DNA from: a virus
Virus genome (UHGV): UHGV-0149279
Strand: one strand, 5' to 3'
Length of the DNA: 14,924 bases
Shown: piece after piece, positions 1 through 14,924 of the stretch
Layout of the letters: every line of letters begins with the position of its first letter
Numbering within the stretch: position 1 is the first letter of the stretch
Made by a program: the position numbers and the translations under genes
The notes under the pieces: generated by a model
Told to the model about the DNA's origin: nothing
Seen by the model: only the letters and a program-made list of their open reading frames with translations
Database searches by the model: none

Positions 1-273
1 CACCACTTCACCAGGCTTACCGGTGGCAATGGCATGGCCTGAGACATACAGGACTTTCCATGAAGCGAGGTCGCGCGACTTGCCAGCCCATTGCAATTGC
101 TTCGCTGTATCGCCACAGAGAGCGTGGAAGAGGTCGTTTTGGGCGAGAGTGCGGTCAGCCTCAGAAAACTTCACCACGAGCGGCAGAGCGTCGTTAACAG
201 GCAGCTTCCTGATGTAGTCGATGAGGTTATCGCGAACGCGTTCGTCGCGGAGGTAGAAAACAGGCTGTTTCAT
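1..273 (-). CDS. ninB: NinB/Orf-family recombination protein, 5' complete, 3' end beyond window edge
   Basis: Not in the ORF track because the frame runs off the window. Minus-strand ATG at 273-271 preceded by GGAGG; open frame to position 1. Translation MKQPVFYLRDERVRDNLIDYIRKLPVNDALPLVVKFSEADRTLAQNDLFHALCGDTAKQLQWAGKSRDLASWKVL... matches my recollection of lambda NinB (..RSLDQNRKLWACLGDVSRQVEWHGRWLDAESWK..). Confidence 0.65.
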   Translation of the reverse strand, partial: MKQPVFYLRDERVRDNLIDYIRKLPVNDALPLVVKFSEADRTLAQNDLFHALCGDTAKQLQWAGKSRDLASWKVLYVSGHAIATGKPGEVV

Positions 274-360
274 ACGCCACCTCCGAGAGGTAACGCAGAA
301 TACAGAAAATCGCAGGTGCATTTCTGCATCTGTGACAAGGTGAGAAGTTCATATTGTGGT

Positions 361-384
361 CGCATTTAAGTCCCCTTAAATGCG
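361..384. other. Perfect 10-bp inverted repeat with 4-nt loop (CGCATTTAAG-tccc-CTTAAATGCG) in the intergenic region upstream of ninB
   Basis: Seen directly in sequence; no T-run on either side, so not a canonical intrinsic terminator. Coordinates not anchored to an ORF boundary, +/-1. Confidence 0.35.
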
Positions 385-486
385 AAGAAGTCTGCCAGGG
401 TTGTTCAGGCCGCTGGCAGATTTATTATGGCTCGTTGATAGTGTTTTATCAAACGTTGCTTGACGTTTAGTTATGCGTCGAATGGG

Positions 487-822
487 TTAGGCATCATCCA
501 CCTCTGGCTTTTTGAAATTAGCCTCGATGGACTCTCCTAGGCGCTTTAACCAATCAGCCAGTTTGAGCGCCGCGTCTTCCGGAGTTTTCTGCCCCGGAAA
601 ATCAGTGATGATGATGCTGGCTTGATGATTACCAAACCCATCTCTGTTTATCACCATTCCCTGCTCAAGCACCGTCTTTTGGTTGCTGTGCTTAACGTAG
701 TAACGAGCCTCAGAGCTTCCAGTGCTGCGCTCTTTGACGTAAGAGACAAGCTCCACCTCAGTGGTGATGGTCTTACCACGCTCCGCCTCAAGACGCTGAA
801 TTCGCTTAACGAAATCGTTCAT
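487..822 (-). CDS. hypothetical phage protein (111 aa)
   Basis: ORF with AGGAGG 6-7 nt upstream of ATG; start overlaps upstream gene stop (ATGA). No recognised domain. Confidence 0.6.
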   Translation of the reverse strand: MNDFVKRIQRLEAERGKTITTEVELVSYVKERSTGSSEARYYVKHSNQKTVLEQGMVINRDGFGNHQASIIITDFPGQKTPEDAALKLADWLKRLGESIEANFKKPEVDDA

Positions 823-1463
823 TCGGCCTCCTGCTGCGGTGCTGCTGCCTGCTCAGCTGCCATAGCCGCATCGATTTGCTCGCGTAATTTAGTCGCGTGA
901 TAATCATCCTCTTCATCCGTGATGGTCTGCGACCAGAAAAGGCTATGGCTTCCGTAAACCATAGGCTCACGAACATCAACGGTTTTCGATACCAGCCAGT
1001 CCATGCGGCGTACGTCATCAGGAATCACCGGAGAGTTGCCACCCTGAACAGTAGGCATATCCGGACCTTTGCGAATCGCCCTGGCAAGATCGATTGGGTC
1101 ATCGTACAACCAGTCACCTGTTTGCGGATGATTGGCTTCTGCCAATTGTGCAGCCCACTCCAGGCCGTCTTTGTGTCCTTGCAGATAGTCCAGCGGTAAC
1201 TCATCACTATTACTTACAGGTTCGGCCTGAAGCATGGCGGCGCGATAGGCGTTCCAGCCATCAATATATGCTTGCGGTCTGCCAAACTCGCGCGGTCCAA
1301 TGTGTGCAGGCATTTCATCAGGCAATGGCGTCGGCGCTGGCGTAGCTGCGAGCATGGACATCAACGCGCAGATGGTGCCCTCGCTGATTTCAAACATATC
1401 ACTGGAGTTCTGCATCGATGCCTTCAGGCCTTCGATTAACTGTTCTTTAGTGAATTTGGTCAT
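819..1463 (-). CDS. hypothetical phage protein (214 aa)
   Basis: ORF with AGGGAGGG upstream of ATG at 1463; same orientation as the operon. No recognised domain. Confidence 0.6.
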   Translation of the reverse strand: MTKFTKEQLIEGLKASMQNSSDMFEISEGTICALMSMLAATPAPTPLPDEMPAHIGPREFGRPQAYIDGWNAYRAAMLQAEPVSNSDELPLDYLQGHKDGLEWAAQLAEANHPQTGDWLYDDPIDLARAIRKGPDMPTVQGGNSPVIPDDVRRMDWLVSKTVDVREPMVYGSHSLFWSQTITDEEDDYHATKLREQIDAAMAAEQAAAPQQEAE

Positions 1464-1466
1464 GGG

Positions 1467-1685
1467 TTAGCCCTCCCTGTATGGATTTAATTTGTTGTGC
1501 ATTTTTTTAAATGGTCCCCATACGATGGAGCTATACCACTCAGCTATCTTTTCTGCCTGTTCTCCTGCTAACCAGATGAGGACTATCGGTGATATTGGAA
1601 TCATTAAAATAAGAAAGAGAAGGAAAAATAGAGCCTCTTTAACACGGCTTTGGCGCGGATAATTCTTCAGGAATATTTTGGTCAC
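1467..1685 (-). CDS. small predicted membrane protein (72 aa or shorter)
   Basis: Clear hydrophobic helix ALFFLLFLILMIPISPIVLIWLAG; AT-rich DNA; first codon in track is GTG with weak RBS, so the start is uncertain. Confidence 0.4.
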   Translation of the reverse strand: MTKIFLKNYPRQSRVKEALFFLLFLILMIPISPIVLIWLAGEQAEKIAEWYSSIVWGPFKKMHNKLNPYREG

Positions 1686-2104
1686 AAGTTATCCCACTCT
1701 TGATACCGCTCGAACCAGAAAACAATTGGTCTCTCCACCACGGCGATAAGACCGAAACGCTCTGCCGTGCGGAAATTCATGCTGCTCTTGCGCCCACGAG
1801 CAACCTGAAGAGATACCTGCTTCCTGAACATTTCCAGGGAATAGGAAGTTTTCATCAGATTGCAGGGAGCGCACGCAGGGTAAAGGTTTTCCAGTCTCTC
1901 GGCTTCTGGTCGATATAGCTCACCGGTTGCCTTCAACTTGAAAATTCCTTGCGCCGCTGCCTTCATGCACTGCTCAGATTTACGTAGCACGGGTTCAACA
2001 TGGTCGGCATGCCAACCTTTCTCAGGAAGCTCACACCCACAATAAGCACAGCGACCACCGAACTTCATGCGCAGTTCTGCACGCTGTTTTTTCGTCAGTG
2101 CCAT
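1682..2104 (-). CDS. HNH endonuclease
   Basis: C-x2-C ... HADHV ... C-x2-CN arrangement (CAYCGC ... WHADHVEP ... CAPCNLMK) typical of HNH nucleases; start 1 nt after upstream stop. Confidence 0.75.
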   Translation of the reverse strand: MALTKKQRAELRMKFGGRCAYCGCELPEKGWHADHVEPVLRKSEQCMKAAAQGIFKLKATGELYRPEAERLENLYPACAPCNLMKTSYSLEMFRKQVSLQVARGRKSSMNFRTAERFGLIAVVERPIVFWFERYQEWDNL

Positions 2105-2105
2105 C

Positions 2106-2564
2106 TCATTCCCCCTTCACGCCAATGCCAGCGGCGCGGTCAATGCGTTCAATTTCTGCCAGAATAAGAGCGCCAGCTTTTACCAAGTCGCAGCGTGCTC
2201 CTGATTGCTTCCACCAATCAGGCGACCACGGCCAATGTGCTGGAGTGGAGAAACCTTGGTTGTGCGCATGAATTGCGTAACAAGCCGCTGCATCTGCTAA
2301 TTCGCTATTTTGATATGCGTTGTCATGTTCAGGAGTCCATCCTTCAACCGACTGTTGCCGCTGACGTTCGGCTACCACATCCAGAATTGCTGGATTGAAT
2401 GAACGCGCCTCCAGTTCTGCTATGCGCTTCTCTGCGGCTTCCAGCTCATCCAGCAGCCCCAGCACATCGCGAGTTTCCACGAACATATTCGGGTCGAAGT
2501 TATCAGCTGCTTTTGCTGCGGCTGATTTCAGTTTGTCGCGAGCCTGTTTGTCGATGTTGCTCAT
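2106..2564 (-). CDS. Ead/Ea22-like protein (coiled-coil N-terminus, conserved C-terminal domain)
   Basis: C-terminal EGWTPEHDNAYQNSELADAAACYA...WPWSPDWWKQSGARCDLVKAGALILAEIERIDRA resembles, from memory, the conserved domain of enterobacterial prophage Ead/Ea22-like proteins (DUF550; sometimes annotated dATP/dGTP pyrophosphohydrolase-like). ATGA overlap with upstream gene. Confidence 0.5.
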   Translation of the reverse strand: MSNIDKQARDKLKSAAAKAADNFDPNMFVETRDVLGLLDELEAAEKRIAELEARSFNPAILDVVAERQRQQSVEGWTPEHDNAYQNSELADAAACYAIHAHNQGFSTPAHWPWSPDWWKQSGARCDLVKAGALILAEIERIDRAAGIGVKGE

Positions 2565-3067
2565 TGCGCGTCCCCCTTGCGAATCTGGGCGGCGATGTCT
2601 TCGAGTACACCATCAGCGAACGAGCGATCGAAATCGCCTTCCGGCGCATCATCCATAAACTCTGTGGAGGTCAGTATCATTCGTGCGATGTCCGCAGCGT
2701 TCTTCGCTGTGTCTTCGATAAACCCAGCCTCCCATGCAGCCAGCATTCGGTTGGCAACAAAGTGAGCGCCTTCCTTGTGGGCTTGCGCCCGCACTTCAGC
2801 CAGGAAAGCCTGGTACGCAGGAATCTGCAGCACAGCCAGAGCTCCGATAATCTTCTGTACTTCTGGATGGCATTGATCGTAATGAGCATCGGTGATGAAC
2901 ACCGCGTCATTGTGAATTGCTTCAATTGCACTCAACTCCGCAGCCAGCGCCGCGCACTTGGCTTCAACCACGTTAAGGAGAGTCGTAACTTCTGCCGGTG
3001 ACATGTGCTCACCACAATCGGCATTCATCCTGGCGCTTTTAATCAGATCTTCGTATTTATTGCTCAT
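2561..3067 (-). CDS. hypothetical phage protein (168 aa from ATG at 3067)
   Basis: Track ORF 2561..3124; preferred start MSNKYEDL at 3067 has GGGAGGG RBS and ATGA overlap with upstream stop. No recognised domain. Confidence 0.55.
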   Translation of the reverse strand: MSNKYEDLIKSARMNADCGEHMSPAEVTTLLNVVEAKCAALAAELSAIEAIHNDAVFITDAHYDQCHPEVQKIIGALAVLQIPAYQAFLAEVRAQAHKEGAHFVANRMLAAWEAGFIEDTAKNAADIARMILTSTEFMDDAPEGDFDRSFADGVLEDIAAQIRKGDAQ

Positions 3068-3408
3068 ACCCCTGCCCTCCCCCAAACCATCAATACTCGC
3101 TTCATCGCCGCGCTGTTGCGGCACTCCTGGCAGATCACGTTTGCCTCTGTACGCTGCACCAGCTTCGAATTTCCCTTCGGCATAGCCGGGATTGTTTCTG
3201 GTGCGTATTTCATGCCGTAATCGGTCAGCCGATAAAGCCGCTGTCCGTGCTTGCCTTCGAACTCGATCAGGCCGTCTGCCAGCAGCGTGCTTAACGGGCC
3301 GGAAATCTTTTTTGTGGTCATGCCGATCATGCTGGCAATACGAGCACTATTCAGCCCTGGGTTATTGCGCAGGGCCGCCAGCACCTGCTCACGGATTGTT
3401 ATGGTCAT
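3064..3408 (-). CDS. winged-helix DNA-binding protein (about 114 aa)
   Basis: Track ORF 3064..3456; preferred start MTITIREQVLAALRNNPGLNSARIASMIGMTTKKISGPLSTLLADGLIE (HTH-like) at 3408 overlaps DnaC-like stop (ATGA). C-terminal CQEC motif. Confidence 0.5.
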   Translation of the reverse strand: MTITIREQVLAALRNNPGLNSARIASMIGMTTKKISGPLSTLLADGLIEFEGKHGQRLYRLTDYGMKYAPETIPAMPKGNSKLVQRTEANVICQECRNSAAMKRVLMVWGRAGV

Positions 3409-4259
3409 GCTGCCCCCTTGGAACGGTAAGAATCCCAGGTGAATGACAGCGTGCACCCGCCGCCGTCGCTCATGCGGTCAATAACACGCTCACTCACGAA
3501 CGCTGCCAACTCTTCTTTGGTCTGGTTGCTGATCAGGATGGTCGGCTTCATCCGCTCGTACCGGGTGTTGATGATTTCGAACATGATCAGCTTCTCGGCC
3601 TCGCTGCCGAACTGGACGCCAACCTCGTCGATGATCAAAAGGTCCGGAGTGGTGAAGTGCGCAATCACGTCGTTCTCGCTGCGCGTCGCAGTTTTCGACC
3701 ACGTTGATTTGAACTCACGGGCAATCTTCAGCGCGGTGGTAAAAATTACCGGGCTCTGGTGTTTCTCGATGACATCACGGGCGATCGCCAGGGCAAGGTG
3801 GTTTTTACCGGTTCCCGGCTTGCCGCACATCACCAGACCACCTCCCTGCTTCAGCCGCTCGGGCCACTTAGCGGCATACGCCTGACAAACCCGCAGCGCA
3901 CGTTCTGACTCCTTGCCAACCGGCTGATAGTTTTCCAGCGTGCACGTCACAAAGCGCTCAGGGATTTCGAGCTGACGCAGCAGGCGATCGATGTTCTGCT
4001 GGCGAGTGCGGTCTTCCCAACGCTTTTTCTCGTCATACAGGAAGCTCAGCTCATCGCGAAGGCAGCCCGGACAACGAGTCGGCGGCGACGGCAGCTTGAT
4101 TAGGCTGCTGGTAAGCACGCGTTTACGCTGTTCGTATTCGCCGTGTTTCTCGCAAAGCACCGTTTCGAAGACGGTCTCGCAGTTAGGGAGTTGCTCTGGC
4201 GGCCTGCCGAGAACTTCCAGCATTTTTTCGATAGCGTCGATTTTTTCGAGCAGCTCCAT
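3405..4259 (-). CDS. DnaC-like helicase loader (IstB-like AAA+ ATPase), lambda P functional analogue
   Basis: Walker A GKPGTGKNHLA and Walker B LLIIDEVG; N-terminal Cys pairs; preferred start MELLEKID at 4259 with GAGGG RBS just after O stop (track start 4277). Confidence 0.85.
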   Translation of the reverse strand: MELLEKIDAIEKMLEVLGRPPEQLPNCETVFETVLCEKHGEYEQRKRVLTSSLIKLPSPPTRCPGCLRDELSFLYDEKKRWEDRTRQQNIDRLLRQLEIPERFVTCTLENYQPVGKESERALRVCQAYAAKWPERLKQGGGLVMCGKPGTGKNHLALAIARDVIEKHQSPVIFTTALKIAREFKSTWSKTATRSENDVIAHFTTPDLLIIDEVGVQFGSEAEKLIMFEIINTRYERMKPTILISNQTKEELAAFVSERVIDRMSDGGGCTLSFTWDSYRSKGAA

Positions 4260-4261
4260 AC

Positions 4262-5116
4262 TCAGTCCCTCGCCCATGACGGGATTTCAGTCTGGCCATA
4301 GTCCTTGCCAGCGAAGTTCTCGGATACGCGAGTCTGATTGCGGGCTGGCTGCTTGATGCCTTTCGGTTCAAACAATCCCTGCCAGCCGTTCGCAATGCTC
4401 TGGTTGATGATTTCTTCAGGCTGGTATCCGCTGCACTTGCAACGCTCAAGCAGGTTGATGGCCTGGGTTACCGTCTGCTGAGACTTAATCGGTTTCTTCA
4501 GGTCGCGACGATAATCGACCCATGACTTCCAGACTGAAACTGACAGCCATTCAGGAAGGTCAACACCAGCCGGATCGAACGAAGCCGGTTTGGGGGATTT
4601 AGGGGGTTTATTAATATTGTCTTTATTGTCTTTTGTATGTTTGTCTTTTGTGTTTACCTTATTTGGGTAAGTGTCGTTACCTGATTCGGGTAAACATTCC
4701 TTACCTGATTCAGGTAAATTTACCTCTTTCAGGTAACGTTTATTTTCATTACCTGTTTTTGGTAATTTCACCCATTCACTAACCGTTTTGTTAATGCCGA
4801 CAGAACGCCCGATTTGGGTAAATACTCCACGCTTCACTAACGAGCTTTTAGCAGCAGAGCATTTGTGCGGAAGAATGCCGGTGAGGGCAGATAACTGATC
4901 GTTACTAACCCAGTCAGCTTTTTTGTTGAAACCGTATGTTTTACGCATTACAGCCATGAAGACCAGCAACTGATGCTGAGACAATCCAGCCAGCATGACA
5001 GCCTCCAGAAGTTCATTGGCAATACGCGTATAGCCATCATCAAGATCTGCCACGCGCGGCTCCACGACCTGCAAATCAGGCCTGATTGGTGAGATATTGT
5101 TAATTGCTAAGTTCAT
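4262..5116 (-). CDS. O: replication initiation protein O
   Basis: N-terminus [20 protein letters not shown]...RKTYGFNK matches recalled lambda O ([19 protein letters not shown]...RKTYGWNK). Preferred ATG at 5116 with GGGGAGG RBS (track start 5200). Internal iterons, see repeat feature. Confidence 0.85.
4654..4765. repeat. replication origin iterons: five 17-bp repeats TTACC-N7-GGTAA, with adjacent AT-rich tract at about 4600-4653
   Basis: Copies at about 4654-4670, 4677-4693, 4701-4717, 4720-4736, 4749-4765 (TTACCTTATTTGGGTAA, TTACCTGATTCGGGTAA, TTACCTGATTCAGGTAA, TTACCTCTTTCAGGTAA, TTACCTGTTTTTGGTAA), inside the O coding sequence as in ori-lambda. Coordinates +/-1. Confidence 0.6.
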
Positions 5117-5294
5117 CAGCAGCCTCCCCGCCTTTCTTGAAGATGATTTCGACACAAAGCAGAATGCAGTTATCGCAGATAGCAACGCCTGGACCGGCAA
5201 CTATGGTTTTCACGTCGCTATCGATATTGCTTCTGTCGCAGAAAGAGCATTTATGAGTTGCGTGCTGATTTGCCTTTTCGTTTATTACTGGCAT
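5100..5294 (-). CDS. small ClpX-type C4 zinc-finger (ZBD-like) protein, about 64 aa
   Basis: [28 protein letters not shown] = C-x2-C-x21-C-x2-C with the internal GP, matching the ClpX N-terminal zinc-binding domain pattern (recalled CSFCGK...GP.VYICDEC). Preferred ATG at 5294 with GGGAG RBS (track start 5321 is GTG). 3' end overlaps O start. Confidence 0.55.
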
Positions 5295-5379
5295 ACTTAC
5301 TCCCGTTACTTGGCGTAACACAGTGTGATAAGGGCCTTTGAAGTGACCGCTTCAAGGGCTTTTTCTTTTCTGGTGCCTC

Positions 5380-5925
5380 TCACATGACCCCCAACATCGA
5401 AGTGACCATCGTCATCAGCGGGCCTACCTGCTCCGGCATGAGGCGGAACAGCGACGCTATACCCTCGCTTACCTCTTTCAGCTTCTGATGCTCTGGAGCG
5501 TCCAGCAGCACAGCCTGTTTAGCTTCGGCACACTCTTTCATCGCAGAGGCGATCAGAGACATCGTGTCGTTCTGCGGCGCCAGGCGGTTGCGGTACTCCA
5601 GCGGAAGGACCGACATGATTGCTGGCGCCAGCTGGCGAATGTTGTTGGCGGCGTATTCGGTGTCGCCATCAATCCAGCGAAACACTTTCTGCATCTGGCG
5701 GTGCGAGTCAGTCGGGATATCCAGACCGGTTCCGCCGGACGCCCGCCACTCTTCAACAATCAGCGCTGCGACAAATTCACGGCTGCGGCAGTCAGCTGCC
5801 CAGGCCCGAACAGCTGCGCGGATCCCATCGATGTTTAACGCCGTGGAATCAGGTTCCCGGCGATTCTGGTAAATCATCGCCGCTGGCGAAAATTTGTTAC
5901 CTTGTTGATACGCAAGTGAATGCAT
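5380..5925 (-). CDS. YdaT-like protein (Rac-type, occupies the cII position)
   Basis: Immediately downstream of the cro-like gene. Central segment VFRWIDGDTEYAANNIRQLAPAIMSVLPLEYRNRL resembles my recollection of Rac YdaT; similarity is from memory only. RBS GGGAAAG. Confidence 0.45.
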   Translation of the reverse strand: MHSLAYQQGNKFSPAAMIYQNRREPDSTALNIDGIRAAVRAWAADCRSREFVAALIVEEWRASGGTGLDIPTDSHRQMQKVFRWIDGDTEYAANNIRQLAPAIMSVLPLEYRNRLAPQNDTMSLIASAMKECAEAKQAVLLDAPEHQKLKEVSEGIASLFRLMPEQVGPLMTMVTSMLGVM

Positions 5926-5955
5926 TGCTTTCCCTTTCGTGGTTAGGGCCGCCGG

Positions 5956-6201
5956 TCAGGCGGCTGTCGATTCATTTTTAATTCGGTCAGGGTTTGCAGC
6001 CTGTAGTAGCCACTCTGCCGTAAACTGCCCTTTTGATGCGTCAGCCAAAAGCTGTGAATAGTTGGTTTTCTCTGTGTACTCAGTGCGAGGCAACGCCGCG
6101 TTCTTTACCCACTTGTGAATAGCAACATTCGACAGACCACATAGGCGTGCCGCTGCGGTTTGTCCGCCTACAGCTTCGATTGCAAATTGCATTGGGTTCA
6201 T
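5956..6201 (-). CDS. Cro-like HTH regulator (YdaS family)
   Basis: 81 aa, divergent from cI; AVGGQTAAARLCGLSNVAIHKW fits the YdaS/Cro-type HTH pattern (A..GGQ.A.ARL.G.S...V..W). Confidence 0.65.
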   Translation of the reverse strand: MNPMQFAIEAVGGQTAAARLCGLSNVAIHKWVKNAALPRTEYTEKTNYSQLLADASKGQFTAEWLLQAANPDRIKNESTAA

Positions 6202-6285
6202 AGTGTTTTCCGTTAACTATATTAACTACAAGTTAAGGTTATATCTTAACTGACAGTTATGTCAACTCTAATTGATAATTAACAC
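6202..6285. promoter_or_regulatory. OR-like operator/promoter region between cro-like gene and cI
   Basis: Two palindromes TTAAC-N5-GTTAA: TTAACTACAAGTTAA (6222-6236) and TTAACTGACAGTTAT (6246-6260), plus extra TTAAC half-sites at 6213-6226. Candidate PR on minus strand: -35 TTGACA (reverse complement of 6260-6265), 16-bp spacer, -10 TATAAC (reverse complement of 6238-6243). Candidate PRM on plus strand: -35 CTGACA 6250-6255, -10 GATAAT 6274-6279, predicted start at or near the cI ATG (leaderless; no SD upstream of cI). Coordinates anchored to cro and cI start codons. Confidence 0.6.
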
Positions 6286-7053
6286 ATGGTTAAAAAAGAC
6301 GATTTAAAAGAAGAATTCTCGAAGAGACTTCGCGCTGCATTGCTTGATGCTGGCGTGGGTGGGCGTGGGCAGGCTGGCAGGATCAGGGAAGCTATGAAGT
6401 CCCAAGGGATTGCTGTATCTGAGCCCGGGATCTGGAAGTGGCTTAACGCATCAGCAATACCAGACCAAACCAATATCCTTGCACTTAGCCGCTGGCTTGG
6501 GGTTCGCCCTGAGTGGCTGGAATACGGAAGGAATGATCCTGAACCTGAACTGCACAGGGTATCATCCATCCCGCCTGAATCTGAGTGGGGAACTGTCGAC
6601 GCTTGGGACAAAAATACCCCCCTACCTGACGATGAGGTGGAAGTACCGTTTCTGAAGGATATCGAGTTTGCGTGTGGTGATGGGCGTGTTCATAGCGAAG
6701 ATCATAACGGCTTTAAACTGAGGTTCTCCAAGGCAACGCTCAGAAGGGTGGGTGCAAATAGTGATGGTTCTGGAGTGCTTTGCTTTCCCGCTTCTGGTGA
6801 CAGCATGGAGCCCGTTATTCCTGACGGCGCAACGGTAGCAGTCGATACAGGCAACAAGCGGATTATTGACGGCGAACTCTATGCTATTAACCAGGGCGAT
6901 TTAAAGCGCATAAAGCAGCTTTATCGAAAGCCTGGTGGGAAGCTATTAATACGAAGCATCAATCGCGATTATGACGATGAAGAGGCTGATGAGGCAGATG
7001 TCGAGATAATCGGTTTTGTGTTCTGGTACTCGGTATTGCGATATCGCCGATAA
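6286..7053 (+). CDS. cI: CI-type prophage repressor (N-terminal HTH, C-terminal S24 LexA-like peptidase domain)
   Basis: C-terminal GDSMEP (Ser nucleophile) and downstream DLKRIKQLY (Lys) as in LexA/CI autocleaving repressors; N-terminal HTH-like region; divergent from cro-like gene. Confidence 0.85.
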   Translation: MVKKDDLKEEFSKRLRAALLDAGVGGRGQAGRIREAMKSQGIAVSEPGIWKWLNASAIPDQTNILALSRWLGVRPEWLEYGRNDPEPELHRVSSIPPESEWGTVDAWDKNTPLPDDEVEVPFLKDIEFACGDGRVHSEDHNGFKLRFSKATLRRVGANSDGSGVLCFPASGDSMEPVIPDGATVAVDTGNKRIIDGELYAINQGDLKRIKQLYRKPGGKLLIRSINRDYDDEEADEADVEIIGFVFWYSVLRYRR

Positions 7054-7058
7054 TTTTA

Positions 7059-7171
7059 GTGGCCTGAAGAGACGTTTGGGTGATAAGAGAATATCTGATA
7101 GTAGGCGTGGTTACTTTGCTCTCGGTTGTTGCGATCGTGCTTATGGTGGCCTGATGAGACGTTTGGGTGAT
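7059..7171 (+). repeat. two copies of a 26-bp direct repeat GTGGCCTGA(A/T)GAGACGTTTGGGTGAT at 7059-7084 and 7146-7171
   Basis: 25/26 identical, 87 bp apart, immediately after the cI stop (7051-7053) and before the AT-rich cassette. Confidence 0.6.
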
Positions 7172-7319
7172 GGGCAAGGTGTTCTGGTCGGCGCATAGCT
7201 GGTGAAAAAATTATTTAATGCGGTGTATTGGCTGATTGTAACCCCATGTAACATCTTGCCGTCACCATTTCGGTGGTTAGATTTTTAATAAAAAAAACAA
7301 ATGTATAGCAAGGTTTTTT

Positions 7320-7799
7320 ATGGATAAAATTAATTACCCACCCCTGTTTGAGCCAGGGCTCCATGACATGGATGAAGCTGGATTAAAATCGTATTGTGTC
7401 GATTGCTTTCCTTCATCATCCAGGCGAGGCATGCTATACTGTAATTTTATACAGCTACTCGAATCTATTCGAGAATTATCTGCTCAATATGGCTGTTTTA
7501 CAGAAATATGGGTTGATGGTTCATACACCACGTCTAAACCAGAGCCTGATGATATTGATATTTTGTTGGTATGTGACTATAGCAATATAAACTCAATACC
7601 TGTCATGCTTCGGGGCCGCGTCGATAATTTGCTTGACCGAAACTACATCAAACAAAACTACAAAATTGATGTCCTACTACTCATGAAGAATTTAGATGAC
7701 CCTAACTATGATTATGAGTACTGGCGTAGCTACTGGCGCGGTTGGTTTGGTTTTGATCGCAGTGAAAACCCGAAAGGGTTAGTGAGGATTTTTTTATGA
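7320..7799 (+). CDS. minimal nucleotidyltransferase-fold (Pol-beta superfamily-like) protein, 159 aa
   Basis: FTEIWVDGSYTTSKPEPDDIDILLV fits hG[GS]-x9-D-x-D-h (compare generic MNT LFGSYARGEATEDSDIDLLV); third acidic residue in a hydrophobic strand at KIDVLLL. AT-rich (roughly 35-42% GC by eye versus above 50% in flanks). RBS AAGG. Family assignment is motif-based inference. Confidence 0.5.
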   Translation: MDKINYPPLFEPGLHDMDEAGLKSYCVDCFPSSSRRGMLYCNFIQLLESIRELSAQYGCFTEIWVDGSYTTSKPEPDDIDILLVCDYSNINSIPVMLRGRVDNLLDRNYIKQNYKIDVLLLMKNLDDPNYDYEYWRSYWRGWFGFDRSENPKGLVRIFL

Positions 7800-8728
7800 A
7801 TGATAAATCAATGTTTAAAAATTGCGATAAACGCATTGATTTCATTCAAAAAGAAGTCGATGCAATGAAGCAAAACAAAACCAGGTCCTTTGCTGACATG
7901 CTTCTTTATCGCTCCATGGATTCTCATCTGAGCGATTTGAAGGCCGAAAAATTAAAGCAAGATAGTCGGCACCCACTTATCGATTTTTTTGAGCTGCGGC
8001 TGAAAGGCTCTGAGGTTGACTTTGGCTCTATTCCTTTAGAGCTGCTTGGGGCTATTTCAACAAATCTTGCAGCGCTAATACAAAGAGCAACACACAAAAT
8101 TGCCTCAGGCAAGGACTCAAAAAAAGTTCCCTACGACGTGAAAAGCTCCTTAAACCTCAGGCTGGCTGATTTATCCCCTGGGTCTACAAAATTGGGCGTC
8201 ACCTTCTCTACAGGAATAGCAGAATTAGTAGAAACAGTACCCAGCAAGGCTGTAAAAGGCATATTCGATTTGTTGTTAAGCGATGACGACAACAACTTCA
8301 TGAATCACGTCGCTGAAATTGGATACAATTCCACTGTAAGCCTTAAGAGAATCGTAGAGGAATGCGATAAACACAACTTAACATTTGATGCAAGTTGGAC
8401 CGGTCCATTTAGTAATGGCACCAAGGTGGCAACTATTGACTCCAATAAAATTAAGTACTTGGTGAGTAGACTTACATCAACCATTTCATCCCCTCCCATT
8501 ACTGAAACGGTTACAGGCGAACTGGTCGTTCTATCCAAATATGGGAAGCTGGAGCTTGATGTTGGTGGTGAACATTTAAAGGCTTCCTATCCGATTGAAA
8601 TGCTAGATTTAATACAAAAAAAACACAAGGTCGGACAGATTGTTTCTCTTTTAGTGGAGACTACTGAGATTCACAATGATCGCATAGGTCTGTACCGTAA
8701 AAACCATCTTGTTAAATCGGTTCTTTAA
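7796..8728 (+). CDS. hypothetical protein, 310 aa, translationally coupled to the upstream NTase-like gene
   Basis: ATGA overlap with upstream stop; AT-rich; no motif I can assign (one R-x4-H match, RSMDSH, near the N-terminus is not sufficient to call HEPN). Confidence 0.6.
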   Translation: MNDKSMFKNCDKRIDFIQKEVDAMKQNKTRSFADMLLYRSMDSHLSDLKAEKLKQDSRHPLIDFFELRLKGSEVDFGSIPLELLGAISTNLAALIQRATHKIASGKDSKKVPYDVKSSLNLRLADLSPGSTKLGVTFSTGIAELVETVPSKAVKGIFDLLLSDDDNNFMNHVAEIGYNSTVSLKRIVEECDKHNLTFDASWTGPFSNGTKVATIDSNKIKYLVSRLTSTISSPPITETVTGELVVLSKYGKLELDVGGEHLKASYPIEMLDLIQKKHKVGQIVSLLVETTEIHNDRIGLYRKNHLVKSVL

Positions 8729-8735
8729 TATCTCA

Positions 8736-8759
8736 CCCGGCCACCGCGCCGGGTTTTTT
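8736..8759 (+). terminator. rho-independent terminator after the cassette
   Basis: CCCGGC-caccgc-GCCGGG stem-loop followed by TTTTTT, starting 8 nt after the stop at 8726-8728. Confidence 0.7.
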
Positions 8760-8843
8760 ATTGCCCACCCATAAAGCCATCCTCCATTCTGCCGATAACT
8801 ATCCAGCCTGAAGCTGATAACAATAACTATCGCAACACTACCT

Positions 8844-8868
8844 GCCCGCCCGTGCGGGCTTTTTTATT
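8844..8868 (+). terminator. second plus-strand rho-independent terminator
   Basis: GCCCGC-ccgt-GCGGGC followed by TTTTTTATT; overlaps the 3' end of the convergent minus-strand ORF 8864..9061. Confidence 0.55.
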
Positions 8869-9061
8869 GTCCTTTCCGCACTATCTCAGCTGCATCCCTG
8901 TTCACACCCTTACCTATCACGTTTCCCGTTTCCTTCCGGTACCGTTCCAGCTTGTCGATGATGTTTTGCTGGGTCATAGGTAAATCTGCCAGTGACAACT
9001 CCATGACCGCCCGCCCCATGGCGTGAACCATCATGTTCACTCTTTCTTCATTCAAGCCCAT
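8864..9061 (-). CDS. small hypothetical protein (65 aa), convergent with the cassette
   Basis: Strong RBS AAGGAG about 8 nt upstream of the ATG on the minus strand (reverse complement of 9062-9075); no recognised motif. Confidence 0.5.
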   Translation of the reverse strand: MGLNEERVNMMVHAMGRAVMELSLADLPMTQQNIIDKLERYRKETGNVIGKGVNRDAAEIVRKGQ

Positions 9062-9169
9062 TACCCACTCCTTTTTGATGTTTTTTTCAGCATATCACAT
9101 GCCAAGCAAATCTATAACCAAACCAAATTAACCAATAAATCATAACCTTAATAACCAACACAGAAATAA

Positions 9170-9212
9170 TTAACCATTGGTTATTGACCGAAAATAACCA
9201 TTAGTTAATAAT
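9170..9212 (+). promoter_or_regulatory. pL-like promoter with two OL-like operators
   Basis: -35 TTGACC 9184-9189, 17-bp spacer, -10 AATAAT 9207-9212. Palindromes with the same TTAAC-N5-GTTAA architecture as OR: TTAACCATTGGTTAT 9170-9184 and ATAACCATTAGTTAA 9194-9208. More TAACC repeats upstream (9110-9160). Confidence 0.5.
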
Positions 9213-9625
9213 CAACCCATCGAAACGAAACATCGACAGCTGAGCGAAGTTAGCCAGCGGCGGACAGCAAGTCGCCTGCTTTTTAACAACATGCAGATTT
9301 ACAGCGTCAATGACCTGTTAAGACCCCTACACGTAAACGTGCTGTATCACCGGGTGCGATCCGGTCGGTGAGAGAGTATCCCCGCGCGAGAGCGAGAACG
9401 GCGTGAGAACGGGCAACACTGGCAGGGAGTTGGCGCTGACCAATACAGGGAATGTTATGGGATGTGGTGAAGGGTTCATGGACGGGAATATGTCGCACGT
9501 AAAGCGGCGAGGCCCGAGGAGCTATTGCCGAAGATAAGTAGGCCGAATCGGGTCGAAATGGGTCTCCCACCTACCACATCGCCAAAGCATTTCTCCCGCA
9601 TCAGCGGGTAACGACAGAGGGTTTT

Positions 9626-9910
9626 ATGGCAGACGACGATTATACGATGGCCGAGTTTTGGCGAGACATGAAGCCAGAACTTAAAGAGCGGCGCAGGATA
9701 GCGCGCAACTCGGCACATGAAGGGGTGAAGGCATTCTTTCAGCGTAATGGCGTTGAGTTCGAAGAGGGAGAGAACACCCTCATATTTCGCACGCCGCAAG
9801 GGACTGTTGTTTATTACCCGCCAAGCAAGCGGATGCAGCATAAAACCACATGGCGAACATGCAGCCCTACAGCGTGCATGAATTACGTCAACAAACTCAT
9901 GGCCGCCTAA
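9626..9910 (+). CDS. hypothetical phage protein (94 aa)
   Basis: RBS AGAGGG upstream of ATG; first ORF of the rightward arm after a roughly 410-bp leader. No recognised domain. Confidence 0.5.
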   Translation: MADDDYTMAEFWRDMKPELKERRRIARNSAHEGVKAFFQRNGVEFEEGENTLIFRTPQGTVVYYPPSKRMQHKTTWRTCSPTACMNYVNKLMAA

Positions 9911-9923
9911 CCAGCGGCTTTTT
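9902..9923 (+). terminator. weak candidate terminator overlapping the stop of the 9626..9910 gene
   Basis: GCCGC-ctaacca-GCGGC followed by TTTTT; 5-bp stem only. Confidence 0.3.
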
Positions 9924-10058
9924 CATACCTGGAGTCATTTACGAGTGGCTCAAGTTATGACAACCGGCGGCCATCCACCGCCCATTGAAACACTGAATAA
10001 ATGCGTTGAAGTCTTGTATTAACCGTTCCGTTCGCCGCGATAAGGCCAAGAGGAAATC

Positions 10059-10187
10059 ATGGTAAACCAGCAGCAGATCAGAGAGGCCCAACGGCTCGCG
10101 TCGTTCGCGGTGCTCCATCGCAATGCTCCGGCGTGGGAAGAAGCAAAACGCCTTTACGCCGTCGCCATCGGGAGGACTCTTCACTGA
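10059..10187 (+). CDS. small ORF, 42 aa (MVNQQQIREAQRLASFAVLHRNAPAWEEAKRLYAVAIGRTLH)
   Basis: Below the track's length cutoff; AGGAAA RBS 5 nt upstream; stop TGA overlaps the ATG of the next ORF (TGATG). Confidence 0.35.
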   Translation: MVNQQQIREAQRLASFAVLHRNAPAWEEAKRLYAVAIGRTLH

Positions 10188-10384
10188 TGGAAACTTTATT
10201 CGCACTCGTCCTGACCGTGGCAATGACCAACGGTGATTATCAGGATGTCATTCTCGGCGTTTACGACAGCCAGCAGGAATGCAGCCTGGCAGCTACAGAG
10301 CAGAAAGTGTCAGCTGAGTGCTGGCCGGTAGAAAGCATCATCCGCAACGGCGAGTTCCCGGCGAAATCCATCGCGCAGCAGTAA
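10187..10384 (+). CDS. small protein, 65 aa, with hydrophobic N-terminal segment (METLFALVLTVAMTNG...)
   Basis: ATG within track ORF 10133..10384 (track start is GTG); coupled to upstream small ORF; possible signal or membrane anchor. Confidence 0.45.
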   Translation: METLFALVLTVAMTNGDYQDVILGVYDSQQECSLAATEQKVSAECWPVESIIRNGEFPAKSIAQQ

Positions 10385-10454
10385 CCACCCTATTCAACCG
10401 ATCGGCCTGGCATTACGCGGGCGGGATCTGCACATCCAAATTTCAGGAGAAACC

Positions 10455-11426
10455 ATGAGCGAAGTAACGGACTTAACTGTCATCGAAATCAAGCCGGAAC
10501 AGGCCCCAGTGCTTTACGTAGCGGGCGGCCTTGACGCGTACCTTGAGCAAATCCGCCAGGCTGTAAACGAAGTGCCGGACCTGTCCACGAAGAAAGGCCG
10601 TGACCGTGTTGCCTCTCTGGCAGCGCAGGTGTCCCGCAGCAAGACGGCAATCGAAAAGCCGGGCCGTGAGTACCTGAAGCGCCTGAAAGAGGCTGTGCGT
10701 CCGGCTGAGGCCGAAATTAAGCGATTCGTTGATGCCTGCGACGAGCTGCGCGATGCGACCCGCCGCCCACTCACCGAATGGGAAGCCGAGCAGGAACGCA
10801 TTAAGGCTGAAGAAGCCATGAACGCGATGCACGCCGAAGCGCTGGAGATGAACATCAGGTTCGATCAGGAGCTGGCTGCCAAGTTCGAAGCGGACCACGA
10901 AATGGCTCTACTGATGAACAAGGATTTTGACCGTGACCGCGAAGAGCAGCGCCGTCTGGCGGAACAGGCTCAGCGTGAACGTGATGATCGGCTGAAACAG
11001 GAAGCGGCAGAACAAGCCCGCCGCGATGCCGAAGCGAAGCACAAAGCGGAGATTGAAGCCGCAGCGCGCCGTGAAGCCGAAGAGAAAGCCCGCGCTGAAC
11101 TGGCGGAGCGCCAGCGCGTCGAAGCGGAACAGCGTGCAGCTCGCGAGAAGCAGGAAGCGGAAGCCCGGGCGGAACGCGAAAAAGCCGCGGCGGTTGAAGC
11201 CGAGCGCCTGAAGGCCAAACAGGCCGAAGATGCCCGCCTGGCCGAAGAGAAGCGCCTCGCCGATGAGCAGGCAAAGCGTGAAGCTGACGTTAAGCACCGC
11301 AAGACGGTCGGCACCAACATCGTTAACGCGCTCACCAGCCAAACCAGCTTAACCCGCGAGCAGGCTATCGAAGTGCTTACCGCTCTGAAAGATGACCTGA
11401 TCCCCTGCGCGAAAATTCATTACTGA
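10455..11426 (+). CDS. coiled-coil phage protein with E/R/A/K-rich low-complexity central region (323 aa)
   Basis: RBS AGGAGA; globular N-terminal about 110 aa, then about 180 aa of EAxxRAxxEK-type repeats, short C-terminal domain. Function unknown. Confidence 0.65.
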   Translation: MSEVTDLTVIEIKPEQAPVLYVAGGLDAYLEQIRQAVNEVPDLSTKKGRDRVASLAAQVSRSKTAIEKPGREYLKRLKEAVRPAEAEIKRFVDACDELRDATRRPLTEWEAEQERIKAEEAMNAMHAEALEMNIRFDQELAAKFEADHEMALLMNKDFDRDREEQRRLAEQAQRERDDRLKQEAAEQARRDAEAKHKAEIEAAARREAEEKARAELAERQRVEAEQRAAREKQEAEARAEREKAAAVEAERLKAKQAEDARLAEEKRLADEQAKREADVKHRKTVGTNIVNALTSQTSLTREQAIEVLTALKDDLIPCAKIHY

Positions 11427-11433
11427 GGCAACC

Positions 11434-11718
11434 ATGAACGCATACCTCACTTACGACCGCATCGAAGATCGGCGCTGGGCTGAGCAGCAGATCACCGACG
11501 AGAAAGAGAAGTGGATCGACGACCGGGCGCAGAAAATCATCGACATGATGCCTAAAGAGCCGTCCGGCCTCTTCCACTTCACGATCCCGATAGACTCCAG
11601 CCCATACGAAGGGCTTCGCAGCGATAAAGCTGGCGAGGCCTACAACGATTTCATTTCGGTAGTTGCTTACGCCCAGGCGGAATACGACTGGGAACACCGT
11701 ACCGGCTGCCCGTTTTAA
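11434..11718 (+). CDS. gam: Gam-like host nuclease (RecBCD) inhibitor, short form
   Basis: MNAYLTYDRIEDRRWAEQQITDEKEKW aligns with recalled lambda GamS start [31 protein letters not shown]; position immediately upstream of bet as in lambda. Confidence 0.55.
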   Translation: MNAYLTYDRIEDRRWAEQQITDEKEKWIDDRAQKIIDMMPKEPSGLFHFTIPIDSSPYEGLRSDKAGEAYNDFISVVAYAQAEYDWEHRTGCPF

Positions 11719-11736
11719 TTTTTGAGGGATTTAACA

Positions 11737-12483
11737 ATGAGTACTGCACTTTCCACCATGGCCGGGAAACTGGCCGCACGCCTCGGCATGGATGCCGGTA
11801 CAGACCTGATGAATACGCTGAAGAATACAGCGTTCAAAGGTGGCAACGTCACGGACGAGCAATTTACAGCCCTGCTAATCGTCGCCAACCAGTACGGCCT
11901 GAACCCATGGACCAAAGAGATTTATGCCTTTCCAGATAAAGGCGGGATTGTCCCGGTCGTCGGCGTTGATGGATGGGCTCGCATTATCAACGAACATCCT
12001 CAGTTTGACGGCATGGAATTCTCTTACGACAAGGAGGAAGGCGCGTGTACCTGCAAGATTTACCGCAAAGACCGTAAGCACCCGACCATCGTCACCGAGT
12101 ACATGGGAGAGTGCAAACGCAACACTCAGCCATGGCAGTCCCACCCTACCCGCATGCTTCGCCACAAGACGCTGATCCAGTGCGCGCGTCTGGCCTTTGG
12201 TTTCGCTGGCATCTTCGACCAGGATGAGGCAGAGCGAGTAATTGAAGGAACAACGGCAGAGGTTCATGCGGGCCATGAATCAGATAGCCGCCGCCCGGAA
12301 CTGATCGCAAAAGGTGAGTCCGCCGCGCGCCTTGGAACCGTTAAGTATCAGGAGTTCTGGGTGGCGCTGAGCGCCGAAGAGAAACAGGTGATCGGCGCAG
12401 TTGAGAAACGACGCATGTATGACATGAGTCTTGCTGTCGACAACGCCGAACCTGTCAATGTCGCAGAGACGGAGGCTGAATGA
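11737..12483 (+). CDS. bet: Bet (Red-beta) single-strand annealing protein
   Basis: From ATG at 11737: MSTALSTMAGKLAARLGMD...LLIVANQYGLNPWTKEIYAFPDK..GIVPVVGVDGW..RMLRHKTLIQCARLAFGFAGI, near-identical in pattern to recalled lambda Bet. RBS GAGGGA. Confidence 0.85.
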   Translation: MSTALSTMAGKLAARLGMDAGTDLMNTLKNTAFKGGNVTDEQFTALLIVANQYGLNPWTKEIYAFPDKGGIVPVVGVDGWARIINEHPQFDGMEFSYDKEEGACTCKIYRKDRKHPTIVTEYMGECKRNTQPWQSHPTRMLRHKTLIQCARLAFGFAGIFDQDEAERVIEGTTAEVHAGHESDSRRPELIAKGESAARLGTVKYQEFWVALSAEEKQVIGAVEKRRMYDMSLAVDNAEPVNVAETEAE

Positions 12484-13097
12484 TAGAGCAACGCACCCCT
12501 GAATGGTTTGCTGCGCGCTGCGGCAAGGTCACAGCCAGTCGCCTGGCTGATGTCATGGCCCGGACTAAGTCGGGCTACTCCACCAGCCGCCAGAACTACA
12601 TGGCCGAGCTGATTTGCCAACGGCTGACCGGGAAGCTGGAGGAAGGGTTTTCGAATGCCGCGATGATGCGCGGCACTGAACTTGAGCCAGTGGCACGCGA
12701 AATGTACGCGCTGAATGAGTTCAATGCGGCAATCACTGAAGTTGGGCTCATCGATCACCCAACCATACCCGGATTCGCAGCCAGCCCGGACGGACTTGTC
12801 AACGACGACGGGCTTATCGAAATCAAATGCCCCAACACCTGGACCCATCTTGAAACGCTGAAAACTGGTGAGCCAAATCGCCAGTACATGCTGCAAATGC
12901 ATGCACAGATGATGTGCACCGGGCGGAAATGGTGTGATTTCGTTAGTTTCGATGATCGCCTGCCGCCTGACCTCGCCTATTTCAAGAAGCGGATTCATTT
13001 CGATGAAGAGCTGGCGCGCGAAATCGAATCTGAGGTTAAGAGCTTCCTTGCAGATCTGGAATCGGAAATTCAGAAAATCACAGAGCGTGCAGCATGA
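12480..13097 (+). CDS. exo: YqaJ/lambda-Exo-type 5'-3' exonuclease (PD-(D/E)xK)
   Basis: ATGA overlap with bet; DGLVNDDGLIEIKCP resembles lambda Exo DGLCSDGNGLELKCP catalytic region. Confidence 0.75.
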   Translation: MIEQRTPEWFAARCGKVTASRLADVMARTKSGYSTSRQNYMAELICQRLTGKLEEGFSNAAMMRGTELEPVAREMYALNEFNAAITEVGLIDHPTIPGFAASPDGLVNDDGLIEIKCPNTWTHLETLKTGEPNRQYMLQMHAQMMCTGRKWCDFVSFDDRLPPDLAYFKKRIHFDEELAREIESEVKSFLADLESEIQKITERAA

Positions 13098-13199
13098 AAC
13101 GCACACCATTTTACCGCAGGCCAGGGCGCACCGGGCTATATCCAGCAAAGGCAGTACCCGCGAAACAGCGAGTGATGTCGTAGCCACTTTGGGAGTGCA

Positions 13200-13445
13200 G
13201 TGATGATGAAGCTGATTAATCGCAGTAAGCAATCACCTATTGGTCGCCGCGCTTGCGATGTTGCGCTGGCGGCTCACTTGCAAACATATGGCGACTATGG
13301 GCGAAGCAAGATGAAAGAGACTTATACGGTGAAGGTTGAAGGCGTGAAAGTCTGGGTGGAGGTGGTGAACCGAAAGGCGAGCTACGTGGCCACAGCGATG
13401 ACCGGCATGCGCCGTCTCCGCTCCCTGCCCGGGCAGGTTGGTTGA
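13200..13445 (+). CDS. hypothetical protein (81 aa)
   Basis: RBS GGGAG upstream of ATG; no recognised domain. Confidence 0.45.
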   Translation: MMMKLINRSKQSPIGRRACDVALAAHLQTYGDYGRSKMKETYTVKVEGVKVWVEVVNRKASYVATAMTGMRRLRSLPGQVG

Positions 13446-13486
13446 AAAAGATTTTGAATGGCCCGAACGGGCAACTGGAGAGAGCT

Positions 13487-13684
13487 ATGGATGATATTTT
13501 GGTAACGTCAGACCTGACCAGTCGCTACAAAATTTCACGCAAAACCCTTTGGTCATGGCAAAGTGCAGACACAATGCCTCGGGGCTTCGTATGCCCGTTC
13601 CCACCCCCTGACTGGCCCGGCAACCCTAACCGCTGGCGCTCTGAGTCAATCAAAGAGTGGGAGGATAAAAAGAAGATAAATTAA
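13487..13684 (+). CDS. xis: AlpA-family excisionase / transcriptional regulator
   Basis: [22 protein letters not shown]...GFVCPFPPP....[11 protein letters not shown] matches the AlpA/Xis HTH pattern; preferred ATG at 13487 with GGAGAG RBS (track start 13442 is TTG); overlaps the convergent integrase 3' end. Confidence 0.65.
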
Positions 13685-14874
13685 CTGAAGGGCTCTCCGA
13701 TGATCTCTTCAAGATGGCTCTGCCAAACGCGGAGCCAGTGTTTCTGATCATCGATATAGTCATGAAGGTTGTAATGCGCCATAACCCCCACCATCTGATG
13801 CCCGAGCAGCTTTTCAATTACGTGCGGCGGGCAACCTAACTCAGAGAGATTTGTGGCTATCGTCCGCCTCATATCATGAAGCGACCACTCTGCCATACCT
13901 GTTCCATTCCAAATAGAACGGGCGTAATTGGATGCCACAGGTGAATGAACGGGCGAATCTTTGATCCCGCCATCAATTTTACGTTGTGAAGTCACCAGGT
14001 GATTGGTGTTTATTTTCTTGAGGTGATTTCTGACCAGGTTAACGGCGGCGTCTGAGAGTCCCCTTCTAATATGTACCCGAGTTTTATAACTGCCCGCAGG
14101 CACGACCCACTCATTATCATCCAATCGAAACCATGATCTCTCACTAAGTCGAATCTCAGCCGTACGGCATCCGGTAAGCATAATAAATTTCACCAGGAAT
14201 ACGGACTCTATCGACATATGGCTTTTCAACCACTGATAGATTTTGCGCAGATCGTCATCGTCCATCCTGCGAGTTCTCTTTTTAGGCTTTTGCCCGACAT
14301 CAGATGGCAGTAATCCCTCGAGTGGGTTTGAGGCGATCACACTTCTGTTAACGCAGAACCTAAACGCCCGTTTGCACAGCGAAAGCATGTAATGAGCCAT
14401 CACCCTGCTTTCTATAGAATCGAAGACGTTGATCCAGTGCATTTTCGCTGTGTTATCGACTTTGACATTCTTCATCGGTTCGGCGATATGTTTCTCAAAC
14501 ACCTGGCGATAGTAATCGACTTTAACTAGCCCGTTAGCGATACAGTGCCTTTCAATCCAGTAATTGAACGCTTCGGCAACGGACATCGCTTCCTGTCGGG
14601 TCTGCTTATCCAGCTTCACCTGCTCTCGCGGATCCAGTCCCTCAGTTAACCAGTTTCTGAATTGTTGGCGACGCTCTCTTGCCTGGGTGATACTCATTGC
14701 AGGATAATCACCAACATTGAGTTTTACCGCTTTACCGGCCCAGCGATACCGATAGAAAAATGATATTTTTCCGGCCTGGCTGATTCTGGCGTTGAGCCCG
14801 TGCGAATCAGAAATAATCTCGATATCATCTCTTTTCTTGCCGAGCGCCTTCCTGAGCTTTGTGTCGGTGATCAT
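13681..14874 (-). CDS. int: tyrosine integrase, P4-like family
   Basis: N-terminal [11 protein letters not shown]...[18 protein letters not shown] and C-terminal HDMRRT...LLGHQ...AHYNL (R/H-x-x-R/Y catalytic signature). Track start 14919 is GTG; internal ATGs at 14889 and 14874, neither with a clear SD, so the start is uncertain. Confidence 0.9.
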
Positions 14875-14879
14875 TGAAT

Positions 14880-14920
14880 GGGTACACATTTTTGTTTTTG
14901 GGTACACAAAAGTGTACACA
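14880..14920. repeat. three direct repeats G(G/T)GTACACA at 14880-14888, 14900-14908, 14912-14920 upstream of / overlapping the int 5' end
   Basis: Seen in sequence; core GTGTACAC is self-complementary. Window ends at 14924, so the array may continue. Confidence 0.45.
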
Positions 14921-14924
14921 AAGT

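What the first reader, a model, noticed from the sequence alone, without database searches (positions are those of the whole stretch)
5100..5294. Phage-encoded ClpX zinc-binding-domain look-alike immediately upstream of, and overlapping, the O gene
Seen: about 64-aa ORF with C-x2-C-x21-C-x2-C and an internal GP, matching the ClpX N-terminal ZBD pattern; its 3' end overlaps the O start. Established: lambda O is a classic ClpXP substrate and the ClpX ZBD mediates adaptor and substrate recognition. Inference: a free ZBD could act as a decoy or competitor that modulates ClpXP-dependent turnover of O or other phage or host proteins during replication.
Basis: partly seen in the sequence, partly recalled or inferred. 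Interest (0 to 1): 0.55.

Follow-up and report, generated by a model that had tools for sequence, protein, structure and literature searches.

The report
Phage copy of ClpX docking domain
A prophage carries a tiny stand-alone copy of the zinc-binding "docking" domain of the host protease motor ClpX, placed directly in front of its DNA-replication initiator gene. It most likely acts as a decoy that keeps ClpXP from destroying the initiator or other clients, though this has not been tested.

Summary
Window 5100-5294 on the minus strand encodes a 64-aa protein. It matches Pfam zf-C4_ClpX (45.5 bits, cutoff 27). An alignment-based AlphaFold model superposes on ClpX ZBD crystal structures at 0.6-0.9 Å. 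Two corrections: the cysteine spacing is CxxC-x20-CxxC, not x21, and the gene is on the minus strand.

The ORF overlaps the start of a Phage_rep_O gene by 17 nt. It belongs to a family of 59-69-aa proteins under purifying selection (median dN/dS 0.20). In 85 of 88 enterobacterial prophage loci this gene lies within -44 to +17 nt of the replication initiator. The initiator belongs to five different N-domain classes.

The gene uses the ribosome-binding site and ATG slot that O occupies in lambda. O homologues without the ZBD gene keep lambda's N-terminal ClpX degron. ZBD-linked O proteins carry a different N-terminus.

The docking-patch residues F16 and I46 are conserved. Purified ClpX ZBD is already known to inhibit ClpXP in trans in vitro. 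A ClpXP decoy is therefore the best-supported mechanism, with confidence about 0.45, and it is untested. The domain is already annotated in databases, but I found no functional study. I class it as a new variant of a known kind, of moderate interest.

The parts
5100..5294 (-). Stand-alone ClpX-ZBD homologue, 64 aa plus stop
   Evidence: Translation. Pfam zf-C4_ClpX 45.5 bits. PDB ClpX ZBD hits. AF2 model with pLDDT 77 superposes on 2ds5/2ds6/2ds8 at rmsd 0.6-0.9 Å. Family median dN/dS 0.20.
5300..5304 (-). Shine-Dalgarno GGGAG of the ZBD gene. Together with the ATG it is homologous to the RBS/ATG that lambda uses for O.
   Evidence: Sequence. Alignment with lambda cII-O junction: ACAGGAGTCATTATG against ACGGGAGTAAGTATG.
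5238..5249 (-). First zinc knuckle, C16-S-F-C19. F18 corresponds to ClpX F16 of the docking patch.
   Evidence: F is invariant in 53 of 53 family members.
5166..5177 (-). Second zinc knuckle, C40-D-N-C43
   Evidence: Invariant among the intact family members.
5100..5116 (-). 17-nt overlap between the ZBD 3' end and the O start codon. The O Shine-Dalgarno GGGGAGG at 5123-5129 lies inside the ZBD gene. This is a translational-coupling arrangement.
   Evidence: The same -17 overlap occurs in 18 loci, and 85 of 88 loci have a gap of -44 to +17.
4262..5116 (-). Replication initiator, lambda-O family, 284 aa
   Evidence: Pfam Phage_rep_O E=1.4e-33. TIGR01610. PHROG 678.
5060..5092 (-). O residues 9-19, [11 protein letters not shown]. 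This N-terminal segment is specific to ZBD-linked O proteins and replaces the lambda-type degron. It weakly resembles the SspB XB peptide RGGRPALRVVK.
   Evidence: The shuffle test gives only about 1% for the first 30 aa. XB sequence from PMC3983244.
5330..5373 (+). Intrinsic terminator on the opposite strand (15-bp stem plus T tract), at the position of the lambda oop terminator between ydaT and the ZBD gene
   Evidence: Homologous hairpins in related loci. Alignment with the lambda oop region.
5380..5925 (-). YdaT / CII-like activator gene, upstream neighbour in the same operon
   Evidence: Pfam YdaT_toxin E=2e-27. PHROG 163 CII-like.
3405..4277 (-). DnaC-like helicase loader, downstream of O
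   Evidence: Pfam IstB_IS21/Bac_DnaA. PHROG 50.

Best explanation
The ORF is a real gene for a free-standing copy of the N-terminal zinc-binding docking domain (ZBD) of ClpX. It is the first gene of the prophage replication module. It is transcribed with cro/ydaT from the early rightward operon and is translationally coupled to the replication initiator O. Most likely mechanism (inferred): the small protein folds like the ClpX ZBD and keeps its hydrophobic ligand patch. As a soluble mimic it would compete with the ZBDs on the ClpX hexamer for ligands that must dock there, namely the phage initiator and adaptors such as SspB or RssB. This would lower ClpXP-dependent turnover while the phage replicates. 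Shown here: identity, fold, conservation, synteny and coupling. Inferred: zinc binding, dimerisation, ligand binding and any effect on proteolysis.
For: Identity and fold: Pfam zf-C4_ClpX at 45.5 bits against a cutoff of 27; ClpX ZBD chains are the only significant PDB sequence hits; the top 8 Foldseek hits are all ClpX ZBD, with rmsd 0.6-0.9 Å over 39-40 columns and target-normalised TM 0.81-0.86.

Real gene: 53 distinct intact coding sequences give a median dN/dS of 0.20, and the cysteines are invariant.

Ligand patch: ClpX F16 and I46 form the patch that overlaps the lambda-O site; SspB and RssB bind the same hydrophobic region (PMC7804408). They correspond to F18 (53/53) and I50 (I in 44 of 53, otherwise M/V/L).

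Precedent: purified ClpX ZBD added in trans inhibits RssB-mediated sigma-S degradation (PMC7226468, section 3.1). Lambda O is not degraded without the ZBD (PMC7804408). The XB peptide that occupies the ZBD blocks lambda-O degradation (PMC3983244). Lambda RexB already shows that a lambdoid phage can inhibit ClpXP to stabilise O (PMC11077077).

Link to replication: in 85 of 88 loci the gene lies -44 to +17 nt from the initiator, across five initiator N-domain classes and three loader types. It occupies the RBS/ATG slot that O has in lambda.

Cassette behaviour: an E. coli relative with an 82% identical O lacks the ZBD gene and differs only in the first ~18 O residues.
Against: No binding or degradation data exist, and no complex prediction could be run.

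The O protein here lacks the lambda-O N-terminal degron (MTNTAKILNFGR), which 72 ZBD-less homologues keep. Whether this O is a ClpXP substrate is therefore unknown.

The initiators that follow the ZBD gene are not homologous in their N-domains. A specific ZBD-initiator contact would have to have evolved several times, or the link may only reflect position and timing.

The family differs from ClpX at conserved positions: LLY to THK before the first Cys, Y34 to S/A/C, and D41/N44/R48 to F/V/F on one helix face. Its ligand spectrum may therefore differ from that of ClpX.

Three O proteins with the same 'PIRP' N-terminus have no ZBD gene. The ZBD gene is decaying in a few prophages, so it is dispensable.
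Confidence: 0.45

Rival explanations
1. ClpXP-independent partner of the initiator. The zinc ribbon binds the freshly made initiator, which is made in equal amounts through translational coupling. It acts as a holdase or assembly factor at the origin, using the peptide-binding surface inherited from ClpX but with no effect on proteolysis.
For: Overlap or a 14-17-nt spacing with the initiator in 85 of 88 loci. ZBD sub-types track initiator types. ZBD plus the first ~18 O codons are inherited as one block. There is a family-specific hydrophobic helix face absent from ClpX. From my own knowledge, ClpX itself has chaperone activity on lambda O (Wawrzynow et al. 1995).
Against: The initiator N-domains are unrelated in five classes, so there is no common target sequence. 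Co-inheritance of overlapping genes is expected from linkage alone. The gene is absent from most close relatives, which replicate without it.
Confidence: 0.2
2. Specificity modifier of ClpX. The phage ZBD docks on ClpX or forms mixed dimers with the ClpX N-domain. It would redirect the protease, for instance towards a host or phage protein, rather than simply titrating ligands.
For: From my own knowledge, the ClpX ZBD is a constitutive dimer (Wojtyra 2003, Donaldson 2003). The fold is conserved. The extra hydrophobic stripe at helix positions equivalent to ClpX 41/44/48 could be a new interface.
Against: No adaptor-like second domain or cargo-binding module is present in 64 aa. Pre-formed ClpX ZBD dimers are very stable, so exchange is unlikely. 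There are no data.
Confidence: 0.13
3. General host-takeover or anti-defence decoy. The relevant clients are host proteins such as sigma-S, antitoxins, LexA or repressor fragments, or FtsZ. The position in front of the initiator only provides early expression.
For: Free ZBD stabilises sigma-S in vitro (PMC7226468). RexB blocks ClpXP/ClpAP degradation of the antitoxins Phd and MazE as well as O (PMC11077077). In Pseudomonas D3-like phages and in phage P88, stand-alone ZBD genes lie in the early region but not next to the initiator. Association with unrelated initiators fits a target outside the replication module.
Against: The very tight and conserved coupling to the initiator in enterobacterial lambdoids. 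No PADLOC hit.
Confidence: 0.15
4. Non-functional remnant of a captured clpX 5' end, or a spurious ORF.
For: A few copies have lost a cysteine, carry a deletion or are truncated (L016, L048, L054, L056, L004, L077). One GenBank record annotates the opposite strand instead.
Against: Median dN/dS is 0.20 over 602 pairs. The zinc ligands are invariant. The family is 40-60% diverged yet keeps its length across many genera. It has its own Shine-Dalgarno sequence. It is only ~45% identical to the E. coli ClpX ZBD (the reference used for the enterobacterial host), so it is not a recent capture.
Confidence: 0.02

Closest known systems
[quoted passage not shown]
   Same: Four-cysteine treble-clef fold with a beta-hairpin and a C-terminal helix. 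About 45% identity. The CSFC...AGPxVxIC..C motif is shared. The F16 and I46 patch residues are conserved.
   Different: No AAA+ module follows: NCBIfam ClpX equivalog scores are 33-34 bits against cutoffs of 359-371. This member has a two-residue insertion in the knuckle-to-hairpin loop (x20 against x18). The family is invariant for T-H-K/R before the first Cys where ClpX has L-L-Y. Y34 becomes S/A/C. Three polar helix positions (D41, N44, R48) become F/L, V and F. It is encoded by a prophage.
Lambda RexB as inhibitor of ClpXP/ClpAP degradation of O, Phd and MazE
   Same: If the decoy model is right, the outcome is the same: a lambdoid phage protects its initiator, and possibly antitoxins, from Clp proteolysis (PMC11077077, introduction).
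   Different: RexB is a membrane protein expressed from the immunity region and is unrelated in sequence. Pfam finds only PF06689 in this ORF. The mechanisms would differ: domain mimicry here, unknown for RexB.
Anti-adaptors IraD/IraM/IraP and the SspB XB peptide (competitive blockers of ZBD-dependent delivery)
   Same: These act by competition at the adaptor-ZBD docking step of ClpXP (PMC7226468, PMC3983244).
   Different: They bind the adaptor or the ZBD. This protein would instead imitate the ZBD itself. There is no sequence relationship.
Stand-alone and tandem ZBD proteins in other phages and metagenomes (PHROGs 12435, 6797, 5259, 20296; Pseudomonas phages phi1, BUCT566 and PP9W2; Bacillus phage G gp258)
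   Same: The same domain occurs as a small free protein encoded in early or replication-proximal regions of temperate phages.
   Different: Those genes are not directly upstream of the initiator. Many metagenomic relatives carry 2-5 tandem ZBDs. No function is reported for any of them.

Membership tests
ClpX-type zinc-binding domain (Pfam PF06689 zf-C4_ClpX) | Profile match above the curated gathering score | tested here: met
   45.5 bits against a cutoff of 27, E=7e-12, covering profile positions 2-38 of 39.
ClpX-type zinc-binding domain (Pfam PF06689 zf-C4_ClpX) | Four cysteine zinc ligands arranged CxxC...CxxC | tested here: met
   C16, C19, C40 and C43 with a 20-residue spacer (ClpX has 18). 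They are invariant in the intact family members.
ClpX-type zinc-binding domain (Pfam PF06689 zf-C4_ClpX) | Treble-clef fold: beta-hairpin packed on a C-terminal helix | tested here: met
   AF2 model built with a 54-sequence alignment: pLDDT 77 overall and 85-92 over residues 11-50, strands 31-34 and 37-40, helix from residue 41. Foldseek rmsd 0.6-0.9 Å to 2ds5/2ds6/2ds8. This is a prediction, not a solved structure.
ClpX-type zinc-binding domain (Pfam PF06689 zf-C4_ClpX) | Hydrophobic ligand patch (ClpX F16, I46), reported to overlap the lambda-O binding site and to be the region bound by SspB and RssB; mutating F16 or I46 abolishes trigger-factor enhancement | tested here: met
   The aligned residues are F18 (53/53) and I50 (44/53 I, otherwise M/V/L). 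The role of this patch is taken from PMC7804408. Only sequence conservation was tested, not binding.
ClpX-type zinc-binding domain (Pfam PF06689 zf-C4_ClpX) | Zinc binding and constitutive dimer formation | not testable with these tools
   Needs metal analysis and SEC/NMR, or a multimer prediction. The structure-prediction quota allowed monomers only.
ClpX unfoldase (NCBIfam NF003745 / TIGR00382) | ZBD followed by an AAA+ ATPase module; whole-protein score above the equivalog cutoff | tested here: not met
   34.2 and 33.1 bits against cutoffs of 359 and 371. Only the first ~46 profile positions match, and the ORF ends after 64 aa. It is not a ClpX.
Phage-encoded inhibitors of host ATP-dependent proteases (functional class, e.g. 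lambda RexB) | Demonstrated inhibition of degradation of a defined substrate | not testable with these tools
   Requires pulse-chase or in-vitro ClpXP assays. The only available support is the precedent with isolated ClpX ZBD (PMC7226468).
Phage-encoded inhibitors of host ATP-dependent proteases (functional class, e.g. lambda RexB) | Sequence relationship to a known inhibitor | tested here: not met
   Pfam, PHROGs, NCBIfam and PADLOC return only ClpX-ZBD-type families or nothing.
Lambda-O-type replication initiator (downstream gene, Pfam PF04492) | N-terminal origin-binding domain profile match | tested here: met
   115.7 bits, E=1.4e-33. TIGR01610 at 87 bits against a cutoff of 45.5.
Lambda-O-type replication initiator (downstream gene, Pfam PF04492) | Lambda-type N-terminal ClpX recognition sequence (MTNTAKILNFGR) | tested here: not met
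   The window O starts [12 protein letters not shown]. By contrast, 72 ZBD-less homologues start M[AS]NTAE[VI].NFP. Degron sequence from PMC7804408.

The most novel reading that the evidence does not exclude
The ZBD gene and the first ~18 codons of O may form a two-part protease-evasion cassette. In this reading the phage replaced the lambda-type N-degron of its initiator with a tail resembling the SspB XB peptide (RPxLxVV). It also co-expresses, by translational coupling, a private mimic of the ClpX docking domain that captures this tail. The initiator would then be hidden from, or released in a timed manner to, ClpXP. This would be the first case of a virus copying the substrate-docking domain of a host AAA+ protease as a decoy.
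Probability: 0.2. Interest if true: 0.75.

Novelty: new variant of a known kind. Interest (0 to 1): 0.55.

Why it matters
Phage control of host proteases is known from only a few cases: lambda CIII against FtsH, T4 PinA against Lon, and RexB against Clp. None of these works by copying the protease's own substrate-docking domain.

If this 64-aa protein is a ClpX N-domain decoy, it would be a natural, genetically encoded and selective inhibitor of the adaptor- and ZBD-dependent branch of ClpXP. Such a protein would be useful as a tool to separate ZBD-dependent from ssrA-type degradation in vivo. It would also add a regulatory layer to lambdoid replication control.

The family is common in Enterobacter, Klebsiella, Citrobacter, Salmonella and Serratia prophages. 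It is small and easy to express, and the needed assays (ClpXP degradation, O half-life) already exist. The hypothesis is therefore cheap to test.

Tried and rejected
- **Single-sequence AlphaFold run.** It gave an unusable model with pLDDT 43. It was replaced by an alignment-based run.
- **First word-indexed protein search.** It returned only 3 near-identical hits. The exhaustive search and a profile search were needed.
- **DNA-level search of 5,426 complete E. coli genomes with the ORF.** No match. This says little, because family members are only 40-60% identical as proteins.
- **Rfam scan of the window.** No family found, including nothing for the oop-like element.
- **PADLOC.** No defence-system model matches the ZBD protein.
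- **Literature searches for a studied stand-alone phage ZBD.** Five queries found nothing relevant. The one hit for 'ClpX C4-type zinc finger' plus prophage only mentions discarding a contig. Three primary ZBD papers (Wojtyra 2003; Thibault 2006, PNAS and EMBO J.) are not held.
- **Strict pairing of the ZBD with a particular O N-terminus.** Rejected as a rule. L212, L220 and L227 have the PIRP N-terminus without a ZBD gene, and L025 and L031 have a ZBD gene with a lambda-like N-terminus.
- **Similarity of O residues 9-19 to the SspB XB peptide.** Kept only as a lead. 13% of whole-protein shuffles and 1% of first-30-residue shuffles reach the same score.
- **The acidic C-terminal tail of the ZBD protein (…DELSN, …DEPSA, …NEPGV).** Considered as a motif, but it is better explained by the overlap with the O Shine-Dalgarno sequence, ATG and first codons.
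- **Conservation of the ZBD N-terminal residues (K-A/V-N).** This may likewise reflect the antisense oop promoter rather than protein function.

Full report
**1. What is in the sequence**

The finding's coordinates are correct, but the gene lies on the minus strand. The ORF runs from ATG 5294 to TAA 5100 and encodes 64 residues: [64 protein letters not shown]. A GGGAG Shine-Dalgarno sequence sits 5 nt upstream of the ATG.

The cysteines are C16, C19, C40 and C43. The pattern is therefore C-x2-C-x20-C-x2-C, not x21; E. coli ClpX has x18.

The stop codon lies 17 nt inside the next gene (ATG at 5116). That gene's own GGGGAGG Shine-Dalgarno sequence (5129-5123) lies inside the ZBD coding sequence. 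This is a typical translational-coupling layout.

**2. Identity**

- Pfam gives zf-C4_ClpX with E=7e-12 and 45.5 bits against a cutoff of 27.
- The only significant PDB sequence hits are ClpX N-domains: 6sfw, 1ovx, 2ds5 and others, with E=4e-8 to 2e-5.
- A single-sequence AlphaFold model was useless, with pLDDT 43.
- A model built on 54 family members has pLDDT 77 overall and 85-92 over residues 11-50.
- The eight best Foldseek matches to that model are all ClpX ZBD structures. Rmsd is 0.6-0.9 Å over 39-40 columns, and target-normalised TM is 0.81-0.86. All other matches have E>1.
- The protein is not a ClpX. It ends after the domain, and the NCBIfam ClpX equivalog scores are 33-34 bits against cutoffs of about 360-370.

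**3. Context**

The window is the early region of a lambdoid prophage, apparently of Enterobacter or Pseudocitrobacter type. Its genes are:
- integrase (13681-14919, minus strand)
- RecT and YqaJ
- CI-like S24 repressor (6286-7053, plus strand)
- on the minus strand, YdaS/Cro-like (5956-6201), YdaT/CII-like (5380-5925), the ZBD gene, a Phage_rep_O initiator (4262-5116) and a DnaC-like loader (3405-4277)

No minus-strand promoter or terminator was predicted between ydaT and the ZBD gene. The gene therefore reads as part of the early rightward operon.

**4. It is a real, conserved gene family**

Profile and exhaustive searches found many 59-69-aa homologues in Enterobacter, Klebsiella, Citrobacter, Salmonella, Serratia, Raoultella, Kluyvera, Pluralibacter, Leclercia and Escherichia. 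NCBI often already names them 'ClpX C4-type zinc finger protein'.

I analysed 88 loci taken from viral contigs, genomes and phage records.
- 53 distinct intact coding sequences give a median pairwise dN/dS of 0.20. 98% of 602 pairs fall below 0.5.
- Invariant or nearly invariant positions: T13, H14, K/R15, the four Cys, F18, N23, G37, I40, V49, F53.
- A few copies are decaying, through Cys to Ser/Trp/Tyr changes, a 7-aa deletion or truncation. The gene is therefore dispensable in resident prophages.

**5. Pairing with the initiator**

In 85 of 88 loci the ZBD stop lies between -44 and +17 nt from the ATG of the next gene. That next gene is always a replication initiator by PHROG or Pfam annotation, but it belongs to five different N-domain classes:

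| Initiator class | Loci |
|---|---|
| Phage_rep_O with a 'PIRP' N-terminus | 21 |
| Phage_rep_O with a lambda-like N-terminus | 2 |
| HTH_36/DnaD_N type | 6 |
| DUF1376 type | 3 |
| PHROG 1701 type, two sub-classes | 56 |

The loader that follows is DnaC-like, DnaB-like or lambda-P-like. The upstream gene is YdaT or a true CII. The association is thus with the initiator slot of the replication module, not with lambda O as such.

In Pseudomonas D3-like phages and in the P2-like phage P88, stand-alone ZBD genes lie in the same early region but 1-2 kb from the initiator.

**6. How the gene sits in the lambda architecture**

I aligned the lambda cII-O junction with this window and related loci. 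The oop region is conserved, including its terminator hairpin. In the window this is the plus-strand terminator at 5330-5373.

The Shine-Dalgarno/ATG that starts O in lambda (ACAGGAGTCATTATG) is the one that starts the ZBD gene here (ACGGGAGTAAGTATG). The ZBD gene has therefore taken O's initiation site, and O is now coupled behind it.

The likely oop promoter -10 element (CATACT or CATAAT) overlaps the ZBD start codon on the other strand. This may explain part of the conservation of the ZBD N-terminal residues.

**7. The O N-terminus changes together with the ZBD gene**

An E. coli prophage (ET245) has the same ydaT-O-loader module, with an O that is 82% identical, but no ZBD gene. Homology breaks right after the ydaT stop codon and resumes at O residue ~19.

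Among 80 O homologues retrieved from viral contigs:
- 72 have no ZBD gene and start M[AS]NTAE[VI].NFP. This is almost the lambda sequence MTNTAKILNFGR, which is required for recognition of lambda O by ClpXP (PMC7804408).
- All Phage_rep_O initiators behind a ZBD gene, except L025 and L031, start M[NS]LA..K[IV][ST]PIRPxL[QE]VVE, even when the rest of the protein is only 34-48% identical.
- The rule is not strict: three 'PIRP' O proteins have no ZBD gene (L212, L220, L227).

The segment RPDLQVVE resembles the SspB XB peptide RGGRPALRVVK, which binds the ClpX ZBD (PMC3983244). The shared pattern is RPxLxVV. However, 13% of whole-protein shuffles and 1% of first-30-residue shuffles score as well. 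I treat this as a lead, not as evidence.

**8. Mechanism**

Established facts, taken from papers:
- Lambda O is not degraded by ClpX lacking the ZBD.
- The F16/I46 hydrophobic patch overlaps the lambda-O site, and SspB and RssB bind the same hydrophobic region; mutating F16 or I46 abolishes trigger-factor enhancement (PMC7804408).
- The XB peptide blocks degradation of lambda O and FtsZ (PMC3983244).
- Isolated ClpX ZBD added in trans inhibits RssB-mediated sigma-S degradation (PMC7226468).
- Lambda RexB inhibits Clp-dependent degradation of O, Phd and MazE (PMC11077077).

Shown here: the phage protein keeps the fold and the two patch residues, and it is made together with the initiator.

Inferred: it acts as a soluble competitor for ZBD ligands and lowers ClpXP-dependent turnover during replication. 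My confidence in this is about 0.45.

The family also has its own features. THK replaces ClpX LLY before the first Cys. Y34 becomes S/A/C. D41, N44 and R48 become F/L, V and F, at positions i, i+3 and i+7 on one helix face, which is polar in ClpX. This suggests an additional or altered interface.

That altered interface keeps the rivals alive:
- a ClpXP-independent initiator partner (0.20)
- a modifier that docks on ClpX (0.13)
- a decoy whose real clients are host proteins (0.15)
- a non-functional remnant, essentially excluded by the selection analysis (0.02)

**9. Novelty**

The domain family and the stand-alone proteins are already in databases: Pfam, PHROG 12435 (labelled 'protease'), and NCBI names. 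The existence of the gene is therefore not new.

I found no paper on the function of a stand-alone phage ZBD. As far as I could find, the following are not described:
- the fixed position in front of the initiator across unrelated initiator families
- the take-over of O's initiation site
- the coupled change of the O N-terminal degron

I class the finding as a new variant of a known kind, with moderate interest (0.55). The hypothesis is specific, cheap to test and would add a new type of phage protease countermeasure, but it is so far only inference.

Noticed in passing
window 7320-8728 (+): Two genes directly downstream of the CI-like repressor match the PADLOC candidate defence system PDC-M63: a DUF6932 protein (7320-7799) to component A at E=4e-41, and a 310-aa protein (7796-8728) to component B at E=7.5e-45. 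This is probably a lysogen-expressed defence gene pair carried as prophage accessory cargo.
   Followed up: partly
window 5330-5373 (+); related loci L001, L019-L021, L025, L086, L089: A strong terminator hairpin with a T tract points against the early operon, between ydaT/cII and the ZBD gene. It aligns with the lambda oop terminator and oop region. The likely oop promoter -10 (CATACT/CATAAT) overlaps the ZBD start codon, so an oop-like antisense RNA would start at the ZBD ribosome-binding site. No Rfam family matched.
   Followed up: partly
window 5060-5116 (-), O residues 1-19; loci L165-L244: O homologues fall into two N-terminal types. The lambda-like type, M[AS]NTAE[VI].NFP, is found in 72 loci, none with a ZBD gene. 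The other type is M[NS]LA..K.[ST]PIRPxLxVVE. The recombination breakpoint relative to E. coli ET245 lies inside O at about residue 18.
   Followed up: yes
window 5060-5092 (-): O residues 9-19 ([11 protein letters not shown]) share RPxLxVV with the SspB XB peptide RGGRPALRVVK, which binds the ClpX ZBD. Shuffle tests show the similarity is weak: about 1% for the first 30 residues.
   Followed up: partly
L001 4004-4159 (MK416022.1); P0001: There are annotation problems in public records. Klebsiella phage ST846-OXA48phi9.2 annotates a hypothetical protein on the wrong strand over the ZBD gene. One Enterobacter hormaechei entry extends the protein to 94 aa and calls it 'ATP-dependent protease ATP-binding subunit ClpX'.
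   Followed up: no
L016, L048, L054, L056, L004, L077: These are degenerate copies of the ZBD gene: first Cys to Ser, fourth Cys to Trp or Tyr, a 7-residue deletion of the hairpin, or truncation after the first knuckle. The three copies in front of DUF1376-type initiators all lack the fourth Cys.
   Followed up: partly
proteins P0004-P0152: Most of the closest non-enterobacterial relatives in the 1.8-billion-protein library are proteins with 2-5 tandem ClpX-type ZBDs and no ATPase domain. I did not examine this architecture.
   Followed up: no
L001, L027, L048, L086 (initiator C-termini): Initiators with unrelated N-domains, all followed by a ~244-249-aa DnaC-like loader, end in a shared tail: ...S(Q/R)P...IPxGF(R/T)G. 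This is possibly a loader-docking motif. The window O, which has a 290-aa loader, ends differently (...EIPSWARD).
   Followed up: no
L212 ~800-1500: In one viral contig a ParB/Srx-like protein, instead of a ZBD protein, ends overlapping a 'PIRP'-type O start. Its tail (…GGGDESCV) resembles ZBD tails. This is consistent with the tail sequence being dictated by the overlap with the O start region.
   Followed up: no

Follow-up and report, generated by a model that had tools for sequence, protein, structure and literature searches.

A probable ori-lambda-type replication origin with five TTACC-N7-GGTAA iterons inside the O gene of UHGV-0149279

The virus genome UHGV-0149279 carries a row of short palindromes inside a phage gene, and the question raised by this locus is whether they constitute a replication origin or have another meaning, as a peptide linker, as operators or as the remnant of a decayed prophage. 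The window, that is the whole stretch of DNA analysed, comprises 14,924 nt. With a probability of about 0.9, we consider from its sequence features that positions 4607-4765 are an ori-lambda-type origin of a lambdoid Enterobacteriaceae prophage, embedded in O.

Five exact 17-mers of the form TTACC-N7-GGTAA span positions 4654-4765, with a spacing of 29-19-24-23 in the O direction. No match was found elsewhere in the 14.9-kb window, even at one mismatch. The first-pass annotation had described five 17-bp inverted-repeat iterons, and this was confirmed. In dinucleotide-preserving shuffles (n = 200), 0.28 iterons were expected by chance and five were reached in 0/200. A search of open-access papers for the iteron sequence in either orientation returned only irrelevant primer matches, and an exact 40-mer of iterons 1-2 had no match in species-representative genomes. 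The iterons, numbered in the O direction, are the following:

4749-4765, iteron 1, O-sense TTACCAAAAACAGGTAA, encoding LPKTG
4720-4736, iteron 2, TTACCTGAAAGAGGTAA, read in the other frame and encoding YLKEV
4701-4717, iteron 3, TTACCTGAATCAGGTAA, encoding LPESG
4677-4693, iteron 4, TTACCCGAATCAGGTAA, encoding LPESG
4654-4670, iteron 5, TTACCCAAATAAGGTAA, encoding YPNKV and adjoining the AT-rich tract

All five are located inside the minus-strand ORF 4262-5116, where they encode amino acids 118-155. The proposal that this ORF is an O gene was upheld by its match to Phage_rep_O (PF04492; E 1.4e-33, aa 22-116), and the PHROG family 'replication initiation O-like' was also recovered (E 6.5e-80). 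Homologues of this gene are annotated at 855 nt. Its N-terminal domain is 39-46% identical to that of lambda O and 65% identical to that of P22 gp18, and no alignment was possible between its C-terminal half and the lambda O C-terminus. Among species-representative genomes, the closest O proteins are those of Pseudocitrobacter vendiensis (96%), Enterobacter bugandensis (95%) and E. asburiae (93%). A PDB sequence search with O gave no relative, and neither the fold nor a disordered linker was confirmable from the AlphaFold2 single-sequence model (mean pLDDT 43). The parts of the gene are:

4262-5116, minus strand, O-like replication initiator gene, ATG at 5116, 284 aa
4766-5116, minus strand, sequence encoding the N-terminal domain of O (aa 1-117), predicted to bind the iterons; the Pfam match extends to aa 115-116
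4262-4591, minus strand, sequence encoding the C-terminal half of O, a presumed loader-recruiting domain usually co-occurring with a DnaC-like loader

The peptides encoded by the iterons run in the order LPKTG..YLKEV..LPESG..LPESG..YPNKV and start directly after the end of the Pfam domain. The LPESG peptide repeats that had been assigned to the O linker were therefore recovered, LPESG occurring twice in this segment.

An AT-rich segment had also been announced after the iterons in the O direction. It was found at 4607-4653, beginning directly after the last iteron, with an A+T content of 77% distributed very unequally on the O-sense strand (A 65%, T 12%). The tract holds a 15-nt tandem ACAAAAGACAA direct repeat. 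Only three 50-bp stretches of the window are less stable than it, and of the ten least stable it is the only one that falls within O. The origin had been placed at 4600-4765. The part from 4607 to 4765 stood, and positions 4600-4606 had to be removed because they belong to a G/C block at 4592-4606 and not to the AT tract.

4607-4653 (47 bp), AT-rich, strand-asymmetric presumed DNA-unwinding element, O-sense ACACAAAAGACAAACATACAAAAGACAATAAAGACAATATTAATAAA, so designated on its low stability and its shared start
4592-4606, G/C-rich block bounding the AT tract, GGGGGATTTAGGGGG, O-sense CCCCCTAAATCCCCC, read directly from the sequence

The tract starts with the 12-mer ACACAAAAGACA, followed 15-16 nt on by ACAAAAGA. 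The same start is present in the annotated ori of lambda and in the O genes of P22, HK97, Yersinia, Erwinia, Serratia and Huaxiibacter, the tract being common to five iteron classes. Homology of the AT tract to the lambda unwinding element, and not just analogy, is supported by this comparison of sequences. CCCC..CCCC-like blocks were also seen 3' of the AT tract in P22, HK97, the Yersinia and Erwinia phages and loci L217-L221.

The surroundings of O are a lambdoid immunity and replication region, with the following genes and signals:

3064-3456, minus strand, Ren-like wHTH gene
3405-4277, minus strand, DnaC/IstB-like AAA+ helicase-loader gene that shares 16 nt with the end of O
5330-5363, plus strand, antisense hairpin and T-run resembling an intrinsic terminator, at the oop terminator position
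5380-5925, minus strand, YdaT-like gene at the cII position
5956-6201, minus strand, Cro/YdaS-like gene
6286-7053, plus strand, S24 CI-type repressor gene, divergent from the early operon

The order on the minus strand is cro-like, cII-like, a small ORF at 5100-5294, O, loader and Ren-like, and with the divergent CI gene the order around O is that expected for a lambdoid early operon. The product of the loader gene matched Pfam IstB_IS21 (1.5e-16) and Bac_DnaA (3e-9) as well as PHROG 'DnaC-like helicase loader' (3e-83), so that the DnaC-like gene mentioned in the first-pass annotation is indeed directly downstream of O. Genes for RecT, a YqaJ exonuclease and an integrase are found further along the window. 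The P22 record has the oop promoter and terminator annotated in the equivalent c1-orf48 interval. A simple consensus scan of the minus strand detected no sigma-70-like promoter ahead of the cro-like gene, and Rfam gave no match over the whole window, leaving the region without a known RNA explanation. The Rac prophage and its oriJ were considered as relatives, as the cro-like and cII-like neighbours match the YdaS and YdaT families, but were discarded since Rac ydaU is a DUF1376 protein, not Phage_rep_O, and is devoid of such repeats.

The repeats could have been maintained merely as a peptide linker of the LPxxG type, selected as protein and without any role as DNA sites. They are in frame and occupy a K/N/P/E/S-rich segment between two domains, and their copy number shifts in frame as well. 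Five iterons at 29-19-24-23 are present in 97/115 unique origin segments and the rest carry three to nine; relative to five copies, the variants with 7 and 9 differ in length by 48 and 96 nt, therefore copy-number variants remain in frame. However, two reading frames are used for the same 17-mer, with L-P-x-x-G as the product of one and Y-x-x-x-V of the other, and as a consequence an explanation at the peptide level fails. Conservation was measured on 58 unique canonical origins taken from protein-selected loci only, for avoiding selection bias. In these 58 diverged relatives, 46/50 half-site columns are invariant. Third-codon-position conservation reaches 0.990 in the half-sites, against 0.749 in the flanking N-domain coding sequence and 0.642 in the C-terminal coding sequence (Mann-Whitney p = 1.9e-6), and the result was the same in a set including loci picked for perfect iterons. 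Both the conserved third positions and the reading in two frames indicate that the constraint acts on the DNA itself. In addition, perfect dyad symmetry would be meaningless for a peptide, and the position of the repeats is homologous to that of the experimentally defined lambda iterons. All these data make the peptide-linker explanation extremely improbable and favour the origin.

If the palindromes are an origin recognized by O, they should travel with its N-terminal domain. Viral contigs were scanned for two neighbouring iterons with the DNA pattern as the only criterion, which gave at least 120 loci. Among the matches listed, 113/120 iteron loci encode the O N-domain, and most of the others end at the locus edge. 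Co-occurrence was then counted in 59 loci that contain the iterons and have 2.5 kb or more of sequence on either side, a protein being scored as present at 60% identity or more. The O N-domain was present in 59 of them, the loader in 20, the O C-terminus in 7, the Ren-like protein in 4, CI in 3, and Cro and the cII-like protein in 1 each.

These counts also bear on the possibility that the palindromes are operators of the Ren-like wHTH, of CI or of the Cro/cII-like proteins, with a role in transcription and not in replication. Palindromes of 17 bp are typical of dimeric repressor sites, and genes for several HTH proteins lie no more than 2 kb away. Nevertheless, close homologues of CI, Cro, the cII-like and the Ren-like proteins occur in 1-4 of the 59 loci, versus 59/59 for the O N-domain. 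Moreover, the immunity region of the window is free of TTACC-N7-GGTAA sites, and a Huaxiibacter locus (L218) encodes a Ren-like protein with 78% identity but has no TTACC sites. A natural control is the Enterobacter sichuanensis locus L219, which with respect to UHGV-0149279 keeps CI (97%), Cro (94%), the loader (97%) and the Ren-like protein (76%), yet its repeats differ and its O differs exactly at aa 78-119. We therefore give hardly any credit to the operator explanation.

In L219, residues 19-77 of O are identical to those of UHGV-0149279 at 59/59 positions, whereas residues 78-119 are identical at only 20/42. Its repeats are TTTCAACCGTCAGGGAA and two similar copies, in which the 24/23 spacing was apparently kept, as judged by reading the sequence. 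This natural chimera maps the putative specificity difference to O aa 78-119. A domain insertion was also observed in L219. More generally, repeats and N-domain vary together among lambdoid phages. The P22 gp18 class, with an N-domain 65% identical, has TTACC/GGTAA-like half-sites and a spacer of 5-6 nt; HK97 and the Yersinia and Erwinia phages (N-domain 43-57%) have TTAGC-N7-GCTAA; L217, L218, L220 and L221 have TGTCACC..GGTGACA; lambda and BP-4795 have TCCCTC..GAGGGA, and phi80 has GGGAA..TTCCC. The HTH-like segment of the N-domain varies between iteron classes too. The first-pass annotation had called the iteron sequence distinct, and had deduced from this a distinct replication specificity; in this comparison it proved to differ from those of lambda, phi80, P22 and HK97. 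An own iteron sequence covarying with the O N-domain fits a separate replication specificity.

With Escherichia phage Lambda_4C10 (L002), UHGV-0149279 shares 73% nucleotide identity over the N-domain and 86% over the iterons, and identity is at the background level (53%) in the C-terminal half. With L218, identity is 57% for the N-domain and 50% for the iterons, and it reaches 92% for the AT tract and 89% for the C-terminal half. Both patterns place the joint at the border between iterons and AT tract, at a motif common to all classes. The module formed by N-domain and iterons is joined to a lambda-type C-terminus and lambda P in 108 of the fetched loci, and to a C-terminus of the UHGV-0149279 type and a DnaC-like loader in 52. 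This second C-terminus is usually accompanied by such a loader. However, in L157, L162 and L053 a similar C-terminal segment (70% identity) is paired with a distant P-like loader, so the coupling of C-terminus and loader is not absolute. Locus L048, which seemed to combine a lambda C-terminus with a DnaC-like loader, was rejected as an artefact of a weak AAA match elsewhere in the locus. From these chimeras, iterons and N-domain would be one exchangeable specificity module, and the AT tract, the O C-terminal half and the loader a second one, with the conserved ACACAAAAGACA as the probable recombination joint between them. Natural chimeras would in this way map specificity, residues 78-119 of the N-domain covarying with the iterons, and ACACAAAAGACA would mark the point at which initiator specificity and loader recruitment are exchanged. 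Phage 82, whose O and lambda O can be combined into functional hybrids, may also belong to the TTACC-N7-GGTAA class. The commonest form of the class, with lambda-type C-terminus and lambda P, matches what lambda-82 hybrids would require, which is circumstantial evidence. A literature search in open-access text gave nothing usable on the phage 82 origin or on five-iteron origins.

The class is widely distributed. A protein scan with the N-domain gave at least 600 viral contigs, and the 112-bp iteron block was detected in 2415/5426 complete E. coli genomes (about 44%), in 2337 of them with a coverage of at least 80%. In E. coli genomes with the block it occurs at one to three places each, and the gene is always called just 'replication protein'. 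The class includes the Klebsiella phages GZ7, ST11-VIM1phi8.2 and RCIP0034, the Escherichia phages Lambda_4C10, 4A7, Perceval, 1W/3W and the PhiR series, and a prophage of E. coli AW1.7. All have TTACC-N7-GGTAA iterons at the same spacing, with about 80-95% nucleotide identity across N-domain and iterons. GZ7, ST11-VIM1phi8.2 and AW1.7 also have the C-terminus and the DnaC-like loader of UHGV-0149279, whereas the Escherichia phages carry the module joined to an O C-terminus of the lambda type and to lambda P. None of the same-class records inspected contains an iteron or origin annotation. TTACC-N7-GGTAA is thus among the commonest O/ori types of enterobacterial prophages and, now that this common class is defined by its canonical spacing of 29-19-24-23, origins could be annotated in thousands of prophages. 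A lambdoid-type origin was also observed in an Ignavibacteriales MAG.

The block is found one to three times in the prophages of many E. coli genomes, which raises the possibility that the locus is a non-functional relic of a cryptic prophage, or that it serves mainly as a determinant of O titration, incompatibility or exclusion against superinfecting phages of the same type. An oop-like terminator lies upstream, and ori-lambda iterons cloned together with oop are inhibitory to rep-lambda phages and not to repP22 phages (PMC3349717). The prophage may be defective. Nonetheless, its replication ORFs are all intact and its iterons perfect, and near-identical modules are found in the isolated plaque-forming phages Klebsiella GZ7 and Escherichia 4A7, Perceval and 4C10. 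As these modules must provide origins in plaque-forming phages, a relic or exclusion role would be secondary to the origin function; titration would come on top of a working origin and would not replace it. For these reasons we regard relic or exclusion as the main role as improbable, although somewhat less so than the peptide and operator explanations. Prophages of the same class that share a cell, of which an E. coli genome may contain up to three, could titrate or cross-activate one another's initiator, and this would bear on induction and on the exclusion phenotypes known from ori-lambda plasmids.

On the observed architecture, homology, constraint at the DNA level and co-inheritance, we infer the following course of O binding, unwinding and helicase loading at the origin. 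After derepression, the rightward-type early operon, on the minus strand in the observed gene order, would be transcribed through the origin. Dimers of the O N-domain would then bind the five palindromes and form an O-some, as suggested by homology, by DNA-level conservation and by strict co-inheritance. By analogy with lambda biology, the O-some would destabilise the adjacent A-rich tract of 47 bp. Finally, the C-terminal half of O would recruit the DnaC-like loader and host DnaB onto the opened DNA, which is consistent with the co-occurrence of both genes.

The small ORF preceding O was also considered.

5100-5294, minus strand, 64-aa ClpX zinc-finger-like ORF, its end overlapping the O start codon

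This ORF matched Pfam zf-C4_ClpX (9.8e-12) and the ClpX zinc-binding domain in PDB (1ovx/2ds5, E about 1e-7). It is present in 15/198 related loci, with an identical overlap with O every time. Lambda O is a classical ClpXP substrate. The product, as a putative mimic of the ClpX N-terminal zinc-binding domain, may be a decoy against degradation of O by ClpXP and, if this is true, it would alter the lifetime of the O-some and the firing frequency of the TTACC-type origin, adding a layer of control in this subtype. The double proposal that such a mimic shields O from ClpXP and that the TTACC-N7-GGTAA class is a specificity group never characterised experimentally seems to us rather unlikely. The ClpX-like ORF, the domain insertion of L219 and the origin in the Ignavibacteriales MAG may be worth more attention than the origin itself.

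Among known systems, iteron plasmid origins (pSC101, F, R6K and P1, with Rep_3 initiators) also have initiator-binding repeats beside an AT-rich unwinding element, and the logic of array plus AT-rich element is established for them (review, PMC5043065). However, plasmid iterons are direct, asymmetric 19-22-mers recognized by monomers; they are located outside the rep gene and in most cases depend on DnaA boxes. The sites described here are palindromes inside the initiator gene, and for this reason membership of the iteron-type plasmid origins was rejected.

The origin in P22 gene 18, annotated as rep_origin 32840-32984, occupies the equivalent place in the gene. Its N-domain is the nearest among the classical ones, and its half-sites, AT tract (near-same) and CCCCC block all resemble those of UHGV-0149279. 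Nevertheless, P22 has four imperfect copies with 5-6 nt spacers, and a DnaB-type helicase (gene 12) as partner. Assignment to the repP22 class was thus discarded, the spacer being 7 nt in 5/5 copies, the N-domain only 65% identical and the partner a loader and not a DnaB-like helicase. The HK97-type origins (HK97 O, Yersinia vB_YenM_06.16-1 and Erwinia vB_EhrS_49) share the 5-N7-5 geometry, the AT tract and the G/C block. They differ in their TTAGC/GCTAA half-site, in the N-domain, whose HTH-like segment reads HHTHVC versus LPHKCS, and in having a DnaB-like helicase as partner. The HK97 class was rejected as well since, with the same geometry, the half-site differs at 2/5 positions.

The closest design is that of ori-lambda, which the first-pass annotation had seen mirrored here, and the position in O, the number of repeats, their dyads, the spacing and the AT tract are all lambda-like. 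In both cases the site lies within O, between its N- and C-terminal halves, and the N-domains are homologous. The lambda record has four iterons starting at 39034, 39054, 39078 and 39101; dyad repeats of about 17-18 bp are thus spaced 20-24-23 in lambda and 19-24-23 here, with one extra upstream copy, and an A-rich tract with the same ACACAAAAGACA...ACAAAAGA directly follows the last repeat. Copy number is five here, versus four in lambda or six in the Stx phages 933W, P27 and BP-4795. In phage P27, synonymous recoding of the half-sites abolished origin function while O in trans was still active, and two iterons together with the AT region are reported to be the smallest substrate that can be unwound (PMC7466680). 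The differences from lambda are found in the iterons (TCCCTC-N5/6-GAGGGA there), in the unrelated C-terminal half of O, in the partner, which is lambda P there and a DnaC-like AAA+ loader here, and to the right of the AT tract, where lambda has an EcoRI-containing palindrome and UHGV-0149279 the CCCCCTAAATCCCCC block. Membership of the rep-lambda class was rejected because half-sites and spacer differ and the N-domain is only 39-46% identical. As such, the origin adds little to what is known: it is the textbook lambda design, in a further very common and unannotated specificity class.

The number of iterons within O, the predicted replication initiator gene (window 4262-5116, minus strand), differed among related loci. 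A Kluyvera sichuanensis prophage (L216) carries nine TTACC-N7-GGTAA iterons within its O gene (3316-3523 in that locus), and this array arose by threefold in-frame tandem repetition of a 48-nt unit of two iterons. The iteron block of the window itself (five palindromes, 4654-4765) was found in up to three copies per genome among complete genomes of E. coli, O157:H7 strain Z903 having it at two places, so that several prophages of one presumed replication specificity share a cell.

A further iteron class, TGTCACC-N5/6-GGTGACA, was recognized in prophages of Enterobacter, Huaxiibacter, Serratia and Entomohabitans (L217, L218, L220 and L221), with 5-6 copies at about position 3300-3480 of each locus. 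In L217 and L218 these iterons are joined to a near-identical copy of the AT tract and of the O C-terminus of the window. In three other loci (L157, L162 and L053) the N-domain of O and the iterons are the same as those of the window, and the C-terminal segment of O is 70% identical to that of the window across its first 86 aa. The next protein after O in these three loci, which replaces the DnaC-like helicase loader, is just 35% identical to P of lambda. Specificity for the loader may reside at the very C-terminal end of O.

In the O gene of an Enterobacter sichuanensis prophage (L219, 3300-3720), the usual place of the first two iterons is occupied by an inserted segment, roughly 100 aa long (GYIYVF...VKIGFT...), which we take to be reminiscent of T5orf172/GIY-YIG-like domains. 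After it come three altered repeats of the TTTCAACCGTCAGGGAA type, with a spacing that by eye was apparently 24/23, and then a normal AT tract. Compared with O of the window, residues 19-77 are identical whereas residues 78-119 are different. The O-like gene of an Ignavibacteriales MAG (L222, 3300-3420) encodes an N-domain with 41% identity. It has three or more copies of the repeat GTTACC-AAAAAT-GGTAA, after which comes ACAAAAGACAATATTTCAAAAGACAA. These elements make up a predicted lambdoid-type origin, conserved AT motif included, and the assignment of the MAG apparently places it outside Proteobacteria.

Four further features were identified in the window.

Features around O and beyond the CI gene
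5100-5294, minus strand: ClpX zinc-finger-like ORF of 64 aa (Pfam ClpX C4 zinc finger)
5330-5363, plus strand: intrinsic-terminator-like hairpin of 15 pairs with T-run
7320-7799, plus strand: DUF6932 gene
7796-8728, plus strand: ORF of 310 aa overlapping the DUF6932 gene

The last codons of the 64-aa ORF, which is preceded by a good RBS (GGGAG), overlap the start of O. Its zinc finger was matched in Pfam with an E value of 9.8e-12 and, in PDB, the ClpX zinc-binding domain (1ovx/2ds5) with an E value of about 1e-7. The ORF was present in 15 of the 198 related O loci, always with identical strand and overlap with O, and a literature search turned up nothing on a phage protein of this kind. Since lambda O is a known substrate degraded by ClpXP, the product may by analogy be a decoy or adaptor acting on initiator turnover.

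Just past the CI gene, a position at which exclusion or defence cargo is frequent in lambdoid phages, lie the DUF6932 gene and the 310-aa ORF, the latter without Pfam match. This region (7280-8730) is the AT-richest part of the window, with 85% A+T at 7281-7320.

Finally, the hairpin, for which no Rfam match was obtained, is antisense to the early operon and lies between the stop codon of the cII-like gene and the zinc-finger ORF, the location that the oop RNA terminator has in lambda and P22.

Follow-up and report, generated by a model that had tools for sequence, protein, structure and literature searches.

The window considered here is a stretch of 14,924 nucleotides (14.9 kb) of a virus genome (UHGV-0149279), a phi80-like prophage, within which an 84-bp intergenic region separates a cro-like gene from a divergent cI gene. 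The cro-like product matches phrog_35, 'transcriptional repressor', at 1.4e-12 and has weak Pfam matches to YdaS_toxin and P22_Cro; a GGA/AGGA Shine-Dalgarno sequence is conserved upstream of its gene. The CI protein matches Peptidase_S24 (5e-19, residues 128-245) and phrog_4 (1.7e-46) and carries the Ser/Lys dyad as GDS(173)M and LK(208)R. Residues ~95-255, comprising the linker and the S24 domain and including the ...EFACGDG... segment, are about 97% identical to phi80 CI; the N-terminal domain has no significant similarity to that of phi80, so CI is a mosaic repressor. This N-terminal domain has its own phrog_4 match (2.8e-8) and a weak HTH_3 match at residues 44-78, and aligns with the helix-turn-helix of the 933W repressor. 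The cleavage site of phi80 CI is presumably Cys-Gly, for which no literature source was found. Sequence searches of the PDB with CI and Cro gave no significant match, and an Rfam scan of the whole window returned no family, which leaves the switch and its surroundings without a known RNA element. The features between and around the two genes are as follows.

5956-6201, minus strand: cro-like gene (open reading frame), 81 aa, YdaS/Cro-type helix-turn-helix
6213-6217: orphan TTAAC half-site within the untranslated 5' leader of cro, 9 bp away from OR1's left half
6222-6236: OR1, TTAACTACAAGTTAA, perfect palindrome that covers the PR start and the last part of the PR -10
6236-6243, minus strand: PR -10 region, two overlapping candidate hexamers
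6246-6260: OR2, TTAACTGACAGTTAT, one mismatch, within the PR spacer and covering the PRM -35
6250-6255, plus strand: candidate PRM -35, CTGACA, inside OR2, from the promoter scan of the window and relatives
6260-6265, minus strand: PR -35, TTGACA, invariant in 22 of 22 versions
6274-6279, plus strand: PRM -10, GATAAT, its last T being the first base of OR3
6279-6293: OR3, TTAACACATGGTTAA, perfect palindrome, across the PRM start and the cI ATG (6286)
6286-6288, plus strand: cI ATG, also the predicted PRM transcription start (leaderless mRNA)
6286-7053, plus strand: cI, 255 aa, 933W-related helix-turn-helix N-terminal domain and phi80-type S24 autocleavage domain

The first-pass annotation had described two 15-bp palindromes with identical half-sites, at 6222-6236 and 6246-6260. 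Both palindromes are present, but their half-sites are not all identical, the right half of the second being GTTAT and that palindrome hence imperfect; a third operator, at 6279-6293, had been overlooked. A scan of the window for TTAAC-N5-GTTAA, the motif which that annotation had named, finds five sites with at most one mismatch, three at OR and two at the pL-like promoter, against 0.26 +/- 0.48 expected; none of 200 dinucleotide-preserving shuffles contains five or more matches. OR1 and OR2 are spaced 24 bp apart, and OR2 and OR3 33 bp (32 bp in some relatives).

Conservation of these sites was followed in about 50 related loci, each covered over approximately +/-4 kb, which provide 22 distinct versions of the cro-cI region. 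Among the half-site columns of these 22 versions, 3 of 30 are variable, compared with 30 of 37 among the remaining intergenic columns (Fisher p=3.7e-9). All 10 half-site bases of OR1 are invariant while three of its five center bases vary; at OR3, 21 of 22 versions keep the half-sites unchanged, the wobble T of Val codon 2 among them, and the two center bases before the ATG vary freely. OR2 has nearly invariant half-sites as well, but here, in contrast to OR1 and OR3, the center (TGACA) is also kept, in line with its second role as the PRM -35. Promoter columns are similarly constrained: none of the five PR -35 columns outside the operator varies, and one of the five PRM -10 columns does. The orphan half-site keeps its TTA throughout and its AC in 20 of 22 versions, between flanks that vary. 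Across all of the roughly 50 loci OR1 and OR3 are present, and OR2 is found with one or two mismatches; stray matches to the motif number only four in about 400 kb, and Escherichia coli CX21 has the same five-site pattern.

This behavior, near-invariant half-sites whose centers and flanks drift across relatives, supports a role of the palindromes as operators. The alternative, that they are chance matches, draws on the AT-richness of both the motif and intergenic regions generally; it is extremely improbable, and was rejected, given the shuffles without five matches and the retention of half-sites, not of centers or flanks, in relatives whose CI N-terminal domains are 70-100% identical.

The same half-site architecture had been said to recur at a pL-like promoter at 9170-9208, and it does, as two sites with one mismatch each in the window, a pair that is kept in every locus with enough sequence.

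9129-9143: candidate degenerate third OL site (low confidence), TTAACCAATAAATCA, three mismatches to the consensus
9170-9184: OL2, TTAACCATTGGTTAT, one mismatch, its last T being the first base of the pL -35
9184-9212, plus strand: pL, TTGACC-17-AATAAT, from the promoter scan, directed rightwards into a phi80-type nutL region
9194-9208: OL1, ATAACCATTAGTTAA, one mismatch, in the pL spacer and overlapping the -10

OL1 and OL2 are spaced 24 bp apart, as is the OL pair in every locus with enough sequence, and this holds although the distance from cI to pL ranges from 0.92 to 2.9 kb among the loci and the intervening cargo differs. In 41 distinct versions the half-sites of OL2 are invariant, as are TTGAC[C/T] and TAATAAT of pL. 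Identity with phi80 begins 5 nt after the pL -10, which lies in the same register as the annotated phi80 pL -10; a window gene farther on (9626-9910) was considered as a phi80 N protein and showed no similarity. Clear OL operators thus number two, plus the degenerate candidate at 9129-9143, 41 bp upstream of OL2, in which the left AAATT[A/C]AC and the 'TCA' of the right half are conserved in the 41 versions. TAACC half-sites are clustered at 9115-9195, with six in these 81 bp and 13 in the rest of the window.

The sites, the CI N-terminal domain, and cro travel together as a single module. In 24 distinct CI N-terminal domains the recognition helix, EPGIWKW, never varies, although conservation of this helix and of the first codons is partly built into the sample because the relatives were retrieved with the peptides MVKKD[DE]L and SEPGIWK. 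The sites do not track the phi80-type CI C-terminal domain or the cII/YdaT gene: phi80 and HK225 share the one or the other with the window prophage, yet carry TCAAC-type operators.

The promoters are less simply assigned. The first-pass annotation proposed a PR composed of TTGACA and TATAAC with an operator in its spacer; both hexamers and OR2 are there, but TATAAC is not conserved in the family, and the pattern that is, TAnnnT, lies two bases downstream. The -10 has two candidates, TATAAC (6243-6238) at a spacer of 16, in the register found in 933W, whose equivalent is CATAAT at spacer 16, and TAACCT (6241-6236) at a spacer of 18. In relatives the spacer-16 hexamer loses its A2 (ATTAAT, GTTAAT, TGTATT), whereas the spacer-18 hexamer reads TAnnnT in every version, with plus-strand T6240, A6241, and A6236 invariant; the promoter scan of relatives calls the PR of phage 75/02 at spacer 18 and that of one other relative (L045) in both registers. 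In the window the -10 is weak in both, TAACCT matching at three of six positions and TATAAC lacking T at position 6, which is why the promoter scan makes no call at TTGACA/TATAAC. The register of the PR -10 is uncertain, being ambiguous within 2 bp.

For PRM the scan calls CTGACA-18-GATAAT (6250-6279, plus strand). The proposal of GATAAT at 6274-6279 as its -10 holds up well, the hexamer being GATA[A/C]T in 22 of 22 versions, always 6 nt before the ATG and with A2 and T6 kept; the eight bases upstream of it vary and include a 1-nt indel that changes the spacer from 18 to 17. The -35 is CTGACA except in two of the 22 versions, which have CTGAAA. The promoters had been described as back to back; instead they overlap, because OR2 occupies both the PRM -35 and the PR spacer (core elements at 6236-6265 for PR and 6250-6279 for PRM).

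That cI lacks a Shine-Dalgarno sequence and that PRM would start transcription at its ATG, as also proposed earlier, agrees with the sequence comparisons. The A of the ATG is the seventh base after the PRM -10, and the 20 nt upstream show no anti-Shine-Dalgarno pairing (+0.6 kcal/mol, compared with -3.5 to -6.0 for cro); no variant examined has a usable Shine-Dalgarno sequence before cI. What fixes the cI start at 6286 is a TAA that lies in frame two codons before it, together with purifying selection acting on codons 1-36 (e.g., six synonymous and no non-synonymous changes, or nine and one). M37, which is preceded by AGGGA, was considered as an alternative start and rejected, as it is not conserved and codons 1-36 are under this selection. 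With the gap between -10 and ATG fixed, the Shine-Dalgarno sequence absent, and the N-terminus under selection, the predicted leaderless cI mRNA is well supported by comparison.

It is rather unlikely that the lysogenic transcript instead begins upstream in vivo, for example at A6284 or at a PRE-type promoter read through cro, with the ATG used independently of a Shine-Dalgarno sequence in an A/U-rich leader. The equivalent -10 of 933W, TAGTAT, is 7 nt rather than 6 from the ATG, so that the 933W start may lie 1 nt upstream, and a gene for a cII-like (YdaT) activator lies downstream of cro in the window; in CP-933P, YdaT drives a PRE promoter (PMC9986795). An establishment transcript of the PRE type, with its long leader, must accordingly be translated from the same Shine-Dalgarno-less cI ATG. 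Against an upstream start stand the fixed 6-nt distance of GATA[A/C]T from the ATG in 22 versions in which neighboring bases and the -35/-10 spacer change, the A of the ATG as the only invariant purine at the canonical +1, and the lack of a usable Shine-Dalgarno sequence in any variant. There are also precedents for leaderless transcripts. The lambda cI message starts at the AUG without a Shine-Dalgarno sequence, and lambda OR3 mediates autorepression. For PaaR2, a CI-like repressor encoded next to ydaS-ydaT, a leaderless mRNA was demonstrated by 5' RACE and N-terminal sequencing (PMC8630535).

The closest architectural counterpart is the switch of the well-studied Shiga-toxin phage 933W, characterized in the Koudelka and Friedman laboratories, for which the GenBank record annotates 15-bp oR1, oR2, and oR3 spaced by 24 and 32 bp, with oR3 over the cI ATG, a pM -35 (CTGAAA) inside oR2, and a pR that overlaps pM, the pM and pR features being labelled 'putative'. 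Five natural 15-bp symmetric sites without an OL3 are described for 933W, at which CI was footprinted and residues S41, K42, and K46 make contacts (PMC3317979). The window OR aligns column by column with 933W oR1-oR3 and the promoters, OL2 with the distal 933W OL site, and OL1 with the proximal one; TTGACA of PR is in the same register as TTGCAA of the annotated pR. The window sites, which exist in excess of chance and are conserved as a module, are thus positional homologues of the 933W operators and promoters. Both systems have 15-bp rotationally symmetric operators with conserved outer bases (positions 2-5) and variable centers, three OR sites at 24 bp and then 32 or 33 bp, an OR3 that spans the cI start codon, a PRM -35 inside OR2 and a PRM -10 abutting OR3, divergent overlapping PR and PRM, and a pL -35 bracketed by two OL sites at a 24-bp spacing, with no clear OL3 beyond the degenerate candidate of the window. 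The proteins are distant homologues as well, CI over its full length (25% overall identity, E=3e-15) and Cro at 35% identity (E=2e-15; both BLASTP).

The differences from 933W lie in the recognition elements and in the accompanying domains. The half-site is TTAAC in the window and [C/T]G[A/T]AC in 933W, with T rather than G at position 2; S41 and K42 of the 933W repressor correspond to E46 and P47, a change that matches the half-site difference at position 2, while the essential K46 is kept as K51. Because the half-site is TTAAC and the S41/K42 equivalents have changed with only K46 kept, the immunity type would differ from that of 933W, and the window prophage and 933W are expected to be heteroimmune. 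In 933W cII is of the lambda type, whereas the window has a YdaT-type gene. The CI C-terminal domain is phi80-type rather than 933W-type; cooperativity and cleavage kinetics may therefore differ from those of 933W CI, and the non-cooperative, affinity-ordered binding of the latter is not transferable to the window.

The region is very probably the OR of a lambdoid lysis-lysogeny switch, with 9170-9212 as its OL/pL partner, CI-bound operators, and a negatively autoregulated PRM. The binding proteins, the order of occupancy, activation of PRM by CI, and the transcription starts in the mechanism inferred for it would be as follows. CI dimers (and, by analogy, Cro) would recognize the 15-bp TTAAC-N5-GTTAA through the helix-turn-helix N-terminal domain. 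The cro-cII-replication transcript would be blocked by CI bound to OR1, which overlies the PR -10 and start, and to OR2, which lies within the PR spacer; the leftward early transcript would be blocked by CI at OL2 and OL1, which bracket the pL -35. The cI gene would be transcribed from PRM (CTGACA-18-GATAAT), most probably starting at the A of the ATG to give a leaderless mRNA, and OR3, which lies across the PRM start, would shut PRM off at higher CI concentrations (negative autoregulation). With 933W as the guide, PRM should be stimulated by CI at OR2 despite the position of this site on the -35 hexamer. Induction would proceed by RecA-stimulated self-cleavage of the phi80-type S24 C-terminal domain, as homology with 933W and phi80 suggests.

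Which protein occupies the sites bears directly on this scheme. It is very unlikely that the palindromes are recognized mainly or only by Cro or another factor, such as a YdaT/cII-like protein, rather than by CI; in favor of such a binder, Cro, like the CI N-terminal domain, co-varies with the sites, and the binding protein is not identifiable from sequence alone. Lambdoid CI and Cro, however, share operators. YdaT/cII was rejected as the binder, since the YdaT motif of CP-933P, TTGATT-N6-AATCAA, is not enriched in the window (seven matches with up to three mismatches, 8.5 expected) and HK225 has a cII/YdaT gene that is 95% identical, yet different, phi80-type operators. Moreover, the homologous sites of 933W were footprinted by the CI repressor (PMC3317979).

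Relative to the predicted PRM start, OR2 is centered at -33 (or -32) rather than at -42, the position of OR2 at the PRM of lambda and of phi80, and by analogy with lambda an operator on the putative PRM -35 would bring about repression rather than activation. A switch lacking positive autoregulation is accordingly possible, if somewhat doubtful: CI at OR2 would repress both PR and PRM, the latter because OR2 covers its -35, and the CI level would be set by negative feedback at OR2 and OR3 alone, with a fairly strong, constitutive PRM that is freed only when filling of OR1 removes polymerase from the overlapping PR. The position of OR2, a PRM near consensus (10 of 12 matches), and the perfect palindrome of OR3 all agree with this, as do the overlapping cores at 6236-6265 and 6250-6279, since two polymerases cannot bind PR and PRM at once when these elements overlap. 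Nor, with OR3 as perfect as OR1, would a ranking of affinities by sequence lead one to expect an active PRM in a lysogen. On the other side, the repressor of 933W, which has the same geometry, is reported first to activate and then to repress PRM (PMC5977221, citing Bullwinkle and Koudelka, 2011), and this favors the expectation of stimulation from OR2.

Lambda resembles the window in its divergent PR and PRM, three OR sites, 24-bp OR1-OR2 spacing, OL partner, and S24 autocleaving repressor. Its operators, in contrast, are 17 bp long and unrelated in sequence to those of the window, it has three OL sites, and its PR and PRM cores do not overlap, with starts 82 bp apart compared with about 55-57 bp in the window.

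Phage phi80 shares with the window the pL -35 TTGACC and its register, the downstream nutL region, and a YdaT-type cII, as well as the 5-N5-5 operator geometry (phi80 OR1 is TCAACACCATGTTAA). Its half-site, TCAAC, has C at position 2 where the window has T, and no phi80 operators are found in the window; the two Cro proteins are 39% identical over 41 aa (E=2e-4). The OR spacings come in the opposite order in phi80 (33 then 24 bp), OR2 abuts the PRM -35 rather than covering it, PRM has a 13-nt leader with a Shine-Dalgarno sequence, unlike that of the window, and three OL sites are annotated.

CP-933P, a cryptic prophage of E. coli O157:H7, likewise has a CI-like repressor divergent from ydaS(cro)-ydaT(cII), with a short intergenic region and overlapping operators and promoters, and a second operator set at a pL-like promoter (PMC8630535). 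Its repressor, PaaR2, lacks the S24 domain found in the window CI, and its repeats, four 18-bp palindromes with the consensus GTTTAGTAA, have an operator specificity unrelated to that of the window.

The switch appears, from its sequence, to be a 933W-type architecture that uses another recognition sequence, and so an immunity type that is new and sound, if ordinary, with a specificity that would be defined by the operator sequence, promoters, and repressor module identified here. Nothing known is overturned by it; in comparison with 933W and phi80 it illustrates how lambdoid immunity diversifies by swapping the N-terminal domain, operators, and cro as a module while the architecture is kept. 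More tentatively, a natural specificity series may exist, made up of the window prophage, 933W, and phi80, in which the window has a 933W-type DNA-binding module fused to a phi80-type oligomerization and cleavage domain in a compact switch with OR2 on the PRM -35. Within such a series the 5-N5-5 geometry and the AAC core would be shared, and T, G, or C at half-site position 2 may pair with E-P, S-K, or S-P/Q-T as the first residues of the recognition helix, respectively. If heteroimmunity rests on about one base pair per half-site and a chimeric CI alters the logic of the switch (cooperative versus non-cooperative binding, activation versus pure autorepression), this would be a tractable system for the evolution of immunity by module exchange. 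The operators also give a ready-made orthogonal repressor/operator pair.

No experimental study of the immunity type of the window prophage was found, and literature searches on the motif and on the related Stx phages brought up no account of TTAAC-N5-GTTAA operators, one match proving to be a primer sequence; nor was there an experimental study of the operators of the Stx phages 75/02 Stx, POCJ13, and phiSTEC1589-Stx1c. The immunity type is found in Enterobacter, Rahnella, and a few E. coli (9 of 5426 complete genomes); a diverged form of it is carried by these three Stx1-converting phages of Shigella and E. coli. Their CI and Cro proteins are 75% and 81% identical to those of the window (the Cro value being that for 75/02); they match the window in half-sites, spacings, PRM -10, and PR -35 and also have an OL pair, while OR2 has two mismatches and the centers and flanks differ. 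Their Sepvirinae backbone and lambda-type cII set them apart from the window prophage, with which they are nonetheless probably homoimmune or cross-reacting, and the operators allow predictions of superinfection immunity and of cross-immunity with Stx phages.

The interval between the cro-like gene and cI is supported as the immunity switch of the prophage, as the first-pass annotation had proposed, with corrections: it carries three OR operators, one of them (OR2) imperfect, its promoters overlap, and the PR -10 element is uncertain. The two genes, on the minus and plus strands, respectively, are separated by 84 bp (6202-6285), and cro is followed by a cII analogue of YdaT type. The switch belongs to a known, well-studied type but has a new immunity specificity; this immunity type is uncommon in E. 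coli (present in 9 of 5426 complete genomes), and Stx1 phages infecting Shigella and E. coli carry a related form.

Features of the immunity region
5956..6201, minus strand: cro-like gene; phrog_35 match, with weak YdaS and P22_Cro matches
6222-6236: OR1; perfect match to TTAAC-N5-GTTAA
6246-6260: OR2; right half GTTAT
6279-6293: OR3; perfect match, covering the cI ATG
6286..7053, plus strand: cI; Peptidase_S24 (5e-19) and phage repressor family phrog_4 (1.7e-46)
8864..9061, minus strand: 65-aa gene; phrog_3975, without a Pfam match
9170-9184 and 9194-9208: OL2 and OL1, the pL operator pair

The motif scan suggested with the original annotation, run on the window with at most one mismatch to TTAAC-N5-GTTAA, gave five matches in 14.9 kb against 0.26 expected, a count attained in none of 200 shuffles. 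It recovered both palindromes originally described between the genes, although the description of their half-sites as identical is slightly off because OR2 ends in GTTAT; it added the perfect site OR3, missing from the original list, and bore out the claim that the same half-site architecture recurs at pL.

Relatives were gathered using the CI N-terminal domain and comprise Stx phage 75/02 (CI 75% and Cro 81% identical), E. coli CX21, three genome loci (Enterobacter sichuanensis, an Enterobacteriaceae MAG, and Rahnella) and 44 IMG/VR loci; these share 70-100% identity with the window in that domain and yield 22 distinct cro-cI versions. Across these versions 3 of 30 half-site columns vary, versus 30 of 37 other intergenic columns (Fisher p=3.7e-9). 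The centers of OR1 and OR3 vary freely, the ATG excepted, whereas the OR2 center, TGACA, is conserved, which fits a second role as the PRM -35. Wherever a locus extends far enough, it has an OL pair with 24-bp spacing at 0.92 to 2.9 kb from cI, regardless of cargo, and only four stray operator matches occur in ~400 kb. EPGIWKW is invariant in 24 distinct CI N-terminal domains, but the peptides used for retrieval (MVKKD[DE]L and SEPGIWK) mean that conservation of the first codons and recognition helix is partly built into the sample; the wobble T of Val2 and the loci carrying TEPGIWK fall outside this bias. A lone TTAAC half-site at 6213-6217, in the cro 5' untranslated region, lies 9 bp from the OR1 left half in direct orientation and has no partner, with TTA kept in 22 of 22 versions.

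CI proteins related more remotely (33-37% N-terminal domain identity) lead to the Shiga-toxin phage 933W, whose CI and Cro are homologous to those of the window (E=3e-15 and 2e-15) and whose OR and OL regions align with it column by column in every feature. The 933W GenBank record gives three 15-bp operators with spacings of 24 and 32 bp, oR3 covering the cI start codon; pM is CTGAAA-16-TAGTAT, with its -35 within oR2 and its -10 abutting oR3, and pR, TTGCAA-16-CATAAT, overlaps pM by 16 bp. In the 933W OL region two 15-bp sites, 24 bp apart, flank the pL -35 on both sides. The 933W site is symmetric, with positions 2-5 conserved, and there are five natural sites, without OL3 and without cooperativity; S41 of CI reads position 2, K42 positions 2, 3 and 5, and the essential K46 position 4 (PMC3317979). 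The window CI retains K46 (as K51) but has E46 and P47 in place of S41 and K42. Correspondingly, AAC is kept at half-site positions 3-5, while position 2, the main difference among the three operator types, is T in the window, G in 933W and C in phi80.

A promoter scan independently returned CTGACA-18-GATAAT at 6250-6279 (plus strand), the candidate PRM, and TTGACC-17-AATAAT at 9184-9212 (plus strand), which is pL; pL, as TTGAC[C/T]-17-AATAAT, does not vary across 41 versions. The near-consensus PR of the first-pass annotation (TTGACA at 6265..6260, 16 nt, TATAAC at 6243..6238) is present but was missed by the scan because TATAAC lacks T at position 6. Its -35 is invariant in all 22 versions; its -10 is not kept, with relatives showing ATTAAT, GTTAAT or TGTATT, all without A at position 2. 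A register two bases downstream (spacer 18) has TAnnnT in every version (TAACCT in the window, TAATAT in 75/02, TATTAT at locus L045), whereas 933W and its close relatives have a good -10, CATAAT, in the spacer-16 register. The PR -10 can thus be placed only to within 2 bp, with a predicted start at ~6231 (spacer 16) or ~6229 (spacer 18), within OR1 in both cases. The promoter pair is divergent, as proposed, and is not just back-to-back but overlapping.

The candidate PRM -10 at 6274-6279 is GATA[A/C]T in all 22 versions, with a constant 6-nt gap to the ATG; the bases immediately before the hexamer vary and include a 1-nt indel, giving an OR2-OR3 spacing of 33 or 32 bp and PRM spacers of 18 or 17. 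An in-frame TAA lies two codons 5' of the ATG in all variants, and codons 1-36 change mostly synonymously among close relatives (6 synonymous and 0 non-synonymous; 9 and 1); M37 was rejected as an alternative start, the residue not being conserved. As originally noted, cI lacks a Shine-Dalgarno sequence, the 20 nt upstream showing no anti-Shine-Dalgarno pairing (+0.6 kcal/mol); cro has a conserved GGA/AGGA (-3.5 to -6.0 kcal/mol). Because the A of the ATG is the seventh base after the -10 and the gap is fixed, a leaderless cI mRNA is the best reading and a fairly probable one. Lambda cI is a precedent for a leaderless repressor mRNA. PaaR2 of CP-933P, encoded next to ydaS-ydaT, also has a leaderless mRNA by 5' RACE (PMC8630535).

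CI at OR1 and OR2 would block PR, CI at OL2 and OL1 would block pL, and OR3, over the PRM start, would allow negative autoregulation. Relative to the predicted PRM start, the OR2 center is at -33 (or -32) and falls on the -35 hexamer; by lambda rules a repressor site so placed would repress PRM. The rival outcome, in which CI only represses PRM and the promoter gains from reduced competition with the overlapping PR, is nevertheless less likely; activation of PRM by CI at OR2 is somewhat favored by analogy, since in 933W, with the same geometry, the repressor is reported to activate PRM at first and to repress it afterward (PMC5977221).

At the DNA level the nearest cultured phage is phi80. From ~residue 95 onward, a part that comprises the linker and S24 domain, the window CI is ~97% identical to phi80 CI, while the N-terminal DNA-binding domain has no similarity to that of phi80 and Cro is barely similar. 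The change from 933W-related to phi80-type sequence at ~6555-6570 (codons ~90-95) is a recombination junction, making the repressor a domain mosaic joined in the linker. With a C-terminal domain of phi80 type, the window CI cannot be assumed to share the cooperativity or cleavage behavior of its 933W counterpart. RecA-dependent cleavage of phi80 CI occurs at a Cys-Gly bond, and the ...EFACGDG... segment is identical in the window. Identity with the nutL region of phi80 sets in directly after the pL -10, at the register that the phi80 annotation gives for its pL. The operators of phi80 are different (TCAAC type), and HK225, with a cII 95% identical to that of the window, has phi80-type operators; the TTAAC sites are thus linked to cro and the CI N-terminal domain rather than to cII or the C-terminal domain, as would be expected of an immunity module. 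The phi80 OR1 (TCAACACCATGTTAA; 3798-3812 of its locus, L001) is one mismatch from the window consensus, with right half GTTAA; the HK225 site considered alongside it is at 3320-3334 of L058.

On the plus strand, TAACC occurs six times in 81 bp (9115-9195) versus 13 times in the other 14.8 kb, and upstream of the phi80 pL the phi80 half-site (AAATCAAC) is repeated in a comparable run. Such repeats may serve the repressor as accessory sites of low affinity or be what is left of an OL3. Because the TAACC run lies between pL and the divergent gene at 8864..9061, that gene may be under CI control; it is kept directly upstream of pL in 6 of 6 identical-CI loci, whatever the adjoining cargo.

The cI-pL slot (7054-9169) is the rexAB-equivalent position and looks like a site for morons or defense genes. 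Its cargo differs among prophages encoding identical CI (the window and loci L052-L057), which accounts for the range of OR-OL distances: the window has DUF6932 and a 310-aa protein (7320-8728), and others have KilA-N/BstA_C, DUF7946/DUF7947, or YoaK with a 299-aa protein. Despite the phi80-identical nutL region, the 94-aa ORF at the phi80 N position (9626..9910, plus strand) does not detectably resemble phi80 N and matches nothing in Pfam or PHROG; related loci have the same protein or a 98-aa Phage_N_antitermin protein there. The replication module (3405-5200, minus strand) encodes a Phage_rep_O protein and a DnaC/IstB-like ATPase, and in other prophages with this CI, O is paired with lambda P or with DnaB, so replication genes are swapped independently of the immunity module.

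Follow-up and report, generated by a model that had tools for sequence, protein, structure and literature searches.

Between the repressor gene and pL, phage lambda carries rexAB, and this slot is a recognised source of defences expressed in the lysogen. The gene pair described here (A and B) has the same position and orientation as rexA-rexB, directly after cI and before a terminator and pL, and keeps the cI 3′-end sequence that precedes rexA in lambda. However, the two pairs are related neither in sequence nor in fold, B does not have the features of a membrane protein, and the biochemistry that can be deduced for the pair is different.

The pair belongs to PDC-M63, a candidate from a “guilt-by-embedding” screen, in which PDC systems are defined by their embedding in BREX, DISARM and RM loci (bioRxiv 10.1101/2024.01.29.577857). 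Literature searches with DUF6932, PF22014, the PHROG ids and RefSeq accessions found PDC-M63 mentioned only in a study of E. coli NILS69, where deletion of PDC-M63AB from a prophage left infection by 10 virulent phages unchanged (PMC12409345). Two other systems bear a likeness to the pair in their organisation. In the type VII toxin-antitoxin system MntA-HepT, a small minimal nucleotidyltransferase (NTase) with an hG[GS]-x9-DxD motif is likewise encoded first and its gene overlaps that of a downstream partner; there, however, the partner is a HEPN RNase (Rx4-6H), whereas B is composed of a helical hairpin, an alpha/beta region and an OB fold. Hailong, made up of the nucleotidyltransferase HalB and the channel HalA, is also a two-gene system that joins a Pol-beta-fold NTase to a nucleic-acid-binding partner (PMC13276650).

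The window, i.e. the whole stretch of 14,924 nucleotides of UHGV virus genome UHGV-0149279 that was analysed, contains the following features around the pair.

5956-6201, − strand: Cro-like gene, before the repressor in gene order
6286-7053, + strand: prophage CI-type repressor, HTH plus S24 peptidase (Pfam Peptidase_S24, E 5e-19; phrog_4, transcriptional repressor)
7054-7084, + strand: direct repeat copy 1, relic of a lambda-type cI 3′ end, reading ..WPEETFG and stop
7141-7171, + strand: direct repeat copy 2, relic of an mEpX1/lambda/434-type cI 3′ end, reading WWPDETFG and stop
7320-7799, + strand: gene A (159 aa), predicted minimal Pol-beta-fold nucleotidyltransferase (DUF6932 / PDC-M63A), from HMM and predicted structure
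7437-7456, inside gene A (codons 40-46): LexA (SOS) box-like palindrome TACTGTAATTTTATACAGCT, from motif match
7796-8728, + strand: gene B (310 aa), PDC-M63B / phrog_6603, from PADLOC and PHROG
8735-8760, + strand: intrinsic-terminator-like hairpin 1, 7-bp stem with 6 GC pairs, then TTTTTATT, directly 3′ of the gene B stop
8844-8866, + strand: intrinsic-terminator-like hairpin 2, with a T-run, 83% identical to terminator 1 over 23 nt
9184-9212: promoter-like site downstream of the cassette

This layout bears out all the elements that an earlier sequence-only reading had described, at the positions it gave. The two open reading frames share an ATGA (7796-7799, an overlap of 4 nt), with a GAGGA Shine-Dalgarno sequence 8 nt 5′ of the gene B start, and both tandem downstream terminators are hairpins (8735-8754 and 8844-8859) with T-runs on the + strand. 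The lower GC content noted for the cassette is real, 0.403 against 0.523 for the remaining window, and same-sized windows elsewhere in the stretch do not fall below 0.481. The proposed cI-to-pL slot is also confirmed by gene order: the cassette lies directly 3′ of the S24/LexA-type repressor gene and is co-oriented with it, the Cro-like gene lies on the far side of the repressor, and beyond the promoter-like site follows a rightward operon with GamL, RecT, YqaJ exonuclease, Xis and Int. Upstream of A, the scan for promoters and terminators returned only a weak terminator-like hairpin (7258-7277); no conserved promoter was found there, and diverged alleles have upstream regions that cannot be aligned. 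Rfam and tRNA scans across the window gave no matches.

Profile searches place the product of gene A firmly in a family: it matches Pfam DUF6932 (1.7e-24), PHROG phrog_9194 (2.7e-64) and PADLOC PDC-M63A (PDLC04744, E 4.2e-41), the latter with residues 1-158 on positions 1-148 of a 152-position model. The GS-x9-DxD motif and third acidic residue pointed out in the sequence-only reading correspond to G67-S68 (7518-7523), D78-I-D80 (7551-7559) and D117 (7668-7670), which align with the GS, DxD and third Asp of Pol beta and follow the pattern of the Pol-beta NTase superfamily, hG[GS], Dx[DE] some 9-13 residues further on and a third carboxylate on a subsequent beta strand. G67, S68, D78 and D80 do not vary among 51 homologues, and D117 is conserved in at least 90% of them; an invariant C-terminal motif, RSYWRGWFGFxRxExPKG (7725-7778), is specific to the family. 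The AF2 model (pLDDT 95.9) has an alpha-beta-alpha-beta-alpha-beta core that matches solved NTases, and its top structural matches are the minimal NTases MntA and ANT. As modelled, A is a minimal nucleotidyltransferase of the Pol-beta fold, divergent and with its catalytic triad intact, and the fold is predicted with confidence, so that the earlier assignment of protein 1 is upheld by both HMM and structure prediction. Comparison with all PDB chains, by single sequence and by profile, brought up no more than marginal matches to Pol beta (E about 0.1), and neither A nor B matched NCBIfam. An identity as AbiEii/DUF1814 (AbiE / MenT), whose antitoxin AbiEi has a wHTH domain and is encoded upstream, was rejected, A being 159 aa long, encoded first and without such a match in the profile searches. 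Assignment to the CD-NTases of CBASS, which are cGAS/DncV-like, about 300 aa long and combined with a signal-binding effector, was tested and likewise set aside.

Gene B aligns with PDLC04749 (PDC-M63B) over residues 23-304 (E 7.5e-45) and with five further M63B models. Its product divides into three parts.

7796-7966, + strand: residues 1-57, helical hairpin (AF2 helices 10-25 and 32-56)
7979-8488, + strand: residues 62-231, alpha/beta region in the middle, including a loop modelled with low confidence (AF2)
8498-8722, + strand: residues 235-309, C-terminal OB fold (beta1-3, helix, beta4-5)

In the C-terminal part, five strands form a beta barrel and a helix separates strands 3 and 4; the folds nearest to this part are RuvA domain I and SSBs. 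OB folds of this kind bind single-stranded nucleic acid. In the central region, the loop of residues 100-150 (pLDDT 50-65) carries the motif RLAxxxPGST, and its S130 (codon 8183-8185) is the one position that never changes among 142 B representatives, which share about 20-25% identity; residues 62-146 show a weak match to PDC-M32A. No conserved catalytic set was found across the family, nor were membrane segments or a recognisable effector domain found in B. Pfam, NCBIfam and PADLOC gave no HEPN match and a conserved Arg/His pair was not seen either; membership in the MNT-HEPN class was rejected on these grounds and on the fold. Searches of B against all PDB chains gave no match of note (lowest E 0.0026, to an LPXTG repeat, and 0.83, to a transaldolase), and a sub-threshold Pfam hit to PSV_trans_reg_dom was discarded.

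As judged by these profiles, the cassette is a member of the PADLOC candidate system PDC-M63. For both proteins the match to the family HMMs runs from end to end, the two genes have the same order and architecture, and no sequence-level difference separates the cassette from PDC-M63, itself a computational candidate. The sequence-only reading had assigned the pair to no named system; since both proteins match PDC-M63 (E 4e-41 and 7.5e-45) and PHROGs 9194/6603, and A in addition DUF6932, this claim of novelty does not stand by that reading's own yardstick, belonging to an already named system, even if PDC-M63 is only a computational candidate. Nor is protein 2 the new family it was suggested to be, as the family is catalogued and, clustered at 50% identity, has at least 824 representatives. 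A close counterpart is found in the cultured phage mEpX1 (JQ182727 / NC_019709 / PV340543), with 99.6% nucleotide identity over 7146-8762 and a B protein that is 100% identical. The slot is the same, with cI followed by A, B and then N/Nun, and the genes are annotated there as hypothetical proteins; the window differs from mEpX1 in having another repressor, an extra relic cI end (7054-7084) and different flanking early genes.

The cassette fills the repressor-to-pL slot in many temperate phages, in Enterobacterales and beyond. Of 5426 complete E. coli genomes, 18 carry it, and the cultured phages mEpX1, PhiR30_1 and vB_EhrS_59 all show the order cI, A, B. Among 67 distinct upstream neighbours 34 are S24 repressors and most others Cro/CI-type HTH proteins, all co-oriented with the pair. 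This succession of many different repressors before one and the same cassette, together with its low GC content, is in keeping with the horizontally moving moron that had been proposed. Of 80 viral loci in IMG/VR, 78 have B immediately after A, usually with a 4-nt overlap, and the remaining two are cut by contig ends; the adjacency also holds in distant chromosomal loci, and by gene order the A-B pairing is obligate. Some DUF6932 genes are paired instead with a TPR protein or with an 84-aa protein that is only a hairpin. In these partners the N-terminal hairpin is the only portion of B that is retained (L003 for the TPR type, L008 for the short one), while the catalytic residues of A are intact, and the hairpin is a putative adaptor that would bind A. 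In two single cases one of the genes is damaged, L038 having an intact A with a broken B and H38 an intact B with a 5′-truncated A, which suggests that neither gene is strongly toxic alone.

Chromosomal homologues have type I RM, type IV REase, YefM/YoeB and AbiE genes as neighbours; one such locus, L091, also carries a genuine, separate AbiE pair. This company of restriction and toxin-antitoxin genes, along with the PADLOC listing, makes the defence or toxin-antitoxin-like role first proposed for the cassette plausible. In the chromosomal loci L002 and L005 the pair adjoins imuA-imuB-dnaE2, and one locus has a DinI gene as its neighbour on the upstream side. Since imuA-imuB-dnaE2 is missing from L090-L092, it was not taken as a general companion of the pair; a third conserved cassette gene was rejected as well, the genes immediately upstream of the pair in L090, L091 and L092 being mutually unrelated and devoid of PDC-M63 matches.

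A conserved LexA box in gene A had previously gone unremarked. The palindrome TACTGTAATTTTATACAGCT is the only exact CTGT-N8-ACAG within the window, and agrees with the gammaproteobacterial consensus TACTGTATATATATACAGTA (PMC8072944) in 15 of 20 positions, without a mismatch in the core. An extended −10-like element, TGcTATACT (7432-7440, + strand), overlaps it, and the promoter scan of the window called no promoter at the box. About 50 of 54 enterobacterial-type cassettes preserve the box, their nucleotide identity being roughly 60%. Synonymous codon fixation is 0.92 in the box versus 0.56 elsewhere (p = 1.3e-4), and none of the 72 other conserved degenerate codons reaches a fixation of 0.9, which shows that the predicted LexA box is under selection at the DNA level, beyond coding constraint. 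A distant locus, L064, has an independent LexA box as well, 77 nt 5′ of A.

Taken together, the cassette is most likely a conflict module of repressor operons that is wired to the SOS response. The explanation that we favour, to which we give a little under an even chance, is that of a PDC-M63 member acting as an obligate, translationally coupled module of repressor operons and defence islands, with B as sensor and regulator, A as output and expression tied to LexA. B would dock on A through its hairpin, and its OB fold would sense nucleic acid as a sign that a phage is infecting or replicating. As the output enzyme, A would transfer a nucleotide to the S130 loop of B, which would then serve as a switch for regulation, or else to a target in the cell or the phage, and the outcome would be growth arrest or abortive infection to the benefit of the lysogen. 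LexA would couple expression to the SOS state, the likeliest route being an internal promoter, derepressed by SOS, that raises B relative to A on prophage induction. Family identity, obligate coupling, a constant enzyme with a variable partner, the conflict context, repressor linkage and the SOS link count for this explanation; against it count the null result with 10 phages after deletion in NILS69, the missing promoter call at the box and the cases of L038 and H38. TPR-type partners do not have the S130 loop while their A enzymes keep the catalytic residues, which argues against S130 as the universal substrate. A more far-reaching version, which we regard as unlikely, would make PDC-M63 a mechanistically new, SOS-wired form of prophage immunity: the NTase would be tethered by an interchangeable sensor (OB here, TPR elsewhere) and carry out serine nucleotidylylation or protein-primed synthesis on the S130 loop, and an internal promoter under LexA control would re-balance B versus A, keeping the system from being set off when the prophage itself is induced.

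The same S130 loop is central to a reading along the lines of MntA-HepT, in which A would be the antitoxin of a type VII system that nucleotidylylates S130 and silences the toxin B, the unmodified B being harmful by binding single-stranded nucleic acid of host or phage with its OB fold. The closest solved relatives of A are indeed MNT antitoxins crystallised with AMPylated HEPN toxins (7ae9, 7ae2, 8xeh), the order with a small NTase gene first and an overlapping stop/start is shared, and S130 is the only invariant residue of B and lies in a flexible loop. However, B has neither HEPN nor another recognised toxin domain nor conserved catalytic residues, catalytically intact DUF6932 enzymes also go with TPR or 84-aa partners devoid of the loop, and in H38 a truncated A stands beside an intact B; the probability of such a toxin-antitoxin pair is low. 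The OB fold can also be accommodated by a Hailong-like guard, with A constitutively making a short oligonucleotide held by B until a phage nuclease or SSB removes it and frees an activity of B. The parallel to HalB-HalA, reviewed in PMC13276650, speaks for this, but A is no closer to HalB than to any other Pol-beta-fold enzyme, B shows neither membrane segments nor a recognisable effector domain and TPR-type partners would not be expected to bind an oligonucleotide, which makes a guard of this type highly improbable.

The SOS link could also be read without any defence, as a phage-benefit or DNA-metabolism module in which a Pol-beta-like transferase and an SSB/RuvA-like OB protein act on DNA ends or single-stranded DNA during induction or damage. 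It would account for the conserved LexA box inside A and the second one upstream of A in L064, for the consistent vicinity of RecA-cleavable repressors, for imuA-imuB-dnaE2 beside the pair in two chromosomal loci and DinI upstream in one, and for the resemblance of the OB fold to RuvA domain I and SSBs; the weak profile match of A to the Pol beta palm and the deletion in NILS69, which gave no defence phenotype (PMC12409345), point the same way. Nevertheless, three further chromosomal loci do not have imuABC next to the pair, several are typical defence islands, and the genes by which the family first came to light were embedded in BREX, DISARM and RM systems; as a low-GC accessory in only 18 of 5426 E. 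coli genomes, the cassette also has the typical traits of dispensable conflict cargo. A phage-benefit or DNA-metabolism role of this kind is distinctly unlikely.

With the favoured conflict module, a PADLOC candidate acquires a concrete model, comprising an enzyme with defined catalytic residues, an invariant serine, an OB fold, a putative adaptor hairpin and a predicted LexA box. If the SOS wiring holds true, this would be a conflict module carried by a prophage and expressed in step with the induction of that prophage. Since mEpX1 grows on E. coli K-12, all of these predictions can be checked by standard genetics.

The direct repeats upstream of the cassette, described earlier as a 26-bp pair, were found again and measure 31 nt each, with 90% identity and a spacing of 87 nt. 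From the matches they attract, both are relic cI 3′ ends, and copy 1 marks a recombination joint. The stretch 7054-7170 is a 98% match to the region downstream of phi80 cI, and the copy-1 relic also occurs in the loci L010, L011 and L019. Matches to copy 2 fall on cI 3′ ends, lambda's among them. In mEpX1, whose alignment begins at 7146, the bases equivalent to copy 2 are the true end of cI, with the stop at 7168-7170, and in every window-type locus (L010-L022) this element lies 164 nt upstream of A.

Two plus-strand genes, A and its partner B, had been placed by the sequence-only reading in an AT-rich cassette with an ATGA overlap, in the slot between the cI-type repressor and pL. The ORFs, the overlap (from the coordinates) and the slot (from the neighbouring genes) are all confirmed, and the GC content of the cassette is indeed low, at 40.3 % vs 52.3 % for the rest of the window, where the minimum of any equal-sized window is 48.1 %. 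The ribosome-binding site for B, GAGGA, sits within the 3' end of A.

Features of the cassette and its surroundings (window positions)
beyond the Cro-like gene, on the other side from the repressor: replication O and DnaC-like genes, then a YdaT/cII-like gene
preceding the repressor (-): Cro-like gene
6286-7053 (+): S24-peptidase repressor, directly ahead of the cassette
7054-7084 and 7141-7171: direct repeats of 31 nt, 90 % identical
7320-7799 (+): A, 159 aa
7796-8728 (+): B, 310 aa
8735-8754 and 8844-8859 (+): tandem terminators, hairpins with T-runs, as reported earlier
9184-9212: promoter-like site (pL-like), past the cassette
after 9184-9212: rightward operon with Gam-like inhibitor, RecT, YqaJ exonuclease, excisionase and integrase

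The cassette belongs to a candidate family that is catalogued but still uncharacterised. For A the matches are Pfam DUF6932 (E 1.7e-24), PDC-M63A of PADLOC (4.2e-41) and phrog_9194 (2.7e-64), and RefSeq labels it "DUF6932 family protein"; B has no family in Pfam or NCBIfam and matches six PDC-M63B models of PADLOC (best 7.5e-45) together with phrog_6603 (3.4e-147). The earlier statement that the pair matches no named system is thus wrong, as is, in the cataloguing sense, the suggestion that B may be a new family. In the literature searched, no paper found mentions DUF6932, the PHROG identifiers or the RefSeq accessions. The cassette's only carriers among cultured phages are mEpX1, PhiR30_1 and Erwinia phage vB_EhrS_59, each with the order cI, A, B; the cI-to-N region of mEpX1 contains it at 99.6 % DNA identity, with both genes annotated as hypothetical. 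It is also present, chromosomal every time, in 18 of 5426 complete E. coli genomes. The present analysis adds the domain architecture of B, the modularity of adaptor and partner, the origin of the repeats, the systematic linkage to repressors and a conserved LexA box.

A and B form an obligate, translationally coupled pair. B directly follows A in 78 of the 80 IMG/VR loci retrieved with an A profile, the other two ending at a contig edge; most junctions overlap by 4 nt, and the A-then-B order is kept in distant chromosomal homologues. The homologues of A fall into 101 clusters, from Enterobacterales to Marinobacter, Thioalkalivibrio, Bermanella and Acidobacteria. The Pol-beta-type nucleotidyltransferase signature noted earlier is borne out: in an alignment of 51 sequences G67, S68, D78 and D80 are invariant and D117 nearly so. 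The C-terminal motif RSYWRGWFGFxRxExPKG, in which almost all specified positions are likewise invariant or nearly so, has no counterpart in other nucleotidyltransferase families. Structural matches were found to the aminoglycoside enzyme ANT(3'')(9) (5.5), MNT antitoxins (5.4), HI0073 (5.2), CD-NTases (5.2) and the Hailong enzyme HalB (3.8), and a family profile places GS, DxD and the third Asp onto the palm of DNA polymerase beta, albeit weakly (E ~0.1). Judged by alignment and predicted structure, A is a genuine but divergent Pol-beta-fold enzyme with an intact catalytic triad.

The partner is non-catalytic, with a predicted OB fold and one invariant serine. Clustered at 50 % identity, the family has 824 representatives in an exhaustive profile search, and 178 score below E 1e-30; homologues measure ~305-325 aa throughout, with no fused domains. 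In the predicted model (pLDDT 77) a helical hairpin (residues 10-56) is followed by an alpha/beta middle part, modelled with low confidence at ~100-150, and then by a confident C-terminal barrel (235-309, pLDDT 85-92) of beta1-3, helix, beta4-5 topology. Across 142 representatives sharing ~20-25 % identity, S130 is the lone invariant residue, within the motif RLAGxxxGSTRL of the flexible stretch, and no conserved Asp/Glu/His/Lys set is found, which makes B unlike an enzyme. Residues 62-146 weakly but repeatedly resemble PDC-M32A, another uncharacterised PADLOC candidate of ~375 aa, as do residues 62-278 of the partner at one chromosomal locus, L005 (E 3e-5 to 3e-6).

In an acidobacterial locus (L003/L004 6454-7464) the partner of A is a TPR protein, and in one phage-like locus (L008 6459-6713) a protein of 84 aa. 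Both share with B only the N-terminal hairpin of ~55 residues (PADLOC E 5.6e-4 and 2.8e-6, hmmsearch 7.6e-7), from which we infer that the hairpin would bind A, the constant enzymatic module, while the remainder of B would be a swappable sensor.

In phage loci A is directly preceded by a co-oriented repressor gene; of the 67 distinct neighbours, 34 encode an S24 peptidase domain and the majority of the remainder are HTH proteins of Cro/CI type. In some cases they overlap the start of A by ~20 nt. Since the repressors are mutually only 13-50 % identical, the cassette has become associated with many immunity types. The upstream direct repeats, reported as 26 bp long and bounding the cassette, are real, but both translate to the final codons of lambda/434-type cI (WPEETFG-stop in the first copy, WWPDETFG-stop in the second), and ends of a mobile element are therefore rejected. 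Copy 2 is the true cI end in mEpX1; copy 1 and the bases after it match phi80 sequence downstream of its cI gene. As in the window, both copies are present in three loci. Because the cI 3'-end element sits 164 nt ahead of A in all window-type loci, whichever repressor precedes it, the repeats read as relic lambda/434/mEpX1-type cI 3' ends, recombination scars at a known mosaic joint. Downstream of B, the two terminators form a 23-nt direct repeat (8744-8766 and 8850-8872, 83 % identical), which may be another duplicated joint.

Chromosomal copies occupy typical defence neighbourhoods, flanked by YefM/YoeB and a type I RM system (L007), flanked by a type IV restriction enzyme and YefM/YoeB plus AbiE (L091), or adjoining a weakly TIR-like gene (L092). 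At two unrelated chromosomal loci (L002 355-5566, L005 139-5626) the pair lies directly beside the SOS mutasome genes imuA-imuB-dnaE2, whose expected LexA box is at 5586-5605 in L002; this neighbour is absent from three other chromosomal loci (L090-L092).

The sole exact CTGT-N8-ACAG of the window (7439-7454) lies in codons 40-45 of A, and the 20-mer TACTGTAATTTTATACAGCT (7437-7456) fits the consensus LexA box (PMC8072944) at 15 of 20 positions. At only ~60 % nucleotide identity between their A genes, some 50 of 54 enterobacterial-type cassettes retain it, with constant arms and a variable spacer. In a set of 17 representatives less than 90 % identical, a single codon is used in 92 % of cases at the six codon positions spanning the box, rare CTA and ATA included, vs a mean of 56 % for 72 other conserved degenerate codons of A, none of which reaches 90 % (Mann-Whitney p = 1.3e-4). 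Conservation of the 20-nt window equals that of the catalytic DxD region. Synonymous sites of this putative LexA box thus show selection at the DNA level. The box overlaps an extended -10-like TGcTATACT (+, 7432-7440), and a transcript begun there would encode B and not full-length A. A generic scan of the window called no promoter at the box, which could equally well serve a minus-strand promoter or act as a roadblock. An independent strong LexA-type box, CACTGTATTTTTTCACAGTA, occurs at a distant pair (L064, 38 % identity), in the intergenic region 77 nt upstream of A (4912-4931). Further CTGT-N8-ACAG sites with a GC-rich spacer inside S24 repressor genes, CTGTACGACGACACAG (-261 relative to A in L028-L037, -429 in L044) and CTGTACGACGAAACAG (-450, L019), are probably coding coincidences.

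An intact minimal nucleotidyltransferase, a modular partner and both defence-island and repressor-operon contexts are thus established; the proposal of a lysogen-expressed defence or toxin-antitoxin-like module, sound in its observations and mistaken on novelty, holds in part. The reading we tentatively favour, at slightly less than even chances, is a conflict module in which B would tether A through the hairpin and sense nucleic acid through the OB fold, A would supply the enzymatic output, directed at the S130 loop or at an external target, and LexA would shift the ratio of B to A during SOS. The TPR variants speak against S130 being the substrate in every case. Caution on defence comes from the sole PDC-M63 experiment found in the literature, in which removing PDC-M63AB from an E. 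coli NILS69 prophage left 10 virulent phages unaffected (PMC12409345).

A role in DNA metabolism during SOS or induction, without defence, would accommodate that result and the box; we consider it doubtful. An arrangement like MntA-HepT, with a toxic B neutralised by A, is unlikely, if a little less so. A viral contig (L038 5471-6402) has A intact and B split in two, and E. coli KL53 has B intact and an A without its first ~94 codons (the match starts at window 7481, codon 54), which hints that neither is lethal alone; these breaks may be sequencing errors. An oligonucleotide guard like Hailong is quite improbable.

Between the cassette and the pL-like promoter, a 65-aa ORF (8864-9061, -) reads toward the cassette; it has no Pfam match, belongs to phrog_3975 (annotated as unknown function) and is hypothetical in E. 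coli G3/10. Near-palindromes TAACCATTGGTTA and TAACCATTAGTTA occur in the AT-rich region upstream of that promoter (9100-9240, compared with 6202-6285). G3/10 matches window 6567-9612 at 98 %, and its repressor N-terminus and oR region differ, so that one or both prophages may have left operators that do not fit their repressor.

What the first reader, a model, noticed from the sequence alone, without database searches (positions are those of the whole stretch)
7059..7171. Pair of near-identical 26-bp direct repeats between the cI stop and the cassette
GTGGCCTGA(A/T)GAGACGTTTGGGTGAT occurs twice (7059-7084, 7146-7171), 25/26 identical, at the boundary where GC composition shifts to the AT-rich cassette. 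Possibilities: recombination scar or boundary sequence of moron insertion, a protein-binding site pair regulating read-through from cI, or a structured RNA element. The track ORF spanning them (7016..7198) is probably an artefact of the repeat.
Basis: seen in the sequence. Interest (0 to 1): 0.4.

Follow-up and report, generated by a model that had tools for sequence, protein, structure and literature searches.

The report
Fossil repressor-gene tails marking cargo slot
The two 26-base repeats are dead, non-coding copies of the last eight codons of the phage lambda repressor gene; this short block marks the left edge of a slot where lambda-like prophages swap anti-phage defence cassettes, which is an ordinary kind of phage mosaic boundary resolved here in detail.

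Summary
GTGGCCTGA(A/T)GAGACGTTTGGGTGAT occurs at 7059-7084 and 7146-7171 (25/26 identical, 87 nt apart, none expected by chance).

It is the 3' end of lambda-type cI genes (Q)WPEETFG-stop, 25/26 identical to lambda itself. Here both copies lie behind the real stop of a phi80-type cI, so they are non-coding fossils. Phage phi80 carries the same pair.

Each copy is a mosaic joint:
- phi80 and the window diverge at 7170/7171.
- Phage mEpX1, whose live cI ends in the block, matches the window from 7146 onward.
- An E. coli prophage with an unrelated repressor matches from 7058 onward.

Across about 130 occurrences the block joins 11 upstream classes to 40-50 downstream classes, and breakpoints pile up at its edges. 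The cargo behind it includes RexAB, BstA, PD-Lambda-2 and, in the window, PDC-M63. In 96 of 97 cases the cargo ends in the same t_imm-type terminator block.

Best explanation: the repeats are the left homology flank of the cI-N cargo slot and are used for homologous cassette exchange. This step is inferred; the phage encodes RecT and a YqaJ-type exonuclease.

Nothing supports an RNA structure, an operator pair or any annotated ORF. A 24-codon hydrophobic ORF in the spacer cannot be excluded.

The parts
6343..7053 (+). Live repressor gene cI. The ORF is open from 6286; the RefSeq start corresponds to 6343. It has a phi80-type S24 C-terminal domain ending ...IIGFVFWYSVLRYRR-TAA, and an N-terminal DNA-binding domain different from phi80's.
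   Evidence: ORF list; Pfam Peptidase_S24, E 5e-19; RefSeq annotation of the identical E. coli G3/10 prophage; protein comparison.
7059..7084 (+). Repeat copy 1. It is a non-coding fossil of the lambda-type cI 3' end: TGG CCT GAA GAG ACG TTT GGG TGA = WPEETFG-stop (7060-7083). It is in the cI frame but lies behind TAA (7051-53) and TAG (7057-59). This is the left mosaic joint J1.
   Evidence: Translation. 25/26 identical to lambda 37226-37252. E. coli CB7286, with an unrelated repressor, matches the window from 7058 onward.
7085..7145 (+). 61-nt spacer of the 87-nt unit. It is nearly invariant wherever the unit occurs and its origin is unresolved. Together with the flanking repeat bases it contains a 24-codon hydrophobic ORF (7080-7154, GTG overlapping the TGA of copy 1): (M)IREYLIVGVVTLLSVVAIVLMVA.
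   Evidence: 23 units compared. Alone, the spacer matches only phi80 in the phage collection. ORF translation. No family hit. Similarity to the 3' end of one class of lambda-like cI genes (class U6) is weak, p about 0.02.
7146..7171 (+). Repeat copy 2. It is a second fossil of the same cI tail: WPDETFG-stop (7147-7170). This is joint J2: phi80 diverges from the window at 7170/7171, and mEpX1, lambda, 434, HK544, SfI and VT1-Sakai begin to match at 7146.
   Evidence: Translation; megablast coordinates; side-by-side sequences.
7173..7205 (+). Third fossil: GKVFWSAHSW-stop, the tail of a phi80-like ('FW-tail') repressor gene. The same block follows the stop codon of lambda cI. This is joint J3 (about 7202), where lambda and mEpX1/window diverge and the AT-rich cargo begins.
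   Evidence: Translation. 26/33 nt identical to the 3' end of intact repressor genes ending IIGRVFWSSHSW-stop (L029, L060); no other 33-mer in the window exceeds 20/33. HK639 has the block without the WPEETFG block. Secondary breakpoint cluster at +55..57.
7206..7319 (+). AT-rich leader of the cassette, shared with mEpX1. It includes a weak terminator-like hairpin at 7258-7277.
7320..8728 (+). Cargo: a two-gene candidate defence cassette, PDC-M63A (DUF6932, 7320-7799) and PDC-M63B (7796-8728).
   Evidence: Pfam DUF6932, E 2e-24. PADLOC PDC-M63A E 4e-41 and PDC-M63B E 8e-45. Same genes as mEpX1 gp42/gp41.
8735..8766 (+). Right flank of the slot: the conserved t_imm-type intrinsic terminator block ACCCGGCCACCGCGCCGGGTTTTTTATTGCCC. 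Identity to mEpX1 ends at about 8772.
   Evidence: Terminator scan. The same block ends the cargo in phi80, mEpX1 and lambda. It is present 529-2112 nt downstream of the motif in 96/97 occurrences and upstream in 0/108.
8841..8872 (+). Second terminator, 106 nt after the first. A 23-nt stretch is 83% identical to the first. phi80-type sequence (OL/PL region) resumes at 8871.
   Evidence: (repeat family D4).

Best explanation
The two 26-mers are non-coding relics of the last eight codons plus stop (QWPEETFG-TGA) of lambda-type cI repressor genes. They sit behind the stop codon of a live phi80-type cI.

Together with a third relic (GKVFWSAHSW-stop, 7173-7205) they form the left flank of the cI-to-N cargo slot of lambdoid prophages. 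The right flank is a conserved t_imm-type terminator (8735-8766).

The same 24-26-nt block sits at this position in many otherwise unrelated lambdoid phages, either as the live end of cI or as a fossil. It therefore offers a patch of perfect homology in which phage single-strand-annealing recombinases (Red-beta, RecT) or RecA can cross over. A second crossover in the terminator block then replaces the whole cassette.

In this window the phi80-type immunity module, already carrying the pair, was joined at copy 2 to an mEpX1-type PDC-M63 cassette.

Shown: the identity of the repeats, their non-coding state, and the coincidence of both copies and of the block in general with mosaic breakpoints. 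Also shown: the two-block bracket around the cargo and the defence-rich cargo.

Inferred: that exchange proceeds by homologous recombination inside the block. Also inferred: that the pair has no physiological role in the lysogen, and how the tandem 87-nt unit first arose. The unit probably arose in a lambda-like phage where copy 1 is still the live cI end.
For: Identity:
- Copy 1 is 25/26 and copy 2 is 24/26 identical to the lambda cI end. mEpX1 cI ends in the same block.
- Translations are WPEETFG* and WPDETFG*, behind the cI stops.

Joints in the window:
- phi80 matches 7040-7170 at 98.5% and then diverges.
- mEpX1 matches from 7146 to 7325 and beyond at 98%.
- Lambda, 434 and others match 7146-7201.
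- E. coli CB7286, with a different repressor, matches from 7058.

General pattern:
- Of 123 IMG/VR occurrences, 84 end a long cI ORF and 39 are vestigial.
- The block joins 11 upstream to 40 downstream sequence classes, or 50 classes in 147 occurrences.
- Of 691 pairs with the same upstream but unrelated downstream sequence, 674 break at +18..+29 from TGG.
- Of 43 converse pairs, 38 break at -8..-1.
- In 80 lambda-type cI genes found without reference to the motif, 71 carry the exact 20-mer. The Gly wobble and the stop vary with the 19 downstream classes.

The 87-nt unit:
- 23 instances, always the same unit, in at least 6 upstream and at least 9 downstream contexts.
- In five loci copy 1 is the live cI end.

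Right flank: the t_imm-type block follows in 96/97 occurrences and never lies upstream.

Cargo: RexA/B, BstA, PD-Lambda-2, PDC-M63 and others.

Mechanistic plausibility:
- Block length is 24-26 nt. The published minimal pairing segment is 23-27 bp for Red-beta and 31-34 bp for RecA (PMC3945230).
- The window encodes RecT and a YqaJ-type exonuclease.
- The cI-N region is described as highly mosaic and a moron site (PMC7067206 citing Degnan 2007).
Against: - No recombination was observed; the mechanism is inferred from breakpoint positions.
- For live cI genes, a joint at the stop codon would also be expected from illegitimate recombination followed by selection for an intact repressor.
- The motif-anchored samples required an exact 20-mer, so shorter or decayed fossils were not counted. 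Conservation inside the block is partly by construction in those samples.
- In an unbiased, diverse sample of phi80-type repressors only 4 of 80 carry the block downstream. It is therefore a feature of the coliphage-lambda exchange pool, not a general requirement.
- A tandem pair is not what a crossover inside the block produces. At least one non-homologous joint is needed to explain the 87-nt unit.
- The near-invariance of the 61-nt spacer is unexplained.
Confidence: 0.75

Rival explanations
1. Pure neutral scars. The copies are leftovers of illegitimate (non-homologous) joins that replaced earlier lambda-type cI genes. They play no part in later exchanges and persist only because too little time has passed for them to decay.
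For: - A tandem pair and stacked fossils (WPEETFG x2 plus GKVFWSAHSW) need at least some non-homologous joins.
- Left joints differ in detail (TAG|TGG, TTTTAG|, CCAG|, CCAGCCAG|, CGG|), which implies several independent events.
- Copy 2 in phi80 is visibly decaying (GTTTTGGTGAA).
- Only 4 of 80 diverse phi80-type repressors carry the block.
Against: - The same fossil-bearing unit is found with at least 6 different upstream genes and at least 9 different cargoes. Breakpoints lie at the block edges on both sides. That pattern requires repeated exchange at exactly this block.
- Fossils are mostly perfect 20-24-mers next to unrelated sequence.
- The cargo is bracketed on the other side by a second conserved block in 96/97 cases.
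Confidence: 0.13
2. The 87-nt unit is a small gene. A 24-residue hydrophobic peptide (7080-7154) would be translated by coupling to the preceding reading frame, its GTG overlapping the TGA. The repeats would be conserved because they provide its start and its stop.
For: - The ORF is intact in 22 of 23 units.
- The three single-base polymorphisms inside it fall on third codon positions: two are synonymous and one is I/M.
- In five phages copy 1 is the live cI end, so GTGA coupling is possible.
- One cargo class does start a real 162-aa gene at the same overlap.
- The peptide looks like a single transmembrane helix.
Against: - The unit is almost invariant, so three polymorphisms give little power (chance about 0.04).
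- One unit (L177) has lost the start codon and carries four further changes.
- There is no good Shine-Dalgarno sequence.
- In the window and in phi80 the upstream frame is closed by two stops before copy 1, so coupling cannot operate.
- Short ORFs of 19-39 codons arise by chance at this position in other cargo classes.
- No significant family match (none in Pfam; in NCBIfam only Psb34 at E 0.54, 10 bits against a cut-off of 45) and no annotation in 64 E. coli genomes or in phi80.
Confidence: 0.07
3. A cis-regulatory element of the cI operon: a pair of protein-binding sites, or an RNA structure controlling read-through from cI into the cassette.
For: The position, between cI and a co-oriented cassette, is where such control could act. 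A weak terminator-like hairpin lies further downstream at 7258-7277.
Against: - Folding energy is no better than shuffled sequence on either strand (z -0.23 and -0.20).
- There is no Rfam match, even at E up to 1, overlapping the repeats.
- No terminator-like site lies within 7054-7171.
- The 26-mer has no dyad symmetry and does not resemble this phage's operators.
- The same sequence is simply coding in most phages.
- Closely related RYRR-type cI genes lack the unit altogether (L264, L272).
Confidence: 0.03

Closest known systems
3' end of phage lambda cI and the cI-rexA junction (NC_001416 about 37196-37252)
   Same: Copy 1 is 25/26 and copy 2 is 24/26 identical to the last eight codons plus stop of lambda cI. 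The next 31 nt of lambda (GKVFWSAHS-stop block) also match 7172-7201. The block has the same orientation and the same position relative to the cargo (rexAB there, PDC-M63 here) and to a t_imm-type terminator.
   Different: In lambda the block is translated as the C-terminus of the repressor. Here both copies lie behind stop codons of an unrelated-tailed cI and are non-coding, and there are two of them.
phi80 cI-gene 40A intergenic region (NC_021190 34474-34604; X13065)
   Same: The same arrangement: cI ending RYRR-stop, copy 1, the same spacer (one base different) and copy 2. Identity is 98.5% over 7040-7170.
   Different: phi80 copy 2 is more decayed (GTTTTGGTGAA) and is followed by gene 40A instead of the FW-tail fossil and the PDC-M63 cassette. 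The window's cI also has a different N-terminal DNA-binding domain. The region is unannotated in the phi80 records.
Mosaic boundary or 'linker' sequences of lambdoid phages, and homologous-recombination traces at mosaic edges. Modular-evolution model from my own knowledge: Susskind and Botstein 1978; Juhala et al. 2000; Clark et al. 2001. From the papers read here: De Paepe et al. 2014, PMC3945230.
   Same: A short block shared by otherwise unrelated neighbours at a gene boundary. Breakpoints cluster at its edges. Its length is at the Red-beta minimal pairing segment.
   Different: Here the block can be named exactly (a repressor tail). It persists as a fossil behind heterologous repressors and is paired with a defined second block (a terminator) across a 0.5-2.1 kb cargo.
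Promoter-early stem-loop (PeSL) cassettes of T4-type phages (Arbiol et al. 2010, PMC2839356; seen only as a title and abstract)
   Same: Short repeated motifs flank small accessory-gene cassettes and are proposed to mediate their shuffling by homologous recombination.
   Different: PeSLs are functional promoter plus stem-loop units repeated many times in one genome. The block here has no detectable regulatory function and occurs once or twice per genome.

Membership tests
Lambda-type cI terminal coding block (QWPEETFG-stop) | Near-identity in nucleotide sequence to the last 8 codons plus stop of lambda cI | tested here: met
   25/26 (copy 1) and 24/26 (copy 2) against lambda and mEpX1.
Lambda-type cI terminal coding block (QWPEETFG-stop) | Lies in frame at the end of a long S24-repressor reading frame, so that it is translated | tested here: not met
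   Copy 1 has 0 open codons upstream (TAA 7051, TAG 7057). Copy 2 has 14. Both are fossils, not live coding sequence.
Mosaic joint / homology patch for module exchange | The same block is flanked by unrelated sequences in different genomes, on both sides | tested here: met
   11 upstream and 40-50 downstream classes. For the window itself: phi80, mEpX1, lambda and CB7286.
Mosaic joint / homology patch for module exchange | Breakpoints concentrate at the edges of the block | tested here: met
   674/691 right breakpoints at +18..+29 and 38/43 left breakpoints at -8..-1. Caveat: the samples were anchored on an exact 20-mer.
Mosaic joint / homology patch for module exchange | Length of perfect identity reaches the minimal efficient pairing segment of the recombinase | tested here: met
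   The block is 24-26 nt. The published value for Red-beta is 23-27 bp and for RecA 31-34 bp (PMC3945230). RecT and a YqaJ-type exonuclease are encoded at 11722-13097.
Mosaic joint / homology patch for module exchange | A second shared block on the far side of the exchanged segment, to allow a double crossover | tested here: met
   A t_imm-type terminator block lies 529-2112 nt downstream in 96/97 occurrences and upstream in 0/108.
Mosaic joint / homology patch for module exchange | Recombination shown to occur within the block | not testable with these tools
   Needs genetic crosses with junction sequencing.
Structured RNA element (any Rfam family or a stable fold) | Match to a covariance model, or folding energy beyond shuffled controls | tested here: not met
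   No Rfam hit at gathering score in the window and none overlapping the repeats at E up to 1. Fold z-scores are -0.23 and -0.20.
Repressor operator pair | Dyad symmetry and similarity to the OR/OL operators of the same phage | tested here: not met
   The operators here are AT-rich TTAACC..GGTTAA palindromes at about 6205-6290 and 9100-9215. The 26-mer shares nothing with them and has no dyad.
Small membrane-protein gene | Intact start and stop, a ribosome-binding site, a codon-aware substitution pattern, and homologues | tested here: inconclusive
   The ORF is intact in 22/23 units and three polymorphisms fall at third positions. But there is almost no variation, no clear SD, one copy has lost its start, and there are no family hits.
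Intrinsic terminator | G+C-rich hairpin followed by a T-run within the repeats | tested here: not met
   The scan finds none in 7054-7171. The nearest is a weak one at 7258-7277.

The most novel reading that the evidence does not exclude
The cI-tail block and its partner, the t_imm terminator block, may not be passive relics. They could be a maintained pair of 'sockets' kept even when non-coding, because lineages that carry them can plug in any defence cassette circulating in the lambdoid pool through RecT/Red-beta recombination at minimal-length homology. That would be a homologous-recombination analogue of an integron cassette site. A lesser variant is that the 87-nt unit also encodes a 24-residue membrane peptide coupled to cI.
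Probability: 0.25. Interest if true: 0.55.

Novelty: new member of a known kind. Interest (0 to 1): 0.3.

Why it matters
The result explains an unannotated repeat that sits in phi80, and therefore in DH5-alpha, DH10B and TOP10 laboratory strains, and in wild E. coli prophages.

It also gives exact sequence coordinates to a textbook idea, that lambdoid phages exchange modules at short shared boundaries. The slot between cI and N is bracketed by two short conserved blocks. The left block is about 24 nt and is the repressor tail, live or fossil. The right block is about 21-30 nt and is the t_imm terminator.

Between the blocks lie 0.5-2.1 kb cargoes rich in known and candidate anti-phage systems (RexAB, BstA, PD-Lambda-2, PDC-M63 and others).

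In practice the two blocks can serve as anchors to harvest defence cassettes from enterobacterial prophages. They also make a clean substrate for testing how much homology phage recombinases need in nature. The finding does not reveal a new kind of element.

Tried and rejected
- **Rfam.** Scans of the whole window at gathering score and of 6900-7400 at E up to 1 found nothing relevant.
- **RNA folding** of 7040-7215 on both strands was no better than shuffles.
- **Operator comparison.** The repeats do not resemble the OR/OL operators.
- **Chi site.** The only GCTGGTGG in the window is at 12580.
- **Spacer as a decayed duplication of a cI 3' end.** The best local alignment is a 10-mer, GGTTGTTGCG, with p about 0.015-0.025 by shuffling. 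This is inconclusive.
- **Spacer as part of a longer gene elsewhere.** Alone it matches only phi80 in the phage collection.
- **ORFs across the repeats.** Family searches with the four ORFs gave no significant hit; the only two listed (NCBIfam Psb34, E 0.54; TraF subfamily, E 0.038) are far below their cut-offs.
- **Double motif in one genome per species (GTDB).** No hits.
- **Single motif in the same collection.** It hit enterobacterial prophages, plus many tiny low-coverage contigs of unrelated taxa that look like lambda DNA contamination.
- **IS, MITE or att-site readings.** Rejected: there are no inverted ends, the spacer is only 61 nt, and no recombinase gene is consistently adjacent.
- **Literature.** No paper in the held library contains 'WPEETFG'. 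Degnan et al. 2007 and Rotman et al. 2012, the two papers most likely to mention this junction, are not held. I therefore cannot exclude that the block has been described.
- **Calls that failed.** Several literature queries failed on term syntax.

Full report
**1. The observation**

The 26-mer GTGGCCTGA(A/T)GAGACGTTTGGGTGAT is present at 7059-7084 and 7146-7171, with 25 of 26 bases identical. The similarity extends to 31 nt, and the copies start 87 nt apart. A search allowing three mismatches finds only these two copies in the 14.9-kb window. Two hundred dinucleotide-preserving shuffles gave none.

The repeats lie between the stop of an S24-family repressor gene and a two-gene cassette that starts at 7320. 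The repressor's stop is TAA at 7051-7053 (Pfam), and the RefSeq CDS of the identical E. coli G3/10 prophage ends at the same base. G+C falls from about 0.5 to 0.36-0.38. The fall is near 7200, roughly 30 nt beyond copy 2.

**2. What the 26-mer is**

Megablast of 7040-7325 against phage genomes split the region into pieces with different relatives:
- phi80 matches 7040-7170 at 98.5%.
- mEpX1 matches 7146-7325 at 98.3%.
- Lambda, 434, SfI, HK544 and VT1-Sakai match only 7146-7201.

In lambda and mEpX1 the matching bases are the last eight codons and the stop of cI: CAG TGG CCT GAA GAG ACG TTT GGC TGA, which encodes QWPEETFG-stop. Copy 1 differs from lambda at one base, the glycine wobble. Copy 2 differs at two.

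In the window both copies read WPEETFG-stop and WPDETFG-stop in the frame of cI. Copy 1 is preceded by TAA and TAG. Copy 2 is preceded by three stops in the spacer. They are therefore non-coding fossils of the tail of a lambda-type repressor gene, lying behind a live repressor gene with a different tail (...IIGFVFWYSVLRYRR).

**3. The pair is older than this cassette, and each copy is a joint**

phi80 has the same cI end, the same copy 1, the same spacer with one base changed, and a slightly more decayed copy 2. It then diverges from the window at 7170/7171 into its gene 40A.

mEpX1 has a single, live block at the end of its own cI. From there on it is co-linear with the window through the cassette.

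In E. coli CB7286 a quite different repressor (...EAREWLKSS-stop) is followed by copy 1, the spacer, copy 2 and the same cassette. Identity to the window begins at 7058.

So sequence changes partner at the left edge of copy 1 and at the right edge of copy 2.

I searched IMG/VR for two blocks spaced 40-70 nt apart. All 19 loci found carry this same 87-nt unit. With the window, its identical G3/10 copy (L125), phi80 and CB7286 the table has 23 rows (22 independent instances), in at least six upstream and nine downstream contexts. In five of them (L102, L172, L174, L175, L181) copy 1 is the real end of an intact lambda-like cI. That is probably the setting in which the unit arose.

The complete junction seen in the window occurs in only 3 of 5426 complete E. 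coli genomes. The unit occurs in 64 genomes, mostly laboratory strains with the phi80dlacZ remnant, and it is never annotated.

**4. The block as a general mosaic joint**

Of these, 84 end an open frame of 121-252 codons and 39 have an in-frame stop within 36 codons.

I clustered the flanks at 80% identity. This gave 11 upstream classes and 40 downstream classes, or 50 downstream classes in a larger set of 147 occurrences.

An anchored listing shows identity collapsing at the glycine wobble and the stop codon. The breakpoint counts agree:
- Of 691 sequence pairs with the same upstream but unrelated downstream sequence, 674 lose identity between +18 and +29 from the first T of TGG. A small second cluster lies at +55..57.
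- Of 43 pairs with the same downstream but unrelated upstream sequence, 38 lose identity between -8 and -1.

These samples were anchored on the motif, so I drew an independent one. Eighty loci were found through peptide patterns elsewhere in the lambda-type C-terminal domain. Of these, 71 have the exact 20-mer and 9 carry one synonymous change. The glycine wobble and the stop codon vary together with 19 different downstream classes.

**5. A third fossil and the right flank**

The 33 nt after copy 2 (7173-7205) translate to GKVFWSAHSW-stop. They are 26/33 identical to the 3' end of intact repressor genes that end IIGRVFWSSHSW-stop (L029, L060). No other 33-mer in the window exceeds 20/33.

The same block follows the stop codon of lambda cI. 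In HK639 it follows an unrelated cI without the WPEETFG block. The window thus carries a stack: a live FW-tail cI, a lambda-tail fossil, the spacer, a second lambda-tail fossil, an FW-tail fossil, and then the cargo.

At the other end of the cargo, the window, phi80, mEpX1 and lambda all finish with the same terminator, despite having three different cargoes between them (the window and mEpX1 share PDC-M63; phi80 has gene 40A, lambda rexAB). The terminator is ACCCGGCC(A/T)C(C/A)GCGCCGGGTTTT, at the position of lambda t_imm, and the phages diverge again after it.

Among motif occurrences with at least 3.5 kb of downstream sequence, 96 of 97 have this block (up to 3 mismatches) 529-2112 nt downstream. 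None of 108 has it upstream.

In the window, identity to mEpX1 ends near 8772. phi80-type sequence resumes at 8871, after a second, similar terminator. Both flanks of the slot are therefore doubled here.

**6. What the cargo is**

The window's cassette matches PADLOC candidate system PDC-M63 (A: 7320-7799, also Pfam DUF6932; B: 7796-8728).

I scanned the first ORFs of the downstream classes against PADLOC and Pfam. Hits were RexA and RexB, BstA (three classes), PD-Lambda-2 A and B, PD-T4-9_C, PDC-M24B, PDC-S13, PDC-S43, PDC-M04A, PDC-S05 and a HigB/MqsA toxin-antitoxin pair.

This agrees with published statements that the repressor-to-N region of lambdoid prophages is highly mosaic and a common site of accessory loci (PMC7067206 citing Degnan et al. 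2007). It also agrees with the report that accessory genes there are co-transcribed with the repressor from PRM (PMC3564112).

**7. How it most likely works**

The shown facts are these: a short block of perfect identity at the left edge of the slot; a second block at the right edge; unrelated cargo between them; and breakpoints at the block edges.

The inference is that cassettes are exchanged by homologous recombination with one crossover in each block. The left block is 24-26 nt. De Paepe et al. report a minimal efficient pairing segment of 23-27 bp for Red-beta and 31-34 bp for RecA, and they show that phage Rad52-like recombinases, including phi80 RecT, drive mosaic formation (PMC3945230). 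The window's phage encodes RecT (11722-12483) and a YqaJ-type exonuclease (12480-13097).

A crossover inside a block does not duplicate it. The tandem unit and the stacked fossils therefore also require occasional non-homologous joins. Conversely, recombination between the two direct copies would collapse the unit to one block. That is consistent with the same cassette occurring behind a single block in mEpX1, L060 and L118.

I found no sign that the pair does anything in the lysogen. In an unbiased, diverse sample of 80 phi80-type repressor genes, only four have the block within 160 nt downstream. Two cI genes with the same RYRR tail lack the unit altogether.

**8. Rivals**

- *Neutral scar with no role in later exchange.* This fits the decay of phi80 copy 2 and the variety of left joints. 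It does not fit the repeated reassortment on both sides of an otherwise constant unit.
- *Small gene.* A 24-codon hydrophobic ORF (7080-7154) starts at a GTG overlapping the TGA of copy 1 and stops in copy 2. It is intact in 22 of 23 units, and the three single-base polymorphisms fall on third codon positions. However, the unit is almost invariant, one copy has lost the start, there is no clear ribosome-binding site, comparable short ORFs arise by chance in other cargo classes, and there is no significant family match. I keep it at about 7%.
- *Operator pair or RNA element.* This is not supported.

**9. Comparison with what is known, and novelty**

The closest things are, literally, the end of lambda cI and the unannotated cI-40A spacer of phi80. 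The kind of feature is a mosaic boundary in the sense of the modular theory of lambdoid phage evolution, and of the homologous-recombination traces of De Paepe et al.

The following details may be new:
- The exact identity of the block.
- Its survival as a fossil behind heterologous repressors.
- The FW-tail fossil behind lambda cI itself.
- The near-universal pairing with the t_imm block.

I could not read the two papers most likely to have noted this, and no held paper contains the peptide string. I therefore file it as a new member of a known kind, with modest interest.

Noticed in passing
window 7173-7205; lambda NC_001416 about 37196-37226 (L003 1527-1557): The 31-33 nt directly after the stop codon of lambda cI (and after copy 2 here) read GKVFWSAHS(W)-stop. 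They are 26/33 identical to the 3' end of intact phi80-like repressor genes (IIGRVFWSSHSW-stop). Lambda's own cI-rexA spacer therefore seems to begin with a fossil of another repressor's tail.
   Followed up: partly
window 8735-8766 and 8841-8872: The right end of the cassette carries two similar intrinsic terminators 106 nt apart. The first is the t_imm-type block, which closes the cargo slot in 96/97 motif-bearing loci. Both flanks of the slot are thus doubled in this prophage.
   Followed up: partly
window 6286-7053 (joint roughly 6560-6580): The repressor itself is a chimera. Its C-terminal domain, from about IPPESEWGTVDAW onward, is nearly identical to phi80 cI, but the N-terminal DNA-binding domain is unrelated to phi80's. 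That N-terminal domain recurs in L063 and L113 joined to a different C-terminal tail, which implies a mosaic joint inside cI at the domain linker and a different immunity.
   Followed up: partly
window 7320-8728: The cassette is a match to PADLOC candidate defence system PDC-M63 (DUF6932 protein plus a 310-aa partner with no Pfam domain). Its function is untested as far as these libraries show.
   Followed up: partly
window 7080-7154: A 24-codon ORF encodes a hydrophobic peptide, (M)IREYLIVGVVTLLSVVAIVLMVA. It starts at a GTG overlapping the TGA of copy 1 and ends at a TGA inside copy 2. The three polymorphisms seen among 23 units fall on third codon positions.
   Followed up: partly
window 6205-6290 and 9100-9215: AT-rich palindromes of the type TTAACC(N)GGTTAA are repeated in the cro-cI intergenic region and upstream of the N-like gene. 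They are probably the OR and OL operators of this immunity type. A promoter-like site lies at 9184-9212.
   Followed up: no
window 5380-6201 (minus strand): The cro and cII positions are occupied by YdaS-like (5956-6201) and YdaT-like (5380-5925) proteins, as in Rac-type and CP-933P-type prophages.
   Followed up: no
loci L019, L027, L030, L037, L087, L102, L173, L180 (directly after the motif): Several otherwise different downstream classes start with the same strong terminator, GGTCGCAGAGATGCGGCCTTTTTT, within 5-30 nt of the block. It may be a second small portable element at this boundary.
   Followed up: no
loci L130-L169 (genome-contig hits): The motif turned up on very short or low-coverage contigs of unrelated taxa (Limosilactobacillus, Desulfovibrio, Helicobacter, Capnocytophaga, Kitasatospora and others), some on contigs of about 48.4-48.5 kb. 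These look like lambda DNA contamination of assemblies, not genuine prophages.
   Followed up: no
loci L072, L096, L254: In one cargo class a 162-aa gene starts at an ATG/GTG that overlaps the cI stop codon (ATGA/GTGA). Translational coupling of cargo to cI does therefore occur at exactly this position in some phages.
   Followed up: no
window 11722-13097: A RecT-family annealase and a YqaJ-type exonuclease are encoded downstream. This is the kind of phage recombination system reported to recombine short or diverged homologies.
   Followed up: no

Follow-up and report, generated by a model that had tools for sequence, protein, structure and literature searches.

The OL/pL region of a phi80-like lambdoid prophage with a predicted immunity specificity unlike that of phi80

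The stretch of viral DNA analysed here (UHGV-0149279; 14,924 nt, in the following the window) contains, upstream of a set of recombination genes, a short intergenic region for which an initial annotation had proposed a pL-like promoter with two OL-type operators, embedded in AT-rich DNA with additional TAACC repeats. This raises the questions whether the region is indeed the leftward control region of a lambdoid prophage and, if so, to which immunity repressor it would respond. The layout of the window is canonical lambdoid. The minus strand carries DnaC-like and O-like replication genes, a cII-like gene (YdaT type, 5380-5925) and cro (5956-6201); OR, cI, two cargo genes (cI and cargo on the plus strand) and two terminators come next, followed by a small minus-strand gene, OL/pL, a leader with nutL and, on the plus strand, the gam-like, bet-like and exonuclease genes. 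The explanation that best accounts for the whole set of observations is that 9105-9216 constitutes OL/pL of a phi80-like lambdoid prophage whose immunity specificity differs from that of phi80, a reading to which we assign a probability of about 90%. OL/pL regions are ordinary phage switch elements that are well understood, and this type of switch is known; the present case adds an immunity specificity, on a phi80 backbone, that had not been annotated before.

A similarity search with the region returned the "O-L region" of phage phi80, and the counterpart in phi80 (JX871397, X13065, M11919) lies at the same place in the same backbone. In pairwise alignments the flanks, i.e. 8880-9104 and 9217-9622, are ~99-100% identical to phi80, whereas the 112 bp between them (9105-9216) stand where phi80 has 102 bp of unrelated sequence. 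The identity to phi80 restarts 3 bases before the predicted transcription start site. Escherichia coli KL53 has the same flanks and the same cargo genes at the left, yet it carries the phi80 cassette, showing, together with the phi80 alignment and a BLAST mosaic map, that the immunity-specific OL/pL cassette (9105-9216, + strand) is a discrete exchangeable module. The cassette is a rare one: among 5426 complete E. coli genomes a DNA search detected it in 12, and the cassette DNA alone gave 0 matches in a phage collection of 50,697 records. With a GC content of 30-35% the cassette region is as AT-rich as had been claimed.

On the plus strand of the cassette the hexamers TTGACC (9184-9189) and AATAAT (9207-9212) are separated by 17 nt and match the consensus at 10 of 12 positions. 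They represent the sole promoter-like match that a promoter scanner found in 8600-9800, although by consensus alone this match is not above chance (1 found vs 1.4 expected from shuffled sequences). Support for pL thus derives from homology to phi80 pL and not from the consensus match. Both hexamers coincide base for base with the -35 and -10 elements of phi80 pL (L001 4295-4300 and 4318-4323, respectively) as annotated in JX871397, the GenBank record from which the phi80 features were taken and which lists pL -35, pL -10, three CI operators, nutL and N in this region. The -35 hexamer is identical in phi80 and the window and is invariant in 35 distinct OL versions. The promoter of the initial annotation is therefore present on the very bases of an annotated pL, and its pL-like identity is further borne out by the genes that follow on the same strand, namely the phi80 nutL leader, gam, bet and exo. 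From the spacing of the elements, transcription is predicted to start near A9219. The 400-nt pL leader is 100% identical to phi80 and includes nutL (9277-9341, + strand; phi80 annotation, offset +4889) with boxA TGCTTTTTA at 9277-9285 and the hairpin CACGTAAACGTG at 9330-9341. As an Rfam scan of the whole window at the gathering threshold yielded no RNA family, this leader is not a curated RNA.

The two palindromes claimed around the hexamers are found at 9170-9184 (TTAACCATTGGTTAT) and 9194-9208 (ATAACCATTAGTTAA). The former, predicted OL2, abuts the -35 element and the latter, predicted OL1, occupies the promoter spacer and extends into the -10 element; their distance is 24 bp, centre to centre, and jointly they form a larger inverted repeat of 20 nt. 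A minus-strand promoter inside this inverted repeat was considered and rejected, as none was called by the scanner. When mapped onto the window, phi80 OL1 corresponds to 9194-9212 and phi80 OL2 to 9171-9189, i.e. each overlaps the predicted operator of the same name, the centres being offset by 2-3 bp. The designation as OL-type operators also agrees with the other occurrences of the dyad, as the window contains just three further copies of this 15-bp element, all of them between cro and cI, which are divergently transcribed. These OR operators are TTAACTACAAGTTAA on the cro side (6222-6236, position -64 from the cI ATG), TTAACTGACAGTTAT (6246-6260, position -40) and TTAACACATGGTTAA, which covers the cI start codon (6279-6293, position -7). 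The second of them lies in the spacer of a predicted pR on the minus strand, for which TTGACA at 6266-6261 and TATAAC at 6243-6238 are the candidate hexamers.

Allowing for ≤1 mismatch, the motif TTAAC-N5-GTTAA occurs 5 times in 14.9 kb (6222, 6246, 6279, 9170 and 9194), compared to 0.26 expected occurrences, and 0 of 200 shuffled sequences reached this number. A 21-bp operator matrix that was derived from loci other than the window places the same five sites at the top, with 27.7 bits for both OL1 and OL2, the joint maximum of the window, and 22.0, 18.6 and 20.8 bits for the OR operators at -64, -40 and -7, respectively; the next site has 9.3 bits. A full third OL operator was not detected with this matrix, the best upstream candidate (9128-9142) scoring 4.0 bits vs at least 18.6 bits for the five operators. 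OL thus contains two full dyads only, whereas lambda and the phi80 annotation have three OL operators, a number that is typical of the lambdoid family but not strictly defining. Apart from this, and with the helix-turn-helix (HTH) motif of CI being weakly detected, the region exhibits the features of a lambdoid OL/pL that were looked for: a σ70-type promoter reading into the early-left operon, repeated dyad operators that overlap the promoter hexamers, the same operator at OR between divergent cI and cro, and positional homology to pL of a characterised phage, i.e. phi80.

If the dyads are the sites of this particular CI, they should be inherited together with its DNA-binding domain. In order to avoid circularity, relatives were retrieved via the first 102 CI residues and not via the operator, resulting in 38 viral contigs with 70-100% identity in this part of the protein. 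Each of the 38 contigs has operators at positions -64 and -7 relative to the cI ATG, and the site at -40 is conserved with ≤1 mismatch in window-like lineages and more diverged in POCJ13-like ones. An OL pair with a spacing of 24 bp is found in 37 of the 38 contigs, the remaining one stopping before OL, and it lies 932-2908 bp downstream, depending on the cargo inserted after cI. Throughout, the operator arms are constant and the N5 centre varies (CATTG, CACTG, CAATG, CATCG, TTTGA and others), which is the pattern one would expect of sites that are read by a dimeric HTH protein. Scans with an OL-pair pattern identified 41 loci, but since the arms are fixed by the pattern these were not used as evidence of conservation.

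Two explanations would deprive the region of its function, and both are at odds with most of these data. The palindromes and promoter-like hexamers might be chance features of AT-rich intergenic DNA, and the promoter scan, which yields no more matches than shuffled sequence, would be compatible with that. However, each of the five dyads is situated at OR or OL, the hexamers show exact positional homology to the annotated phi80 pL, and the dyads travel with the CI N-terminal domain in every contig that reaches OL; the number of dyads in the window and their co-inheritance rule out a chance origin of the dyads, and for the region as a whole we consider the probability of coincidence practically negligible. 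Replication-origin iterons were rejected as well, because the phi80 origin-type repeats sit inside the O-like gene. Somewhat less remote, albeit still very improbable, is the idea that the region has decayed in a defective prophage, still looking like OL/pL but having lost the function of a regulated promoter. It draws on the finding that bacterial chromosomes harbour many of the related loci as prophage fragments and that the N gene of phi80 is replaced in the window by an unrelated open reading frame (ORF) without known phage relatives. Owing to this replacement the early-left operon may be expressed in another way than in phi80, and the prophage could be defective. On the other hand, the -35 and -10 elements, both OL operators and the three OR sites are intact, the operator arms are identical in 35 distinct versions while neutral positions (N5 centres and flanks) have diverged, and the cI, cro, cII-like, replication and recombination genes are all open, so that a functional OL/pL is by far the better explanation.

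The repressor encoded in the window (cI, 6286-7053, + strand, 255 aa; Pfam Peptidase_S24, 5e-19; PHROG transcriptional repressor, 1.7e-46) has a composite structure. From about residue 93 on, i.e. in the S24 peptidase and oligomerisation domain, it is nearly identical to phi80 CI, and both the CGDG motif, which occupies the self-cleavage position, and the serine motif GDSMEP align with phi80 CI. Residues 1-92, in contrast, barely align, the N-terminal DNA-binding domain being of a non-phi80 type; in line with this, DNA similarity to phi80 at cI begins only at 6567 (BLAST vs phi80). The HTH motif in this domain was weakly detected (HTH_3, E=0.019, below the Pfam cut-off), and a PDB sequence search with CI gave no match. 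Divergently to cI, the cro-like gene (5956-6201, - strand) encodes an HTH protein of the YdaS type; in a different E. coli prophage, YdaS and YdaT proteins have been shown to function like Cro and CII, respectively (PMC8630535).

Thus, the window combines a phi80-like CI C-terminal domain with another N-terminal domain and another operator half-site, from which we predict that the phage is heteroimmune to phi80 and would keep the oligomerisation and RecA-sensitive domain of phi80. The operators in the window are of the type AATTAACC-N3-GGTTAATT and in phi80 of the type AATC(A/C)ACA-N3-TGT(T/G)GATT; accordingly, neither the imm80 operator nor an imm80-like CI DNA-binding domain is found here. 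The two operator types share a common 19-bp geometry, and the half-sites differ at 2 of 8 positions. The regions also resemble each other in having two operators at nearly the same places over the promoter, an upstream array of direct half-site repeats, the nutL leader, a divergent small ORF and the CI C-terminal domain. At the DNA level they are unrelated in the CI N-terminal domain, in cro and in the OR arrangement, and the OR operator pair that is spaced by 24 bp is situated beside cro in the window and beside cI in phi80.

The nearest full-length relatives of the repressor are found in the Stx phages POCJ13, 75/02 Stx and phiSTEC1589-Stx1c (76-78%), and here the likeness includes the N-terminal domain. 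These phages have the same dyad at OR (TTAACTTCGAGTTAA, TTAACGTATGGTTAA) and OL (TTAACTTTGAGTTAT, CTAACCAACGGTTAA), the same TTGAC in the -35 element, the same 24-bp spacing and a conserved half-site ~41 bp upstream. They differ from the window in that they have a Sepvirinae backbone, neither cargo between cI and OL nor a small divergent gene, and one upstream half-site only. In the two records that were inspected, POCJ13 and phiSTEC1589-Stx1c, the operators are unannotated, and a literature search on POCJ13-type operators retrieved no paper.

With lambda the window shares the divergent early promoters flanking cI, dyad operators 24 bp apart over the promoter, a self-cleaving repressor of the S24 type and probably a leaderless cI message. 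The operators, however, have no sequence similarity, lambda having 17-bp sites and the window a TTAAC dyad of 15-19 bp, and the three full OL operators of lambda contrast with two full ones plus half-sites here. The putative pL of HK639 is overlapped by two dyads as well, and this phage shares with the window the small divergent gene and the initial bases of the transcribed region (CCATCGAAACG), but the operators belong to a third type, ATAAC-N4-GTTAT, and HK639 is annotated with an RNA-based (put-like) antitermination system instead of nutL and N.

For the specialist the locus is tidy and unsurprising, and it leaves our understanding of such switches unchanged. It provides, however, a concrete predicted lambdoid immunity specificity, i.e. 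a defined operator consensus paired with a particular CI N-terminal domain, that is unannotated in the public records examined, including those of Stx-converting phages of Shigella and E. coli (POCJ13, 75/02). Moreover, it illustrates fine-scale mosaicism in a clean natural case: the operator cassette was exchanged jointly with the CI DNA-binding domain, located at a distance of 2.5 kb, whereas the segments between and around these two parts (CI C-terminal domain, small gene and pL leader) have remained phi80-like. In practical terms, heteroimmunity is predicted towards phi80, a common laboratory contaminant, and the system should offer a ready-made orthogonal repressor-operator pair with the oligomerisation domain of phi80.

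Based on these findings we propose the following scheme for the switch. In the lysogen, CI dimers would bind to the dyads at 9170-9184 and 9194-9208 and thereby occlude the spacer, the -10 element and the upstream edge of the -35 element of pL, so that RNA polymerase would be excluded. At OR, pR and pRM would be controlled by way of the same dyad, and Cro is expected to act on the same sites. CI binding is probably cooperative and might involve a loop between OL and OR, by analogy with other lambdoid repressors; OL-OR looping has been shown for the repressors of lambda, HK022 and phiKO2 (PMC8053113). Self-cleavage of CI, stimulated by RecA, would relieve repression, and σ70 RNA polymerase would then start at ~9219 and transcribe the nutL leader followed by the early-left operon (gam, bet, exo) on the plus strand.

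What remains to be explained is the DNA upstream of the two operators. The sequence TAACC occurs at 9115, 9129, 9143, 9152, 9171 and 9195, always on the plus strand, the last two positions lying within OL2 and OL1. An 8-nt half-site matrix, built from other loci, finds 4 matches in 9106-9167, all in the plus orientation, whereas dinucleotide-shuffled versions of this stretch yield 0.45 (P about 4e-4), so that the half-site-like repeats noted upstream of the promoter are indeed more than a reflection of base composition. The most prominent one is AATTAACC at 9126-9133, 42 bp upstream of OL2, whose score of 12.2 equals that of the left arm of OL2; of 35 distinct OL versions, 34 have TAAC at the corresponding position or shifted by a single base, POCJ13-type phages included. 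Although it reaches just 4.0 bits (rank 8 of 14904) when scored as a full operator, it is the best candidate for a weak third, OL3-like site, which would be a half-site at best. The site TAATAACC (9149-9156, score 11.2) has TAAC at the corresponding offset in 28 of the 35 OL versions. In the other two the motif is lineage-specific, namely in TCATAACC (9140-9147, score 9.1; TAAC in 21/35), which is kept only within the window-like lineage, and in the weak half-site CTATAACC (9112-9119, score 7.8; TAAC in 17/35), which overlaps the predicted -35 zone of a promoter for the small gene. All four lie on the plus strand and lack a right half, and none is a full operator according to the 21-bp matrix, leaving the occupancy of these sites by CI uncertain.

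Most informative in this respect is the comparison with phi80, in which the equivalent place contains three perfect direct copies of the half-site of that phage, AATCAACA. These account for half of the six perfect copies in 8.7 kb of phi80 DNA, the others being two OR half-sites and one unrelated occurrence, and JX871397 labels the first two as the third OL operator. The repeats are thus part of the exchanged cassette and change together with the operator specificity, so that they are more likely to be recognised by the immunity repressor (or Cro) than to be of architectural importance only. Most likely, the four direct half-sites (9112-9156) would provide weak extra contacts for CI, equivalent to the third OL operator of phi80. 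The array could extend cooperative or looped occupancy, and it could shut off a divergent promoter of the small gene.

It is nevertheless possible, if on the whole doubtful, that the upstream repeats are no repressor sites but belong to an UP element or to IHF-bent DNA that stimulates pL, and/or to the -35 region of the small gene; pL and its two operators would stand in either case. IHF bound upstream of lambda pL is known to stimulate that promoter. In the window, the stretch has a GC content of 30-33%, and a near match to the IHF core WATCAR-N4-TTR, deviating at one position, is found at 9137-9149 (AATCATAACCTTA), where all lineages retain an (A/T)TCA element. The full core has one or two mismatches at the same place in related lineages, although such matches are common in AT-rich DNA. 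An architectural role would also agree with the poor scores of the upstream sites as full operators (4.0 bits and below), with the lineage-specific nature of two of the four repeats (9115 and 9143) and with a conserved candidate for the extended -10 element of the small gene that adjoins the repeats. It would not readily explain, however, why the repeated unit is specifically the operator half-site, in one orientation and enriched over shuffled sequence, why it resides inside the swapped immunity cassette instead of the shared flank, or why phi80 repeats its own, different half-site there, with one pair annotated as a CI operator. Moreover, POCJ13-type phages have retained the conserved half-site without having the small gene. 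We thus regard additional contacts of CI as the better account of the array.

The small gene itself, an ORF that the initial annotation had correctly listed on the minus strand, is conserved (8864-9061, 65 aa, phrog_3975) and divergent from pL. Reading of the sequence reveals a GGAG in front of its start codon, i.e. a strong ribosome-binding site, as well as a candidate extended -10 element, TGaTATGCT (9089-9097, - strand), within a block (9078-9099) whose sequence diverged OL versions have preserved. With only 3 of 6 matching positions in its -35 element, this promoter candidate was not called by the scanner. The corresponding -35 zone would fall on the half-site 9112-9119, i.e. inside the immunity cassette, and by analogy a divergent promoter that is possibly controlled by CI is a reasonable suggestion. 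One may go a step further and regard the half-site array as a distinct unit by which CI or Cro controls an unrecognised third promoter of the immunity region, serving the phrog_3975 gene, but we put this forward only tentatively and consider it rather unlikely.

Searches of Pfam and NCBIfam with the small ORF and with a 94-aa ORF gave no match, and between cI and OL the small gene is absent from the POCJ13-type phages examined. In most of the related loci, however, a small gene is found at the same position and on the same strand, amounting to 28 distinct proteins. Most of these are homologues with the shared C-terminus GNVIGKGVNRDAAEIVRKG, and a few lineages carry a different small protein instead. 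The gene is also present in HK639, HK225 and phi80, where it is unannotated in the case of phi80.

Between flanks kept from phage phi80, the window carries an exact exchange of the N gene: phi80 N is swapped, from start codon to stop codon, for an unrelated 94-aa ORF (9626-9910, + strand), for which Pfam, PHROG, NCBIfam and phage tblastn gave no match. On either side of this ORF the phi80 nutL (boxA 9277-9285, hairpin 9330-9341, + strand) and the tL1 terminator region are retained, being about 99-100% identical. The product of the 94-aa ORF may be an antiterminator or, alternatively, the prophage may have been deprived of N function.

Two predictions that overlap the pL leader have to be viewed with caution. 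What resembles a terminator at 9259-9285 (+ strand), a hairpin GGCGGACAGCAAGTCGCC with TGCTTTTTA after it, is the sequence annotated as nutL boxA in phi80, and for this reason the terminator call probably reflects the context of a nut site rather than a stop signal. On the opposite strand RefSeq lists an "ECs_2282 family putative zinc-binding protein" in E. coli prophages (locus L004, 5245-5697, and locus L005, 5233-5562), corresponding to about 9476-9841 (- strand) in the window and overlapping nutL and the stretch upstream of N. As the pL leader is conserved and non-coding, this gene call looks doubtful.

The small phrog_3975 gene, divergent from pL, is also present, without annotation, in the phi80 reference genome (L001, about 3995-4210). 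In the window it is preceded by a 10-codon upstream ORF, MLKKTSKRSG (both within 8864-9099, - strand), the end of which overlaps the start codon of the small gene as TAATG, whereas other lineages have this upstream ATG fused in frame to the small gene. Because the upstream ORF overlaps the small gene or is fused to it, the conserved block located there may be either a short coding leader or a promoter.

From cro to cI, the OR operators are spaced by 24 and then 33 bp in the window (6222-6293), whereas the order is 33 and then 24 bp in phi80 (L001, 2132-2207). The close operator pair therefore adjoins cro in the window, but cI in phi80, suggesting from the operator arrangement that the control of pRM differs between the two phages. 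The third predicted operator (6279-6293) spans the cI start codon. No Shine-Dalgarno sequence was found ahead of the cI ATG (6286) in the window, and a candidate -10 element rated as good, GATAAT (6274-6279), is located 6 nt before this ATG, with CTGACA 18 nt further upstream; a leaderless cI mRNA is therefore predicted, similar to the leaderless cI message made from lambda pRM.

Between cI and OL, and on the same strand as cI, two genes (7320-7799 and 7796-8728, + strand) match both components of PDC-M63, a candidate defence system in PADLOC, i.e. component A (4e-41; Pfam DUF6932) and component B (7.5e-45), respectively. The pair holds the position occupied by rexAB in lambda and probably constitutes prophage-borne anti-phage cargo that is co-transcribed with cI. 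The same gene pair is found in E. coli KL53, where it is broken by an IS4-like element.

What the first reader, a model, noticed from the sequence alone, without database searches (positions are those of the whole stretch)
9213..9625. Roughly 410-bp ORF-free, GC-rich leader downstream of the pL-like promoter, with no N-like gene
Between the candidate pL and the first plus-strand gene (9626) I find no plus-strand ORF longer than about 26 codons; the only long frames are on the minus strand, overlap each other and lack RBSs. No arginine-rich N-like protein is apparent. The region contains several short hairpins (for example CCCGC-atca-GCGGG near 9595-9608). It may encode a cis-acting antitermination RNA (put-like, as in HK022), a nut site for a trans-encoded factor, or an sRNA. 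I could not identify boxA/boxB by eye.
Basis: inference. Interest (0 to 1): 0.45.

Follow-up and report, generated by a model that had tools for sequence, protein, structure and literature searches.

The report
Phage φ80-type early leader RNA, N gene missing
The stretch is the untranslated start of a prophage's early-left transcript, base-for-base the same as phage φ80's known anti-termination (nutL) leader. It folds into a conserved RNA found in many related phages, yet here, as in most of them, the partner N gene is absent.

Summary
Window 9213-9625 lies just downstream of a good sigma-70 promoter (pL; -35 at 9184, -10 at 9207) and carries no conserved gene.

- **Identity:** bases 9217-9622 (406 nt) match the φ80 pL-N leader without a mismatch. 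GenBank annotates that leader as nutL.
- **RNA modules:** the leader is a chain of three small 5' hairpins, an rRNA-type boxA (9277-9289), a multi-helix domain (~9304-9436), a long hairpin (9447-9593), and a small hairpin plus Shine-Dalgarno (9595-9621).
- **Support for the fold:** 76 distinct homologues show strong compensatory changes. Rfam has no match.
- **N is missing:** the 94-aa gene at 9626 replaces φ80 N exactly. It is not an N analogue, because in other genomes it sits downstream of real N genes.
- **N is rarely present elsewhere:** of 84 loci carrying the element, only 6 have φ80-type N. N-less viable phages (HK225; TL-2011c/P13374-type Stx2 phages) also carry it.
- **Single copy:** the window and the whole φ80 genome each hold one copy, with no nutR/putR-like twin.

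**Best reading:** a cis-acting anti-termination leader that uses boxA and host Nus factors plus a phage-specific RNA domain, and that probably works without N in this prophage. It is not a member of the put family. Function is inferred, not shown.

The parts
9184..9212 (+). pL promoter: -35 TTGACC 9184-9189 and -10 AATAAT 9207-9212. Inferred transcription start near A9219. Overlaps palindromic operators of the TAACCA..TGGTTA type.
   Evidence: Consensus scan, 10 of 12 matches. Aligns with the annotated φ80 pL hexamers. The operator DNA differs from φ80, so the immunity type is different.
9217..9622 (+). The whole untranslated pL leader: 406 nt with zero mismatches to the φ80 pL-N leader (JX871397 33202-32797, the reverse-complement strand of the record).
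   Evidence: Pairwise alignment and run analysis. M11919 annotates the equivalent of window 9240-9517 as 'nutL regulatory signal'.
9220..9276 (+). Module A: three small 5' hairpins (9220-9223/9233-9236; 9239-9245/9253-9258 with loop GAAGUUA; 9259-9263/9272-9276). The module is also found at the 5' end of the HK639, HK225, CobraSix and KO-TP1 leaders.
   Evidence: Local blastn. By eye in alignment A3, the stems stay paired in the variant sequences L108, L066 and L135. The third hairpin was also picked up by the terminator scan.
9277..9289 (+). boxA, TGCTTTTTAACAA. It differs at one position from the rRNA-operon boxA TGCTCTTTAACAA. PA2/TL-2011c-type homologues carry the exact rRNA form.
   Evidence: Annotated in φ80. 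Pattern match with 0 mismatches, the only one on this strand near a promoter. Nearly invariant across 76 homologues. The rRNA consensus sequence is from established knowledge.
9304..9436 (+). Conserved multi-helix RNA domain: outer helix 9304-9311/9429-9436 (weaker support); P0 9315-9319/9421-9425; P1 9325-9327/9411-9413; these enclose hairpins H1, H2 and H3.
   Evidence: 76 distinct homologues, MAFFT alignment A3. 94.3% of cells paired against 32-45% when the partners are slid. 16 pairs changed on both sides against 2-7 when slid. 0 of 500 shuffles reach the observed score. RNAalifold independently finds P0, P1 and H2. Covariance model R1 scores 197 bits here.
9330..9341 (+). H1, a boxB-like hairpin CACG-UAAA-CGUG (the φ80 'nutL core'). 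The stem covaries (CACG/CGUG, CACA/UGUG, CGCA/UGCG). The A-rich loop varies (UAAA, AAAA, AGAAA, CAAA, AAUG). The 5' arm can alternatively pair with 9403-9405.
9342..9376 (+). H2, a long hairpin with the nearly invariant core CACCGGGYGCGAUCCGGUCGGUG (9348-9370). PA2-type sequences carry the compensated form CAUCGG..CGAUG. The basal pairs covary strongly.
   Evidence: This core served as the search pattern that recovered 90 true homologues in IMG/VR and 14 species genomes.
9382..9401 (+). H3, a hairpin with a GAGA tetraloop: inner stem CGC/GCG and outer stem CCG/CGG, with a 3' bulge AGAA. In some homologues an unrelated hairpin takes its place.
   Evidence: Compensatory changes CGC/GCG to CCC/GGG, G-C to U-A and C-G to A-U.
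9447..9593 (+). Module C: a long irregular hairpin that ends just before the linker. The core 9458-9587 is 91-95% identical to the segment that ends 18 nt before the N start codon in HK97, and to equivalent segments in 933W-type Stx phage records and a Citrobacter prophage.
   Evidence: Fold z = -2.3. The closing helix keeps complementarity with different sequence in the HK97 type (by eye).
9595..9621 (+). Linker D: hairpin CCCGC-AUCA-GCGGG (9595-9608) plus Shine-Dalgarno GAGGG (9617-9621). The same unit recurs between early-left genes in many phages. It forms the left edge of the N-cassette swap (9622/9623).
9626..9910 (+). 94-aa gene occupying the φ80 N slot. It is a conserved hypothetical protein and not an N analogue.
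   Evidence: No BLASTP similarity to φ80 N. No Pfam or PHROG match. 20 homologues; in Pectobacterium, Cronobacter and Citrobacter the gene lies 1-5 genes downstream of genuine N genes (PF25694, PF11438). AF2 model: helix, three strands, helix; pLDDT 68.
9901..9924 (+). Intrinsic terminator tL1A (stem 9901-9919, then a T run). This is the first terminator the pL transcript must read through. Identity to φ80 resumes here (9902).

Best explanation
The region is the ~405-nt untranslated leader of the early-left (pL) transcript of a φ80-like lambdoid prophage. It acts as RNA, in cis.

Proposed order of events:
1. After the transcript start (~9219), three small hairpins form.
2. An rRNA-type boxA (9277-9289) emerges and binds host NusB/NusE(S10). 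With NusA and NusG this tethers the RNA to RNA polymerase.
3. The conserved multi-helix domain (9304-9436; boxB-like H1, invariant H2, GNRA-capped H3) folds and supplies the phage-specific part of the complex.
4. The modified polymerase resists Rho over the long untranslated leader. It then reads through tL1A (9901-9924) into the kil/gam/recT/exo genes.
5. The long hairpin (9447-9593) and the small hairpin plus SD (9595-9621) sit next to the first gene's ribosome-binding site and probably set its translation or processing.

In φ80 the first gene is N, and the leader is annotated as its nutL site. In this prophage the N cassette has been exchanged for an unrelated 94-aa gene, between linker D and tL1A. 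So the leader here must work without N, or with a factor supplied in trans.

Shown: identity to φ80, the modular anatomy, the conserved fold, the absence of N, and the single copy. Inferred: Nus binding, anti-termination, and independence from N.
For: - 406 of 406 identity to the φ80 pL-N leader, with GenBank nutL, boxA and nut-core annotations.
- boxA is nearly invariant across homologues, and in many it is the exact rRNA form. NusB binds rrn BoxA about 17-fold more tightly than lambda nutL BoxA (PMC2800207). Nus factors can block Rho-dependent termination without N (PMC5725501).
- The fold is supported by covariation. Only the plus strand folds better than shuffles: z = -1.98 against +0.73.
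- An intrinsic terminator follows the first gene directly.
- In HK639 the same 5' module A is followed by the annotated putL-like antiterminator, in the slot where this leader has boxA plus the domain. That is positional equivalence.
- The element occurs with at least 40 unrelated first genes. φ80-type N follows it in only 6 of 84 loci.
- HK225 carries the element (192 bits) and has no N annotated. TL-2011c and PA2 carry it, and P13374-type Stx2 phages are reported to lack N (PMC4122784).
Against: - No experiment bears on this prophage, and the original φ80 papers could not be read here.
- Classical N/nut and put systems have a second site in the pR operon. None exists in the window or in φ80.
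- rRNA-type Nus complexes are known to counter Rho, not intrinsic terminators such as tL1A.
- The first-gene calls are heuristic, and novel N-like proteins could be hidden among the unknowns.
- This prophage may simply be defective.
Confidence: 0.6

Rival explanations
1. Orphaned nut site. The leader is strictly N-dependent, as annotated for φ80. Replacing N has left this prophage unable to anti-terminate, so it is defective or depends on a co-resident φ80-type N. The leader then has no function of its own here.
For: φ80 annotation of N and nutL. N is absent from the window. The prophage is highly mosaic: no complete E. coli genome covers more than 61% of the window.
Against: The leader is intact to the last base, and the element is conserved with compensatory changes in about 90 contigs. 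Most of these lack φ80-type N. Plaque-forming or inducible phages carry it without a recognised N (PMC4122784).
Confidence: 0.2
2. Post-transcriptional control element. The structured leader mainly sets stability, RNase III processing or translation of the first gene, in the manner of the lambda N-leader hairpin. It does not modify RNA polymerase.
For: Module C is a long irregular helix that ends next to the ribosome-binding site. It is shared with HK97-type (and 933W-type Stx phage) leaders, where it lies just upstream of N in HK97. Linker D puts a hairpin beside the SD.
Against: The conserved core (boxA plus domain) lies 190-350 nt from the start codon. It is combined with many different C modules and first genes. 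A near-consensus boxA is not explained by translation control alone.
Confidence: 0.1
3. A trans-acting or decoy RNA. This would be an abundant early RNA that binds a host or defence protein, or an sRNA processed from the leader.
For: It is the first RNA made after induction. The H2 core is invariant, as expected for a protein-binding site. There is only one copy per genome.
Against: No terminator or processing signal defines a short RNA. The hairpin at 9259-9276 followed by a U run is really boxA, and the U run is not conserved. No Rfam match. No paper in the library contains the core sequence.
Confidence: 0.07
4. A protein-coding gene is hidden in the region, on either strand.
For: Mechanical ORFs exist: 44 aa GTG-started on the plus strand; 87, 50 and 121 aa on the minus strand.
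Against: The ORFs overlap one another. The one tested (the 87-aa minus-strand ORF) has no family match. Its frame is broken by stops in 60 of 75 homologues and shifted by indels in 32 of 75. Substitutions follow RNA pairing rather than codon periodicity.
Confidence: 0.03

Closest known systems
Phage φ80 pL-N leader / nutL (GenBank M11919; JX871397 'nutL boxA', 'nutL core')
   Same: Identical sequence over 406 nt. Same promoter position, same boxA and same core hairpin. The same terminator tL1A follows the first gene.
   Different: The operators differ, so the immunity type is different. The N gene itself is replaced by an unrelated 94-aa gene. The φ80 annotation marks only boxA and a 12-nt core, whereas the conserved fold spans about 130 nt.
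Lambda nutL (boxA-boxB, N-dependent, with nutR twin)
   Same: A boxA followed by a small hairpin with an A-rich loop, in the leader of the pL transcript and upstream of a terminator.
   Different: - boxA is of the rRNA type rather than the weaker lambda type.
- The hairpin lies 40 nt from boxA (9289 to 9330). In lambda the spacer is much shorter (from memory).
- The hairpin is embedded in a multi-helix domain.
- There is no N gene and no nutR.
HK022 / HK639 put RNAs (protein-independent antiterminator RNAs)
   Same: A structured RNA in the pL leader of N-less lambdoid phages. In HK639 the put-like RNA occupies the same slot, after the shared 5' module A.
   Different: put is about 70 nt, has two stem-loops, starts at +3 and has L and R copies (PMC9378689). 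This element starts near +58 (boxA) to +86, is a multi-helix junction preceded by boxA, and is single copy. The covariance model does not hit HK639.
rRNA operon leader antiterminator (boxB-boxA-boxC; NusB/E/A/G, SuhB)
   Same: Near-consensus boxA preceded by a hairpin. It lies ahead of a long untranslated, highly structured RNA. The system is N-independent (PMC5725501, PMC2800207).
   Different: No boxC-like GU-rich element is evident after boxA. A phage-specific domain follows instead. rRNA-type complexes are not known to defeat intrinsic terminators.
Lambda N-leader RNase III hairpin; H-19B NUT with alternative structures (both recalled from memory, not tested)
   Same: Module C is a long helix between the nut region and the first gene's SD. 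The 5' arm of H1 has two mutually exclusive, conserved partners.
   Different: No sequence similarity was tested or seen. RNase III cleavage is untested.

Membership tests
N/nut antitermination site (lambda-type nutL) | boxA sequence in the pL leader | tested here: met
   TGCTTTTTAACAA at 9277-9289. It is annotated as boxA in φ80 and nearly invariant in 76 homologues.
N/nut antitermination site (lambda-type nutL) | boxB hairpin with a purine-rich loop close downstream of boxA | tested here: inconclusive
   H1 (9330-9341) is a covarying 4-bp stem with an A-rich loop. However, it lies 40 nt from boxA and forms part of a larger junction. Its loop type does not track the downstream gene.
N/nut antitermination site (lambda-type nutL) | Cognate N protein encoded in the same phage (normally the first pL gene) | tested here: not met
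   No N family on any ORF. tblastn with 8 N proteins is negative. The first gene is unrelated to φ80 N and elsewhere lies downstream of real N genes.
N/nut antitermination site (lambda-type nutL) | Second site (nutR) in the pR operon | tested here: not met
   The covariance model with filters off finds one copy in the window and one in the whole φ80 genome. The pR-operon strand has no boxA-like or H1-like match. Only about 6 kb of the pR operon is in the window.
φ80 nutL leader (sequence family) | Sequence identity with the annotated φ80 nutL region | tested here: met
   406 of 406 nt. R1 scores 197 bits in both.
put RNA (HK022 type) | About 70 nt with two stem-loops, beginning at the transcript start | tested here: not met
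   The structure is a multi-helix junction of about 110-130 nt that starts about 85-95 nt downstream of the inferred start, after boxA. The put description comes from PMC9378689.
put RNA (HK022 type) | Paired putL and putR copies | tested here: not met
   Single copy.
put RNA (HK022 type) | Similarity to a known put-like RNA | tested here: not met
   No blastn or covariance-model match to the annotated HK639 putL-like RNA. Only the flanking modules A and D are shared.
put RNA (HK022 type) | Acts through the RNA polymerase beta' zinc-binding domain without protein factors | not testable with these tools
   Needs rpoC mutants or in vitro transcription.
rRNA-type Nus-factor antitermination | Consensus boxA | tested here: met
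   12 of 13 matches to TGCTCTTTAACAA here, and 13 of 13 in PA2/TL-2011c-type homologues. The consensus is from established knowledge.
rRNA-type Nus-factor antitermination | boxC (GU-rich) after boxA; dependence on NusB/E and SuhB | not tested
   No obvious boxC by eye. Factor dependence needs genetics.
Any Rfam family | Score at or above the gathering threshold | tested here: not met
   0 hits at gathering thresholds over the whole window. At E <= 10 over 9150-9700 only three chance-level hits (12.8-18.7 bits), far below their gathering scores of 50-95 bits.

The most novel reading that the evidence does not exclude
The boxA plus multi-helix domain is a self-sufficient, N-independent processive antiterminator RNA. 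It would be a third kind beside N/nut and put. It would combine an rRNA-type Nus-loading site with a polymerase- or Nus-binding RNA domain, and serve the pL operons of many N-less lambdoid phages. These include HK225 and the TL-2011c/P13374-type Stx2 phages of the O104:H4 outbreak lineage. On this reading, φ80 'N' is an accessory first-gene cassette rather than the essential partner.
Probability: 0.3. Interest if true: 0.8.

Novelty: new variant of a known kind. Interest (0 to 1): 0.5.

Why it matters
- **How N-less lambdoid phages express early genes.** This is an open point, and it covers clinically important Stx2 phages reported to lack N. A conserved, easily mutated RNA element in their pL leader makes the question directly testable with reporter fusions.
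- **A correction to the φ80 annotation.** The φ80 'nutL' appears to be a roughly 160-nt modular RNA shared across Enterobacterales prophages. It is largely uncoupled from φ80 N, and no RNA family currently describes it.
- **For this window alone the result is more ordinary.** The finding is a known phage leader whose N gene was swapped out.

Tried and rejected
- **Rfam:** nothing at gathering thresholds (whole window) or in permissive mode over 9150-9700.
- **Protein-coding reading:** rejected.
- **The 94-aa gene as a divergent N.** I first saw a faint N-terminal resemblance to φ80 N and an Arg-rich stretch, KERRRIARN. I rejected the idea for three reasons: BLASTP finds nothing; its homologues lie downstream of real N genes; and the AF2 model is a folded helix-sheet-helix, though only pLDDT 68. 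The PDB fold search gave no meaningful match.
- **put membership:** rejected.
- **A nutR/putR-like second copy:** searched for with a covariance model with filters off, and with boxA and H1 patterns. None was found.
- **The hairpin at 9259-9276 plus U run as an attenuator:** rejected, because the U run is boxA itself and is not conserved as a U run in homologues.
- **A tRNA T-loop-like reading of the H2 apex:** considered by eye and dropped, because the required stem does not form and the key U varies. ARAGORN finds no tRNA or tmRNA.
- **Correlation between H1 loop type and first-gene family:** none seen.
- **Literature:** Rotman 2012 (φ80 genome) and King 2011 (put-like RNAs) are not held. 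The original 1985 φ80 N/nutL paper could not be consulted. No held paper contains the H2 core sequence.
- **Whole-window search of complete E. coli genomes:** this showed only mosaic partial matches.

Full report
**Context.** The window is the immunity and early region of a lambdoid prophage.
- Minus strand: a CII-like/YdaT gene (5380-5925) and a Cro-like gene (5956-6201).
- Plus strand: an S24 CI repressor (6286-7053) and two accessory genes (7320-8728) ending in strong terminators.
- Then a small divergent ORF (8864-9061, minus strand) and an AT-rich operator region.
- Then the plus-strand early-left operon: a 94-aa gene, DUF1482, a 323-aa gene, RecT, a YqaJ exonuclease and DUF4060.
- Finally a convergent integrase.

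**Observation.** The 410 bp between pL and the ATG at 9626 has no conserved coding frame.
- The longest ATG-started plus-strand ORF is 26 codons. A 44-codon GTG ORF and a 28-codon TTG ORF also exist.
- The minus-strand frames overlap one another. The longest (87 aa) is interrupted by stops in 60 of 75 homologous sequences and frame-shifted in 32 of 75.
- GC content is 55% against 51% for the whole window, so the leader is only mildly GC-rich. The RNA is G-rich (C/G = 0.8).
- The hairpin at 9595-9608 is as described.

**Identity.** Megablast against phage records hits φ80.
- Window 9217-9622 is identical at all 406 positions to the φ80 DNA between pL and gene N.
- The operators (9099-9216) differ from φ80, and the N coding cassette (9623-9901) is replaced. 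Identity resumes at the φ80 terminator tL1A (9902 onward).
- JX871397 annotates 'nutL boxA' (= window 9277-9285) and 'nutL core' (= 9330-9341). M11919 annotates a 278-bp 'nutL regulatory signal' (= 9240-9517).

**The N slot.**
- The 94-aa protein at 9626-9910 has no Pfam or PHROG family and no BLASTP similarity to φ80 N.
- It has about 20 homologues in Citrobacter, Enterobacter, Cronobacter and Pectobacterium.
- In those genomes it lies one to five genes downstream of genuine N genes (PF25694 or PF11438). It is therefore an ordinary early-left cassette gene, not an N analogue.
- Its AF2 model is helix, three strands, helix at modest confidence, with no PDB match.
- tblastn with eight N proteins finds nothing in the window.
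- φ80 N itself forms an isolated family (phrog_25091, no Pfam).

**Modular anatomy.** Local blastn against fetched loci resolves four modules.
- **A (9214-9262):** also found in HK639, HK225, CobraSix and KO-TP1.
- **B (9277 to about 9464):** begins exactly at boxA. It is present in TL-2011c/PA2-type Stx phages, HK225 and KO-TP1, and at about 80% identity in Edwardsiella phage Edno5.
- **C (9458-9587):** found in HK97 and in 933W-type Stx phage records. In HK97 it lies just upstream of N.
- **D (9582-9622):** a hairpin plus SD unit that recurs between early-left genes in many phages.

The same complete leader precedes three different first genes at the same junction: φ80 N, the 94-aa gene and a 165-aa gene. 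This points to cassette exchange at D and tL1A.

**A conserved structured RNA.**
- A scan of IMG/VR with the H2 core returned 120 loci, of which 90 are true homologues.
- 76 distinct sequences were aligned with MAFFT (A3).
- The structure I defined comprises P0, P1, the boxB-like H1, the nearly invariant H2 and the GNRA-capped H3.
- 94.3% of cells are paired, against 32-45% when the partners are slid.
- 16 pairs carry changes on both sides, against 2-7 when slid.
- The covariation score is 0.162 against 0.013-0.061, and 0 of 500 shuffles reach it.
- RNAalifold independently recovers P0, P1 and H2.
- In some homologues H3 is replaced by an unrelated hairpin.
- The 5' arm of H1 can pair either locally or with 9403-9405, and both options are conserved.
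- Only the plus strand folds better than shuffled sequence.
- Module C folds into a long helix (z = -2.3). Its closing strands stay complementary, with different sequence, in the HK97 type.
- Rfam has no match.

**Copy number and distribution.**
- A covariance model (R1) run with filters off finds one copy in the window (9276-9439, 197 bits) and one in the whole φ80 genome.
- No boxA-like or H1-like sequence lies on the pR-operon strand.
- R1 does not hit the HK639 put-like locus, HK97, CobraSix, or the N-type prophages of Citrobacter, Cronobacter and Pectobacterium.
- The exact H2 core occurs in representative genomes of 14 species: Enterobacter, Kosakonia, Kluyvera, Citrobacter and Escherichia.

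**Relation to N.**
- A first ORF could be called downstream of the element in 84 of 96 loci. These ORFs fall into at least 40 unrelated clusters, and φ80-type N accounts for only 6 loci (heuristic ORF calls).
- In PA2 and TL-2011c the first gene is a Rha/anti-repressor-like protein. P13374-type Stx2 phages are reported to lack N (PMC4122784).
- HK225, a φ80-like isolated phage, has Q annotated but no N.

The element is therefore not tied to a particular protein partner encoded next to it.

**Mechanism (inference).**
- boxA is one base from the rRNA-operon consensus, and exactly that consensus in many homologues.
- NusB binds rrn BoxA much more tightly than lambda nut BoxA (PMC2800207). Nus factors can oppose Rho without N and can assist folding of downstream RNA (PMC5725501).
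- A 400-nt untranslated leader needs such protection, and tL1A stands directly after the first gene.
- In HK639 the slot after module A holds the annotated put-like antiterminator, which suggests functional equivalence.

I therefore favour a cis-acting anti-termination leader: Nus loading at boxA plus a phage-specific RNA domain. It would be N-assisted in φ80 and probably N-independent here.

Three points weigh against this:
- There is no pR twin.
- rRNA-type complexes are not known to defeat intrinsic terminators.
- This mosaic prophage could be defective.

**Family comparison.**
- The leader is a member, by identity, of the φ80 nutL sequence family.
- It works like a nut site in layout, but it fails two defining nut features: a cognate N and a nutR.
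- It fails all testable put features (PMC9378689).
- It resembles the rRNA leader in its boxA only.

**Verdict.** What is new:
- the extended conserved fold;
- its wide occurrence without N;
- the clean replacement of N in this prophage.

Interest is moderate. It would be high if N-independent anti-termination were demonstrated.

Noticed in passing
window 8864-9061 (-): A 65-aa ORF (phrog_3975, function unknown) diverges from pL. Its DNA is near-identical in φ80, where no CDS is annotated. Small minus-strand genes, not compared with it by sequence, lie in the same position upstream of pL in HK225 (gp41) and HK639 (gene 46).
   Followed up: partly
window 9582-9622; also L004 3026-3054 and 3260-3283, L005 2692-2730, L009 1736-1776, L010 1943-1986: The hairpin CCCGC-AUCA-GCGGG plus SD unit recurs one to three times per locus between early-left genes. 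It looks like a recombination boundary sequence that lets gene cassettes, N included, be swapped.
   Followed up: partly
window 7320-8728 (+), terminators 8735-8754 and 8844-8859: A DUF6932 protein and an overlapping 310-aa protein (phrog_6603) sit in the rexAB-like slot after cI, followed by two strong intrinsic terminators. They are a candidate prophage exclusion or defence pair.
   Followed up: no
window 9330-9332 with 9339-9341 or 9403-9405: The 5' arm of the boxB-like hairpin has two mutually exclusive partners. Both stay paired across 76 homologues, which hints at alternative conformers of the leader RNA.
   Followed up: partly
window 4675-4745, inside the O-like gene 4262-5200 (-): Overlapping palindromic repeats of the GGTAA..TTACC type, probably the replication-origin iterons.
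   Followed up: no
L005 (HK639) 2001-2198: HK639 shares the first ~50 nt of the leader (module A). It then carries its annotated putL-like RNA where this window has boxA plus the structured domain. These look like alternative anti-termination cassettes in one slot.
   Followed up: partly
window 13681-14919 (-): A tyrosine integrase with an Arm-DNA-binding domain is convergent with the pL operon, the same orientation as int in φ80.
   Followed up: no
L009 (CobraSix) 1550-1735: In CobraSix about 186 nt of unrelated sequence lies between modules A and D. The covariance model does not hit it, so it may hold yet another leader RNA type.
   Followed up: no
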